Source: Octopus bimaculoides (taxonomy: Eukaryota). From it: a stretch of 64,000 nt of DNA. Within the stretch, counting starts at the first letter, position 1. Each line of letters opens with the position of its first letter. A model generated the notes under the pieces. It worked only from the letters and a program-made list of their open reading frames with translations. It was not told where the DNA came from and searched no databases. The position numbers and the translations under genes were made by a program. The DNA is taken from positions 3,939,938 through 4,003,937 of the forward strand of contig NC_068994.1 in NCBI RefSeq assembly GCF_001194135.2, written 5' to 3'. Below, one piece after another: positions 1 through 64,000 of this stretch.

Positions 1-168
1 GTATTGTGTGTGTGTGTGTAATTCGAGTTGAGCTCTGTTGGTTCTCTGGCTCTTATTGAATACATGTTTTGGTGGTGGTTTATTTTATTGGATATTTGCT
101 GTATAGAATGTGTCTTGTGTTTGTGGATTGTTTTGTTTGTGTTGTATCATTGAATTGTTTGTGTTGTA

Positions 169-468
169 TCATTGAATTGATAGTGTCTTACATAGGATGT
201 GTGCTGTTCCTATCAGGGCTATTTTTCGGACAGTGTGTAGTGTTGAGGGTCCAGATATAGCTTCTGTGTTTTTGTTCATATGTTTCTTTCTTATCATACC
301 CAATGCTCCAATAATTACTGGTATTATTTTCACCTTTGTGTCCCACATCTTGAACACTTCAATCTCGAGGTCTTTGCAGTTTGATAATTTCTTCACTTTG
401 GTCTGGACAATATTTTGGTCAGGAGGGACTGCAATATCTATCAGTAAATAGGTGGGTTTTTTTTTCAA
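169..468 (-). mobile_element. 3' fragment of an RLE-type non-LTR retrotransposon (R4/Dong-like), restriction-like endonuclease C-terminus
   Basis: The minus ORF reads LIDIAVPPDQNI..K..KL..CKDLEIEV.KMW..KVKIIPVIIGALG, the typical PD-(D/E)xK-type C-terminal endonuclease region of R4/Dong/NeSL-like LINEs. It is 5'-truncated at a (GAT)n tract near 470-500. The clade assignment comes from motif memory, not a search. Confidence 0.75.
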
Positions 469-890
469 TCCTTGTTGATGATGATGATGATTACGATTAT
501 CATCATCACCATTGTTTTACTTCTCAGGGTGCTCAAATCTTGTTTGCTCTGGTAGATTCTGTGGGAGCGGACAGCATCCTGCTGTCAGAGGTCGTCTCAC
601 AGGGTCTCTTTCTGGACATTAAAAGCTTTGATACTTGGTTGTTATCATCGTCATCGTCATCATCATCATAGGATGGTGGATTGGCTGGGTCATTAGATCA
701 TTGAACAAAGCCACCTTGTATTTAATTGTGTTTCTTAGCTTTTTATCTTTCCGTGCTCCTGTTACATCCAGAACTTCATATAACTGACGACATCTCTCTT
801 TCAAATCTCAAACCTTGGACCTCTGTTAAGAAATCCTTATTTTGACTTAACCTGTTTTTAAATGATGTTGTTGTTGCTGTTATTTTGTAG

Positions 891-1124
891 GTTTTTACCA
901 GAGGAAGCAGCAGTTCTTCACATTGACTGAGACCTTTGACTACAGCGTCGTTGTGACAGCCGCCTCGTTAACCTCCAACCGTATCTCTATAGATTGTTGC
1001 CACTATTTGGTGCCCTGCTGGTTTTGGGAAGAGAAAAGAAGAGTCGGAGAAAGAGAGAGAGGGAGAAAACCTTTTCAACGTTTTTCTCCTCTGGAGCATG
1101 TCAACCCAGACGGTGCTTCTACAG
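891..1124 (+). other. candidate 5' UTR exon of ZF-A
   Basis: Acceptor TTATTTTGTAG ends at 890 and donor ACAG|GTCAGT starts at 1125. The exon is not in frame with the ZF-A ORF. No transcript data. Confidence 0.4.
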
Positions 1125-1553
1125 GTCAGTTTATCTTCAACCACACACACACACACATACACCCTAGCACTTTTCCAACTCCACCCGGTCACTCTCCTCC
1201 TCTCCTCTAAAATGTTTCTGGTTCCTCTGCTGCAAGAATCCTATTCTGCTCTGCTCCTTTTCTCTTCTGCTTTACTTTTTATCGTATCCAGTGTAAAAGT
1301 TGCTCCCCTTGACTTTTGTGGGTTTTGCAGGCTGTATGGTGACCTCAGCAATGCTGGTGCCACAAAATAAAGGGTTCAATACAAGCAGTGAAGTGGTTGG
1401 CATCAGGAAGGGTTTCCAACTATAGAAACCTTGCTAAGATAGACAGAGGAGCATGATGTGGTTCTGGGGCCCATCAGATCCTGTCAACCCATCCAACCCA
1501 TGACAGCATGGAACATGGGTGGTCAATGATTTATGATATACACACACATGCAT

Positions 1554-1596
<43 letters not shown>

Positions 1597-1600
1597 TGTA

Positions 1601-1980
1601 GATATGGCTCTTTAAGAAGCTTGCTTCCCAGTCATGTGGTCTTAGGTTCAGTCCCACTGCACCATTCCTTGCACAGATGTCTTCTAAATCCCTGGCTCGA
1701 CCAAAGCTTTGTGAGTAGATTTGATAGAAGTAAACTGTGTGTGCTCTTGTCAGGACATCACAGGAAGACTCTAAACAACCATTGCTGCCTTACAAGCGAG
1801 TTGTGTGTTTCCTATCTTTTGTGAAAAACCTGTCCGGTCGGGGAGGGGGGATATTACCTTGCTTGGAAACAGGTGACAGTTAGTGACAGGACAGGCATCC
1901 AGCTGTAGAAAATCTGCCTCAGCAACTTCTGTCTGACCCATGCAAGCTTGGAAAAGTGGACATTAAATGATGATGATGAT
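1601..1980 (+). mobile_element. tRNA-derived SINE, family A, decayed copy
   Basis: Head GGCT..TAAGAAGCTTGCTTCCC..GGTTCAGTCCCACTGC is shared with the copies at 12335, 45070 and 46545. The copy ends in GACATTAAATGATGATGATGAT. Confidence 0.75.
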
Positions 1981-2352
1981 CTTACAGTTAACTAATGTAC
2001 GTCTGCTACAAATGAAAGTCAGCTTGCCTCTGATCCTAATGCAATTTTTAAAAACACCCAGTTTTCTTTCTTGTAAACTAAAGTTTCTTCTCTTTGCACA
2101 CATTCCACATCACCTGTGCTGCCACCTATCACTTCCCTGACCCAGTCTTATTTCCTCTATCCCTATATAATTAAAACTTTTTAATTGTCAGTTTGTGTGT
2201 GTGTGTATAATCCAATGTAAGAAACTACTTCTGTACTCATAACTAGTGTATTTGATACCCATTTTTACACATATATTAAATATACACATCTTTACATGTA
2301 TGTACATATATATATATAGTATTTATTTTTTTTTTTCTTTTCACTGTTTCAG

Positions 2353-2454
2353 AGTGCACTGTGTGACCTGTTTTGTTGAGAAGAGACAATCAGTCGGTCC
2401 GAGCCACATTCTTTAAGACTCCACTAGTTGTTGTTTCATGCTTTCATTATCATC
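2353..2454 (+). other. 5' UTR portion of the ZF-A coding exon
   Basis: Strong acceptor T-tract...CACTGTTTCAG ends at 2352. An in-frame TAG at 2425-2427 precedes the ATG at 2455, which is in a good context (ATC ATG G). Confidence 0.65.
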
Positions 2455-4800
2455 ATGGAGAGGTCTGCCGGGATTCCAATCTATGGTGAAATGTATGGCA
2501 TGCCATTCCATCACAGACTTCCTACACCAAGAATGCCAACCCTTAGTGACTTTTCTGGCAAGCATTTCGGCCAGGAACATGCTCTTGATACTCAGAGGAT
2601 GGCTCCGTTAGGGGGCAAGCAATTTCCTATTCATAGCTCACAGAGTTCTCACTCGCAGCAAAGGATGACACCGATTGCTGAGAAATCCAGCCATCACCAT
2701 AGCAACAGTTCTGGGAAGCACATTCACCATCGACATAGTTCTTCTCATTCACACAGCTCTCAAAGAATGTTAGAACCCGGTGAGAAGTCTATCCATAATA
2801 GCAGCAGTGACTCTGGGAAGCAGTACTCGCATGACACCCACAGGATCTCTCATGTGGCTGAGAAATCTTCCCATAGTTCCGGCAAGCATATGTCTCATGG
2901 AAGTTGTCAGGAGACTCCAAGGATGTCACATGTTCCAGAGAAAAACATTCACAACAGCATCTCTAGTAAACAGATCTCTTCCCACAGACATAACTTGGAG
3001 AAGGAGAGAATAGCATCACCAGTTGACAAACCAGACAACAACAGCAACAGTGACCTGTCTGGGAGCCAGTTCTCCCATGAGTCAACTATAGAGAGCCAGA
3101 GACTGCCACTGCCCTATATTGGTCAGACAGTGTTTCCTGGTAACAATATGTACAGCAGCCAGTATTCTCAGCCGTGTTACTTACCGACGACTGACAGAAT
3201 GCAGTCAAGCTTGGAGAGCGGACAATCATCTAAGGAGAGTTCTTCTCAAAAGAGCTCCACTGCTAGTATTGATAAATCATTCCATGGTGATGTGTCTCAA
3301 AAACAATATGGCCCGAACAAATTGTCGCCAACCCAACCCAAACCACAAGTATTGAGGCAGCTCTTCTGCGATTACTGTGGCAAGAAGTTTGCTCAGGAAT
3401 ATTTGATGCACATGCACCGAAGGAAACATACTGGAGAGAAACCGTTCCAGTGCGACGTCTGCAACAAACAGTTCTCTCGTAAAGATGTTATGAAAAGACA
3501 TAAGAAAAACCATATGGAGGGTCTTGTCCAATCCCCCAAAGTTCTTGGAAACAGCTACCAAGTTCCTATGCAAGAGAATTCTCAGATGGCAAAAAAACAG
3601 TTTACGCCTGATAAACTATTTCAATGTGATGTATGCATGAAATATTTCGGTACAAGGAATTATCTTGAAATTCACAAGAGAACTCATACTGGAGAGAAAC
3701 CATTCCAATGTGACTTCTGTATCCAAAAATTTGCTCGAAGAGACACGCTTCAAATCCATCGGCGCACCCATACCGGAGAGATGCCATTCCAATGTGAAGT
3801 CTGTCAAGAGAGATTTTCACAGCGAATAAAACTTCAGATTCATCAGAAAACACACATTTTGAAGAAACGGCACCAATGCGAATTTTGTCTGAAGCACTTT
3901 GCACAAAGATATTACCTTCAGATCCATCGACGACTGCACACCGGTGAGAAACTGATGCACTGCGACATTTGCTTGAAGAAATTCACTCAAAAACATTACT
4001 TAATCATTCACAGGAGAACCCACACGGGAGAAAAACCATTCCAGTGTGACTTCTGCATTCAGAAATTTGCTCGCAAAACAACTCTTCAAATTCACCGGAG
4101 AACTCACACGGGGGAAAAACCATTCCATTGTGAGATTTGTGACAAGAGGTTCGCTCAGAGCGATAAGTTGAGAGTTCATCGTCGCACCCATGCACCGAAG
4201 CGTCAGTACCAATGCGATATTTGTTTAAAGATGTTTGCCCAAAGACATTACCTTCATGTCCATCAGAGGTCTCACACCGGAGAGAAACCGTTCCAATGTG
4301 AAGTTTGTTTCAAACAGTTTGCTCAGAGAAACACATTACAGATACACAAGAGAACACACACAGGAGAGAAACCATTCCAGTGTGACGTCTGCCTCAAGAA
4401 CTTTGCCCATAAACATTATCTAAGATTACATAAGAGAACGCACACTGGAGAGAAACCATTTCAATGTGACTTCTGCCTGAAGCAGTTTGCTCAGAAAAAT
4501 TCTTTGAAGATCCATTGTCGAACACACACTGGTGAGAAACCGTATCAGTGTGAGATATGCTTCAAGTCTTTTGCTCAAAGACAATACCTGCGATTGCACA
4601 AAATAACACACAGTGGAGAGAAAGCTTATCATTGTGATATGTGCCCAAAACAGTTCACACGAGGTGATACTCTGCAGAGACACAAGAAAACTCACAATGG
4701 ACCCCAACCAAGCAGTAAACCTCACAAAGTGTCTGTTAATTCCAACAATAAAACAATTGAAGAGTTTCCACCAATGAGCACATACCTATGGCAGCTGTAG
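2455..4800 (+). CDS. C2H2 zinc-finger protein ZF-A: 781 aa, Ser/His-rich N-terminus, 2+13 fingers
   Basis: Uninterrupted ORF with 15 C-x2-C-x12-H-x3-H motifs and mostly TGEKPF linkers. The first in-frame ATG is 2455; the ORF track start at 2428 is a TTG. Confidence 0.95.
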   Translation: MERSAGIPIYGEMYGMPFHHRLPTPRMPTLSDFSGKHFGQEHALDTQRMAPLGGKQFPIHSSQSSHSQQRMTPIAEKSSHHHSNSSGKHIHHRHSSSHSHSSQRMLEPGEKSIHNSSSDSGKQYSHDTHRISHVAEKSSHSSGKHMSHGSCQETPRMSHVPEKNIHNSISSKQISSHRHNLEKERIASPVDKPDNNSNSDLSGSQFSHESTIESQRLPLPYIGQTVFPGNNMYSSQYSQPCYLPTTDRMQSSLESGQSSKESSSQKSSTASIDKSFHGDVSQKQYGPNKLSPTQPKPQVLRQLFCDYCGKKFAQEYLMHMHRRKHTGEKPFQCDVCNKQFSRKDVMKRHKKNHMEGLVQSPKVLGNSYQVPMQENSQMAKKQFTPDKLFQCDVCMKYFGTRNYLEIHKRTHTGEKPFQCDFCIQKFARRDTLQIHRRTHTGEMPFQCEVCQERFSQRIKLQIHQKTHILKKRHQCEFCLKHFAQRYYLQIHRRLHTGEKLMHCDICLKKFTQKHYLIIHRRTHTGEKPFQCDFCIQKFARKTTLQIHRRTHTGEKPFHCEICDKRFAQSDKLRVHRRTHAPKRQYQCDICLKMFAQRHYLHVHQRSHTGEKPFQCEVCFKQFAQRNTLQIHKRTHTGEKPFQCDVCLKNFAHKHYLRLHKRTHTGEKPFQCDFCLKQFAQKNSLKIHCRTHTGEKPYQCEICFKSFAQRQYLRLHKITHSGEKAYHCDMCPKQFTRGDTLQRHKKTHNGPQPSSKPHKVSVNSNNKTIEEFPPMSTYLWQL

Positions 4801-4921
4801 GCCCCAGGGATGTTGGCACTGAGCAGGTGACTAACGAGTATTGAAAGTCTTGTTGCAGGTAAACGGTGAAAAAAACGAATGGATTTTCATGAGCAAATGT
4901 CAACAACAACAACAACAACAA

Positions 4922-4952
<31 letters not shown>

Positions 4953-5187
4953 TGTTACAAGTTGTGAAATGATTTCCTAGCCATTCAGTTGTAAAAACAG
5001 CTGCTGAATGGCTGCTTTCAAATGGCAAATGAGTAAGTTTTATCCAGATTATCAGTTTTGACCAAGCTGAAAGAGAATGGCTGGCTTTCTGTGGTTGGTC
5101 AAACACTGACCAACATTGTACACATAAACTGTACCTTTTTAACAAGGGATATTGTAATTAGATCTCAGTTATATGCAACACATACAC

Positions 5188-5229
<42 letters not shown>

Positions 5230-6379
5230 CATACATGCATACACTGATATATATATATGTATATGCATGTGTGTACTCTAATACATGTACACATATTCAC
5301 ATACATTTATATATGTACACTAATATATACACATGAATCTGTAGAGGTATTTCTACCTATGTATATTGCTACACATCACGCATACATATAGATATATACA
5401 CATACTACATGCGTGTGTATTTATACACACACAGAGTATATATGTATAAAGGAACAGTCAATGGTTACCATTATTGTGTATAAAAAAATTCATGACAACA
5501 CTAACAACTGAGATATCCTTGAAAATCCTGTTTTCCCCCCCTAATCTTTCTCCACACTTCTAGATACTATTCCTTTCTTTTCTTCTATGCCACCCATCAC
5601 CCAACACACATTATAACGATCTATTGAGAAAAGCCGCAACTAATTTGCATATGCCCTCTGCAGTGAGCTGCTTCTTGTTTCCTAGACTTGTGGTACAGAT
5701 CGCTGTCCCTTACTGCCATTACAACTGTAGAAAAAAATTGAGTTTTTGCTGTGTCCATCCCACCCAGCACCCCAGACTCTGCTGCCCCCACTGTTAAAAA
5801 CCCAGTCCTTCTTCCCCGCTACCCCAAACATTTACCTTCTGTAATTCCCTCCTGAATAATGTTTAATGTCTGTGGCGGTGAGGATGGATGGCCATGGCTA
5901 CAGCCTCCCCCCTTCCTTTCATATCCCTTCAAAGGAATGCTCTTACCGTGACTGTGGTTACAGTATTCTGGTCTCGTATTGTGACTCACTGCAGACGTGA
6001 TGGTCGTGGTTGGAATGGTTTGATTATAGGGCTACTCAGTTAAGGTCGACCCGAGGCTAAACAATAAGAAACGGGTGACCTCTAACTGCGTTTGAGACGT
6101 CTGCAAATTCTGCCGACCATTTTGGGATTGGGACAGATCAGTGCCTCTCTACGGGACACGTAAGAGTACAACAACAACAAGAGCAGGAGGTGCAGCAGCA
6201 GGAGCAGTGCACAAAGGACAAGCTGCTACCTTATGTGCCACATAGCCCCCCCCCCCCAGTGTAATGTGGAGAAGGTCGCGTGAAAGAGACCTAGGACTTG
6301 ACTTTATGTATTAGTACTTATTGGCTGTCTCTTGAAAAAACTTAAACTCACACACACACATTAATACATGCACACATGC

Positions 6380-6411
<32 letters not shown>

Positions 6412-6531
6412 ATATGTATATGTGTGGATATAGAACATGTAAATAATCAACTGAAAAACTCCCATATTTGCCTACATTAAAACTGAATTGATACACAATC
6501 TCATGTATTCACATGTAGACCTACATGTATG

Positions 6532-6571
<40 letters not shown>

Positions 6572-7619
6572 CGTATGTATGTACAATGACAAATAGCCAT
6601 AGCTTCAATCATTATCGATCATATATACAACCTCAACACACAATTCATACACATGTGTATATGTGTCTAACTAAAAGCATGACATTTAAACAAAGCTTGT
6701 CAGTTTTTTTTTTACAAAAAACTCTATTTACGTATGTTTGTTTCACTTATTGGACACCCACTACAGCTTTGATTACTCCACCACCAAGCCCCCACCCCAT
6801 CCCCACCCCGTTGTGCTGTGTGAATTCCTTCTTAAACAACAAAACAAAAAAAGCCCCCAAAAACTCTACAAATGTTCTGATTTGATAGGGAGAGGAGGGA
6901 TAAGAGAGATTTGGCCTTTTGACCCCTTCCCCCTTTTATTAATATATCCTTTGTTTTTTTCTTATATTGTTTGTTGTCTTTTGTGAGTGAATTAAACATT
7001 GGCATTTCCTATGCAGTTAACGCGCAGCTTATGTTCGCCCTACCAAACCAATCATGGATGTATTTCCTTGGAGGTAACACCTGCCACACAGCCATACATG
7101 CATCTTACACCATACATACACACACAAACCTATATACACACGTGTATATTATATTTATATAATTCTGTGTGTGTGTGTATATATGTATATATATATATAT
7201 ATGTGTGTATTATTTGCCTGAGCATTTAATTCTATAGCATTATACAAATTCGCATACATTTATACACACACATATATATTCCTGGACATGCACATACAAT
7301 AATATTGCCTTTGCTTCCCTTTATAAAACAGTACACATTATATACACTCACTCATACATTAAGTTGTATGTGAGTATAAACGTATATATATATGCATTTA
7401 TATTAATGTCATCATTACCCATATTGACAAAGACATGATGTGTGTGTGTGTGTTTGGATAGGTGCAGCAGTATATTCTTCAATAAGGTGTAGTGTTCTTG
7501 CTGTTTTTGGTCTTTTACTGCCACTGAACAATGGTTCTAAACCTAGCTGTGCCTTCCTTGTAAAAGAATCTCGACTCTGTTGAAGGAGACATCCATGATA
7601 AAAACAACCAAACCCCAAT

Positions 7620-7830
7620 TTTGGTAATAATCATCATAGTTTGTTGATGATTAGCTCCAGATCATCCCAGATGGAGCAGGCCTTTGACCAAAGCCATTCC
7701 AACCATGCCAATCTCATCGTTTTATATAATATCAAGGACTAGATTGTTCTACATGTCCTTTCTTTGTTTTAAGGTGACAGGGTGTAATTTGAGGAAAACT
7801 CAGCTGCCATTTCCAGCGGATTAAACTACC
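7620..7830 (-). mobile_element. SINE-like repeat, family G (CTAGAAATAGCAGCCAAATCTC...GGATGGTCACRGCTGGAATG), decayed copy
   Basis: Similar segments recur near 8410-8590(-), 15660-15900(+), 19300-19460(-), 19910-20080(-), 44130-44420(-), 49810-49950(+), 57120-57230(+), 57950-58115(+) and 59380-59560(-). Confidence 0.6.
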
Positions 7831-9516
7831 ATGTAGAGCAAGCATGGGCAGCCTTCATTTGAGAAGCATGCTGCTCTACTATTAAAAAAACATTAGGTAA
7901 TACAGAAACTGAATATTTAATTCATCCATCCTTATTCTATCCAAGAAGAAGATTGAGGAGGTTGTATCATCTTGTAAATAAGGGTCAGTTTTATGAAATT
8001 CTGCAACCATTTTGTGGTTCTTATTTAGTTTAAGACCGTTGTTGCTTACGGATAAATCTTGGTGCCAAAATGGACTCCATTCACTGCTTCTTTCCGTTGT
8101 TATTCTGGCTGTTTGGTAGAATCAGCTGAGCATCCATTAGACAAAATTCCTTGCTGTAGTTCTTCCAGCTCTTTACATTCTGAATTGAAGTCCTGCCAAA
8201 GTCAACTTTGCCTGTCATCCTTTGAGGGATTGAGGAAATATAGTAAGCAGTCAAGTCCTGGGATCAGTGTAATAGACTGGCCCCTTTCTCTCTAAAACTG
8301 TTAGGGTTATGTGTCTAAATTAGAAACAATTGCTCTGTCACCAACCCGCCATTGTTCAGCCATCAGCCCTTTATAAAAGCTACCCGCCCACCCTCAGGCC
8401 TCGGATGAAATACTTTATGTTGGCTCCTGGTCAATACTGACCCAGCAGGCATGATCAAAGGTGATCCAGCTGTGATCACTCTTATCTTTTTTTTTGTCTT
8501 TTCTGTCATAGTCTATCTAAGATTACAAATAAAGCTGGTTGGATGTGATTCAGAGGTGATTTGACTGCTATTTTCAGTAGATCAAGTGGCCTGTAGTATC
8601 TCCCTCATGTAGAGATCCCTTAAAACTGAGTGTGAATTGGCTGAGCCTGTGATCTCTGACATTTGTTTTGAGTTGCTGGAACATATTACCCCAGCTCGAT
8701 CGGTCATCTTAAAACCAACTGCAGTATTTAGTGTCAGAGCAAGTGAAGGAGAATGCTTTAGAAATTCCCCCACACTTCTTAAAACTCCATGAAGATGTTG
8801 GGGGCACAAGTTACCCTTGTCCTAATCTCTTCTTGTGATGTAAATGTGTATATTATTACGGTGTTGGCATGGCCATGTGATAAAGGAATTCACCCCAAAA
8901 CCACATTGGTTGGTGTGTTCTGTGATGGCCTCAGACTGGCGGCCAATGGGTTGGGGTGTGAATGGAACTGGTGTTCAGAAACTGATGGCCGCTCATCCTT
9001 TGTGTCCTATCTTTGATGTTAGTACTTTGTTTAAAAACAAACTGATCATTTATATAGAAAAACGATGCTGTTGTTTAAAGTCTGCCACAAAAATACGCTC
9101 AGTTATTGAGCTGTTCATTGATTGAAGGACATGAAAAAAATTATACCTTGCATGGAAGGAGGCAAGGGTTGACATCAAATGATGTCAAGCAAGCAGACAC
9201 AAATACACAATGGGTTTCATTCAGTTTCCATCCACCAAATCCATTCACAGGCTTTGGTTGACCTGGGGCCGTAGTAGAAAACACTTGTCCAAAATGCTAC
9301 ACTGAACTTAAACCTGAAATGTGGTTGGGATGTGAACTTCTTAATCCCAGTCATGCCTGCACCTATATACACACGGATGTGTATGTTAACACATTCATCT
9401 CACTGGTTTTCTATATTCATGCTGCAGTAATTCACTTTGTTACATTCTGCTAGCACCAACAGTACCTCTTCCATGCCCCATAACCCTCTCGAATATGTGT
9501 GTGTGTGTGTCTATAA

Positions 9517-9548
<32 letters not shown>

Positions 9549-10044
9549 TTATTTATATACACATTTATGCAGAAACACAGACACTCTAAACGTACAGATC
9601 TGATGTGACTATGACAGTGGTGGCCCCTGACTGCACCAATCTCCTGTCTTTGTTGTTGGTAAGTGAAGACTGTGTATTCATGTGTATACCTACATACACA
9701 CACACACACACTCTCTCTTTCTCCTCCCTCCCCTCGACTGATCAATCGACTCATCTAATGTAACATGCTTTTCATATAAGTTCATAGTTTTAATGTGTGT
9801 CATTCTTTTATTTTTGTCCGTTTTACCATTTTTACATATATCAAATCAAATGCAAGCTACTTTGTTAATACTAATTATCATTACTATTATTATTATTATT
9901 ATTATTATTATTATCATCATCATCATACTAAAGTACTAGTCTTGTACTAGGATCGGTGAAATGAGCTGAGCCTCCCCTTCAAATTTGTGACTTTCTAAGC
10001 CAGGCATGACTATTATTGCTATTATATTTTATGTAGATGGGAGG

Positions 10045-11735
10045 GGGAGCTGGCAGAACTGGTAGAGCATCAGAAAAAACGCCGTATGGTATTTATTCTG
10101 ACCCTCTGTGTTCTGAGTTCAGTTTCCACCAAAGTCAAACATTGCCTTTCACCTTTTAGGGCTAATAAAATAAAATTACTGGTCAAGTACTGGCATTTCA
10201 ACTCACTCCCTGGTCTCAGAATTGCTGACCCCGTAACCAAGCCTGAAACCATTATTATTCTGGCAGCAAACTGGAAGAATTATTAAAATCTTTGGACAAA
10301 ATGCCTTGTGGTATTTCTTCCAGTTCTTCACATCCTGAGTTCAAATTCCTCCGAGGTCGACTTTTCCTTTCGTCCTTTTGGGGGTCAATGAAATAAGTAC
10401 CAGTTGAGTACTGGGGTTAATGTAATCAACTCACTGCCTTTCCCTGAAATTGCTGGCCTTGTGCCAAAATTTGAAACCAGTATAATTATCATCATCATCA
10501 TCATCATCCTGGGTCAATCGAATCAACTCCTACTGATGAAAAGGTGTGGCCTTGTGCCAAGGTTTGCAATCAAGATCAGTGGCAGAGACAGTATTAATCA
10601 GTTTCATTTCTCCCCCCCCCCCCCGGTATCATTTCAATTTCTGCCAACTTTGACTTTTCCTTTATTGCACTCCCTTGGCTAAAAGAAGGTTTTCACTGAA
10701 ATAAAGACAAAAACCATATACTGTGTGTGTGTGTGGGGGGGGGAGCACTTCTCAATTCACTGCTACTGGACTACCTTCCTTGTAAGTTTGTAGTTCTGAT
10801 CCAATTCACAAATTCATCATCATCATCATCTTTAGAGGATGTGATTTGGTTTAAAAAACAAAAAAAAGCTACAATTCCAAACTGGAAGAAGACATTGAAC
10901 ATGGTTTTCTGGCTGCCTTTTTTTTGATATCCCAAACTCTCTCTCCCCTCCCCCCTCTCTCTTGTCAATTTTCTTTTCTTATCCCCATAAGTGATTGTTG
11001 GGTGATACAGTTAAATTACCAGTAAGATACTGAGGCCAATGGAAGAAAACATACTGCTAGTTGCTCCCTTCATAAATTGGTTGATATATATACACATATA
11101 TAAACCCAGTTTAAAGACATCACAACAACATTATTACTGGCAGAGCTGGAGATATTCTGAGTTCAAAATCTGCCTAAGGTCAAAATTAGCTTTTATTCAT
11201 TGGAGGGTTGATAAAATACATTCAAGTACTGGGGCCAGTGTGATTGACTTGCTCGTCCCTTCAAAATAGTGGAAGGGAGGGGCCAAAATTAGAAAGAATG
11301 AGAATTAATAAATGCAATTTAAAATCAGCAGATAAAGTGTCTGTGTTCTGAGTTCAACTCCTCCCTGGGCCAACTTTGCCTTTTATCCTTCAGAGAGAGA
11401 GTGTGTGTGTGTGAGAGAAGGTACAGTGGTCATTATAATGGATTACACCTGCCCCTAAAATTGTTGCTTCATGTCTAATTATAAATGAGCAAATAAGAAA
11501 AATCATAATCGTTATAATTAAGGTGGTGAACTGGAAGAACCGTTTAGCATAAGGCTTAGAGGCTTTTTGTCTGTCTTGACATTCCGAGTTCAACTTCCAC
11601 CGAGGTTGACTTTGCCTTTCATCCTTTTGGGGTCGATAAAATAAGTACCAGTTGAACACTGGGGGTCAATGTAATCGACAGCCCCTTCCCCCAAAATTTC
11701 TGGCCTTGTGCCAAAATTTGAAACCATTATTATTA
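10045..11735 (+). mobile_element. cluster of same-strand tRNA-derived SINE family B copies and fragments
   Basis: Repeated GAGCTGGCAGAA..GAGTTCAAATTCC..GAGGTCGACTTTGCCTTTCATCC..TAAGTACCAGT..GGCCTTGTGCCAAAATTTGAAACC at about 10045-10200, 10260-10490, 11140-11290, 11330-11390 and 11520-11735, separated by (ATT)n/(ATC)n. Confidence 0.8.
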
Positions 11736-12334
11736 CTAAAAATAATAATTCATTAATATGAAATATATGTAAATTTCTGATATAATGATTATAATAGAAT
11801 TTTAATTAAATTAAAATTTTTTTTTTAATGTTATTTTGTATTTTTTTAATCCCTTGTCACCTTTGCCCTCCCCCCTCTCTTTCTCAGTCTCTCCTTTTCT
11901 CTCTCTCCCCCCCACCCCTTGCTTTTTTGTAAAGGTAAACACATCCCAGACTTGATGCTGGAGAATACAATTTTGAAGATACTGAATCAGTTTGGCTGTA
12001 TCCCCTGTCCCCCCATCCCAAACTCCTTTGTGTTAGCCCATCAAACAGTTCAAGGGGCAATGTGAGGAAATTGTTTGTAATAGTAGTAGTAGTAGTAGTA
12101 ATAATAATAGTTGCAATGGTAGAAGAGTTAATAATAGTATTTTGTAGTAGTTGTAGTAGTAGTCGTTGCAGAAATAACACCCACAGAGGCTTGCTTGCTA
12201 TGTAAGATAAGAGATTTCACAATTTGATGAAATAAAATTAGATAAAATGTCTCCGTACAATTTGTTGTCTTAAAAAATGTCTTTTTTATTGAACTTTCTT
12301 ATTTTTCCTTTTTTTTTCTTCTTTTTTTTTTTGT

Positions 12335-12775
12335 GCAGGCATGGCTGTGTGGTAAGAAGCTTGCTTCGCAACCACATGGTTTTGGGTTCAGTCCCACTAC
12401 ATGCCACCTTGATAGTGTCTTCTACAATAGCTGAAGCCTTGTGAGTGGATTTGGTTGATGGAAACTGAAAGAAGCCCTTAGTGCTGTTGTGCTCATGTTG
12501 CTGTAACTTAGTGGTTTGGCATATACCATGGTATACACCTGAATACCATTGTATACATGTGTGTATTTGTGACTCCTTGTCTTGACATCATGTGGTAGTC
12601 ATATGAGCGGTGTTTATTTCCTGTGAAAACACTTGTAAATGTGGAGAAATATTATGTTGCTTTGGAAACAGGTGAGGTTTGGTGACCAGAAGGGCATCCA
12701 GTCATAAAAAATCTGCCTCCATGAATTCTATCTGAGCCATGCAAGCTTGGTAAAGTAGCCATTAAAATGATGATG
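12335..12775 (+). mobile_element. tRNA-derived SINE, family A, near full length
   Basis: A-box-like TGGCTGTGTGGT, B-box-like GGTTCAGTCCC, body shared with other copies, and a (GAT)n tail. Confidence 0.8.
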
Positions 12776-12780
12776 TAGAA

Positions 12781-12818
<38 letters not shown>

Positions 12819-12902
12819 ATAAACAAACAAAAAAAACAGGATAAAAGAAAATGAGGATGTGCCCAAGAAATCTATTAATTTGTTGCTCAGTGAAGGGAGA
12901 GA

Positions 12903-13229
12903 GTTCAGTTCTATATTTAAGGGATGAGGAATTATTTACATTTGACGGATATTTGTCCTCATCTTGTTTGTTGTTGACACAATGTTTCGGCTGATATAAC
13001 CTCCAGCCTTCATCAGGTGTCTTGGGGAAATTTCAAACCTAGGTCCTCATTCCTAAGGCATTTTTTGTTGTTGTTGTTGTTATTCAGGTCACTGCCTGGA
13101 ATTGAATGGCGTAGTGGTTAAGAGCAAAGACTACTAACCCCAAGATTCTAAGTTCGATTCCAGGCAGTGACCTGAATAATAATAATAAAAATAATAATAA
13201 CATCGAAAAATACCTTAGGAATGAGAACG
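12903..13229. mobile_element. tRNA-headed element with a Penelope-like hammerhead-bearing tail; inverted pair of copies
   Basis: Minus copy 12903-13106 starts at the B box and carries the hammerhead motif. Plus copy 13107-13229 has A box TGGCGTAGTGG (13107-13117) and B box AGTTCGATTCC (13151-13161). Homologous to 39815-40113. Confidence 0.75.
12976..13021 (-). ncRNA. minimal type-I hammerhead ribozyme-like motif (probably decayed)
   Basis: Minus strand GACAC-CTGATGA-A-GGCTG-gaggttatat-CAGCC-GAAAC-ATT-GTGTC. Stem I is GACAC/GTGTC, stem II is GGCTG/CAGCC, and both conserved core boxes are present. Confidence 0.6.
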
Positions 13230-13495
13230 GTATTGAATTAGTGCCAAATGTTTTGGTTATACCTATTCTTCCTGTGTGTTTAGAAGCACCACAGCAGCAA
13301 TATCAGAGTGAACCCCTACTTCCAGTAATGCAAGGTGGTCTTAGACATAAATGGCCAATGGTCAGATGCTTACACATGTCTCTGACTTCCACAGAATGAA
13401 CATCTTTGGTGATGTTGTGAAAGATGACATCCATCCATGAGTTGCCATCTGTGATTCAGGTGATGTCTTCAAAAAATTCAAGTAGTTGGTCACAT

Positions 13496-13667
13496 CAGGG
13501 CCATCTTAAGGTATGCACATATTGGGCAGTTACCCAGGGGCTTCCATGGGTGTAGGGGCCCAATATTACTCTTATGTATACTGTAACTCATTGTCAATAA
13601 ATATATGTTATTGGGCCAGTGCATTGATTAAACCCGGGGGCCTATAAATGCTGTTAAGACAACCTTG
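13496..13667. mobile_element. non-autonomous hAT (Tip100-like) MITE
   Basis: Imperfect TIRs CAGGGCCATCTTAA / TTAAGACAACCTTG, flanked by 8-mers GGTCACAT and AGTCACAG (6/8 identical), consistent with an old 8-bp TSD. Confidence 0.6.
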
Positions 13668-13904
13668 AGTCACAGTTGCTGGAATTAGGGAAAAATCCAA
13701 ATTGTGAGGGTTAAATAAGGTTATAAGAGTTTCAGAAGCTCGAAAGTGTCTCCCTGACACATGTCTCCTCAATTTGATGATGTGGCTTGAGAGGCTGACA
13801 AGATGATAATTGGCAGGTGATGTAAGTTGTCCTTTTTGAACAGGGGAATAATACTGGCAATTTTCCACTGTTCTGAGGGTAAGGGTATTAAGGGACAATT
13901 GGCA

Positions 13905-14640
13905 CTCGAACCAGTGGGATGTTAAAAGCACATCCGAGCGTGATCGTTGCCAGGGCCACGGATTGGCTCCCGTGCCGGTGACACGTGAAAAGCACCATTC
14001 GAGCGTGATCGTTGACAGCATCGCCTTACTGGCACTCTGGTGAATGCCTACCTGTACTCTAAATTCATTGCTGAACTCACAGGTAACTGTCACTTTACTA
14101 ACTGCTCCCTTGTACATGCTTGCACAGCGTTCCCAAGTCATCTGTCTACTTCTAGCTTCCTTAGGGGTCACCATGTCACAGAACTTTCACCTCTGTTGGT
14201 AACAGGCCTCTCTCTCAGAATGAAAAGCAGATTGTATGATACTTGTGTAGGAATAGCAATGCAACATGGCTGTGAAACTTGGGCTGTAAATGCAGAGGAC
14301 ATGTGAAGACTTGAAAGAAATGAAACAAGTATGCTTTAATGGACGTGCAATGTTAGTGTGCACGTATGACAAAGTACAGACATGCTTAGAGAAAAATTGG
14401 GTACAAGAGGCATTAGATGTGGAGTGGAGGCAAGAAGACTGTGCTGGTACAGTCATGTGATGCAGGTGGATAAGGACAGCTGTATAAAGATGTGTTAATC
14501 ACTAGACATGGAAGGAACCTGTAGAAGAGGAAGATCTGGGAAGATGTGGAATAAAGTGAAGACTGACCTCAAGATGTGGAGACCCTCAGATCAGATGATG
14601 GGGGACCAAGATGAATGGCATGATGCTGTACTTGAAAAGA
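13905..14640. mobile_element. rearranged RTE-clade LINE remnant
   Basis: 14150-14640(+) translates with stops to LSPLLVT.GLSLR.K.RLYDTCV..AM.HG.ETWAV..ED...RRL.WY.HVM...EGTC.RGR..K.W. 14035-14150(-) gives ASMYKGAVSKVTV..EFSNEFRVQVGIHQ, an RT segment. 13905-14035(+) matches the 3' UTR units at 30090-30380. Confidence 0.75.
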
Positions 14641-17639
14641 CCTGTCCATCTTCAACAGAATGGAGGTTTTGTCAAGCCTTCCTCTACAACTGATTTTCCA
14701 ACAGCCTCTCTTCCATTAATCTTCTGTGCGACCCCAGTTTTCTTAATGTCTCCCTACCCTGAACTGATGCCCTCTGCTTCCAACTCCTTTCCTACCTCTA
14801 ATCGTCTGTCACACATTTTTTTTCTCCCAGTGTTACTTAACTACACATCCACCTGTTCCACAAAAACATCTCTTTCTCTCTCTCACTCTCCAGGTGGGCA
14901 AACAATGTCTTCACCCCTTCAGCAAGGCACTTGCTTCTCTCCCCCTGTCCTAGTTTCTTTTCCCACCATTCTATGCCCCACTCAGTTGAGAGCGGTTTTA
15001 TCTTGCAAGTACTTGGTGTCCTCACTAGTGCTGGTGCACCCTGTACACATGTAAAAAGCACCCAGTACATTCAGTGAATAGGTTGCCGTTAGGAAGGGTA
15101 CCCAGCTGCAGAAAATGGGCAAAACCAGGCATGGAACCTGGCAGAGACTTCTATCTTATCTGTCCTTGTCAAACCATCAAACTGCTGTCAGAAAAAATGA
15201 CATTAAATGATGATGTACATATGTGTATGTATATGTATGCATATGTGTGTGTGTGTATCTAGCTCTTCTGTCTAACCACCTCTGTCCAGCAAGCCGCCGT
15301 GATTGACCGCTAGCCCCTAAAGCATTTTTTATTCTCTCTCTGTTTATTTCCTTGTGTTCCTTTCTGTTGAAGAGCGTAGGTTCAAAACGTAAAAGACTTT
15401 CTCACCTTCCCAAGCATCAAACTAATACACCTGTTGTTTATACACCTGTCTTCATCTTTTTTCTGTAAATTCCAACTATATATATATATGCACACACACA
15501 CACACAAATACATATATGTATATATGCACACACACACATATACATATATATATATATATATGCACACACACAAACACATAGATGTAGGCGTGTATATACT
15601 TGTTTATGCACAACTGTATGTGAAAAACAAGCAGCCATATACTCATACACATCTGTAGCTACTATTTCTAGCAGGTCATGCAACTGCATAGATGTGTCAC
15701 AGGGGCGCCTCTAAGATATTGCTTCACCAGCGAAAAATAGTAGTCACATTACCCTCAAACCACAACTTTAGCTTCTTAAAAAAGAAAAGGAGAAATTAGA
15801 TGAAAAAAAAAAAGTGATGGATATATTGTTTAAAAATGTGACAGGATGGTCACAGCTGGAGAGCTTTGGTTATAGCTTAACTGGAGCTAAAGGACCAGTA
15901 CTTTTATAGCATTGAAAATGGCTGATAAAGATGTAGCCAACATTAGAATATTACTGGACTCGTCCGAACCAGTAGAAACCAGATTGTCTTTTTGCAGAAG
16001 GGAAAATGAGAGAATTAAATAGGGAGTTGCTTATGATGTGCTGTTTGTTATGGCGGTCAGTGAAGACATCTACTATGGGGGAAAGGGGGGAGGGAGGGAG
16101 GAAAGAGAGAGAGAGGAAGAGAGGGATAACTTGAAGGGCTGTACGGAAGGAAGGGACGGGTGGCTTGCCAGGGATACAGAAGGGCAGAGGAAGACAGAAC
16201 ATTTATGTGTGTGTAAATAGGCATAAATACACACACATATATATATATTCATATATGTAGATACATGTGTGTGTGTGTGTTTCTGTACGTATGAATAGAT
16301 ATATGCATGTGTATAAATACACACACACACACATATATAGAGATAGATAGATAGATGTATATTAATGGTGCGTGATCCGTGGTGAGAATATACAAATATG
16401 TATATTATATATATCTTTTGTTTCACCTATTTACTTGTTTCAGTCTTTGGACTGTGGCCATGCTGGGGCACCGCCTTAGAGAATTTTAGTCGAATAAATC
16501 GACCCTAGTACATATTTTTTTAAAGACTGGTACTTGTTCTATCGATCGTTTTTTGTTGAACCGCTATAGGAGACGGGGACGTAAACAAAACGACACCGGT
16601 TGTCACACACATCATAATCATCATTTAACGTCCATGTTCCATGCTGGCATGGGTAGGACGCTTTGACAAGAACTGAATTATGCCCCAGTATCTGCTTTGG
16701 CACGGTAGACATAATTATAGACACTGTTATATACATATATATAGAAATGTGTTTATGTAAGTATATATATATATATTACATATAGATATGTGTGTGTATT
16801 ACATATAATATTATCTATCCATCAGTTTATACATATATCAGCGCATATTTCTATAGGCGTATGGTGTATAACGATCAGTTAATTTGTGCATTTATTTTCA
16901 AAATTCCGTTCCCACATTTTTCTAACGACTTCTAAATCCTCCTCCTCTTCCTCCCTCCTCCTACGACTCTAAAGCAGGGCAGGAGTAACGGTACTGTCAT
17001 AGAGAGAGGGGGAAACTGACAGAGTGTCAGATCAGAGTATAAGGAGATGGAGGGAAGGGGAGGAAGAGTGGAAGAGTGAGTCTGGAGAACACTTCTTTGT
17101 CTCTCCTAAGCCTTTCACTCGAGACAATGAAAAGCGGTGAATAGTTCCTTGCAAAAAGAAATCCGTCCCATTTAAAGTTAATGTTGAGATTAATGCAAGG
17201 AATTGATATTTCTGAATAAAGTAAAGATTAAATAATATAAGTTAGCTTTTTATATTGTTTTACTGTATTTCATGCTATATCCACTTTGCACGGCGGTTTG
17301 GCTAAATCTTTGGCTTAAAATATCCAAATTTGATAAATAATACTGATAGACTATTAACTAGGTCACTCTGATTCGGACATATTGAAGAATGTTCCTCCGT
17401 AAAAAAACTTCTGGGTTGGTATTTGTCATGTTTTTGCGCTTAGCATATTTTATCCTGTCTCGTTGGAGTTAATATAAGACGATGCCTTTAGTTAATTGCT
17501 TTATAATTATTGTCAGCAATCGTAAGAAATAAAGTGGTGGGGAAAACAATAAAATAGATGTTAACCTAAATAATCCGGATTTAACTAGCTCGACAGTTGT
17601 TACCGAGTTATTTCCCTTTTGGCTTATTTCGTCGTTGAT

Positions 17640-17889
17640 GCACTCCTCCTCCCGCTATATCCACCTTGGGTCTCTTTTTTTTCCTAAAAGGTACCTGCTA
17701 TGACAACCACATCTACAACAACAACGGCAAGCTGAATATTAGGGTATCATTTTGACATGTGAACCACCCGAATGAATTCCGACCGTTCGTTGTTTGGCTC
17801 TGCTGGAACCAACGGAGCTGCCTGATGCCGTGGAGGGGTTCCCTCCCCCCCTCTCATTACACTCGATTCGAAGGACCAGTCTTATAAGA
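17640..17889 (+). promoter_or_regulatory. candidate first non-coding exon / promoter-proximal region of ZF-B
   Basis: CpG-retaining unique sequence ending at a consensus donor AGA|GTAAGT (17890-17895), followed by a CT-rich tract. The 5' boundary is a guess. Confidence 0.35.
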
Positions 17890-18684
17890 GTAAGTGATAC
17901 ATTCACAATCGCTTTATTTATTTCAGCTTTCCTCCCATCTCATTTATCTATGCATTTACTTACAAATTTTCCCTTCTTCCCTCTAAAATCCTCTTCTCCG
18001 CTCATTTCATTCCATCAATCTATCTTAAAACGATTTATTTCCAACTCAACACTTCTCCCCCTCCCCCTTTCTTTATTCTTTTAGTACATTTTTCCCTCCT
18101 TCTATTCTTATACTCTTTCTTCCTCTCTCATCTTCTATTCTCTCTGTATTCACACGTCTCTCTATTCTATTTCATTCCCTCTATATCTATCTATCCATCT
18201 CTCTGTCTCTCCATTCTCACTGTCTTCTATATATCTATCTATCTATCTATATATTATATCTGTCTCTGCCACTATATATTCTCCCCTATTCTTTCTCCTT
18301 TTTACATCTCCCTCTTTTCTGCTCCCCCCTCACCCTCTTTATCTTTATATATTTTTTTTATGGCGTCAAGGCGAGGTGTCCTCCAGCGACAATCTTCTTT
18401 ACCGCCATAAATTCTACATTTTAAACAGAAAGCCACGAAATCCTACATAAAAATAGCAATGCATAAAACTTATCCTCTATTATATGACTATACATATATT
18501 TCACAGATTCATAAATAAATGCTAATTTATAATATATATACATATATACACACACACACATACACGTGCGTGTGTGTGTATACATATGGGGTATATGTAT
18601 ATGCATGCGGTGTGTTAATATGTATGATTATGCAAATATGTTGTGTATATATATACATATGTGATCTACATACACTCATATATG

Positions 18685-18725
<41 letters not shown>

Positions 18726-20562
18726 ATGTGTGTGTGTACATACAATATGTGGTGCACGTTACACGTACCTCTAATAGATTTCGATGGAGCAAGTACTTTT
18801 ATTTATATAGGTCATATGACATGGTTATTATTATTATTATTTTTATATTCTCAGAGCGAAGAACTGAAAGCGCTTTATTTAGCAATTCTATGTTAAAAAT
18901 AAACGTTGATGTGGAATCCCCGTCACAACATCGCTCACCCTGGCTGGTTCTAAGTAAATATTAGTCATCACACACACACACACACCCACACACACTATGG
19001 TATATTGGTTGTACTTTAACATAAATATGTTTACCATCAGTAACAACATGATGCAGGGTTTTGGTTTAAAAAAAGAAAAAACATACATTTGTGGCTGTCA
19101 ACTTTTTCCGTGAGACAGACTCCTATACACTCTCAGCATGATTATAAATATCTATATCTTATCTTATCAGAAGCAACATTTGTGTGTGTGTGGCGCGTGT
19201 GTGTATATATATATATATATATATAGAGGCTTTGATTTGTTAATTTCAATACATTCCGATATATTTTTATTTCCCTGTGATATTGTTTTTAGCTCCAGGC
19301 AGACTCTGGGTTTTTTTTTCAATCAGTTAGCCCCATGATGATCAAACGCATTCCAGCTGCCGACTACATTAACCTTAATGTGTGCGCTGACCCCACCTTT
19401 TTTTTTCTATCCCCCAAGACAGTAGGGTATAAATTTGAAGATTTGGCCACGATTAATAGCTGTTCTTAATTTTCTCTGCTCGTTAAAAGCTCGTTCAATA
19501 AATAAATAAATTGCAGTCCCACCAACTTATTGCTTTGAATTTAGTTCGTTCTTTTCATGTTTGAGAGTTAATGTATACTAATTAACATATAATAAGGGGT
19601 TGGTATTATATTCATATCAGTCTCGTTCAAAAGGTAAGAAATAAATAGATATGTAAGAGGTAATCAAAGCTGGATTCGATCTCATAAACGTAGTGTTACG
19701 ATTGAGTAGTTGAGAGAAAGTCGCTCTTTTAGATTCTTCAGTGTGATGTTTGTTAAAATGGCTTCTACCTGTGAAGGAAATTTAGGGTCTGAGTGTTTGA
19801 CCCTTACGAAGGTCAAATACATGAATAGGGTCCATAAACGACTGAGAAAGATTGAATTCAGGGCCAAATCTCTTAACTCTTCCCAACTGGTTATCTGATT
19901 TCTGGCATGTTTTTGTTGTTTAGTCCCAGGTTAGTCTTTGCTTAACAGACTGATGGTCACAAAGATCTTCGAACTGTGACCATCCTATTTTTTTAAATTC
20001 TGGATTTATATTATTGTGTCCTATTATAAGACGAGTAAGTTTTGTTTGAGGGAGGTTTGGTTGCTATTTCTAGCAGGTCGAGCTCTCATTAGGTCGGGTG
20101 TAACGTACTGTAGTATTGGGACCATTTGGATTCTTGTGAACTGTGTTACACGGTGCAGCAAATATTGCAGGGTCCCAACTCTGTTAACAGACCTTCCTCG
20201 CTCCAGTGATCATCAATATCGAGACCTCTCCACACCCTCCCATTGGAAAGATAACCTGCCTCAACAGCAAATTATTCCAAACTACACCAACTTGAAGGAA
20301 ATGGCTAGATTTGGTGACCCCTTCGATTATATACTGAAAAAAAAAACCGTGTTAACACCTGTGTATATCAGTTTTATCACATTGAGTATCAGTGGAGTCT
20401 TCACACTAAACCTGTCAGTTACTCTCCACTTGGGAAGGAGGGAACAGCTACACTTCCAATTCTATTTCACCCTTGTTTAGTACAACTGATCTTATTCAGT
20501 GTTGTTTCATCTTATGGGTTTCTAGCAAAGAGGGTCTTGTATTAAAGTTAGGTTTCTTTAAG

Positions 20563-20770
20563 GCAGTGAGCTGGCGGAACCGTCAGCACGCCAGGCGAAA
20601 TGCTTGGCGGTATTTCATCTGTCTTTACATTCTGAGTTCAAATTCCACCAAGGTCGACTTTGCCTTTCATCCTTTCAGAGTTGATAAATTAAGTACCAGT
20701 TGTGTACTGGAGTCGATCTAATCCACTGGTCCCCTCCCCCAAAATTTCGGGCCTTGTGCCAAGAGTAGAA
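20563..20770 (+). mobile_element. tRNA-derived SINE family B, young full-length copy
   Basis: Complete head-to-tail match to the family with CpGs largely retained. Other copies lie near 26790-27000(+), 28190-28395(+), 31960-32130(-), 32900-33120(-), 33130-33345(-), 40950-41172(-), 44820-45015(+), 45640-45760(-), 55580-55730(+) and 59580-59700(+). Confidence 0.85.
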
Positions 20771-21034
20771 AAAAAAGCTAGGTTTCTTTATATGTAGTGG
20801 TTTGACAGATACAAATTTACATGCTTGCAATAACTGCTGTAGTCAGGTAGTTTGGTCTCAGATGGTTTAGTGTCAGAGAGCTAGGGTTGTTCTCAAAAGG
20901 GTTGATGTTACAAAAGTAGGAGTGGTCTCAGGTGGCTTGGCATAATTATTATTCTTTTGTTTTTTCTCTATTAAATGGAATAAATATGAAATCAAAACCA
21001 ATTTTCTTCTTTTTTTTTTTCTCTCACCCCCCAG

Positions 21035-21097
21035 GTCTTGGCTGTTGTCGACATCTGACCCCCAACTTCCATCGAAGCAGAAAAATAAAGCAGCTGA
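21035..21097 (+). other. candidate internal 5' UTR exon of ZF-B
   Basis: Very strong acceptor (long T/C tract then CCCCCCAG ending 21034) and a weaker donor TGA|GTATCT at 21098. No ATG inside. Confidence 0.35.
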
Positions 21098-21613
21098 GTA
21101 TCTAAACTCATTCGGAACTTTTCAAAGATTTTAAACCCTTTTTTTTAGATGTGTTTTTCTGTGTTTCAAAAATATTGCTGTGCCTCCATATTTATATATA
21201 TCTAACCAGAAGCTGCCAGACGCACAGACAGACAGCCAAAGTTTCTGAAGACATACATTACTTTTATTGGGATAATTCTCGGATTTTTATTTTCCTCTTG
21301 TGCTTGACATTCTGTTGTCCAAATTCCAATATGAACCGACAGAAATCTAAGATTCCACCATTTGTGGTTGTGGGTGGCCTCAGAACTTAATCCGTACAAA
21401 AATATAAAGATGTCCTGTATTGTGTGAAGCGAGGACGCAAACATAAGAATGGTTTCATTTGTGTTGTGTTAAAAGTGAAATCTTGGGACACGACCCCGAC
21501 CGAACATTGTTTACCAATGAGAAGATAACAGCAAATTTGAATTTTCTTTTTCTTCTGTTCGTTTTCTATTTTCTCCAAATTTTAGATTTAGAAGGAATTC
21601 AGCCAACACCGAA

Positions 21614-23197
21614 ATGTATTCGGCCCAGTCCAATGATAACTGCTTTGAGAATTGTGGAGGTGGAGGCCATAATCACTCTCAGTCTTTTTCACCACCAAAT
21701 GGCCATCACCACCACCATCATCACCACCACCATCACCATCACAACAACAACAACAATGGCTCGTTCATGTTTAAACCAAAAGGTAACGAAGCCCGAGACA
21801 AGCCGTTCAAATGTGATATCTGTCGTAAAGGTTTCACACTGAAAGCCTACCTGCAACGGCACCAGATGGCGCCAGAAGCTGGCAAACATTTCAACTGTAA
21901 CTTCTGCAGCAAAGTGTTTCCACAGCGAGACAGGTTAGAGAAACACGAGAGGACGCACACAGGTGAGAAGCCCTTTACCTGTGACATTTGCTCCAAGTCA
22001 TTCTCACAGAAGTCTCACCTGAACACACACAAAATGGTTCACCAGGGAATTAAACCAGCCAACCGTGTGAAACACAAGACCCTTCACAACCATTCTAGCA
22101 ACATGGCAATGATGGTTCCTCGAAAGCAGTTTCATAACCACGCCCACAATCATGGTCACACCCATACACACAACCACAGTCATAATCATGGCCACACCCA
22201 CTCTCACAACCATGGCCACACCCACAACCACGCCCACAACCATGGCCACAACCACAATCACAACCACAGTCACGGCCATTTTCACGGAAGCAATGTGTCG
22301 TTCCAGAATAGCGGACACTTTAACTCCAAAGCATTCCCGATTAACAGAGGAAATGAAGCTCGAGACAAGCCCTTTAAATGTGATGTATGTCGCAAGGGTT
22401 TTACTTTGAAGGCCTACCTACTCAGGCACCAACTTGCCCCTGAAACTGGCAAACACTTCCCTTGTCCGTTTTGCAGCAAAGTCTTCCCACAGAGGGACCG
22501 TCTTGAAAACCACCAAAGAACACACACCGGAGAGAAACCGTTCACGTGTAACCTTTGTGGGAAAAGTTTTGCGCAAAAGTCCCACCTGAATACACACAAG
22601 CACACACACAGTGGCGAGAAACCACACCAGTGTCCCATTTGTAATAAGTCTTTTGCCCAGAAGGACCACTTAAACAAGCACAGACGAACTCACACTGGCG
22701 AGAAACCTTTCCAGTGTACAATTTGTCTGAAAACCTTCTCCCAGAAGACCCACCTGAAGCAGCACAGTCGCATTCATGTCGGGGAAGAATTCTCTCAGTC
22801 CATGGGCCACAACCATCATCATCATCATGTCCATAATCATACCCAGCACCAAAACCATCACACCAACAGCAGCCCTTCGGAGTCTCAAATGACTGCTGAT
22901 AGTGGCCATGGAAACAAGCAGCAAACATCAGCCCTTGTGTCCAGTGGTGGTGGTGGTGGGACTACGACCCACCACCAGATGGCAGCCAGCTCTAGTTCGG
23001 CATCGACCTCGTCTGGGACAGCATCAACCCATCATTCATCGTCAATGAGGAAACAGCAACCACAGCACTCGGCTACGTCACCGTCTCCCACTGTCGTCAC
23101 ATCGGGGACCCTAGCTTCCAATTCTTGCTCTCATCAGATGACGCAGTCTTCATCATCACAGCATGCCGCTCCGCCACCGCCACCTCCAAGGAAGCAA

Positions 23198-23245
<48 letters not shown>

Positions 23246-23686
23246 CAGCCTCCCCCGCCACCACCACCGCAACAGCAACAACAACAACAACAGGCTCAAC
23301 ATCACCATCATCATCAACAGCAGTCCACACCATCGTCTTCCCCATCTTCATCGTGTCAAATGATGTCCCAACATCAAGCAGGACTCCGCAAATCGTCATC
23401 CTCATCGTCATCAATGTCTCCCGCAGCCTGTTCCCACCAGATGATGTCTCAACACGCTTCCATACGGCAGCAACCAGCCACTGTAGCATCGGCATCGATG
23501 AACTCCACATCTCCCCATCAACTTCCACAGAGACCTGACAATAACTACTGGAAACGCAGCTTCCCAGTTACCACAGGCTGGAACTCGGGTTGGTCCAACC
23601 AACCAGCTACCACAACGTATGGTGTCGGGCAAAGAAAGTGCGAGAGCCAAGAGGCTGTACGCTACATTCAGACTCTTTTACAATAA
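21614..23686 (+). CDS. C2H2 zinc-finger protein ZF-B: 690 aa, duplicated 3-finger module, (HX)26 tract, polyH/polyQ/polyP/Ser-rich C-terminus
   Basis: Uninterrupted ORF with ATG in GAA ATG T. Acceptor ...CTCCAAATTTTAG ends at 21585 (alternative AG at 21591). Six canonical fingers with TGEKP/SGEKP linkers plus two fingers lacking the second His. Confidence 0.93.
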
Positions 23687-26600
23687 CTTTTCTGACAAAA
23701 CTTGTGGAGAAACAAGTCTGAAAAGACAAACATGAGAATTCTGTTTGTAGACCATTTTTTTGAAACGGTCTGCAATTCCATCATTTGATTTATTCTTTCT
23801 TTCAAACTCCAGAGGGAAAAAAATCTTGTCAAGTCTACGACAAAGGGATTCCCTTGATGTGTCTCCAGTCCAGGGTGCAATGAATATTTTTCTAAAAAAA
23901 AACTGTTCTTACATCATTATTTCTTGTCGGTCTTCATTAGTCCACTTCCTTCTTTATAGAAAGCTGTGGTAGTTTGTCCTACAATCAGTGTAGGAAATTA
24001 GGACATGAGATGAGTTGGTGGGAAACCACCTGTGAGACTCCTAGCATCACACACACATACACAAACACACACACACACACACACATACACAAACACACAC
24101 ACACACACACACATACAAAATGAAGAAAATTGAGATGTTTAAATGATAGCAAGGTTGTAGCTGGGAACATCACAAGAATCTCTTTTTCATCCAGGCTACA
24201 TTCTTTATTAAATCTGCTGGCATCATATCCTATAGAAAGATGTCTGCAGTGAGTAATTTTATTGTCAAGTAGAAACCCCTACTCCTTTATATGTCATACT
24301 TATTCCTTAGTAAACCCTTGTAGAGTCTCCATTATAAATATATTTAAACAAAAAACATCTTTTTCTTTTCTCTTTTTGCAACAATGTTTTCTACTTCAAT
24401 GGGGTGTTTATAATTTGTCATTTTCTATATAGAGCAGCTGGCTGTCCTTTTCATTTTAAGGGTCTTTTCACTTTAGCCTCTTTTTTACAATTAGTTTTTT
24501 TTTTAAATTTCTTTCAAAAGGCCACAAAACAGAGCTTTGATTTCATAACACTTCAATCAACGTTGGGCTGGCTCTTTTCAACCCAAGACGCTCAAAGCTG
24601 GTTACTTTGTTTTTAAATCAATGTTATGAGGGCTGTCCTAATTAGCCAGCCATCTAATTACTTAGACAAGCCCTGATTCAATTAACTTCAGTGATTTTAT
24701 TCATCGTTTTTCAATGACGATTGTCCAGAACAGTTGCATCAGATTCTTATATGGCTATTTTAAAAACTGTTTTCATACAATGGTGTGGGTTGAATGGGTC
24801 TGCAAACATTGACATTATATTGGTGCTGACACTAATTTTACTACTGAATTTGTTCTCTTCTCTCTCCTAACATCAGACCCCACTCAACCACGAAGCTGGA
24901 GTATGGCAGCATAGTTAGAGGGGAGGGTGAAGAAAAAGACTTGTCTCACAGACAGATGCTGTTGATTGTGTTCTGTGGCAAGATCTAAGCCTCCCCGTTG
25001 CTATGACCCTCCCTGGTAGACTTGGAGCATTATCAAACTGTTCAACCTATACTTCACGCACACAGACACATACACACACACACACACTCACATACATACA
25101 TATATATATGCATATATATATATGTAAAACTTTACTTTTCCTAGCGGGAGTGCCCTGTTGTCCACACAACATGCCCACCCCTCCTACAGCAATCCATGTA
25201 TATACAGCCACTCCCATAAACACACACAAACACCTGTGTGTTCTCATGATTTACATTACCAAGATTTTTTCATTTTCTGTTTGTTTTTAAAATCTCTATA
25301 AACGAATGATATATATGTGTATGTGTGTGTATACACATATAAAGCTATGTACACCATGTGTTGTATAAACTTCTGACTACAATCAATATTAATACTACTA
25401 CGACTACTGCTACTACTACTACTACTATTTCATTATATCCAGTGAATTCTAGATTTTTTTTTTGCCCCTCTTTGTCTAGCCTCCGATGTCATTATTTCAA
25501 ACCGAACCACTGTTGTGATACCATCACAGTATGGGCCCTACGCTGGCCCCTTTCGCTTCATATGGGGTTAACATCAAAGATGGCGCCAAACGGATCTTAC
25601 TAGGGAGTATGTTGCCCGACTAAATTGTGTGTACATAGAACTATACATCCTTGTGTGTATGTATGTGTGCAGTGTATGTAGCTACATGTGTGTGTGTATA
25701 TATGCACCTATATAAATATATACATACATATATATGTATGTATATATATATATATATGTATATATATGCACGTGTGTGTACGCAATAAACATTGCTGAGT
25801 TTGTATAAATATGCTTAATCCTGTTCATGTGTTTCTTCTGTTGGTATGTCTCCAGTTCACACCACACTGCATACTCCCCCTTTCTTCCCTCCACCCCCAT
25901 ACAACGCCACCATTACCACCCAACAGCCCCTCCCCCCTTCTCCCTGATCATGACAATTCATATCACACTGCTGCTTGCTATTTGCTGCACTTTCCCCCCA
26001 CGCACCCATATGCAGCTTATTGCAACGACATCCTGTAGCATCAATCAACCCAAACATGCCATGAATCTTCATCAGTCTCCATCAATCACCATCACTCTCC
26101 CTATTGGCTTTTTAATGTTTTGACTTATTACTTGGCTGCAAAATTTTCTTCCTTTTTCTGGTTTCATTTATATGTTGTTAATTATTTCAGCTTTGCTCCT
26201 CAACTTTCTTTCCTTGATGAAATGAAATACCAGTTATGTACTGGGTTTCAGTGTAACTTACTTTTTTCCGTCCCCTAAATTTCAGGTCTTGTGCCCTATG
26301 TGGTAGAAATTACTAGAGTTAGAGCAATGGCTGGTAGAAACTGAAGAGGGCACAGAAAAATACCTGGTGGTGTTTAGTTACATCCCTTCAGCTTCTGGGT
26401 TTAAATCCCACATTACATTGGCTGTGTTTTTTTTATAACCATCTGTGAAGTAGGGGTGGGATTTGTACCAGTCATGAACTGGGGTTTAATGTAACCTATT
26501 GGCCTCTCACCTTGGCAATTCCTTGTGTTTGGGTCTATTTTAGAAGGAATTCTGCTGCCGTATCAAACCAAATTGTCCTGTGCTGTTCTGTACTTAGACT

Positions 26601-29600
26601 GGTTTCAAGCAGTGAAACATGGCCATGCTGGGGCATCACTCAAGGTTCTGGTTGATAAATGACTAAGTCAGGGGGATTTACTGATATACTGTGATTCCAG
26701 CAAACAATGTTTTCAAGTCTTGCAAGAGTTGCCTTCAACATATCTCTTCCCCCTGGGGCTTATTATTATTATTATTATTATTATAATACAAGCTGGAAGA
26801 ATCGTTAAATGGTAAACCAAGCAAAATTCCTGCTGCCATTTCATCCCTCTTTACATTTTGAGTTCAAATTCCACTAAAGTCCATTTCATCTTTTATCCTT
26901 TCAGGGTTGATAAAACATACCAGTTGAGCACTGGGAGTTGATGTAATCAACTTATCCCCTCCCCACCAAATTGCTGGCCTTGTGCCAAAATTTGAAATCC
27001 TCCTCCTCATCATCATTATTATTATTACTATTATTATAAATGGTTTCTGATTGAGGCACAACTTGCTTTTTTTTTCTTTTAGGAGAGGGTTTTTATCCAT
27101 TTCTATTCTTCCCTGTATTTTACTGGTTGCTTCTCTGTTTTATCAGCCTCGAAAGACCAGAAGGCAAAGCTGATCCTGGTCAGAAGAAATCACCACACGT
27201 CAGAAATGGTACAGCACCAAAGTATTTGGTTTCATGTGTGTATATGTTCCGTTTGTCTCTCTCTATCTCTATGTATATATGTGTGTGTGTGTGTGTATGT
27301 ATATAAAATCCTTCACAAACCATGGAAGTATAATTCAGAGATTAAAATATGAAAATTTCCTATTTATTTACGTCTGCTGCCATTTTTCTGCTGTGAAATC
27401 TTTTCAGTGATTTTCTTCATTTCCAAACGTTTTCTTCCTTGATTTTAACCTCTCTTAAAACCTGGGATGGGCCCTTAACGCTCAACGTCTGGATTCTGAT
27501 TCCTGTTGGTTTTACTCTTGAGGAAAGCATGAATGTTACAACATCACATTTTCCTAGAATTAGTCTTGTTTATGAAATTAATTTGTAAACAGAAAACAGT
27601 TCATTTGAGTCTTATTGGAAACTGGATGTCAGTATTTGGTGAAGTTGTGGCTGTCATGCCAACTATTTTGTGCTGATAGTTATCAGCATCCCACATCTGA
27701 CGGGAGCCGGTCATGACCATTCCATCTTATTTTCAGGCATAATACATCAAGGACTACATTATCTAATGTTTCTTTTTTTTTTTTTGTTAAGATTGAAAGG
27801 TTTAAGGCTGAATTGGAAGCTTGTCCCCTAAAGTCTGAGAGAGAGTTTAGGGTCCTTTTAGAAGTCTGCCTACTCTTGAGGGTTTTAATAGCTAGGATAA
27901 AGATTGATATAATCAACAGCTCCAAGGTGAAAGTGCTGAACCACTGAGTTCAAACCTGACTACGACAGTCGTTATATTATGTCGTCCTGGGTCACAGACC
28001 TAAGTCTTGTTTGCTTGACTGAACAGAACACAGATTATACTTCTTCACAGTTGAGAGGTTTTTAATGCTAGCTTGGACATTCAGACGTGAAAATCATTGC
28101 TGAAACAAACAACTATAGAAAAACGGATGTGTTATGAGTGGACATTGTTACCCGAGGGTGTTGTGGCAGCGCATTTAATTGTTAATCTAGAAATAGGTGA
28201 TAAGGTAGCACACTGGGCAAGATGTGTAGTGGTATGTCGTCCTGCACTTCGGGAGTTCAAATTACACCGAGGTCAGTTTTGCTTGCCACCATTCCAGGGT
28301 CGATAAAATAAGTACCGAGTTGAGCACTGGGGTCAATGTAATCGACTTAACTTGTCCCCGGAAATTGCTGGCTTTGTGCCAAAATTTGAAACTAATAGAA
28401 ATTGATAAGTTACAGTCAGGACAATGATGCAAGGGAGGTAACTATGGTCTGCTATAAATAATCAGGCCGTCAAAGGAGGATTTGTTTGTGCAGTTTATGG
28501 GTGTTGTAGAGACGATGGCAGTTATTAATTGCACACGCACTGGGACACTCCACCCTACTACCACCACTGCTACTGCTACTACTACTACAGTACAAAAGTA
28601 CAGCCATTACACGTTAGCAAAACATGGCCCGAAAGGCATCAATGCCACAAACTCCATCCTTTTAATTTTTCTTTTTATCACTAATCATTGATCATCTCAA
28701 TCACTAAAAAAATACAATTAATTTTTATTGAAATCTCTTTTAATCATCGACAGGGATGGTCATGGCTAGAGCCTTGTTGACTGTGGACCTACAAAGTCAG
28801 TGCCAACCTGCAACTAAGCACCAAAAGCAACAGCCCAACATATCTCCCTCCTCCCTCATATTTCTCTGTCTTCCCCCTCTCTCTCTCCTCTCTTTCCTCC
28901 TTTCTTCCTTCTCTCTTTCTCTTACCTTTTCATGATTCTCAGTCAAAGATATTTTTTGCTTTTGAGTTTTTTTCTTTTGTGTTTTTCTGGTTTTCATTTC
29001 CGCCATTACTTGTGCTGCTCTCGTCTCCACTATAAATGTGTACGACTATAAATTCAATCCCACAGGTCGTTTTCTATGTATGTATGTGTGTGTAAACTGG
29101 ACATACATGTATACATCTATGCCAGTACATACATATACGAGTCTCTCTGTATCAATCTACAACTCCTCCATCACCACCATGACCAACCTCTCTGACAACC
29201 ATCAAAAATGAAATATCCCCAACCCTTAACCCACCCCCTCCATTGTTATCTCATTCGCTCGACGAAATAAAATACAATAAGGTGACCAGACAAATAACAA
29301 ACCATACTTTCTCCCAGATCTGTATGATGGCGGGGCAATGTGTTACATCTTCTCTCCATCATGATTGTCTTAAGTATTGTACAAAATAGAATAGCTAATT
29401 GCCTTATTCGTTAAAATCTAGATATTAATTTGTATTTATATTTCAATAAATCCATTTACAAAGCCTCACTATTTTTTTTTCAGTTTTATTTCATTTTTAT
29501 CCTTTTTTTTTTTTATTAAATGAGTTTAAATTATTTTTTGTCAGATATAACCTAAAAGATCTATTTCAGGGTCAGTAAAGGTCAAGGAGTTTGCATAGAC

Positions 29601-29789
29601 AAGTGTTATTTTAGCATAGCTTTGGTGTGGACCAATGTCTTGTGAGAAGAACTTAGGCAGATGAAAACTATGTGAATTCATGAATATTGTACATATATAT
29701 TTATGAGTACAGACTGTATGACGCCTGTGTACAACAGGCTTGCTACATGGCAGTGAAACATGGGCCGTGATTGCTGAAGACATGTAAGC

Positions 29790-30535
29790 TTTCAAGGAAT
29801 GAAGCTAGTATGTGCCCTGAAAGAAAAGTTGGACCTAAGAAGCATCAGATGTGGTGTGCAAGAGAGACGACTGCGCTGGTATGGTCATGTGGTGAGAATG
29901 GATGAGGATAGCTGTGTGAAAAAGTGTCACACCCTAGCAGTTGAGGGAACCTGTGGAAGAGGTAGACCGAGGAAGATCTGGGATGAGGTGTTGAAGCACC
30001 ATCTTTAAACATTGGGCCTTACCGAGGCAATGACAAGTGACAAAGACCTTTGGAGATATACTGTTTGAGAAGACACGGCAAGCCAAGTGAGACCATAACC
30101 GTGGCCTGTGCCAGTGCACAATGACCAGCCCATTTAAGAGTATCCTTCAATCATTGGACAATAAACTGCGCTTGCGAAGACCTGTTGAGGCAAGTGTAAT
30201 CGTGGCCGATGACAGTAATGCCCAATTAGCATCTGTGCCGGTGGCACGTTAAAAGCACCGTTTGAGCGTGATCGTTGCCAGTGCTGGTAGAATGTAAAAA
30301 GCATCATTCAAGCGTGTTCGATGCCAGTACCATCTGACTGGCCTTCGTGCCGGTGGCATGTAAAAGCACCCACTACACTCTCGGAGTGGTTGGCATTAGG
30401 AAGGGCATCCAGCTGTAGAAACATTGCCAGATCAGATTAGAGCCTGATGCAGTCTACTGGCTTTCCAGACCGCAGTCGAACCACCATCCAACCCATGCCA
30501 GCATGGAAGACGGACGTTAAACAATGATGATGATG
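29790..30535 (+). mobile_element. 3' end of an RTE-clade LINE with tandem 3' UTR units and (GAT)n tail
   Basis: ORF LKEKLDLRSIRCGVQERRLRWYGHVVRMDEDSCVKKC..L.VEGTCGRGRPRKIWDEV is a typical RTE C-terminus. It is followed by repeated GGCACGTAAAAGCACC..GAGCGTGATCG units and CCAACCCATGCCAGCATGGAA..GATGATGAT. Confidence 0.85.
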
Positions 30536-30546
30536 ATACATATATG

Positions 30547-31010
30547 CTATGTAAATGGCAATTTCTGTCTGTCTGTGGCTGTGTTTGTGAATTTGTTACT
30601 TTAACTCCTCCAAGACTATCCAACTGATCTCGATGAAACTTGCCACATGTGGGGCTTATGCCCATGTGGTCACTTATGCACTTGGAATTTTAATAAAAAT
30701 CAATAATTTCTAATCATCATCGATTTTTCAAAAATCAATTGGACATTTCAATGCAAATTCTCATGTGATTGTTATTTTCTACCATAACTTTTAAAGTCTT
30801 CAACTGATTTTCTTGAAATTTTATAAACAGAGATGGAATATGGGCTAAGGATGCGTTGAGACAAATAAATTTTTACTTAGGCCACTCAAGCAAAGTGTAA
30901 GATGATTTTTGATTGATTAACAAAATTTTTACCTAAATTTTTGTGGGGTTAAAATATTCATGAATTATTATTTTAGCAGGTTGCTGTAACATGTATTTTC
31001 GTAACAGCTG
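30547..31010 (+). mobile_element. candidate non-autonomous Helentron/HINE (DINE-1-like) element
   Basis: Starts CTATGTAAATGGC followed by a TCTG microsatellite, has two (C/T)GAT..(C/T)..GAAA(C/T)TT blocks, and ends in an imperfect hairpin GCTGTAAC..GTAACAGC (30983-31008). This is the layout of HINEs. Confidence 0.5.
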
Positions 31011-31284
31011 CACTTAAAATTGTCGGTTCTAATTGGAGGAAATTCATGTAATATCAGCCATAGATGGAATGAGCTTACACTCAATCACTGGCCCCTGATA
31101 AGTTCTCAGCAATCTGCCTTTTAAGGAGCTTTAGCTAGATCACTGCAGATCCTCTTCCAAAGTTCCTATACCAGAAAGTTAAAGACGTGGGGTGAGAGAG
31201 CATAATGTATCCTACCCAGAAACGAGGAAGCAAAGCAAATGCTAAGATTGATACATCTGTTTCTCTAATCTCTCATATCAACAA

Positions 31285-31880
31285 AGTCATGGAATGAATT
31301 CTCAGGAGCAAGCTGCTTTATTATTCGGCAGTATTATGACTGGGTGTTGAATCAACTTATAAATGTCTCAAATGTGGATCTGGTATATCTTGATAAGGTT
31401 GATAACAGTTTGAGATGTCACAAGCTATGGAGACTGGGCATAATTGGAAAACAAGGAGAGGGGTTACATGACTTCTAAAAACACAGACGTGTGACTATAT
31501 TAGCCAATGGAGCCCTCTTGAAGAGGAAATTAGTAGTGAGTGGAATGTCTGAGGGAACTGTCCTGGGGCTGCCACAAAAAAATACTTTGAATGAAAAGGA
31601 GTGGAAATCCCTGAGTAAAACACAATGCAGGACATGAACAATAATGCATCATTTTATGTAAATATCACCAAGATAATGGTAATGCGCAGGTGAATAGACA
31701 TATGGAGTCCGAGAACAAAGGACCAGGAAAATATGCTGGTCCTATGGAAGACATACGTCCTCAGCTGTTTGGATTACTGCTCTCAAATATGGTCACCCCC
31801 AACAGTGTCAAACTAATAGTGGAACTCAAGGCAATTCAGTGGCGCTACACCAAGAAAACAACATTGAGACTGAGCAGTGG
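31285..31880 (+). mobile_element. decayed CR1/L2-like LINE reverse-transcriptase fragment
   Basis: Frame-broken translation resembles QLL..YDW.L..L.N.SNVD..YLD..DK...HKL..LGI.GK.GE.LHDF...R...ANGA...SG..GTVLG, and later LFGLLLSNM.TP.SVKLI.EL.AIQ.RYTKK. Confidence 0.7.
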
Positions 31881-33554
31881 TAGTTTCACTTCAAAGAACA
31901 AACCATTATGCCCCATTTTGTATATTTATACTCTGAAAACCCCTAATATCTCAACAGACAAACGGATTAAGTCGACCGCAGTGCGTAACTGGTACTTATT
32001 ATTATCGCCCCAGAAAATATAAAAGGCAAAGTCGACCTCGGCGGAATTCGAACTCAGAACGTAACGGCAGACGAAATACCGCTAAGCATTTCGCCCGACG
32101 TGCTAACGTTTCTGCCAGCTCACCGCCGCGTTAGTTTCTGTCTACCAAATCTTCTTATCACGCTTTGGTCTACTTGAGGCTATCACAAACATAAAATATT
32201 TCATGTAAACAACATAGAAAGAGAACAATAGAAAGACGGTGAAATTAGTAGCTTGTTTTTATTCCTCCAACATTGACCCCCAGTTTAGTTATAACCCCGG
32301 TCCACCAGTCTCTCCCTCCCCATTGCTAACCAACCCAGCTGCCGAGCATATTTGGTTTGCTTTTTCTTTTTTTCGTTTATTTTCGGCCCCCTTTTAAGCA
32401 AGATTACAAAATAAATTAAGGGTTACGGATCATTTCAATGACGACGACATAAAAAGACAGTTACCGGAAAGGTAGCACAGAGGAAAGGGAGTTAATCCAC
32501 CGTGTGAAACAGGCTGGATATCAAATTACCTCCCTTTAATTTAGTGTCTGTGTCTTATGAGCGTCCTTCCTTGATGTTCTGAAGTGGGCAAAATTTGTCC
32601 TTACAAAAAAAGGAAAAAAAAAGAAAAAGAAAAAGAAAAACATTCAGAATTCATTTAACCCACTTTTCACTCCTTTTGTCATTTTTATTATTTCTCCGAA
32701 GATTTTTGTCTTTTTCTTTTTTTGGTAAAATATCTTCCAGATATCTCTGCCACAAAATCGCATTTTACACCACCATTTCTCAGATATTTTGACGTGATTT
32801 TGCAATTTTCTTTCCTTTTTATAATAATGTTGGGTGGTGGTATTTTGAGTCTGACCTCCAAATGATGAACTTGATAATAATAATGATAATAATAATAATA
32901 CTGGTTTCAAAATTTGGCACAAGGCCAGCAATTTCGGATGGGTGGGGTAAGTTGCTTACATCAACCCCAGTGCTCAACTGGTACTTATTTTATCGACCCC
33001 GAAAGGATGAAAGGCAAAGTTGACCTCAGCAGAATTTGAACACAGAACATAACGAGTCAAAAGAAATGCTTGCTAAGCACTTTGCTCAACACACTAACGA
33101 TTCTGCTACCTTTTTGCCGTAATAATAATACAAAGTTTTTTTAAATTCTGGAGAAGCCCAGCAATTTTGAGGGGAGGGGCAAGTCGATTTCATTGACTCC
33201 AATGACTGGTACTTTATTTTATCAACCACAAGAAGGATGAAAAGCAGAGTCGACTTTGACAGAATTTGAAGTTAGGACGTAATAAATCTGAAGAAATACT
33301 GCTAAGCATTTTTATTCAGCAAGCCAATGATTCCACCAGCTTGCCACCTTAAAAAAAACATTTAAAAAAAAAAAAAATGAAAATAAACAATTGCTTGTTA
33401 GACAAAAATGAAACCAAAGAAAATTTTCTTCATTGGGTTTGTGGCATTCATGCCTTTTTCCAAAAGAATTAGTAATGTTAAATGAGAACAGTTCCAACAA
33501 TGAAAAAGAAAGAAATTGTAACATCGACTCAAATTTGTTAAGGAATTACCACCA

Positions 33555-33960
33555 CCACATCACAGGGATTGCCACAGCGATTGATTAAATGGCTTCATTA
33601 AAGTCTTTTTGCGAAAATGTCTCCATGTTCTTTGATTGAGTGTCAATTCTGTGTGGCATATCTTTTGTCTTTCACAATACATCTCCATTTTGTTGGCAAC
33701 TTCTGATTTTTTGTCTTCCTTCTGGCATCTCCTCATCTCTTCTAACAATGTCTTCAGCTTTTCTGTGACATATCTCTCATAACCAATCTGTTGGTATTTT
33801 CCTTTACATCTTCCACAAAATTTCTCAGTATCCATTATCTATCCACGTCTTTCACAGTGTCTCCTTGTATCATTCTCCGACACTTTTCAACAACTTTCAT
33901 TGAACTTTCCATGACTTATCCAGAATATACACTTTATGTATTTTTCCAAAATAACCATAT
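33555..33960 (-). mobile_element. old RTE-like LINE 3' fragment
   Basis: The minus ORF ends ...YERYVTEKL...EEMRR..KEDKK......EMYCERQ.....ELTLNQRTWRHF, resembling the RTE C-terminal ...RxxWR region. Highly decayed. Confidence 0.45.
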
Positions 33961-35295
33961 CCATGTGTTTGTCAGTCAACCACCACCATGTTCTCTCGTT
34001 TCCCCTCACCCCACAAGCAGCAGCTCTCTCTATCCCTCCGTCTCATTTCACCACCTCCAATCATCATTTCATTAAAAATCCACCAACAGGCAGCCATATT
34101 TTACCACTGATATTATCAATATTTTTTGCTATTTATTCAGTCAATGTAACATCTTTTTCTTCTGATTTTGTGTTCAAATTGTTTTAAAAAAACACAAAGA
34201 AAAAAACCCCCAAAAACAATAAATCTGAGTGACAATTTATGGTGTATTTACATATGTTTATGTCTGTAGTAATAATATATATGATTGTGTCTGCCAAAGA
34301 TTTATATATTATATATGTGTGTGTTTGTGATACATATATATATATGTATATATGGTTGTGTGTGAGTGTCTTTAACAAGGCATGAAACCCTACCTAATGT
34401 TTCGTGCAAGCCAACCTTGTATAAAGATATTTGGTGTGCATAAATGCATACATATATATATATATGTATGTATATATGTGCACACACTCACCACACACAA
34501 ACTGTAGGTAGTTATTGAAAAAGTTCTTTTTCTTTATCTTCTTCCATTTTGATCATCTCCAAAAGAAATAACACAAGATTCCTGTCTTAGCATCAGAATA
34601 CTGTATATTATTATTATTATTATAATTATTTTCCTTGATATTGTCCTTGTAATAGTAGCAGCAGCAGCAGTCTATATACACACACGCATGCGCGCGTACA
34701 TATCATGGTGTGTGTATACACTGGTATTGTATGCTTGTTGTACGATATTTCTTGGGATTCAACCACCTTCGTCACTACAATCAATATGTGCCTTTACTAT
34801 TGATGTCCCTTCCACTCGATACTCATAGGACGCAACACATATATGAGCCCTTTTTTCAGGTTCAAATCTGACTCCTGACATCTCCACTGGCATTTAAAAC
34901 AAAAAAAAAAACGTTTTTTTTAATTCTTTTCCTGCAGAAAGAGTTTTTAAAGATTGAAAAAAGGAAGAAAAACAACCCATATTTGTTAAAAGATATCTCC
35001 AACGTTGTTGTCTGCAGGTTTTTTTGTTTTTTTTTTGGTTCAGAATACTCTAGAAGAAAACATTACACTTTTCCGTTCAATGTTTCATTTTTCGGTGTTC
35101 CGGTTTTCCTTCCTTTCTTTCCTTTTCTTGTTTCCAGCAAATGAAAACAATAATGCGGACATGTGTGTGCGTATGCATCTGCATGTATACATAAAGCCAC
35201 ACACATACATACACAGACATATATACACGTACATGTTTACATACGTACATATACACACACTGCAGGTAATGAATGTGTATGTATACATACCAACG

Positions 35296-35363
<68 letters not shown>

Positions 35364-35604
35364 CATGCACACCCCACACACCCATGCATATACATATGTA
35401 TATATATATATATAAACACGTGTGCAAGTATGTAAAGTGTAAATATATATGTATATATATACGTACACTCAACCAACAAGTGTGTAGGTGTGTAAATATA
35501 CATATATATATACATACAGCCTGACACATACCAATGCATATACACATGTATATCTCTATATACACCCACATGTATAGACATGATCAAATGAGACCTCGTT
35601 TGCA

Positions 35605-35832
35605 ACTGAGAACGTTAATGAATTTACACAGCAGAACTTTACATTTGTAAACAATACAAGTTGCGAATAAAAATGCGACCAAGTGCCCACGATGGAAACG
35701 GAACCCTGCATCCGTAAGTTACCGGCTGTTTTCTCACATTACGAGGAGTCTAGCCTAGCCCCTAATTAGTAGTGCTGTGTAAACCCTGGTTGCGTCATCA
35801 CAGGTTTGTGATGACGAGTTAACGTTCTCAGT
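35605..35832. mobile_element. MITE-like element with 14-bp perfect TIRs, inner inverted repeat and subterminal hairpin
   Basis: ACTGAGAACGTTAA (35605-35618) / TTAACGTTCTCAGT (35819-35832); inner TTTACACAGCA / TGCTGTGTAAA; hairpin CGTCATCACA-GGTT-TGTGATGACG (35793-35816). Confidence 0.7.
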
Positions 35833-36257
35833 CAAATAAGAAAAACATTTGTGTGGTTCAATGAAGAAGAAGAAGTGAATCAATGCTGATGTCTCTCGTA
35901 ATGTATCCATTATGAACGGTCACCTCTTTAGTAAGAGGTGCAGGGTTCAATTTCCATTCGAGGACAGGATCGCATTTTTATTTTAGAAATGTATTGTTCA
36001 CAAATGTTTATCGATATGTGTGTATCGATGTGTATATATAAGTAGACACACTCAAGCACATATATGCATATATATACACATATACGTGTGTGTATATATA
36101 TGCATATATATATATATTATATATGTAACATATACATATACACCCACACATATTTCGAGCTAATTATAATAACCTGGTTCGTGTATATGTGTATGCATAC
36201 ACATATACATGTATGTACACATGCATATATACATATGTTTACTTACTCATGAAATGC

Positions 36258-37467
36258 TCATCCTTTCGGCGGAGGAGCCTTGTTCTGCTCCTGCGCCGCC
36301 GGTCCCCTGTTGTGAGTGCGTTCATGAACCTTCAGATTAGTCTGGTGAGCAAAACCTTTGTTACAAACCGTGCACGTGAACGTCTTGGCAGCTTCACCGG
36401 TGTGTAGCCTTTCGTGGCACTTCAGGTTGGTCTGATGGCTGAACGCATTCTCGCAGTACGCGCACTGGTAAGGTTTTTCACCTGTATGAGTTCTTTCATG
36501 ATCTCTCAGGTTCGTTTGGTGACTGAACGCTTTTGTGCAGAAACGACACTGATATGGTCGTACGCCTGTATGTGTTCTTTCGTGATCTCGCAGGTTAGTC
36601 TGATGGCTGAACGCATTCTGACAGTAGGAACAACTATAAGGTTTCTCGCCTGTGTGGGTCCTTTGGTGGTCCTTTAAATTCGTCTGGTGACTGAATGCTT
36701 TATCACAGTATGTACACTGAAAGGGTTTCACGCCGGTGTGGGTCCTTTCGTGGTCTTTGAGATTCGTCTGATGGCTGAAGGCCTTGTCGCAATAACTACA
36801 TCTATAGGGCTTGATACCAGTATGGATCCGCTGATGGTCCTTCAGGTTTGTCTGATGAGAAAACGCTTTACCACAGTATCCACAGTGGTACGGCTTGCAG
36901 CCCGTGTGCGTGCGCTCGTGGCTCTTCAGGTTGGTTTGGTGCGAGAAAGCCTTACTACATACGATGCACTTGAAAGGTTTTTCGCCAGTGTGTAAACGGA
37001 GATGTGATTTCAGGTTGGTCTGGTGCGCAAACATTTTCTCGCAGTAAACACATCGGAACGGTTTCTCGCCGGTGTGTGTGCGTAAATGGTCCTTGAGTCG
37101 AGCACGGATGGGGAATGCTTTACGGCAAAACGAACAATAGAAGTGCTTGCCATCGTCGTTCAGCGTAGCAGCATGCTGGTGATTCAGCAGGTCCGAACGT
37201 CGAGTGAAAGTTTTACGGCAAACGTCACACTTATGTTGCTTCTCCTCTTTCTCACTACTTGTTGGGTGGCGTTTGATCATCATCATGTTCATGGCCGCAT
37301 GCATGGTATGCATGGTGTGGATTGCATTCATGTTCATACCGACCATGCTGGCGTTCACTATCATGCCTGATGGCATACTCATATTCATTGTAGTGGCTGC
37401 AGAACTTGTCGAAGGCGGCTGTGGGTGGGGTGCTTGTTGTTGTTGCTGTTGCTGTTGCTGCTGCTGT

Positions 37468-37511
<44 letters not shown>

Positions 37512-37532
37512 CTGCTGTTGTTGTTGTTGTTG

Positions 37533-37563
<31 letters not shown>

Positions 37564-38213
37564 TGTTGTTGTTGTTGCTGTTGCGGGGGAGGAGGGGCTA
37601 TGTTTACATTGCTTGTGATGCTCGTGGCTGGCGGCATGTTCGCAGCGGTGTTAGGACTCGGTCCGAGGTTTACGTTGAGGCCCGGGTTAACATTTGTGTT
37701 CATGTTTGTGTTGTTCAAACCAACACCAAGGCCCTTACCACTGGTCCCACCAACACCACCTCCCGAATGAAGGGCATTCTGGTTAACCCCTCCAATATGC
37801 CCGTGGTGATGGTGGTGGTGATGATGATGATGTTGGTGGTTGCCAGTGCCTCCGCCGCCGGCACCGCCTCCACTACCACTGCAGTTGGTGTGTCGGGCGT
37901 GACTGTGGGCATGGTGGTCATGGTGCCCACCGTGGGCGTGGCTGTGGGCGTGACTGTGAGCATGGTGTGTGTGCCCAGCAGAAGGGTGTGGCCCCTTCAG
38001 TAAGTTGTCCCTGTAGAACACGTCGTTGCCTCTCATGTGTTCCATGCTGGTCGTCTGTCTACCGACATTCGTGCCACCACTGCTGTTGGTGACACGGTTC
38101 CCTGCGCCACCCCTTCCACCACTGCTGCTTGTATCTTGCCCTGCATTGGGATTATTTCCAGGGGGAACTAAACCAGTCCCAGAAGATGAATACATAGGTT
38201 GTAATGACTCCAT
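36258..38213 (-). CDS. C2H2 zinc-finger protein ZF-C: 651 aa, Gly/His/Asn-rich N-terminus, Q50, 1 atypical plus 10 canonical fingers
   Basis: Uninterrupted ORF. Acceptor TTTCCCCTCACCTCACCAAATTCTACAG lies one base before the ATG, so a short coding extension from an upstream exon cannot be excluded. Confidence 0.94.
37434..37583 (-). repeat. coding (CAA/CAG)50 polyglutamine tract of ZF-C
   Basis: 150 nt of mixed CAA/CAG codons between PPPP and APHPQ. Confidence 0.9.
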
Positions 38214-39814
38214 CCTGTAGAATTTGGTGAGGTGAGGGGAAACGTTTCAGTTGATTGTTATTATTATCGATATTATTATTATTATTATTGTTATTATTAT
38301 TAATATCACTACTGTTGTGGTTATTTTTGTTGCTGCTGTTAAACGAACATTGTTTCTGGAATATTCACAATTTTAACATGGTTAGATTAACAATGAAGAC
38401 ATTTCAATATTTCCTGTGGAAAGACTTGCTTAAGGTGTTGATGTGCTCTCTGCCTCTCTCTCCCTCTTGCTTAAAACATATTTCAACTGAGAGATTTTTT
38501 TTTACCTTTCAACACTCATCATTGTCCCTCCCTCCAACACACACACACACACACACATACACACACACACAGATATATGTATATATATATTTGTGTGTGT
38601 GTATGTGTGTGTTATATGTATATTCACTTTAGCCTTTAACTTTCTTCACTGGTTAATAATGCCTTCTGTTTTCCTTTCCACGAACCCACCTCTCTCTCTC
38701 TCTCTCTACTTTCTGTCTGTCTGTTTATCTTCTATCCCTCCCTCTCTTTGTTACTTTACTCTTTTACCCAACGTTATCAGATTACAAGAAAGTCTTCTCC
38801 CTTCGAAGTCCAGAAGTCCGTCTTAACAAACATGATAGTTATTCACAATGTACCAAACATTCCAGTTGTTAAACGATCATTGCTGTTAATTAACACATGT
38901 TGAAATAACAAACAGATCTGCTCCACCTTAGATGTTTATAGTGATTTTGCAGTGAGAAAAACTGCCAAAGTTTATTGTCGTTGTTGTATGGTGGTGGTGG
39001 TGGAGCTGATGAAATATTGGTCAGAGAGAACACAGGGAGATATGAAATGGTCAAGACGCCTGCCTTGTAGTGACGAACTGTTCCATCCTCTTTAAGTAAT
39101 GTTGCCGTTAGGGAGGGACAAAATGTACAAAACAAAATAAGGATAATAAAAATGATGATTCGCAACGTGATGAGGTTTGAAAGAAGTCAGGAAAAAGAGA
39201 ATACTGTCCATTCAGAAGGTTAGACAATGAGGAGGAAGAAGAGGAGGAGGAGCAGAAAGAATCTTTGGTGTTTTCATTTTTGTGTTGGTATTATGTCTCT
39301 GTGGAACCGGAAGGAGAATGGTGAGGCCACTGGAAATTTTGAAAGAGCTTTTCTTCTTGCTTTCTGTTGGAAATGGGAAGAGTGAGAGAGGGAGTGAATG
39401 AGAAAGAGAGGGAGAGACAGAGAGAGGGAGGGAGAGAGAGAGAGAGAGGAGGAGAGAGGGGGAAGGTGGTGGAATCCTTCATTTACTGGGTACAAATCTG
39501 GATCGGCTGAAAAGAAAATGAGAGAAGAAATAAAAAACAAAATTAAAAGATGCTAATATAAAATACATAACGAAAGTGAGAGAGAGAGAGAGAGAGGGGG
39601 AGGGAGAGAGAGAATGGCATACATACAATAATTATAATAATCAAAGCTTTAATTAAATTTTTTGCGGATTATACAAAATAATGAAACACTAATTCTCAAG
39701 AGAAAAATATTCAACTTAAAATAAAAATAAAACAATTCTTTTACTTTTTCCAGTCATTTGACTGTGGCCATGCTGCAGCACCACCTTAACCCATTAAGTC
39801 CCAGAATACTTAAA

Positions 39815-40113
39815 GTTCTGAATATTACATTATTTACATTTGATGGATATTTGTCCTCATCTTGCTTGTTGTTAACACAAAGTTTCGGCTGATATACTCT
39901 CCAGCCTTCATCAGGTGTCTTGAGGGAAATTTTGAAGGTATTTTTCGATGTTATTATTATTATTATTATTATTGTTATTATTACTATTCAGGTCACTGCT
40001 GGAATCGAACTCAGAATCTTGGGGTTAGTAGCCCGCGCTCTTAATCACTACGCAGAGTTCAATCCCAGGCAGTGACCTGAATTATAAATAATAACAACAT
40101 TGAAATATACCTT
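39815..40113. mobile_element. second locus of the tRNA-headed, hammerhead-bearing element; inverted pair
   Basis: Minus copy about 39815-40053 runs from the A-box region through (AAT)n to the hammerhead tail. Plus copy 40054-40113 starts at the B box. Homologous to 12903-13229. Confidence 0.75.
39874..39919 (-). ncRNA. minimal type-I hammerhead ribozyme-like motif (probably decayed)
   Basis: Minus strand GACAC-CTGATGA-A-GGCTG-gagagtatat-CAGCC-GAAAC-TTT-GTGTT. Confidence 0.55.
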
Positions 40114-40369
40114 GTGCAAAAAGGACAGGAGCAAGAAGATTCCAGAAGGTTGATGTTGTGGGGAGAAAGGACTGTATATAGTGGGTCAGATGGAAGTGCA
40201 ACACCAGCTGGTTTTTACATTGGGAAAGTGAAATAATTTAGGGTGTAACTTCTCCCACCCTTCACTCTTGTTGCAACCAGAAAAATCTTCCAGCTCCTAA
40301 TTTATGAACAACCATCATCTTCAACACAGATGCAAAACAAACCGAACCACACAGCCATGACTGAAGATT

Positions 40370-40700
40370 AACACCTGGTGCTCTGCCGGTTACAACAATG
40401 AGGGTTCTGGTTGATCTAATCAATGGAACAGTCTACTCATAATATTTATATGCAAGTGGCTGAGTGCTCCATAGACACGTGTACCCTCCAAGTAGCTCTG
40501 AAGCAAGTTCAACTTGACACACAATGTGACAAGGCTGTCCCTTTTGAATCACAGGTACAACTCAGTTTTGCCAGCCGAGTGGACTGGGGCAATGAGAAAT
40601 AAAGTGTCTCGTTCAAGGGTACAATGCACCACAAGGAATCGAACTCACAACCTCAGAATCATGAGCCCAAACCCCTAATCACTAAGCCACGCACTTTCAC
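40370..40700 (-). mobile_element. tRNA-derived SINE, family C-related
   Basis: The reverse complement has a tRNA-like head (GCGTGGCTTAGTGATT..GAGTTCGATTCC) and shares its 3' half (CCTTGTCACA..GGGTACACG..CTCAGCCACTTGCA..GAACCCTC) with 42677-43029. Confidence 0.75.
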
Positions 40701-41927
40701 AACTGGGGATTAAAACATGTGGACATCCTCCTCCTCCTCATCATGTTTACATCTCCTTCATGAGCTGGTGTGGGTTGGATAGGTCAGTCTTAACACAGTG
40801 TCTTGCCACATGACAGAAATAGCAGTCACGTTTTCCTCCAACCACATTCTAGGTTGTTGTGACCTGGAGAAGCCTTCAGCTGAAAAAACGATGGGATGGT
40901 CATCTGTTGAATGACCTTTCATCATGGGTCAGTGCTGGCCAAAAGCTAAGCAACAACAACAATTCTTTCTACTGTAGGCACAAGGCCTGAAATTTGAGGG
41001 GAGGGGGTAAATCGATCACACTGATCCCCAGTACTCAACTGGTACTTTTTCATCAACCTTGAAAGATGGAAGGCAAAGTTGACCTCGGCGCAATTTGAAC
41101 TCAGAACGAAAGAACAGCCAAATGCCGTTAAGCATTTTACCTGGTGTGTTAACAATTCCGCCAGCTTGCCACCATAATAGTAATAATGATAATAATAATA
41201 ATAATAATAGTAATAATGATAATAATAATAATGATAATAATGATAATAATAATAATGATAATAATAATAGTAATAATGATAATAATAATAATTTCTTTAT
41301 TGCCCACAAGGGGCTAAACATAGAGGGGACAAACAAGGACAGACAAAGGGATTAAGTCGATTACATCGACCCCAGTGCGTAACTGGTACTTAATTTATCA
41401 ACCCCCGANNNNNNNNNNATGATAATAATGATAATAATAATAATGATAATAATAATAGTAATAATGATAATAATAATAATTTCTTTATTGCCCACAAGGG
41501 GCTAAACATAGAGGGGACAAACAAGGACAGACAAAGGGATTAAGTCGATTACATCGACCCCAGTGCGTAACTGGTACTTAATTTATCAACCCCCGAAAGG
41601 ATGAAAGGCAAAGTTGACCTCGGCAGAATAATAATAATAATAATAATAATAATCCCCTGTATATATATATACTTATGAGTCTGAACTGGTCAGGTCAACC
41701 CTCCCTCCACCACAAAAGCTGACCAATGATACAACAGCAGTGACACAGATATGTAACAAGTCAAGAAAGGTCAAGTCTCTCTCTCTCTCTCTCTCTTTCA
41801 TTCAACTGCATTAAATGATGCTGGTGGTGGCAGAGTTCTGACTAAATGAGGTTTATGACTCAACTTCAGTGCCTTTATGTTACTAATATAACTACAAAGA
41901 CATGTGCTTGCGTGTCTAGGGTTAAAT

Positions 41928-42160
41928 TTAAACCCTTTTGTTACCATAGTGCTGTTGAAATGCAATGACTGTGTTTCAGTTAATTTTACAAATAATAAAG
42001 AATTTAGTAAAATAATCTAGTCTTTTGAATATAAATTAACATGAAATTTCGACGAGATCACTTTAACCCTTTTGTTACCATATCTCTGCTGAAATGCACT
42101 GTCTTTGTTAGAATTAATTTTGAATATAGTGAAGAATTCATTACAATAACTATATCATTA
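41928..42160 (+). mobile_element. two tandem partial copies of a piggyBac-like MITE end
   Basis: An approximately 130-bp unit beginning TTAACCCTTTTGTTACCATA occurs twice. TTAA|CCCT is the piggyBac terminus pattern. The opposite TIR was not found. Confidence 0.4.
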
Positions 42161-42676
42161 AAGTGTGAGAGAAGGGGCCAGAACAGAAGGGGTTTCTTGC
42201 TGTAGATGGGTTACATGTCTATTCACATTATAAAAGATAGGGTGGAGCAGGAAAGGCATATATAAATAGAGAGGGGACATGGTGTCAAGGTGGATCCTCA
42301 AAGTACAAGGTGAATAGAAATCAATGGGGCAGAACAAAAGCTCAACAGTAACTGGCACAGAGAGAGGGGGGGATTGGGGGGTAGTTGAGGGGGGCGAATA
42401 TAATGAACGAAGAATGAGTGTTGAAAGAAAGGTAGGGAAGAGAAGGGGTTGGGTGTGGAGCCTGAGCAGGGCTGGGGAGTAGATGTGAGAAAGGGGTGGG
42501 GCACAAGTGACCAATGGTACATATAAGGTGGGAGAGATACACGATGGTGATAATTTGGCAGCAGAGGAGGGTGATCAATGTGAAATATGGGTGGAGAGAA
42601 CAGGGTGAAGAATGAAGGGATATACACACACACACACAGTCATATACACACTCATATGCACATATATATATGACTG

Positions 42677-43029
42677 TGGAGGCGCAATGGTCCAGTGGTT
42701 AGGGCAGCGGACTCGCGGTTTCGATTCCCAGACCGGGTGTTGTGAGTGTTTATTGAGTGAAAACACCTAAAGCTCCACGGGGCTCCAGCAGGGGATGGTG
42801 GCGAGCCCTGCTGTACTCTTCCACCACAACTTTCTCTCACTCTTTCTTCCTGTTTCTGTTGTGCCTGTAATTCAAAGGGCCAACCTTGTCACACTGAATC
42901 TCCCCGAGAACTACGTTAAGGGTACACACGTCTGTGGAGTGCTCAGCCACTTGCACGTTAATTTCACAAGCAGGCTGTTGCTTCGATTGGAACAACTGGA
43001 ACCCTCGTCGTCGTAAACGACGGAGTGCC
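42677..43029 (+). mobile_element. tRNA-derived SINE, family C, near full length
   Basis: A box TGGTCCAGTGG, B-box-like GGTTTCGATTCC, 3' end GGAACCCTCGTCGTCGTAAACGACGGAGTGCCA. Confidence 0.8.
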
Positions 43030-43316
43030 AGGAATATATATGACTAGACACACATTATACATAGATATATACACAGATCTTTGGAATACAGAATTCTCAT
43101 TAGAAACAGAATTTTTAGTGTTTTTGTTTCAACTGAAAGTTTCCACCAATCTCACAGTCACAAGTAAGGAAAACTTGTTTGGGGAAGCTGAAAGCTACCG
43201 GCTGGGAATGGACAACTAAGTTCATAATAGTATCGAGTTCTGTAACACTGTCAGAAAGCTGTACATAGGCCACATACACCATACTATATATATATATATA
43301 TATATACTATATATAC

Positions 43317-43389
<73 letters not shown>

Positions 43390-45069
43390 CATATACATGT
43401 TCGTGGGTTGGAAGACAAACAAGATTATCCTCTGAAATCAATAAGAGAGCCAGACTATTACAGAAGCTGTCTGTGATTAAATGGTAACTCTTGTCCTGCA
43501 AGTTTATCTCGTTGGTGTTTCTACTTTCTTAAATTATAAGCAATACATTTTATAGATAAAGACGACAGGAAGAGAGGAGCGAGAGAGAGAGAGAGAGAGG
43601 AAACAACGAGACGAATTAACGTCGAGAAATTAAAGAAAAAGATAATAATTAAAAAAATATCTCACATTTCCTTTAAGTCTGTGATAAAATATTTCGAGAG
43701 GAAGAAGTGCAAAGGTGAAGGAATTGCCATCAATATTTATCAAGTTATCTGCCCATGAATGAAGAGCTGCCTTACATACACACCCACACATGCTTATAAA
43801 CAGACACATACACACCGACACATGCTTATAAACAGACACATGCGCGCGCGCGCGATTATTAACACCCACACACACACACGATTATTAACACTTTCATACA
43901 CGTACACACACGCGCGCGTGCACTTATACTTATAAACATATACACACTGATTGATACACACACACACTTATTAGCACACATATATACTTACTAATACACA
44001 CTTATTAATACATAAACACTTATTAGCATGCATACACATATATACTTGTTAACGCACACACACACACACACACATACTTAATACACACGCACGTACTTCC
44101 AGACGGTAACGCGTTTACGATTTCGCCCGAGATAAACCATGGTCGAGCAGTTATGTTCAAAAGCATCCAGCTGTAACCGTCCAACCCACTTTCGAAGACT
44201 GCATTATTCGTTGTCCTTCACTTTTAAGACGGCGATGTGATGTGAGGACGATTTGATTGTTATTCCTAGCAAGTGCACGGACCCCGGTGCGTGTTGACAG
44301 ATCCACACGTATGCGCTCATGGTGTGTTCAGCTCTGATCGAGCGAACCAAGGGCTAAAGGAATTCTAAACACCGACCACGACCTCGTCTTCTTGTATAGC
44401 TAAGAGTACATTGCTAACGTTTCCTTTCTTTTTAAAGATGGTAGTGGAGAGGACCATAAAGTTCTGTGTCAGTAACTGTGACTGCATGTCTGTGTGTGTG
44501 TTAAGTGGTTAAAGTTACCCACGAAACGATGGCTCTATGGTTCAATGTTCGTTTAAACTATTTCGTAATATTTTACAAGAAATTCCCGGCGCCAGTCAAC
44601 TGTTTTCGAAGTCACTGCTATCATAATAGCTACTCACTTAACACAAAAAAGCTTTCGATTTCAAATATAGGACCAGTGCGACAAATTCAGTGGAGTTTTG
44701 GAATGCCACATGGAACTGGTGATGAGAATGTGGCAGGAAAGAATCGAAAGACGGATCCTTGCAGCCGAGCCAACTGGCAACAGACCCAGGAGCAGACCAA
44801 CAACGAGATGTTCATAGTCTCAGTTTAGTACGCAGGGTAAAATGCTTAACGGCATTCCGTCCATCTTTACATTCTGAGTTCAAATCCCGACGAGGTCTAC
44901 TTCACCTTTCGTCCTTTCGGGGTCGATAAAATAAGCAGCAGTTGAGCACTGACATCGATGTAATTGACTTACCCCGTCCCCCGAAATTGCTAGCCTTGTG
45001 CCCAAAACCTGGAACCAATATTCATAATCTGAAATGGTCGCATTTAAGAATTCATCTTCTCAGAACGGC

Positions 45070-45375
45070 ACGAAATTGTATCAATCATTGGACTGCACTT
45101 ATTTTAAAAATCTGATACTTATTTCTGTCAGTCCTTTTGCTGAACCGCTAAGTTATGACACGTAAACAAACTAGCACTGGTTGTCAAGCAGTGGTGGGGG
45201 ACAAACACACAGGTATTATATACGACGGGCTTCTTTCAGTTTTCGTCTACCAAATCCACTCCCAAGGCTTTGGTCGGACCGGGGGACTATAGTAAAAAGC
45301 ACTTGCCCAAGGTGCCATGCAGCTGGACTGAACCCGGAACCATGTGGTTGGGAAACAAACTTCTTACCTGGTCAG
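45070..45375 (-). mobile_element. tRNA-derived SINE family A, long variant
   Basis: Reverse complement of the family A head and body. A similar copy lies at 46545-46895(-), with tail fragments at 16425-16605 and 39735-39785. Confidence 0.75.
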
Positions 45376-46439
45376 ATTAGTGTGAAAAGGTTCAAATTGG
45401 AGAGAGTTCGGGGCTCCGCTCCCAGTTGGTGGAATCTTACCATCTTTATAGGTTATGGAACTATAATGCAGTCGGCCCCACGGAATGTCTTCCTACATTC
45501 CTATCAGTGCCTAAACTGCCGAATATCACAGTTTTGCGATCAAATCCTAACGGAATACGGTCTCGCTGTCACAAAATAGTACAATGCAGTATTTATTCAT
45601 CAATAGGTCTAAAGTTTAATTTGTTTAAAGGGCGGTGTAAGTTAAGCTTTTTAGGAATATTACATCGATCCTAGAAATTGACTGGTGACTTAAGTTACCC
45701 ACCTCGAAAGGACGAAAGGCAAAATTGACCTCAGTGGAATTTGAGCACAAAACAAAAGGGCCCTTTGTAAATACCATCAGACAATTGTAACAATTTTGAC
45801 ATGTTCTACAACTGAATATACGAAAAGTTGTGAGAATAAGTTCTCAAAGGTATGTTTAATGAATTATACGTTCAACTTCACAGAGTAGACACCGTACTAG
45901 TTTATCCAGAGGGCCTTTCTTTTCTCGGCAGGACGAAGCTGACAATAAGCTCCTCCACTAGTCTGGACTGGTTATTCACACAAGGAATGTCTACTAATAT
46001 TCGTCCTACACCGACAGCCAAGCAGCTTTCAGCTTAGGAAGAATGCAACGAGTAACAGGCGCCGATTTTTTTTTCGTTTGTAATTCGGTAGATACACTAT
46101 GAAAGTGTATAATCTTCACAAACTGCTATCTCAGATATTTTATTATAAGTTCTGAAGTTTATGACACCAAACATAAGTGTAGGCTACTAGGTACACACTC
46201 AACAGGATTAAAAATAAAAGCAATTTAATTTAACATGCATAAAAAGTTGCGTGTGTGTACATGAGTTGTATGTCGGTCAAGAGAGAAGGAGAAAGGGTAA
46301 GATGTGTAGAGAGTGGGAGGAGTAGGATGTGGTAAGGTATTAAAGAGTGGAGGGGATAAAAAGAATAAGGGGAGACAGAGGGAGGTTCCTGGGGGGGAGG
46401 GGAAATAAGGGAAGACAGATAAACGGGAGATAAACATCC

Positions 46440-46472
<33 letters not shown>

Positions 46473-47854
46473 TCCCTCCTCTCTTCTACACGTGTGTGTG
46501 TGTGTATGAGAAAGACATGGAAGGGAGAAGAGTTATTGTTACCTTCATATTTAACTTCTGTTTCAGTCATTGGCTTGTGGCCATGCTGGGGCAGTGCCCT
46601 GAAGGGTTTAATCGAACGGTTCGAATTCGGTATTTATTTTTCTTGAAAGCTTGCTAATTATTCTATCGATCACTTGTGCCGAACCGCAGCGTTACGGCGG
46701 GGCGTCAAGCAGTGGTGACACGCACACACACACGCGCGCCACACGCACACGACCAGCTTGTTTCAGTTTCCGTCTACGAAATCCACTCCCAAGGGGTTTT
46801 GATCAGCTCGAGGCTATAGAAAACACTTGCCCGAGGTGCCACGCAGTGGAACTGAACTCGGAACCATGGGAATGGGAAGCAAACTTCTTACTACACGTCA
46901 TACACACATCTGAATGTTGCTCTTCCAGTTTGTTGGAGTTGCTGCAGTTCGTTACGGAACACTCGCACATCGTTTTCGACGGGCGGTCCCATCATGTACA
47001 TGTGTGTATGTGTGTGTGTGTGTATATAAACGGAATTCCCTGCCTTTATCATAAATGTTGTGAATCGTATATTTCTTAATCACTCAGATGTGCATTTAGT
47101 GTGTGTTTATTTCGGTTGGGACTATTGACTACGTTTGCAAAGGCACAAACGTGTGTGTGTCTGCGAGAGAGCGCGCAAAAGGTTGAAAATTTGCTTTGAA
47201 GAATATCGGTGAGAAGAGTGTGAATTAGAGGTTGTATTGGGTGTTAGTGATGGTGTTCCGTTTGAAAATTACGGTGAAAATGTCATTTATTTGAGGTTTT
47301 CTTTTTTGAAATATTTACTAGGTTTACAAAAAGGGCCAGAGCCCACGGCCTACTGAGAGCTGAGAATTTCGTGTCATTATTCTAGATGCTATCAGATCCT
47401 AACACAAGGTCATATCCACAACTCGGTTCTCAGTAGGAACAGGTTTTCGTATGAATTGTTGCTGTAGATTGATAAGGGCTTCAGCCAGCTCGACAGAAGC
47501 TGGAGTAAGAGTTTTGGCATCATTCATCAATACACTATCACAGGAGGCGTCTTATTAAAGACAGAAAATATTGTCAATCAGGACAATAATTTTTCCCAAC
47601 ACGTGGAATAAATGTTTTTGATGTACCTCAACAAAATCCGATCCCCTCCAACATCCCGGGCAGTAACGACCTCTAAACTGCAATTGCCACCGACACTACT
47701 AGCATAATACTGAGATACAACTCTTAAATATGAATGATTTCTGTTTAGAAGAAAGTAAACCTGATGACGACAACACGAAAACTGGAAGAAACAGCAGGAT
47801 TGCTCGCCTTTCTACTAACTGCATCAAAGAAATTTAGAGTATTGTATTTGATGG

Positions 47855-48040
47855 TATTAAAGATACACGGGCACATAAGACGAACCCTAATTTTAGCAGT
47901 ACATATTCAGAAAAAAGTGAACGTCAGGAACAAAATTAGCTAATGACAGTTTCAACTTTGTATATGGGACCCGAGGAGATTATCTTTTTTGTTTTAAACA
48001 TTAAAAAAAAATGCGTCTTATATGCCATTAAATACGGGAA
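47855..48040. mobile_element. possible Tc2/pogo-type terminal repeats
   Basis: GCGTCTTATATGCCATTAAATACGG at about 48013-48037 is the reverse complement of a CCGTATT..GGCRTATAAGACG pogo/Tc2-like terminus. A degenerate partner GGCACATAAGACG lies near 47870-47883. Confidence 0.35.
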
Positions 48041-49030
48041 TTCAAAAGCTTTTACAAAAGTAAGTTAAAGGAATGTAGATCCTCCAAGTATTTTTTCAAC
48101 GAAATATATTTAGCCCCAGGCAAGGAGAGAACTGCAAAGTATATCCAGAAAAAAGGGGAAAAGCAATAAACAAACACAATCGAGATTCTGGCCCAGAAAA
48201 AAAGAGACATTTTTTGTTGTTTTTTTTATATGTTCAATCAGATTCAATGATCCAACCCATGACAAACCTTCTGCAAGATAAAAAATAAAAAATAAAATTC
48301 GTTTCAGGTTGACGACGCAGTCAACGTTGGTGTTCATTGCGGATCTGGTTGTAAACATATTCAAGAAGGAGGACAGAAGCAACTCACGGGATTACAAAAC
48401 CTTTTAAAGCAAGTTCTGCTCTTCGGGTAATTCAGTCCATAGTAACGTGTTTACTAAATACAAAGTCTATAAAACAAGCGATATTCTTTCTTTACCATTT
48501 AGAAACTTTACCAAAACAACGAGCAAACAGCCTTGCGTGTTTTTAAAATCCTCTCCACCCTCTGGGTAGTCAATCCACCAAAATCTAAACATGAGACTTG
48601 ATTGCTACGGAATAGCATTTAAAGAAAATCCTTGACAAAATCAGAAGGTTCTCATTACCCGTAATCAAGAAGACAGTTTCAGAGGTTGCAACTGTTGATT
48701 TAAGACGTGCCCTACTTTGTAGTTCTAGCCCTTTTTTTTTTTACAATATTGATTAATTTTTTCTGTATCACATCAATGTGAGGTTTATTTACTGAGAAGC
48801 CATGCGTCTGATAAATTACCATATTTGCAAATAAATGCCCCAATCTTTAAAATAACCAGCCCATGAATGGGTAGAGACCTATTTCCTAAACAGGTGCTAA
48901 ATTTGCTCCAAGTTTGAGTCATATACAGCACAAATACATTCTTAACACGATGTATAGCCTTCGGTCTCAACTAGTTGCTCACGACAGTAACACCCGAGAA
49001 ATATCGAATTAGGACAATCACGATTTGTGA

Positions 49031-49272
49031 CAGTGGCTTTCAACCAGGATCCGTATGACTCTTGGTAAGAGTTTGTTGAATCTATGTGCAATAAATTGGT
49101 CATATTTCTATGATACACAAAATATTTTAACAATTCTTTTATACAATTCCTAATAACATTTTATTATAAAAATATAATGGGATCTTTTTAAACACCGAAT
49201 GGTTGTGAGAATCTACCTGAGTAAAATAGTAATCAAAGGGGTCTATAAGCAAAAACTGGTTGAGAACCACAG
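49031..49272. mobile_element. non-autonomous hAT-Charlie-like MITE
   Basis: TIRs CAGTGGCTTTCAACC / GGTTGAGAACCACAG (12/15 match) of the CAGTGGTTCTCAACC type. Flanking 8-mers ATTTGTGA and ATCTATGC match at 5/8. Confidence 0.55.
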
Positions 49273-51164
49273 ATCTATGCAAGAGGTACATTTAGACGGA
49301 ATATTCAGCCGGTCACTCTCTCCCATAAACCTGTTCGATCAACCGAATTACCCGCTCCTGAATTAACGTTCAAACGGTTGAATATTCTACAAATAACCTT
49401 CAAATAATTCTCAGGGAGAACCAGCATGATACAATGTATGACAAAGCTATGCCTCTTTGAATTACAGGTACAATCCAACCGACGGGAGAGTTTCCGTGAA
49501 CTCAAAGCTTCAAAAAAAAAAATGACATTTGCCCAAGATACAAAGTAGCAGGATCGAACCCGAGACCCTGTGCTTGCGAAGATAACTTCTTAACCATTCG
49601 ATCTGCAAGAAGTTCCACATTGACAGATGGATTATGTCAACGAGAAGCTTCTTGGTAAAAGGGTCAGTTTTTATCTGAAGCCTCATCGATGTTAAGTGAA
49701 CGTGAGAGAAGAGATGGCAGAAGTCCCAGTCAGCGACTGCAATGCAGAAAAAGATTCACAGCTAGTATGACTAATTGAGATCTGCCAACATTAAATGAGG
49801 GAGTCTATACGTGGTCGATAGACCTGCTTCCAATAGCAGTCAAATCTCCCTCAGAACGGCCTTAAAAAAAGAGAGAGACGTTGTTATAACACAGTCCAGT
49901 GTACACTATTCCTTGGGGTGAGGAAAAGGGTGTGATGGTTATAGCTTGAATACTTTTTTTTAATCAGAGTCGACAGGGGGGTTGTTTAGCTTTGCCTCAC
50001 GTCTTCCAACTGACTGTAGGAGAGACGCCCTATTATGTCTGCAAGGACCAGAGATCGAAATATTGATGAGACAATGAGCTGTCTGATAAATTAAGAGGCT
50101 TCGTAAGCATGGCCAAAACGGATGATGAGTGTTTCCCTTCACTTAAAATATAAACAGCAACAGCAAATGGTTCGACGACCTCCCAAAATATTGCAAACTA
50201 ATTGAATATTGTGGATGAATTCTCCTCTTCACCATCAGGTTTTGGTATTTCTTCAGGCACGGCAACCTCACAAGCTGAACGTCTTTAAACCAACAGAAAC
50301 GAGCTCTTATCAGACTAAGGTCCATCTTTTCATTATCCGCTTCTCTCTCGCTCCGTCCGTTTCTTTATTAAAATCTTTTTCTATCCATCTCCCGCCATCC
50401 ACTTTATTTTAAATCTTTCCACTCTCTTGAAAACATTCGTCTGGTCAACCCCACATGGCTGGAACTTTTGTTACCCCAGCAGAATCACAAAACGTGTGAC
50501 CTTTTAAACAATTAAGGGTACTACTCGTGAGAAGTATGTGCAGATACATATATAAATTACGCGCTTAAGCATGTCATACGAACACAAACACTGAATATAA
50601 TGTGTAAGAAATCCTGTCCAGAATTATTTTCAACTATTTTCCTCAACTCACAGACAATCACATAGGTGTTTCCACACACAGAAGACAAGTGTGTATGTGT
50701 GTGTGTGTGGTAGTAAAGGGAGAAAGGCTTGTGTGTATGTCCGTGCGAAGAGAGATAAGTATGTGTACGCTGGCGCGGCCGTGTGTGTGATGTGTGTGTG
50801 TGTGTGGATGTGTCAGATGTCAGACTGCATGGTTGTATTGTTAAAAGTACTATAAATTATAGTCGACTGCAGGTGGAAGCAGGAGGTACAGGGAGACACA
50901 ATTACGGCCGGCTACTGGCACACACACACGCTTAGATTTTTCTTTTAAAGTATGCATACATACACACACACATACACATGTGTACGTAACCACATTTGGA
51001 TTACATGTGTATGGATATATATAAATATGATAATACATAGGTATATCCATACATACATGTACACATACACATATAGGATAGCCACATATATAGATATATT
51101 ATACAGCCACACAAATACATATAACCACATATATATATAGAGAGAGAGAGACAGACAGACAGAC

Positions 51165-51200
<36 letters not shown>

Positions 51201-51212
51201 CATACACGCACG

Positions 51213-51247
<35 letters not shown>

Positions 51248-51860
51248 TTGTAATGAGTGATGTGGTGATGATGGGGCAGAATAGGTGGTAGTAATTAAAA
51301 GTCATCCAGACGGTAATGAAGCAAGCGACAGCTCATTAGAGTAACAAAGATGCCAACGTCGAAGACAGAGTGACACAGAGAGACAGATAGACAAATAGAT
51401 AGACTGATTGAACTAATAAATTTATATATGTATATAGGCAGACAGATATACAGACATAATAGAATAATTGATAGAAAAGAAACAGGGAGAAAGTCAGACA
51501 CACACACACACATATATTTATATGCATACACACATGCATATATATATACTCACTTAGAAAGAGAGGAGAGAGAGAAAGAGAGGGTGACTTTTGCCATGGT
51601 GCCGTTCCCATAGCTATTTCCATGGAGAAGGGAACCTGCCATACAACGGGCGAATAGCCGATTATATGAATCGACCGTTGAAAATTTGAAAGGGCCAACT
51701 CACTAGATGAACATCGTATATATATACATATATATATATATATNNNNNNNNNNATATATGTGTGTGTGTGTGTGTGTGTGTCCATGTGTTTATATACTAA
51801 TAAATATATGTAGACTTACATATAGAAGCACCTACGTTGTGTGCAGAAAGTTTAATACAA

Positions 51861-51896
<36 letters not shown>

Positions 51897-52076
51897 GCGT
51901 AGAAATATGATAATATAAAGACCTAATCAGATATATGTGTATATAGTGTTTACGCTGCGTATATTATGCATACATAGATTGGCCTTAGTCGTGATGGTTA
52001 TATAGCTGTATATAAGTATGTATGTTTAAACGTACGTACGTATGTGTGTATTATATATCTGTACGTACGTATGTGG

Positions 52077-52152
<76 letters not shown>

Positions 52153-52516
52153 ATTTGTACCTCTATATTTACAACAGTTACCCTGAATGCATGCTACATC
52201 ACATTTATAATACAGACAAACACACACACTGAAGCGTGTAGATGTTGGTGAGTGTACATACACTTAATATGATAATGATGATGGTGTAGCCGATGAAGAC
52301 ATCATGATGATGCTTGTGGTGGTAGCTAGCATCAGTATAATACACACATACACTTATTTATAATTACACACACACATATACAATCTGTATATATATATAT
52401 ATATATGTACGTACATATACTCGAATCATTTATATATAAATACACATGATTTGTATAGCTGTCAGAATATATATATATATATATATATATGCACAGACAC
52501 ACACGCATATAGACTA

Positions 52517-52577
<61 letters not shown>

Positions 52578-52685
52578 AGTATAATATATATATTCATGCA
52601 AACATATGCATTGTACAGACACGTACATACACACATATATATATACACAGAGGAGAGAGGAAGATTATTATGCACAAGCTCACAC

Positions 52686-52730
<45 letters not shown>

Positions 52731-53081
52731 AATATAGAAGCATATATGTGCGTATGTATACGTATGTGTGTGCGTGTATGTATTGTGTACATATATGTGT
52801 GTGTGTGTGTGTATAACTGTGTGTCTGTATGTGAATATAGGCGACGGCAGGAGTTGTAGAAAAAGCATTTTCGGTGTGTGTGTCAGTCGATCCATCCATC
52901 TCTAGATTATTATGTTGCAGAAAACCCCATGAAGCACTCCGGTGTGTAAAAAAAAGAAGATTTTTTCAGAGACCAGAAATCCCTCACATCCATCTTACAC
53001 GATGTGTAGCCTAGGAGCACCTTGCTGCATGAAAATAAACATTATAGGCAAAACATGGGAGTTAGGACGGCTAGAACTTAC

Positions 53082-53230
53082 CTCCATCTCACTGGCTTCC
53101 CTCCTCTCGTGGTTTTCTCTACGCTTGTAGTTGTTGCTGTTGTTGTTGTTGCTGTTTCCTCCGCTTTTCTCCCTACCAAACTCTCCCACTCCCCCTCGCC
53201 TTGTCAGCTTCTCCCTCTCTTTAGACGTGT
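53082..53230 (-). promoter_or_regulatory. candidate first exon of a minus-strand transcript (possibly ZF-C)
   Basis: Consensus donor GAG|GTAAGT (GT at 53081-53080) ends a purine-rich, CpG-retaining segment. The link to ZF-C, 15 kb away, is unproven and the 5' boundary is a guess. Confidence 0.3.
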
Positions 53231-54399
53231 CTATGTGGACGTATACTATACATATGTGTATGTGTTTATATAGTTTTATATGTATGGAGGTATTATTTCA
53301 TAAAAACTCTCACCCTCCCTCATTCTCGCTAATTCAGTTCTAGTCTTTCTTTTGCCCCCTCTCTCTCTCTTCTGTCTCTATCTTTTTCCTGTTTGTAGAA
53401 ATTCCCCTCACTACTCCCCTTTCTTAATATGTATTTTCCGTACCTCTCACCCTCTCTCTTTTTCGCTGGCACTTCTCCTCTAACACATTTATCTACCTTT
53501 CTCTGTCCTTGTTGCTTTTACTCTCTTTTCTCCCACTCCTCCTCTTATATGTTTATCTGTTTTTCTATCTCCATGTCACTCTGTCCTCTCTTCCTTCTCC
53601 CCCTCTCGCTCTCTTATAAACTCTCTCCTTCTCTCTCTCCCTTCGTTAGCCTCAATGCTCCGTTTATCCTCTCACATAATTATATCCATCTCTCATTATA
53701 AACCTCTCTCACTCTCTCTCTTTTCATTACTCCTTCTCTCTCTATTTAGCTTGCTTCTGATTGCGGAACTCCCCAACAAACTACACACAGACAGACAAGA
53801 AATAAACTTCATCTCCTCCTCCTCCTCCTCCTTCCTCCTTCCACAATTAACATGGCTTCCACTTCTTTTCTTCTTCCTTTCTATCACATCTCTCTTTCTT
53901 TCTCCCAATCTCTCTCTCTCTACCTTTCTATCCATTCACCCTACCTTTCTAATTCATTATCTGTCTATCTTCTCTCCTTTCCCCCCTCTCTCTCTCTCTA
54001 TATATATATATCCTTTCTATCTCTCTCTCTCTATATATATATATATCCTTTCTATCTCTCTCTTTATTCTTCTCTATTTTTCTTTGTCCTTCTTACTTCT
54101 TCCCTCTCTGCTTTTCTTGTCTGTCCGTCAATCTCTCCTATCTCTCTATCTACCAACTTGTCTGTCTATCTTTCTATCTTTCTATCTGTCAGGCTGTCTC
54201 TTTCTCTGCCTGTCTCTAACAATTTATCCAACACACACACAGACATCCAACTCCTCTCCCCCACTCCCTTCGTCCCCCACTCCTTAACCCGACCCTTCCT
54301 TCCCTCCATCACCAGGGTACCCCTGGTCCACGATATTTCACTTCTAGCCACCTTACCCCACCAACATCAAGTCCAACCCTAACGATCACCACAACCACC

Positions 54400-57300
54400 C
54401 ATACCCCCACCCCCACAACACCACCGCCGCCGCCGCCGCTCCATCCACCCAGCGCACGAACATATCTCCAGCATCAACTCCNNNNNNNNNNTACTACTAC
54501 TACTGCCACACAACACTCGCACCCCCCCGCCTCCTCGTACCATCGCTGTCAGCTACTGCCTCTACCATCACTATCGCATTAACAACCAGTATTACCACCA
54601 CCACCACCACCACCGCCGCCGCCGCCGCTCCATCCACCCAGCGCACGAACATATCTCCAGCATCAACTCCATCATCACCATTATCGTTTCACTATGACTA
54701 CCAACGCCACCACCACCTCCGCCACTCGCATAATTCTCTTCTTCACTGTGACTACCACCACCACCACCACCATCACCACCATCACCGTTATCTTACGCTA
54801 TGGCTACTACCCCCAGCCTCACCACCACCACCACCACCACCACTACTGTTATCGTTATTTTCATTATGACTACCGCCGCCGCCACCACCAGCACCAGCAC
54901 CACCACCACCGTCTTCACTATGACTACCAGTATCACCACCGTTATGTTAACCACCACCACCACTACCACCGCCGCCGCCGTCGCCGCCACCATCACGAAT
55001 AAAGACGCTACTAACAGCAACTAATAATACACAGCAACATCAGAAAAAAACATAACAGCGATATCATCATCATCATCATCATCATCATCACCGACAACAC
55101 AAACTGCACTGAGAAAACGGCAGCGATATTAACTTCACCACCACCACCACCACCATCATCATCAACAATAGCATCATCATCATCAACCATAAGCGTAATC
55201 ATTGTCATAGCCATCATCATCGCCATATTCATCATGAACAACAACTGCACTAACAAAACAGCAGCAGCAACATTAACTTCCTCGCCGCCGCCGCCGCCAC
55301 CATCATCATCGACAATAGCATCATCATCGTCGTCATCATCATCGTCATCATCATTATTGCTGTCGTAGTCATATTCAGCAGCAGTCATAGCAGCAGTAGC
55401 ATCACCATCATCACAATCACAATCCTCATCAACACAATCGTTGTCATTGTTGTCCCCCCCCCCTTCGACTTCCCCCTCCTCTTCATCACCATCATCATCG
55501 TCATCATCAAAAAACAACACCTGCAATAACAAAACAACAACAACAACAACAGCAGTAGTTACAATAAAACTAAGCAGTGACTTGGCTGAGTTGTTAGAGT
55601 GTTGGGCAAAATACGTTGGTTCTGGTTCTGTGCATTCTGGGTTCGAACCCTGATAAAGACAACTTTACCTTTTTATCCCTTCAGGGCCAATAAATAAGAT
55701 ACCCGTCTAAAACCAGGGATTGCAAGAATTTTTAGAGTGTTGAATAGAGATACCTTTTGATATTTACTGCGGCCCTTTTGTGTCTTGAGTTCCTGAGTGG
55801 TGGATTTANNNNNNNNNNNNNNNNNNNNNNNNNNNNNNNNNNNNNNNNNNNNNNNNNNNNNNNNNNNNNNNNNNNNNNNNNNNNNNNNNNNNNNNNNNNN
55901 NNNNNNNNNNNNNNNNNNNNNNNNNNNNNNNNNNNNNNNNNNNNNNNNNNNNNNNNNNNNNNNNNNNNNNNNNNNNNNNNNNNNNNNNNNNNNNNNNNNN
56001 NNNNNNNNNNNNNNNNNNNNNNNNNNNNNNNNNNNNNNNNNNNNNNNNNNNNNNNNNNNNNNNNNNNNNNNNNNNNNNNNNNNNNNNNNNNNNNNNNNNN
56101 NNNNNNNNNNNNNNNNNNNNNNNNNNNNNNNNNNNNNNNNNNNNNNNNNNNNNNNNNNNNNNNNNNNNNNNNNNNNNNNNNNNNNNNNNNNNNNNNNNNN
56201 NNNNNNNNNNNNNNNNNNNNNNNNNNNNNNNNNNNNNNNNNNNNNNNNNNNNNNNNNNNNNNNNNNNNNNNNNNNNNNNNNNNNNNNNNNNNNNNNNNNN
56301 NNNNNNNNNNNNNNNNNNNNNNNNNNNNNNNNNNNNNNNNNNNNNNNNNNNNNNNNNNNNNNNNNNNNNNNNNNNNNNNNNNNNNNNNNNNNNNNNNNNN
56401 NNNNNNNNNNNNGACGACAACCACCACCACCACCACCACCACTACTACCGCCACAACCACCGCTACCACACTGATAACCACCATCACCCCACCCCCACCA
56501 CCACCACTACCATTACCACCTGTACCCTCTCCACCATGACCACTACCAGCGTCCACCACTACCGCCACTACTACTACCACCATCACCATCACCACCACCA
56601 CTACCTTCACTACTACCTCTATCACCACCATCACAACTACCATGACGATGACAAGAACTATCACCACCACCACTACCACCTGTACCATCTGCAACAACAT
56701 GACCACCACTAACACCCACCATCACTACCACCGCCACCACGTCTTCCGTCACTACTACCAACAGCAACAATACAAACTTCACTCATCACTGATATCTTAA
56801 AACATAAAAGACACCAACACTACCACCACCACCACCACAACAGCAAGAACATCACTACCACCACCATCACCACAACATCAGTCCTACTACAGCACAAACA
56901 CCCATTCCACAAACGCTACTACCACTATTGTCATCACCACAAGACTACTACAACACAAACAACTACTTCACAAACATTACAACAACCACCACCACTACAA
57001 CACCAACATCTACGACTACCACTACTACTACTACTACTACTATTGCTGCTGCTGCTGCTGCTACTACTCTCACAACTTTAGCACAAACAGCCACTAACAC
57101 CAGTGAATGACCACCACAACAGTGGTTGCTTGACCTGCTGGAAAAAGTAGCAAAGTCCACCTCCCATCACACCTGTACTATCTTCTGAAAGGAAGGACAC
57201 CTCAGACTGGATGCTGTCTGTGTCTGGAAAGATTTTTTAAAAGGGGGGGGGGGGGTGATTGCAACCCCTTTTGTTGTAGAACCTGTATGAGGAGCAGGAC

Positions 57301-58318
57301 TGACCCGGGGTTACACAACAGCTAACAGTGCAAAAATAAAGAAAAAACAACAAAAAAAGCAACTAAAATTAAAATTTAAAAAAATACGATTTGAACAGTT
57401 TTTCATATAAAAAAAATTGACAAAATATATCCATCCTCCTCATCATCATCATCATTATTGTCAACATCAAGGCCATCGTCACCCCCTCCACCCCCAATGA
57501 CACCTCTGCTGTCACTATCATCATCATCATCATCATTGTTATTGCTATAATCAATATCTTCATTATTAACATTGTTATTGTCATCATCATCACCATCATC
57601 ATTATCATCATCATCAGCATCAACTTCGCCACCACCACCACTATCACTACCATCACCACCATCGTCATCATCGTCACCATCATCATATTCACCACACCCA
57701 CCTGATCCTCACCGCCCTCCTCCTCCTCCTCCTCATCGTCATTAATCTAATACCATCTCTGCCATTATTTATTTCCACCTAGTCCTTAACCATCATCATC
57801 ATCATCATCACTATAGTCACCATTGAAACCCCCACACCACCCCTCCACCACCACCAATAACAACAGCCAATACCACCCCCTCCACCACCACCACCATCAT
57901 CATCATCATCACACAGTAATTATCCTCCCTGCTGGAGCTTCTATGGGTGTCACTCTTCTAGAAATAGCAGCCAAATCTCCTTCATACCACACCTTGCTAA
58001 CTTAGAAGGAAGGACACATTGGATAATAGAGTGCTACATGCACTTATGCACGTGGGACAAGGCAGGGTGGTCATAACTGGATACCTTTGTTCGTGGGCCT
58101 GGAACTAAATAACAACAACAACCGCTATCACTACCATCATACCATCAGCACCAATAACAACACCATCATCATCATCAACATCATCACCATCATCATCCTC
58201 GTCATCATCATCATCATCATCATTCTCGTCGTCATCATCATCATCCTCCTCCTCGTCATCATCATCATCATCGTCATCATCATCATCATCATCCTCCTCG
58301 TCATCATCATCATCGTCG

Positions 58319-58349
<31 letters not shown>

Positions 58350-59150
58350 CGTCGTCATCATCATCATCATCATCACCATCATCGTCGTCGTCGTCATCAC
58401 CATCATCATCATCGTCATCCTCGTCATCATCATCATCATCGTCATCATCATCATCATCGTCGTCGTCGTCATCACCATCATCGTCGTCATCACCATCATC
58501 ATCACCATCATCATCATCGTCATCATCATAGTCATACATTATCGTCATCATAATAGCCACTGATTTATCAGCAGCAGCAGTAATTTCCTCGTATCGCATT
58601 ATCATCATCAAGATGATGATAATGAGTAATCATGATGATCACCATCATCATAATCATCATCATCATCGTCATCACATTACTCAATACCTACCATCTTTAT
58701 CATCATCATCATCATCATCATCCTCTTATCATCATCATTATAATCATTATAACCACCACCACCGCCGCCGCCGCCACCGCCACCATCATCGCCGTCGTCC
58801 TGATTAGCATTCTTATAATGACCATAAATGATTGTAATCCCCATCATTGTAAACATGTTTTTCGTCATCACTAATCCTCTTCTCTCTTCTAACCACCACC
58901 ACAACCATTAATATGGTCTACCACCACCACTATCACCACGATCGCTACTACAACCATTGTGTCACCGAGTCCACTACCACTACCACTACCACCACCGCCG
59001 CCGACAGCGTCACCATCAAGATGTCCATCACTCTGTCCACTGCCATCATTGCATCAACGTTTCCGCCACAACCAACATCACCACCATCACTAATTATTCG
59101 TTATTACCCAAGGGTTGTTATAATCTTAATAAAACAGTCCCCCAAAAAAT
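54400..59150. repeat. compound trinucleotide low-complexity field: (CAC)n, (CAT)n, (CCG)n, (TAC)n
   Basis: Directly visible; interrupted by gaps (54482-54491, 55809-56412) and SINE fragments. Confidence 0.9.
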
Positions 59151-59954
59151 AATAATGACACAAAACCCATTAAAAACTGCTTACTGCTCTAGTGTGAGGG
59201 CATAACTTCAGAGAAAATGAATTCTTTGAGCCGGTTTCAATTCGTAACAAGTGAATTTATATCGTTAAAATATAAGTTTGGGTAAAACACTTCACACTTT
59301 GAGCCGCCATTTCCCTTCTGAACCGTTTCGAAGGGAAATGAAGATATTTGTTATAAATTAATATCTACGCTAATATTGTTTTGATCCCCAGCTCAGGTTG
59401 CATCCAGCAGACCTAAAAGACATTCCAGTCTGATCATTCCGTCTTAATTCTTTTATATTTTCAAACAAGATGTATCTAGGACAACACGATACTATGTCGT
59501 TTTAATTTTTTAATACAGCAGAGAGATTGGAGTATGGTTTAACTACTTTTTCTAGCATGTTGTTGAGGGAAGATTTGTTGAGACGCTGAAAACAATGCTG
59601 GCGGTATTTGAGCATGTGTGTTTATATTCCAGGTTCAAATACCCGCAATGTTAACTATTGTCTTTCGTTTTTTCTTGGGTCAATAAAATAAGAACCGCTC
59701 AAATATTCATGAAGAGGTTTCAAGCAACTGTACCCTTCCACTAGTTGTAGAGATGAATGGTTTCAATTCTTGGACCGGATGATGCGCAAAAGACTCCATT
59801 GCTGCAGCCACTTAACTTGGCAAAAGTGAGTAATCCTGCGACGAACAGACGTCCGCAGTGGAAGGTAGAGATTTTATATGTCATTACAGAATCCGGGAAA
59901 ATGGCCTTAAGCGCTTAAGGCTCAGGAAAGACTGTTGATCCTTATATATATACA

Positions 59955-60019
<65 letters not shown>

Positions 60020-61596
60020 NNNNNNNNNNNNNNNNNNNNNNNNNNNNNNNNNNNNNNNNNNNNNNNNNNNNNNNNNNNNNNNNNNNNNNNNNNNNNNNNN
60101 NNNNNNNNNNNNNNNNNNNNNNNNNNNNNNNNNNNNNNNNNNNNNNNNNNNNNNNNNNNNNNNNNNNNNNNNNNNNNNNNNNNNNNNNNNNNNNNNNNNN
60201 NNNNNNNNNNNNNNNNNNNNNNNNNNNNNNNNNNNNNNNNNNNNNNNNNNNNNNNNNNNNNNNNNNNNNNNNNNNNNNNNNNNNNNNNNNNNNNNNNNNN
60301 NNNNNNNNNNNNNNNNNNNNNNNNNNNNNNNNNNNNNNNNNNNNNNNNNNNNNNNNNNNNNNNNNNNNNNNNNNNNNNNNNNNNNNNNNNNNNNNNNNNN
60401 NNNNNNNNNNNNNNNNNNNNNNNNNNNNNNNNNNNNNNNNNNNNNNNNNNNNNNNNNNNATATATATATTATTTTCTGAGCTTCCCAAAATAAATACCAG
60501 AAATAAATTTCTAGTTGGTATCTATGTAAGAAATCATAAGTCTTATCACATTGACGAAGAGCGATTCTTTACATATGCTGTAACCAATGCCTTGGCAATT
60601 GAAGTCTCTTTAAATCTATCCGTGTCTTCTAATTGCCGATTGTAAGAGACGGTAAAATCGAAGTCTCCTTTCTGCCAGAGTATAAAAGTAGACATTGGGA
60701 AGAAAGAAACTAAACGAACTGGTTAAGTGAATGGGCGGGATATGCAGAGCGGAGATGCAAGCAATCAGTCGTTCATTAAAAATATACTTAAAAATGCAAA
60801 AAATAAATAATATATATTTAAAAGAAAAATAATTTAATGTAAACACACGGGCATTTAAAAAGACAAGAAAATAAAAACTCAAAGACAAGAATTAGTTTAA
60901 TTTTCATTAATAATTGCTCCACTTTCTTTTCTGTGAAAGTATCTAGCTGACTTGGTTCGGTTAATTTCCTCCAAACTAACCAGAAATTATATCTACAAAA
61001 CAGCAAGATAAAAAAAACAAAATGAAAGAAATCGAAAGTAGAATTTACCATGATTGTCGGCGGAAGTTGACACCTTAAAACAGCGACACCTGGTGGACAT
61101 AAAATCAATTACTATATTCATTTCTCGATCCAAGTGGGACTGTCATACTTGAAGCATCACTTTATTTTATTAAGATTAAAATATAATGAAGTTTCACTGA
61201 ACACAGAGGGAGAGAGCCGTGTACGGAACGTCACAGTATTCTATTTAGATTACATTACCAAAAAGGTTCTGCAAACACCCATTTTATTGTTGATTCGTGA
61301 GCATTGTTCTGATTTTAAAGGGTTTCATCGAAAAGAAGAAAGATTGCCATAACTGTCTTCAAACACAAACTTTATATAATAAATGCTGGCAACATTTTGT
61401 GTGTGTGTATACATATACGTCATTAAAACCAAAAGGCCCTTAAGTAAGGGGAGATAATTGGAATTCTCTGAAGGCTCATTAACCGTTCGTTGTACGTATA
61501 TGGCCGTCTGCATTTGTGTAATGCATGTGTAGAAGAAAGTGCTTGTATGTGTAAATACAAATGGAGTATGTGTGAGTTGTGGGGGGAAGGGATTGC

Positions 61597-61688
61597 GGCG
61601 AAGGTAAAGAATACGCACACCCAGCGTTTGGGATTAGGGTTTTTGTTACGCCGATAAACGGGTGGTGTGCGTATTCTTTACCCCCGCC
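61597..61688. repeat. short palindromic element with perfect 18-bp arms
   Basis: GGTAAAGAATACGCACAC (61603-61620) / GTGTGCGTATTCTTTACC (61665-61682), extendable imperfectly both ways. Confidence 0.8.
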
Positions 61689-62397
61689 AGGGACTGGTTA
61701 GTAAGTTTCTAACTGAAGTCTTTCGTAAACGTGTGCATAAGAGCGGATGCGAACGTCTAATGTGTGTGTGTGGTTAAAAAGTTGATTTAAAAATTTGCTT
61801 CCTGACCACATAGTTCTGGTTCAGCCCCACTGGACCTTGGGCAAGTGTCTTCTGTTATAGTTCCAGGTCGACTAAAGTCTTGACAGAAAGTGAAAAGTCT
61901 GTCATATTTATGATGCGCGCGCGTGTGTGTGTATACATTCTCATCTTGATATCAGGTGATAGCTGTAAATGAGCATCCCTGTCATACAAGCGGTGGAAAA
62001 CCTCTCTGGCCATGGAGAAAAAGATGAAGCTTGGTGACAGAAAAGACTTCTGGCCGAAGGAATCTTGAAAACATGGAAAAGTGGACGTTAAATTGATGAT
62101 GGTGATGATGATGATGATATACAACAAGCTTTTTGCCTTTTCCATTGACTAAATCCATTCACAAGTCTTTTAGTTGGTGTGGGGCAACTAAAAACACTCA
62201 TCCAAGATGCTGGGCAGAGTGAGTGACCCGAAAGCCACATGGTTGGGAAGCAACCTCCTTAAGCCCACATCTATTGCCTGTTCCCCATTAGCTGATGAAG
62301 TCTTTCTCTTGCAAGTTACTTGGCAGCCTTGTTTGCCGGTTACTGTCCAACTGTCCAACTCATGCCAGCATGTAAAATAGACATTAAAGTGATGATG

Positions 62398-62429
<32 letters not shown>

Positions 62430-62486
62430 GGCCTAAGGCTATTATAGAATACACTTGCCCAAGGTGCCAAGCAGTGGGACCATGCG

Positions 62487-62539
<53 letters not shown>

Positions 62540-63380
62540 NNNNNNNNNNNNNNNNNNNNNNNNNNNNNNNNNNNNNNNNNNNNNNNNNNNNNNNNNNNNN
62601 NNNNNNNNNNNNNNNNNNNNNNNNNNNNNNNNNNNNNNNNNNNNNNNNNNNNNNNNNNNNNNNNNNNNNNNNNNNNNNNNNNNNNNNNNNNNNNNNNNNN
62701 NNNNNNNNNNNNNNNNNNNNNNNNNNNNNNNNNNNNNNNNNNNNNNNNNNNNNNNNNNNNNNNNNNNNNNNNNNNNNNNNNNNNNNNNNNNNNNNNNNNN
62801 NNNNNNNNNNNNNNNNNNNNNNNNNNNNNNNNNNNNNNNNNNNNNNNNNNNNNNNNNNNNNNNNNNNNNNNNNNNNNNNNNNNNNNNNNNNNNNNNNNNN
62901 NNNNNNNNNNNNNNNNNNNNNNNNNNNNNNNNNNNNNNNNNNNNNNNNNNNNNNNNNNNNNNNNNNNNNNNNNNNNNNNNNNNNNNNNNNNNNNNNNNNN
63001 NNNNNNNNNNNNNNNNNNNNNNNNNNNNNNNNNNNNNNNNNNNNNNNNNNNNNNNNNNNNNNNNNNNNNNNNNNNNNNNNNNNNNNNNNNNNNNNNNNNN
63101 NNNNNNNNNNNNNNNNNNNNNNNNNNNNNNNNNNNNNNNNNNNNNNNNNNNNNNNNNNNNNNNNNNNNNNNNNNNNNNNNNNNNNNNNNNNNNNNNNNNN
63201 NNNNNNNNNNNNNNNNNNNNNNNNNNNNNNNNNNNNNNNNNNNNNNNNNNNNNNNNNNNNNNNNNNNNNNNNNNNNNNNNNNNNNNNNNNNNNNNNNNNN
63301 NNNNNNNNNNNNNNNNNNNNNNNNNNNNNNNNNNNNNNNNNNNNNNNNNNNNNNNNNNNNNNNNNNNNNNNNNNNNNNNC

Positions 63381-63699
63381 ATCAGCATCAGCAACTGCTG
63401 CAAACAGGTCCATCACCATCACCATTATCAACTTATTCAGCTTTACAACTGTCACCACCACCACCACCACCACCACCAATTACTATCACCACTACCACCA
63501 ACACAACAGCCACAACCACTACTAGTGCTACTACCACAACAACTGCTAGTGTCACCATTAACCACTTCAACTACCTGCTTCACCACAACTGTACCACTAC
63601 CAAACACCACAACATCCGTTGCCATCTTCACAACTGCAACTACAACCACATCACAGTGACCATCACAACCGACGCCAATACTACTACCACCATAACCGT

Positions 63700-63733
<34 letters not shown>

Positions 63734-64000
63734 GCAGCTAGTACCACCACCATCACCACCATAACTGCTGCTACTACTACTACTACTACTACTATCACCA
63801 CCATCACTACCACTGTGGTTATGATCTTCACCACAACTAGACCACCACTGCCACCGCCTCCACTAGGAGTAACAGCATCAACACCACCACTACTACAACC
63901 TCTACCCCCACCGTCGTAATTATTTACATCATCAGCATCAACAACACAATATCTACAATCACTGATACCACTCCCATCATCATCATCATCATCATCATCA
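63381..64000. repeat. compound (CAC)/(CAA)/(TAC)/(CAT) low-complexity field
   Basis: Directly visible after gap 62540-63380. Confidence 0.9.

What the first reader, a model, noticed from the sequence alone, without database searches (positions are those of the whole stretch)
2545..3117. ZF-A N-terminus appears to be an array of fossil zinc fingers that lost their Cys ligands
Residues at 2545-2625 read SDFSGKHFGQEHALDTQRMAPLGGKQF. This aligns gap-free with a finger plus linker such as this gene's own CDYCGKKFAQEYLMHMHRRKHTGEKPF, with all four ligands replaced (S, S, Q, P). The Ser codons AGT and TCT are each one base from TGT. The unit end then recurs five more times about every 25-40 aa: QRMTPIAEKS, QRMLEPGEKS, HRISHVAEKS (both His kept; compare HRRTHTGEKP), PRMSHVPEKN and ERIASPVDKP. 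Several are followed by S-x-x-S-G-K-[HQ]-[IYM], e.g. SNSSGKHI (AGC..TCT). The frame stayed open while the metal ligands were lost, suggesting an old finger array was recycled into a Ser/His-rich, probably disordered effector region.
Basis: partly seen in the sequence, partly recalled or inferred. Interest (0 to 1): 0.7.

Follow-up and report, generated by a model that had tools for sequence, protein, structure and literature searches.

The report
Zinc-less finger relics amplified in octopus ZNF
The front third of an Octopus bimaculoides zinc-finger gene is built from repeats that are recognisable relics of zinc fingers without their metal-binding residues, but most copies arose by copying one already-dead relic, not by the decay of a working finger array.

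Summary
ZF-A (window 2455-4800, +) is a single-exon gene for a 781-aa protein of Octopus bimaculoides. It has a 302-aa Ser/His-rich front part and 15 canonical C2H2 fingers. The front part carries about ten units, 22-34 aa each, mean period 28.6 aa.

With the four ligand columns left out, unit 1 scores +21.6 bits against the gene's own fingers; the shuffle maximum is -21.6±4.9. Each of the six clearest units is finger-like in register (z 2.6-5.7). A profile built only from cephalopod pre-finger units aligns to the real fingers column for column (hhalign 96.5%).

The paralogue ZNF431, ~200 kb away, and a cuttlefish relative carry far fewer relics at the same place: ZNF431 three, and one where ZF-A has seven. 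So the ligands were lost before octopus and cuttlefish split. ZF-A aa 59-198 is a later tandem amplification of one Cys-less unit; its copies share the same Ser codon classes and are each other's nearest neighbours.

A third paralogue group keeps long relic arrays, some with Cys, that are 89% identical between Octopus and Argonauta. No ZF-A orthologue was available, and the function is untested. This is a new variant of the known "degenerate finger" phenomenon.

The parts
2455..4800 (+). ZF-A coding sequence: one exon, 781 aa plus stop. O. bimaculoides GCA_001194135.2, chromosome CM046614.1, about 3.94 Mb.
   Evidence: ORF found. The exact 781-aa product is on record for that assembly.
2485..2544 (+). 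Unit 0, aa 11-30, GEMYGMPFHHRLPTPRMPTL. A shortened relic that corresponds to GDMYSKQFAQRS...QRISH of ZNF431.
   Evidence: The ZNF431 counterpart DMYSKQFAQRS scores 8.8 bits against the ligand-masked finger HMM.
2545..2628 (+). Unit 1, aa 31-58, SDFSGKHFGQEHALDTQRMAPLGGKQFP. The clearest relic, gap-free against a finger plus linker. The ligands are replaced by S, S, Q and P.
   Evidence: +21.6 bits with the ligand columns excluded, against a null maximum of -21.6±4.9. z = 5.7. Its best matches among 189,293 windows of 28 aa are the family's first canonical finger.
2629..2700 (+). Unit 2, aa 59-82, IHSSQSSHSQQRMTPIAEKSSHHH. The head is deleted; the tail and linker are kept.
   Evidence: 7.6 bits against the unit HMM.
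2701..2802 (+). Unit 3, aa 83-116, SNSSGKHI-HHRHSSSHSHSS-QRMLEPGEKSIHNS. It carries a 4-aa Ser/His insertion.
   Evidence: z = 5.0 in register.
2803..2868 (+). Unit 4, aa 117-138, SSDSGKQYSHDTHRISHVAEKS. It has a 4-aa deletion and keeps both His positions.
   Evidence: z = 5.0.
2869..2952 (+). Unit 5, aa 139-166, SHSSGKHMSHGSCQETPRMSHVPEKNIH. It is 28 aa and gap-free.
   Evidence: z = 3.7.
2953..3048 (+). Unit 6, aa 167-198, NSISSKQISSHRHNLEKERIASPVDKPDNNSN.
   Evidence: z = 5.1.
3049..3141 (+). Unit 7, aa 199-229, SDLSGSQFSHESTIESQRLPLPYIGQTVFPG. Its tail corresponds to AQRIQHISQNVFP of ZNF431.
   Evidence: z = 2.6.
3142..3225 (+). Unit 8, aa 230-257, NNMYSSQYSQPCYLPTTDRMQSSLESGQ. An old-type relic with Tyr at the second Cys position, shared with ZNF431 (TDVYGNPFTQNCYFPLTPERMQ).
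   Evidence: Weak HMM hit of 4.9 bits.
3286..3366 (+). Possible last relic, aa 278-304, GDVSQKQYGPNKLSPTQPKPQVLRQLF. It lies 27 aa before Cys305, so it is nearly in phase with the finger array.
   Evidence: Read by eye, plus a weak BLASTP match to SIYGDMYSKQF. Not significant on its own.
3367..4695 (+). Fifteen canonical C2H2 fingers: aa 305-357 (two fingers), a 33-aa spacer, then aa 391-747 (thirteen fingers).
   Evidence: Pfam zf-C2H2, 15 stretches, E = 4.8e-49. Finger list.

Best explanation
ZF-A encodes a DNA-binding protein with 15 fingers. Its 302-aa front part is made of zinc-less relics of C2H2 fingers.

The unit is S-x2-S-G-K-[HQ]-hydrophobic-x8-12-[QH]-R-[MI]-x4-[ED]-K-[SP]. It keeps the non-ligand landmarks of a finger plus linker at finger spacing: K6, F8, R18 and E24-K25. 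It has Ser or Tyr where the Cys ligands were, and Gln, Pro or Ser where the His ligands were.

Shown here:
1. The relic is older than the gene. A short set of relics (units 0, 1 and 8) stands at the same place in the paralogue ZNF431. Its cuttlefish relative, whose annotated start differs, keeps units 1 and 8.
2. A third paralogue group (ZNF45-like) has long arrays of the same relics.

Inferred: in the ZF-A lineage, one unit that had already lost its Cys (the unit-1 type) was copied in tandem about five times (aa 59-198). The copies then picked up Ser/His simple-sequence insertions.

Inferred with low confidence: the relics no longer bind zinc or fold. They now form a disordered, Ser/His-rich tail that serves as an interaction or regulatory (effector) region for the finger array. 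Purifying selection on the same relics in a paralogue suggests that the motif itself is used.
For: Finger origin:
- Unit 1 scores +21.6 bits against the gene's own fingers with the ligand columns removed. The null maximum is -21.6±4.9, for both residue shuffles and column-permuted matrices.
- All six aligned ZF-A units are finger-like in the register fixed by unit-to-unit alignment: z 2.6-5.7, p ≤ 0.0125.
- hhalign of 20 pre-finger units against ZF-A's fingers gives probability 96.5% and score 34.5, aligning columns 2-28 to 2-28. The column-shuffle null has mean 7.0.
- ZF-A units alone score 20.7 (null maximum 15.4). Without unit 1 they score 15.1 (null maximum 14.5).
- A profile that contains no ZF-A sequence and no canonical finger hits ZF-A's real fingers in register, up to 20.8 bits with independent E = 2.2e-5.
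- The profile built from all 20 pre-finger units scores 2279 non-cephalopod fingers at a mean of 2.6, against -2.1 for their shuffles.

The relic is older than the gene:
- ZF-A aa 1-58 aligns with ZNF431 aa 1-63 (BLASTP E = 3e-6). ZF-A aa 199-260 aligns with ZNF431 aa 35-90.
- The same motifs are present in Acanthosepion pharaonis and in two unnamed cephalopod assemblies.

Amplification after ligand loss:
- Within ZF-A the units are each other's nearest neighbours, whereas ZNF45-like units pair position by position across species.
- The Ser at position 1 is AGY in 5 of 6 units. The Ser at position 4 is TCY in all 7 units that have Ser there.

The units are homologous across paralogue groups:
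- Domain-level HMM sums are 25.8 (null 0.3±1.0), 15.7 and 12.0, all above every one of 1000 shuffles.

Selection on relics:
- Between O. vulgaris and Argonauta, the relics are 89% identical, the fingers 92%, and the rest of the front part 56-68%.

Disorder:
- In the AlphaFold2 model, aa 1-295 have pLDDT 36-49 and no secondary structure, while the two real fingers in the same model reach 77-87.
Against: - No orthologue of ZF-A was available, so the date of the amplification and the selection on ZF-A's own units are unknown.
- Under a scan-wide null, only unit 1 is individually significant. For aa 59-300, p is 0.008-0.09.
- Pfam zf-C2H2 finds nothing in aa 1-302, even at E ≤ 10.
- Whole-sequence HMMER scores between paralogue groups do not exceed shuffles. 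Only the domain-level statistics do.
- I chose the seed units with the finger register in mind.
- The units are copies of one another, so their z-scores are not independent.
- Concerted evolution could mimic a recent amplification.
- The disorder calls rest on AlphaFold2 runs with one and with four sequences.
Confidence: 0.7

Rival explanations
1. One reading: ZF-A once had about seven more working fingers at its N-terminus. Each lost its ligands independently, in place.
For: - The units are finger-like in register.
- The mean period is 28.6 aa.
- Unit 4 keeps both His positions and unit 5 keeps the second.
- ZNF45-like paralogues have long relic arrays in which a few Cys remain.
Against: - ZNF431 and a cuttlefish relative have only one unit where ZF-A has seven, and that unit already lacks Cys.
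- All ZF-A units share the same replacement residues and the same Ser codon classes.
- ZF-A units cluster with each other.
- Independent decay should give a mix of replacements.
Confidence: 0.08
2. The ancestor of the whole family already had a long array of relics. ZF-A kept it and homogenised it by concerted evolution, while the ZNF431 lineage deleted most units.
For: - The ZNF45-like group has eight or more relic units with position-by-position correspondence across species, so long relic arrays are old in that group.
- Nucleotide identity between ZF-A unit tails is only 37-70%, so the copies are not recent.
Against: - ZF-A's inner units are all of the unit-1 type (S..SGK[HQ]). None is of the Tyr type seen in other arrays.
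- The ZNF431-type short N-terminus is found in both octopus and cuttlefish.
- The closest relative of ZF-A aa 1-400 in the database (P0038) has only one reduced unit.
Confidence: 0.15
3. The repeat arose from simple-sequence slippage in a Ser/His-rich tract, and it resembles fingers only by chance.
For: - Ser makes up 21% and His 9% of the region.
- Unit 3 contains an HHRHSSSHSHSS run.
- Pfam sees no finger in the region.
Against: - Tandem Repeats Finder reports no DNA tandem repeat in 2455-3360.
- Every shuffle control is exceeded.
- The unit is homologous to conserved motifs in other proteins, and those motifs hit real fingers in register.
Confidence: 0.03

Closest known systems
Degenerate C2H2 fingers of vertebrate KRAB-ZNF proteins (described in PMC2865497 and PMC2667407)
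   Same: These are finger-length units inside an open reading frame that keep the finger framework but lack one or more Cys/His. They lie next to intact arrays in fast-expanding ZNF families. An earlier round of my unit profile (iteration 4, which by then also included a few vertebrate segments) picked up such segments in vertebrate proteins, for example YGKTFHQGSNLRSHQRSHIGEK.
   Different: - Here all four ligands are usually gone.
- The relics form a separate N-terminal module about 75 aa away from the array.
- They are conserved between octopus and cuttlefish.
- One relic was itself amplified after it lost its ligands.
Lineage-specific N-terminal modules of poly-ZNF families: KRAB, SCAN, ZAD and the 28-aa FiNZ domain of cyprinid fish (PMC10547256)
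   Same: A short, conserved N-terminal sequence joined to a long finger array, in a family that expanded in one lineage.
   Different: - ZF-A matches none of the Pfam models, which cover KRAB, SCAN, BTB and ZAD. FiNZ was not compared.
- FiNZ is single-copy, Glu-rich and reported to have no similarity to known domains.
- The octopus module is repeated, Ser/His-rich and derived from fingers.
- No repressor or activator function has been tested.
The cephalopod C2H2 ZNF expansion (Albertin et al. 2015, as cited in PMC10547256; also PMC12513265)
   Same: ZF-A sits in a cluster of C2H2 genes on an O. bimaculoides chromosome, as those papers describe for the expansion.
   Different: PMC12513265 contains none of the words degenerate, N-terminal or effector. 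I found no description of the relic module in the papers I read.

Membership tests
Functional C2H2 zinc finger (Pfam PF00096) | C-x2-4-C ... H-x3-5-H ligand tetrad | tested here: not met
   No N-terminal unit has either Cys. Only unit 4 has both His positions, and unit 5 has the second.
Functional C2H2 zinc finger (Pfam PF00096) | Match to the Pfam zf-C2H2 model | tested here: not met
   No Pfam family matches aa 1-302 at E ≤ 10. The rest of the protein gives 15 stretches.
Functional C2H2 zinc finger (Pfam PF00096) | Beta-beta-alpha fold | tested here: inconclusive
   AlphaFold2 without an alignment gives no secondary structure and pLDDT below 50 for aa 1-295. The real fingers in the same model reach 77-87.
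Relic (degenerate) C2H2 finger | Non-ligand framework (K6, F8, R18, E24-K25 linker) in finger register, better than shuffles | tested here: met
Relic (degenerate) C2H2 finger | Finger-length periodicity of about 28 aa | tested here: met
   The spacings of the nine xR[MIL] anchors from aa 25 are 22, 22, 34, 26, 26, 29, 31 and 32 aa. From aa 47 to 247 the mean is 28.6. Units 1 and 5 are exactly 28 aa and align without gaps.
Relic (degenerate) C2H2 finger | Relatives with intermediate states that keep some ligands | tested here: met
   ZNF45-like paralogues have CTEICGKDC..., SDRCQKEYAHR...THTLSGEKFY and CDTYPKDY. These are paralogues, not orthologues, of ZF-A.
Known N-terminal ZNF effector domains (KRAB, SCAN, BTB, ZAD) | Match to the Pfam model | tested here: not met
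Simple-sequence (slippage) repeat | Tandem repeat detectable at the DNA level, with high copy identity | tested here: not met
   Tandem Repeats Finder reports nothing in 2455-3360. Nucleotide identity between unit tails is 11-21 of 30 bases.

The most novel reading that the evidence does not exclude
The zinc-less finger relics form a cephalopod-specific N-terminal effector module of a C2H2 subfamily. It was born by exaptation of fingers and kept under selection for more than the octopus-cuttlefish divergence. Its copy number is tuned by tandem amplification, as in ZF-A. Functionally it would parallel KRAB or FiNZ, but it would have arisen from the DNA-binding domain itself.
Probability: 0.25. 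Interest if true: 0.7.

Novelty: new variant of a known kind. Interest (0 to 1): 0.45.

Why it matters
Octopus has one of the largest C2H2 zinc-finger expansions known. The cephalopod study I read (PMC12513265) names no partner or effector domain for these proteins.

If the relic module is functional, it would show that a DNA-binding repeat can be recycled into a non-DNA-binding tail and then re-amplified. It would also give a sequence handle (a profile) for sorting cephalopod ZNF subfamilies.

If it is only neutral debris, it is still a clean, datable example of domain decay followed by repeat growth within one open reading frame.

Tried and rejected
- **Pfam scan of aa 1-302 at E ≤ 10:** nothing found.
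- **Database searches with the N-terminus alone:** no hit among 5.8 billion proteins or among 1.84 billion representatives.
- **Search with aa 1-400:** only the distant P0038 plus generic ZNFs.
- **The window's own protein:** not in the searchable collection. It is on record for the assembly.
- **Tandem Repeats Finder and DNA repeat search:** no DNA-level array in the N-terminal part. Only short matches of 65-86% identity.
- **Whole-sequence HMMER scores for cross-family unit homology:** these fell within the shuffle range. I think this is an effect of the composition correction. Domain-level statistics were used instead.
- **A special link between unit 1's tail (QRMAPLGGKQF) and the atypical ZF-B finger (HQMAPEAGKHF):** rejected. 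That finger scores 30-31, no better than ZF-B's ordinary fingers at 32-36.
- **AlphaFold2 of the conserved relics of the O. vulgaris paralogue, with a four-sequence alignment:** mean pLDDT 44.8. Only low-confidence helices, so no fold can be claimed.
- **Identifying the species behind the Logan and ENA samples:** failed.
- **The first iterated unit profile:** it drew in vertebrate degenerate fingers. I rebuilt it from cephalopod sequences only.
Full report
**What is there**

The window comes from Octopus bimaculoides, assembly GCA_001194135.2, chromosome CM046614.1, at about 3.94 Mb. The exact 781-aa product of window 2455-4800 (+) is on record for that assembly. The gene, ZF-A, is one uninterrupted reading frame.

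Pfam finds 15 C2H2 fingers from aa 305 onward and nothing at all in aa 1-302, even at E ≤ 10. The front part is 21% Ser and 9% His. Its frame has no stop in 302 codons. The other five frames have 6-28 stops, and none of 2000 base shuffles is stop-free.

**Check of the observation**

The repeat is not a chance pattern:
- R[MIL]x4[ED]K occurs 5 times, against 0.006 expected.
- S..SGK occurs 4 times, against 0.049 expected.
- The finger-spaced pattern G[KS]x[FYIM]x9R[MIL] occurs 3 times, against 0.004 expected.
- The best off-diagonal self-alignment scores 92, against 40.8±6.2 for global shuffles and 55.1±8.8 for block shuffles.

The xR[MIL] anchors lie at aa 25, 47, 69, 103, 129, 155, 184, 215 and 247. 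From aa 47 to 247 the mean period is 28.6 aa, and a finger plus linker is 28 aa.

At the DNA level there is no tandem array. The copies share only 37-70% of bases in their best-conserved 30 nt. The duplications are therefore old.

**Is the unit a dead finger?**

I scored the front part against a matrix made from the gene's own 15 fingers, leaving out the four ligand columns.
- Unit 1 (aa 31-58) scores +21.6 bits. The best window in 2000 residue shuffles averages -21.6±4.9, and 2000 column-permuted matrices give -21.2±5.0.
- The next-best windows (aa 139, 168 and 199) fall in the predicted register. Their scores equal the null maximum, so they are not individually significant in a scan.
- A ligand-masked finger HMM gives p < 0.001 for aa 1-300 but only 0.008-0.09 for aa 59-300.

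A sharper test fixes the register from unit-to-unit alignment alone and compares each unit with 2374 canonical fingers. Permuting each unit's residues among its columns gives the null. The six ZF-A units reach z = 5.7, 5.0, 5.0, 3.7, 5.1 and 2.6.

Profile against profile (hhalign) gives the following:
- Twenty pre-finger units from cephalopod proteins align to ZF-A's fingers over columns 2-28 to 2-28, with probability 96.5% and score 34.5. The column-shuffle mean is 7.0.
- ZF-A units alone score 20.7 (null maximum 15.4).
- ZF-A units without unit 1 score 15.1 (null maximum 14.5).

A profile that holds no ZF-A sequence and no canonical finger, run on the six-frame translation of the window, hits ZF-A's real fingers in register. 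The best hit is 20.8 bits with independent E = 2.2e-5. The profile built from all 20 pre-finger units scores 2279 fingers of non-cephalopod proteins at a mean of 2.6, against -2.1 for their shuffles. I conclude that the unit descends from a finger plus linker.

**Relatives change the history**

The N-terminus alone finds nothing in the large protein collections. The full protein finds cephalopod relatives.

*ZNF431 group.* ZNF431 of O. bimaculoides (P0007) lies about 200 kb away on the same chromosome, so it is a paralogue. Its start is:

MERGSGMSIYGDMYSKQFAQRSGSSQTQRISHSSSLPGGKQISMGHHTLDAQRIQHISQNVFPTDVYGNPFTQNCYFPLTPERMQ

- ZF-A aa 1-58 aligns with ZNF431 aa 1-63 (BLASTP E = 3e-6).
- ZF-A aa 199-260 aligns with ZNF431 aa 35-90.
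- The same short arrangement is found in Acanthosepion pharaonis (P0031), whose annotated start differs so that only units 1 and 8 are seen, and in two unnamed assemblies (P0012, P0022).
- These proteins have three relics (units 0, 1 and 8), all already without Cys.
- ZF-A has about five more copies of the unit-1 type between the same flanks (aa 59-198).

*ZNF45-like group.* A second paralogue group comprises ZNF45-like of O. vulgaris and Argonauta hians (P0026, P0027) and P0021 from an unnamed sample. It has eight or more units of the form xD[IL]YSK[ED][FY]xQRHS...QRMxxxxEK.
- An example is SNLYSKELAQRHSYLSQRMSSGLEKTVQ, which is exactly 28 aa.
- Some units keep Cys: CTEICGKDC, SDRCQKEYAHR...THTLSGEKFY.
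- Unit profiles of the two kinds find each other above all 1000 shuffles at the domain level. The sums are 25.8 against 0.3±1.0, then 15.7 and 12.0. Whole-sequence scores do not separate from shuffles.

**Copying after death, not parallel decay**

- Within ZF-A, units 3-7 have other ZF-A units as nearest neighbours. Units of the ZNF45-like group instead pair with the unit at the same position in another species.
- The Ser at the first Cys position is AGY in 5 of 6 units. The Ser at the second Cys position is TCY in all 7 units that have Ser there.
- These two Ser codon classes cannot interconvert in one step. A shared pattern therefore points to copies of one template. Independent loss of Cys should give a mixture.
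- P0038, the closest database relative of ZF-A aa 1-400, has a single reduced unit.

I therefore read aa 59-198 as a tandem amplification of a relic that was already Cys-less, later padded by Ser/His runs such as HHRHSSSHSHSS in unit 3. The alternative is that ZF-A kept an ancestral long array and homogenised it. That is not excluded, because no ZF-A orthologue could be examined.

**What it may do**

- AlphaFold2 run on the single sequence gives pLDDT 36-49 and no secondary structure for aa 1-295. The two real fingers in the same model reach 77-87.
- The conserved relics of the O. vulgaris paralogue, modelled with a four-sequence alignment, give mean pLDDT 44.8 and only low-confidence helices.
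- Between O. vulgaris and Argonauta, the three clean relics are 89% identical, the fingers 92%, and the rest of the front part 56-68%.
- The columns invariant across that group are the old finger framework positions: Y at the second Cys position, then K, F/L, QRM and EK.

This argues that the relic motif is used, at least in that paralogue. For ZF-A itself, a role as a disordered interaction or regulatory tail is inference only.

**Comparison with what is known**

Degenerate fingers are well known in vertebrate KRAB-ZNF genes (PMC2865497, PMC2667407). N-terminal modules such as KRAB or the 28-aa FiNZ mark other lineage-specific ZNF expansions (PMC10547256). A recent study of cephalopod C2H2 expansions does not mention degenerate fingers or N-terminal regions.

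The octopus case differs in four ways: all ligands are lost, the relics form a separate module, the module is conserved across coleoid cephalopods, and one relic was re-amplified. I rate it a new variant of a known kind, with interest 0.45.

**Limits**

- No ZF-A orthologue was available.
- The units are not independent samples.
- I chose the seed units knowing the finger register.
- The structure predictions rest on shallow alignments.
- No functional data exist.

Noticed in passing
window 21614-23686 (+): ZF-B is a 690-aa C2H2 gene with an internal duplication of about 190 aa. Each copy begins with an atypical finger whose fourth ligand position is Pro (CDICRKGFTLKAYLQRHQMAPEAGKHF). The protein also has an HNHxHNHGH His-rich tract and long polyQ/polyP runs.
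   Followed up: partly
window 36258-38213 (-): ZF-C is a 651-aa C2H2 gene with a polyQ run of about 60 residues and a His-rich tract. Most of its ten canonical fingers have almost identical recognition helices (FSHQTNLKDHERTHTG), which suggests recent finger duplication or homogenisation.
   Followed up: no
window 2545-2628 compared with 3367-3450: Among 189,293 windows of 28 aa from all fetched proteins, ZF-A unit 1 is most similar to the family's first canonical finger (CDFCGK.F.QEYLM..HRR.HTGE.PF). It is more similar to that finger than ZNF431's own unit 1 is. This could reflect an old duplication of finger 1 or gene conversion; it is unresolved.
   Followed up: partly
window 3286-3366: aa 278-304 (GDVSQKQYGPNKLSPTQPKPQVLRQLF) lies 27 aa before the first Cys of the array, so it is nearly in phase with it. 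This may be one more relic. It is not significant on its own.
   Followed up: partly
window 2438-2605: An out-of-frame ATG lies 17 nt upstream of the ZF-A start. It opens a reading frame of about 55 codons that overlaps the start codon.
   Followed up: no
window 169-468 (-) and 13608-14174 (-): Two ORFs look like retroelement fragments by eye, but neither has a Pfam hit at E ≤ 0.01.
   Followed up: partly
window about 55.8-56.4 kb, 60.0-60.4 kb and 62.5-63.4 kb: Runs of N (assembly gaps) flanked by TA/CA microsatellites. ORFs listed there are artefacts.
   Followed up: no
L002 (O. bimaculoides CM046614.1, 3,721,864-3,744,230): The paralogue ZNF431 lies about 200 kb from ZF-A on the same chromosome, next to a trypsin-like gene. 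The ZNF cluster therefore extends well beyond the window.
   Followed up: no

What the first reader, a model, noticed from the sequence alone, without database searches (positions are those of the whole stretch)
36312..37052. Nine consecutive ZF-C fingers share an invariant HQTNL helix under purifying selection, not recent duplication
Fingers 3-11 all have H(-1) Q T(+2) N(+3) L, with +6 = S,S,D,D,D,D,D,C,V. The underlying codons are heavily diverged: Thr uses ACC, ACC, ACA, ACG, ACG, ACT, ACG, ACC, ACT; His, Gln and Asn use both codons; Leu uses CTG, CTC and TTA. Scaffold and linker residues vary freely (CVYC, CIVC, CGYC, CRFC; TGCKPY, TGIKPY, TGVRPY). This is the reverse of PRDM9-like arrays, where the DNA is homogenised and contact residues vary. 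An array of identical specificities should read a roughly 27-bp trinucleotide repeat. Asn at +3 points to a central A, so (CAT)n, (CAC)n or (TAA)n types are candidates, all abundant here. The target is inference.
Basis: partly seen in the sequence, partly recalled or inferred. Interest (0 to 1): 0.78.

Follow-up and report, generated by a model that had tools for sequence, protein, structure and literature searches.

The report
Nine-finger zinc-finger array, one repeated helix
An intact zinc-finger gene carries nine consecutive fingers with the same DNA-reading helix, kept identical by selection although the underlying DNA has fully diverged, so it probably reads a three-base repeat much as the fly protein Aef1 reads (CAA)n, but its target has not been shown.

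Summary
Window 36258..38213 (-) is one uninterrupted 651-codon ORF. It encodes a His/Gly/Gln-rich N-terminus, an atypical finger, a 'FPIRARL' finger, and then nine C2H2 fingers (36312..37052) that all carry H(-1) Q T N L(+4).

Synonymous sites between the nine fingers are saturated. The same-codon fraction is 0.423, against 0.419 expected from local codon usage. There is no amino-acid change at the five helix positions in any of the 36 finger pairs. Recent duplication or gene conversion is therefore excluded, and purifying selection on the helix is shown.

The gene belongs to a small unnamed family:
- A paralogue, ZF-B, lies 13 kb away and has its own repeated helix, QKxHL.
- Two 290-aa relatives from unidentified organisms share the start MESLQ, the atypical finger and the FPIRARL finger. 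They have only three fingers (HPSNL, HHSNL, HQTNL), all conserved between the two species.

No protein with more than two HQTNL fingers turned up among billions of sequences, and no cephalopod orthologue could be retrieved.

The proposed function, reading a 3-bp periodic tract, is a reasonable inference with a known precedent in Aef1. A central A is well founded. (CAT)n is my best guess for the repeat, and it is weakly supported. I rate this a new variant of a known kind, of moderate interest.

The parts
36258..38213 (-). Complete single-exon ORF of ZF-C (651 codons plus stop), beginning MESLQPMY
   Evidence: The start MESLQ matches the N-terminus of relatives P0151 and P0152. Pfam zf-C2H2 E=4.3e-49 and zf-H2C2_2 E=4.2e-62, with no KRAB, SCAN, BTB or SET domain.
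36312..37052 (-). Nine consecutive C2H2 fingers (F3-F11), all with helix H(-1) Q T N L(+4). Residues at +6 are S,S,D,D,D,D,D,C,V.
   Evidence: Synonymous saturation is shown and zero helix replacements. AF2 gives beta-beta-alpha folds with pLDDT 85-93 for F3-F5.
37074..37136 (-). Finger F2 with helix I R A R L K D ('FPIRARLKDH'). It is family-specific and conserved.
   Evidence: FPIRARL is identical in P0151 and P0152. ZF-B has FPQRDRL at the same place, and FP.R.RL is invariant across seven aligned sequences.
37143..37229 (-). Atypical finger F1: C-x2-C-x12-H-Q-H-A...G-K-H, with no second His at the usual i+3..5 spacing
   Evidence: H-Q-x-A and K-H-F are invariant in ZF-B, ZF-C and P0151/P0152/P0499/P0500. 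AF2 predicts a hairpin plus helix, with low confidence in the loop.
37434..37583 (-). PolyQ tract of 50 Gln, encoded by (CAR)50
37803..37976 (-). His- and Gly-rich low-complexity N-terminal region
   Evidence: Translation
36375..36401 (-). Linker between F10 and F11 (TGEAAKTFT), two residues longer than the canonical TGEKP-type linkers that join F2 through F10
21614..23686 (+). ZF-B, a paralogue of ZF-C. The atypical-finger plus FPQRDRL module occurs twice, followed by fingers QKSHLNT, QKSHLNT, QKDHLNK and QKTHLKQ (a second repeated helix).

Best explanation
ZF-C is an intact, selectively maintained C2H2 zinc-finger gene from a small, old and so far unnamed family. The family is defined by the start MESLQ, an atypical first finger, an 'FP.R.RL' second finger, and then fingers with H(-1), S/T(+2), N(+3) and L(+4).

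In this genome the array has grown to nine fingers with the identical helix HQTNL. Eight of the junctions in the run F2 to F10 are canonical five-residue linkers. All nine fingers present the same base-contacting residues, so the array should recognise DNA with a strict 3-bp period: a tract of the type (N-A-N)n up to about 27 bp long.

The five central fingers have Asp at +6 and favour one triplet. My best guess is 5'-CAT-3' (second choice CAG), which gives a (CAT)5 core flanked by looser NAT triplets. A protein of this kind can bind in any register, so occupancy should rise with tract length. The Q/H-rich N-terminus would act as the effector part, in activation or self-association.

Shown: the gene structure, the identical helices, the ancient divergence of the units, purifying selection on the helix, and family membership. 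Inferred: DNA binding, the 3-bp periodicity of the site, the identity of the triplet, and the role of the N-terminus.
For: The 651-codon ORF is intact and contains ten canonical fingers. Helices are identical while codons are fully randomised (0.423 observed against 0.419 expected). dN is about 0 at the helix and about 0.5 at other non-ligand positions. The arrangement is rare.

Relatives P0151 and P0152 share the N-terminus, F1 and F2, and have H-x-S/T-N-L in every array finger. Their finger region is 90% identical with saturated synonymous sites. Paralogue ZF-B also has one helix type repeated, so repeating a single helix type (iso-helix arrays) appears to be a family habit.

Canonical linkers and predicted beta-beta-alpha folds support a DNA-binding array. 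The precedent is the four Aef1 fingers, which 'specify a repeating ACA triplet' (PMC3668361) and give a (CAA)n ChIP motif (PMC12322892). Asn(+3) with adenine is a well-defined preference. The design modules TSGNLTE=CAT and HRTTLTN=AGT link acidic +6 with 5'-C and His(-1) with 3'-T (PMC7317221). CAT-class tracts are the commonest trinucleotide repeat in the window.
Against: There are no binding data of any kind. No orthologue of the nine-finger form was found, so retention of nine HQTNL fingers across species is untested. The organism was not verified by me, and the window's proteins are absent from the protein collection.

The same residue at a contact position can specify any of the four bases depending on context (PMC4330361). 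No solved structure among the best PDB matches has an H(-1)/N(+3) helix. Long arrays often use only some of their fingers. The abundance of CAT repeats nearby is not evidence of binding, because all microsatellite classes are abundant here.
Confidence: 0.55

Rival explanations
1. The identical helices result from recent tandem duplication or ongoing gene conversion (concerted evolution), not from selection on the protein.
For: Tandem finger arrays are commonly homogenised in this way, PRDM9 and many KRAB-ZFPs being examples. Leu(+4) uses CTG in 7 of 9 fingers.
Against: Unit nucleotide identity is 54-75%. Codon sharing at conserved residues equals the random expectation (0.423 against 0.419, 629 comparisons). 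Inside the helix itself Thr uses four codons, and His, Gln and Asn each use both of theirs.
Confidence: 0.02
2. The array binds a repetitive RNA or single-stranded nucleic acid, or serves mainly as a protein-protein or self-assembly scaffold, rather than reading double-stranded DNA repeats.
For: Some multi-finger proteins bind RNA. Pfam's dsRNA-type zf-C2H2_jaz model also matches (E=7.6e-21). The Q/H-rich low-complexity N-terminus suggests assembly into condensates. The helix is conserved at +1 and +4 as well, which is more than base contacts alone would require.
Against: The jaz match overlaps the much stronger classical C2H2 matches. TGEKP-type linkers of canonical length are typical of DNA-wrapping arrays. 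The residues at -1, +2 and +3 are the ones held fixed across the family.
Confidence: 0.15
3. The protein binds a specific, non-repetitive DNA site. The site would be set mainly by F1/F2 and by the differences at +6 and in the long F10-F11 linker, and most HQTNL fingers would add only non-specific affinity or spacing.
For: F1 and F2 are the most conserved, family-specific part. Position +6 varies (S,S,D,D,D,D,D,C,V), and the last linker is non-canonical. Long arrays often use subsets of fingers.
Against: Five adjacent fingers are identical at all four contact positions (H,T,N,D), so at least a 15-bp periodic core is expected if they touch DNA at all. Selection has kept every one of the nine helices intact.
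Confidence: 0.18
4. ZF-C is a decaying or non-expressed lineage-specific duplicate whose ORF is still open by chance.
For: The exact protein, and any protein with more than two HQTNL fingers, is absent from about 15 billion predicted proteins, including transcriptome assemblies.
Against: A 1.95-kb open frame in a 38.7% GC genome is unlikely by chance. Every zinc ligand of the ten canonical fingers is intact. The start codon context matches that of the relatives. The window's other proteins are also absent from the collection, which points to an unsampled genome rather than a dead gene.
Confidence: 0.05

Closest known systems
Drosophila Aef1 (Adult enhancer factor 1)
   Same: It is a natural C2H2 protein whose fingers share one specificity and read a trinucleotide repeat: 'a repeating ACA triplet' (PMC3668361) and a (CAA)n ChIP motif (PMC12322892). 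From my own recollection, not checked with a tool, it also has a Gln/His/Ala-rich N-terminus.
   Different: Aef1 has four fingers rather than nine. Its helix differs (recalled as Q-x-S-T-L-x-N, not fetched here). There is no sign of the atypical-finger plus FP.R.RL module that defines the ZF-C family. Homology beyond the generic finger fold was not tested.
PRDM9-type and young KRAB-ZFP arrays
   Same: They are long tandem arrays of canonical C2H2 fingers encoded in one exon. The best PDB sequence matches are ZFP568, Aart and PRDM9.
   Different: The pattern is reversed. In those arrays the DNA is homogenised and the contact residues vary. Here the DNA is saturated with synonymous change and the contact residues are fixed. 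ZF-C has no SET or KRAB domain.
Other simple-repeat-binding zinc-finger proteins (ZSCAN4 on TGCACAC in CA/TG microsatellites, ZBTB43 on purine/pyrimidine dinucleotide repeats, and engineered arrays aimed at GGAA repeats)
   Same: These are C2H2 arrays whose genomic targets are microsatellites (abstracts of PMC10785592, PMC9788570 and PMC9374162).
   Different: They are not reported there as arrays of identical helices. Their domain architectures (SCAN, BTB) are absent here.
Unnamed relatives P0151 (ENA ERZ21867824, 228-kb contig) and P0152/P0499/P0500 (Logan SRR27666071)
   Same: They share the start MESLQ/MDTLQ, the atypical finger ..NHQHA..KHF, the FPIRARL finger, array fingers with H-x-S/T-N-L, and a last finger FSHQTNLKDHERTHTG identical to ZF-C finger F6 over these 16 residues. 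They are also single-exon genes.
   Different: They have only three array fingers, with helices HPSNL, HHSNL and HQTNL. They are about 290 aa long and lack the polyQ and His tracts. The source organisms are unknown, and the locus has 26% GC.

Membership tests
Classical (Krueppel-type) C2H2 zinc-finger array | C-x2-C-x12-H-x3-H motif with conserved Phe and Leu | tested here: met
   Ten matches in one frame. Pfam PF00096 scores 162.6 bits against a cut-off of 25.2.
Classical (Krueppel-type) C2H2 zinc-finger array | TGEKP-type inter-finger linkers of canonical length | tested here: met
   F2-F10 are joined by TGEKP, TGCKP, TGIKP, TGVKP or TGVRP. Only the F10-F11 linker is longer. PF13465 scores 203.5 bits.
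Classical (Krueppel-type) C2H2 zinc-finger array | Beta-beta-alpha fold | tested here: met
   The AF2 model of F1-F5 has mean pLDDT 83.9 and shows five hairpin-helix units.
KRAB / SCAN / BTB zinc-finger proteins | N-terminal KRAB (PF01352), SCAN (PF02023) or BTB domain | tested here: not met
   None of these appears in the Pfam scan at E<=0.01. The N-terminus is low-complexity.
PRDM9-like arrays | PR/SET domain, with a minisatellite-like array homogenised at the DNA level and variable at contact residues | tested here: not met
   There is no SET domain. Unit nucleotide identity is 54-75% with random codon sharing, and the contact residues are fixed.
Aef1-like iso-specific repeat readers (functional kind) | All array fingers present the same contact residues | tested here: met
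   H(-1), T(+2) and N(+3) occur in 9 of 9 fingers, and +6 is identical in the five central fingers.
Aef1-like iso-specific repeat readers (functional kind) | Demonstrated binding to a trinucleotide repeat | not testable with these tools
   This needs SELEX, PBM, B1H or ChIP. For Aef1 it is published.
Aef1 orthology group | Sequence orthology to Drosophila Aef1 beyond the generic finger | not tested
   No Aef1 sequence was available through the tools, so the resemblance is functional and recalled only.
Unnamed MESLQ / atypical-finger family (ZF-B, ZF-C, P0151, P0152) | Atypical first finger with invariant H-Q-x-A ... K-H-F, followed by a finger with FP.R.RL | tested here: met
   Invariant columns in the seven-sequence alignment and in the three-sequence alignment.
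Unnamed MESLQ / atypical-finger family (ZF-B, ZF-C, P0151, P0152) | N-terminal M-E/D-S/T-L-Q start and a single coding exon | tested here: met
   Searches show this for ZF-C, P0151 and P0152. ZF-B instead starts MYSAQ, so this feature is not shared by the paralogue.

The most novel reading that the evidence does not exclude
ZF-B and ZF-C belong to a dedicated family of simple-repeat readers. Each paralogue carries an array of identical-specificity fingers tuned to a different microsatellite class: HQTNL for a C-A-N type repeat and QKxHL for an N-G-A type repeat. The conserved atypical F1/F2 pair would be a shared effector or anchoring module. Microsatellite length in this repeat-rich genome would then be read out directly as transcription-factor occupancy, possibly including the (CAR)50 and CAY-rich tracts inside the genes' own exons.
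Probability: 0.15. Interest if true: 0.75.

Novelty: new variant of a known kind. Interest (0 to 1): 0.5.

Why it matters
Zinc-finger arrays normally diversify their contact residues. An array that has held nine identical helices through enough time to randomise every synonymous site points to a target that is itself periodic. If the target is a trinucleotide microsatellite, this would be the longest natural same-specificity array I know of. It would also give a concrete, testable link between the large C2H2 expansion and the repeat-rich genomes of cephalopods, whose C2H2 binding sites are still an open question (PMC12513265). The helix HQTNLKD would add a natural module to the recognition code, since no His(-1)/Asn(+3) helix turned up among the best-matching solved structures. 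If the target is not periodic, the case would show that strong selection can fix identical helices for reasons other than base reading.

Tried and rejected
1. Orthologue search. Three word-indexed searches of 5.8 billion protein clusters were run: the plain finger region, a linker-masked version, and a full-length masked version. They returned only generic multi-finger proteins plus P0151 and P0152. The tool lists no hit longer than 1.75x the query, which cost one search.

2. Exhaustive HMMER profile search of 1.84 billion representatives. It was swamped by giant arrays of 1000-5800 aa, and none carried HQTNL repeats or the family signature.

3. Metagenome scan with family peptide patterns. 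It gave 80 loci, all generic zinc fingers, and none had NHQxA or FP.R.RL.

4. Exact look-ups of ZF-A, ZF-B, ZF-C and another ORF.

5. Positional orthology of ZF-C fingers to the three fingers of P0151. Identity over 18 non-helix sites is too flat to resolve this. The only hint is the 'KGF' shared by the terminal fingers.

6. Nei-Gojobori dS between fingers. pS exceeds 0.75 and cannot be corrected, so it was replaced by the codon-sharing test.

7. Literature searches for the peptide strings HQTNL, FPIRARL, LTNHQHA and others found nothing relevant.

8. Looking for His(-1) rules or look-up data in PMC4330361. No text statement was found and no supplements are held.

9. PDB search for a solved H(-1)/N(+3) finger. 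None appeared among the best matches.

10. Recent duplication or gene conversion was rejected on the codon data.

Full report
**What is in the sequence**

Window 36258..38213 on the minus strand is one open reading frame of 651 codons. Its product has these parts, in order:
- the start MESLQPMY;
- about 320 residues of low-complexity sequence, including a His/Gly-rich stretch and a run of 50 Gln encoded by (CAR)50 at 37434..37583;
- an atypical finger, C-x2-C-x12-H-Q-H-A...G-K-H, at 37143..37229;
- a canonical finger with the unusual helix I-R-A-R-L-K-D ('FPIRARLKDH', 37074..37136);
- nine canonical C-x2-C-x12-H-x3-H fingers, whose cores occupy exactly 36312..37052.

Pfam sees only classical C2H2 models (PF00096 E=4.3e-49, PF13465 E=4.2e-62) and no KRAB, SCAN, BTB or SET domain. 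An AlphaFold2 model of F1-F5 gives five hairpin-helix units, with pLDDT of about 85-93 over the HQTNL fingers.

**Is it more than chance?**

Two random fingers share a five-residue helix core with probability 9e-4. Among 470 proteins with at least six fingers, a count of nine identical cores appeared once, in a 40-finger protein, and nothing approaches nine of ten. The two other zinc-finger genes in the window do not show the pattern. ZF-A (2428..4800, +) has 15 fingers with 15 different helices.

**Selection or recent duplication?**

The 69-nt finger cores are only 54-75% identical to each other. Nei-Gojobori pS exceeds the correctable range, so I used a direct test instead. For every pair of fingers and every position where both have the same amino acid, I asked how often the codon is also the same.
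- Observed: 0.423 over 629 comparisons.
- Expected from random draws on the codon usage of the three zinc-finger genes in the window: 0.419.

Synonymous sites therefore retain no signal of common descent. Over the same period the five helix residues accumulated no replacement in any of the 36 finger pairs, while the other non-ligand positions reached dN of about 0.5. Gene conversion cannot explain this, because it would homogenise the synonymous sites inside the helix too. There, Thr uses four codons, and His, Gln and Asn each use both of theirs.

**Relatives**

The protein collection does not hold the window's own proteins. Three word-indexed searches, one exhaustive profile search and one metagenome scan found no other protein with more than two HQTNL fingers.

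They did find a family. P0151 (290 aa, on a 228-kb ENA contig with 26% GC locally) and P0152 (293 aa, from a Logan transcript-like contig) have:
- the start MESLQ or MDTLQ;
- the same atypical finger (..LTNHQHA..VKHF);
- the same FPIRARL finger;
- exactly three array fingers with helices HPSNL, HHSNL and HQTNL.

The last of these, FSHQTNLKDHERTHTG, is identical to ZF-C finger F6 over these 16 residues. Between P0151 and P0152 the finger region is 90% identical, while 51% of the identical residues use different codons, and all helices are unchanged. In the only relatives available, then, His(-1), Ser/Thr(+2) and Asn(+3) are kept in every array finger and across species.

**A paralogue in the window**

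ZF-B (21614..23686, +) lies 13 kb away on the other strand. It carries the atypical finger plus an 'FPQRDRL' finger twice. These are followed by fingers QKSHLNT, QKSHLNT, QKDHLNK and QKTHLKQ, which have Gln(-1) and His(+3) throughout. Its two modules are 82% identical in protein, with 53% of identical residues using different codons, so this duplication is also old and constrained. Repeating one helix type therefore seems to be a property of the family, not an oddity of one gene.

**How it most likely works**

In the run F2 to F10, eight canonical five-residue linkers connect nine fingers, and only the F10-F11 linker is two residues longer. If the fingers dock in the major groove in the usual way, identical contact residues imply a site with a strict 3-bp period.

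Asn(+3) with adenine is one of the best-established pairings (PMC3668361), so the middle base should be A. By my own enumeration, a central A excludes only the CCG class among the ten trinucleotide-repeat classes. The choice therefore rests on positions -1 and +6, which are less certain. The design modules TSGNLTE=CAT and HRTTLTN=AGT (PMC7317221) associate an acidic +6 with 5'-C and His(-1) with 3'-T. This gives CAT for the five central fingers and looser NAT for the outer four. CAG is my second choice.

This is weak evidence. The same residue can specify any base depending on context (PMC4330361), and no His(-1)/Asn(+3) finger turned up among the best-matching solved structures. CAT-class tracts are the commonest trinucleotide repeat in the window, with 35 perfect tracts, 18 runs of (CAT)>=5 and a degenerate (CAT)~194 array at 58164..58747. 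All microsatellite classes are abundant here, though, so this shows opportunity rather than binding.

**Comparison with what is known**

The mechanism has a clear precedent. The Drosophila Aef1 fingers 'specify a repeating ACA triplet' (PMC3668361), and Aef1 ChIP peaks give a (CAA)n motif (PMC12322892). ZF-C works like Aef1 on paper, but I did not test orthology, and its defining N-terminal finger pair has no counterpart that I know of in Aef1.

It is the reverse of PRDM9 and young KRAB-ZFP arrays, and it fails their membership tests. Other repeat-binding zinc-finger proteins (ZSCAN4, ZBTB43) have different architectures. The peptide signatures of the family appear nowhere in the searchable literature. 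A 2025 survey of cephalopod C2H2 expansions leaves their binding sites as an open question (PMC12513265).

**Verdict**

The evolutionary interpretation is supported. The functional interpretation is plausible, has a precedent and is untested. I class it as a new variant of a known kind: a same-specificity finger array in a previously undescribed family, more than twice as long as the Aef1 array. I score interest at 0.5. It is a clean, testable case, and it becomes more interesting if ZF-B and further paralogues prove to read other repeat classes.

Noticed in passing
window 21614..23686 (+): ZF-B (690 aa) is a paralogue of ZF-C. The atypical finger plus 'FPQRDRL' finger occurs twice (82% aa identity, 53% of identical residues on different codons). 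These are followed by four fingers that all have Gln(-1) and His(+3) (QKSHLNT x2, QKDHLNK, QKTHLKQ). It also has long His-, Gln- and Pro-rich tracts.
   Followed up: partly
window 2428..4800 (+): ZF-A has 15 canonical fingers whose helices all differ. Position +3 cycles through Y, T and K, which suggests old duplication of multi-finger blocks. The ORF as listed starts at TTG, and the first ATG is at 2455.
   Followed up: no
window 37143..37229 (-); also ZF-B and L001 around 10400-10520: The first finger of the family lacks a second His at the usual spacing (C-x2-C-x12-H-Q-x-A ... K-H-F). H-Q-x-A and K-H-F are invariant in all seven aligned sequences. AF2 still predicts a hairpin plus helix, with low confidence in the loop. 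The fourth zinc ligand is unclear.
   Followed up: partly
window 56420..56740, 57581..57686, 58164..58747: There are long degenerate trinucleotide arrays: (ACC)~107, (TCA)35 and (CAT)~194 (77% matches). Seventeen of the 18 perfect (CAT)>=5 tracts in the window are on the + strand, and most of those listed lie between 55 and 58.4 kb.
   Followed up: partly
window 37434..37583 and 37803..37976 (-): ZF-C's own exon contains (CAR)50 (polyQ) and a CAY-rich His tract. If the fingers read C-A-N triplets, the gene carries candidate sites for its own product. ZF-B has similar tracts at 23195..23248 and 21704..21742.
   Followed up: no
window 36375..36401 (-): The F10-F11 linker (TGEAAKTFT) is two residues longer than the canonical linkers elsewhere in the array. 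This could let the last finger skip a base step or act separately.
   Followed up: no
window 35980..36250: An AT/AC-rich imperfect microsatellite block (TATATACACATA-type) abuts the 3' end of ZF-C. AT (35 tracts) and AC (41 tracts) dinucleotide repeats are frequent across the window.
   Followed up: no
window 55809..56412, 60020..60459, 62540..63379 (and three 10-N runs): Runs of N (assembly gaps) lie inside the repeat-rich right end of the window. ORFs listed there are low-complexity artefacts.
   Followed up: no
L001 (ENA ERZ21867824 ctg119601l) 10001..10873: The relative P0151 sits in a very AT-rich stretch (26% GC, rich in (AT)n) of a 228-kb contig from a 'metagenome' assembly. The contig is evidently eukaryotic and the organism is unknown. 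No second zinc-finger gene lies within 10 kb on either side.
   Followed up: partly
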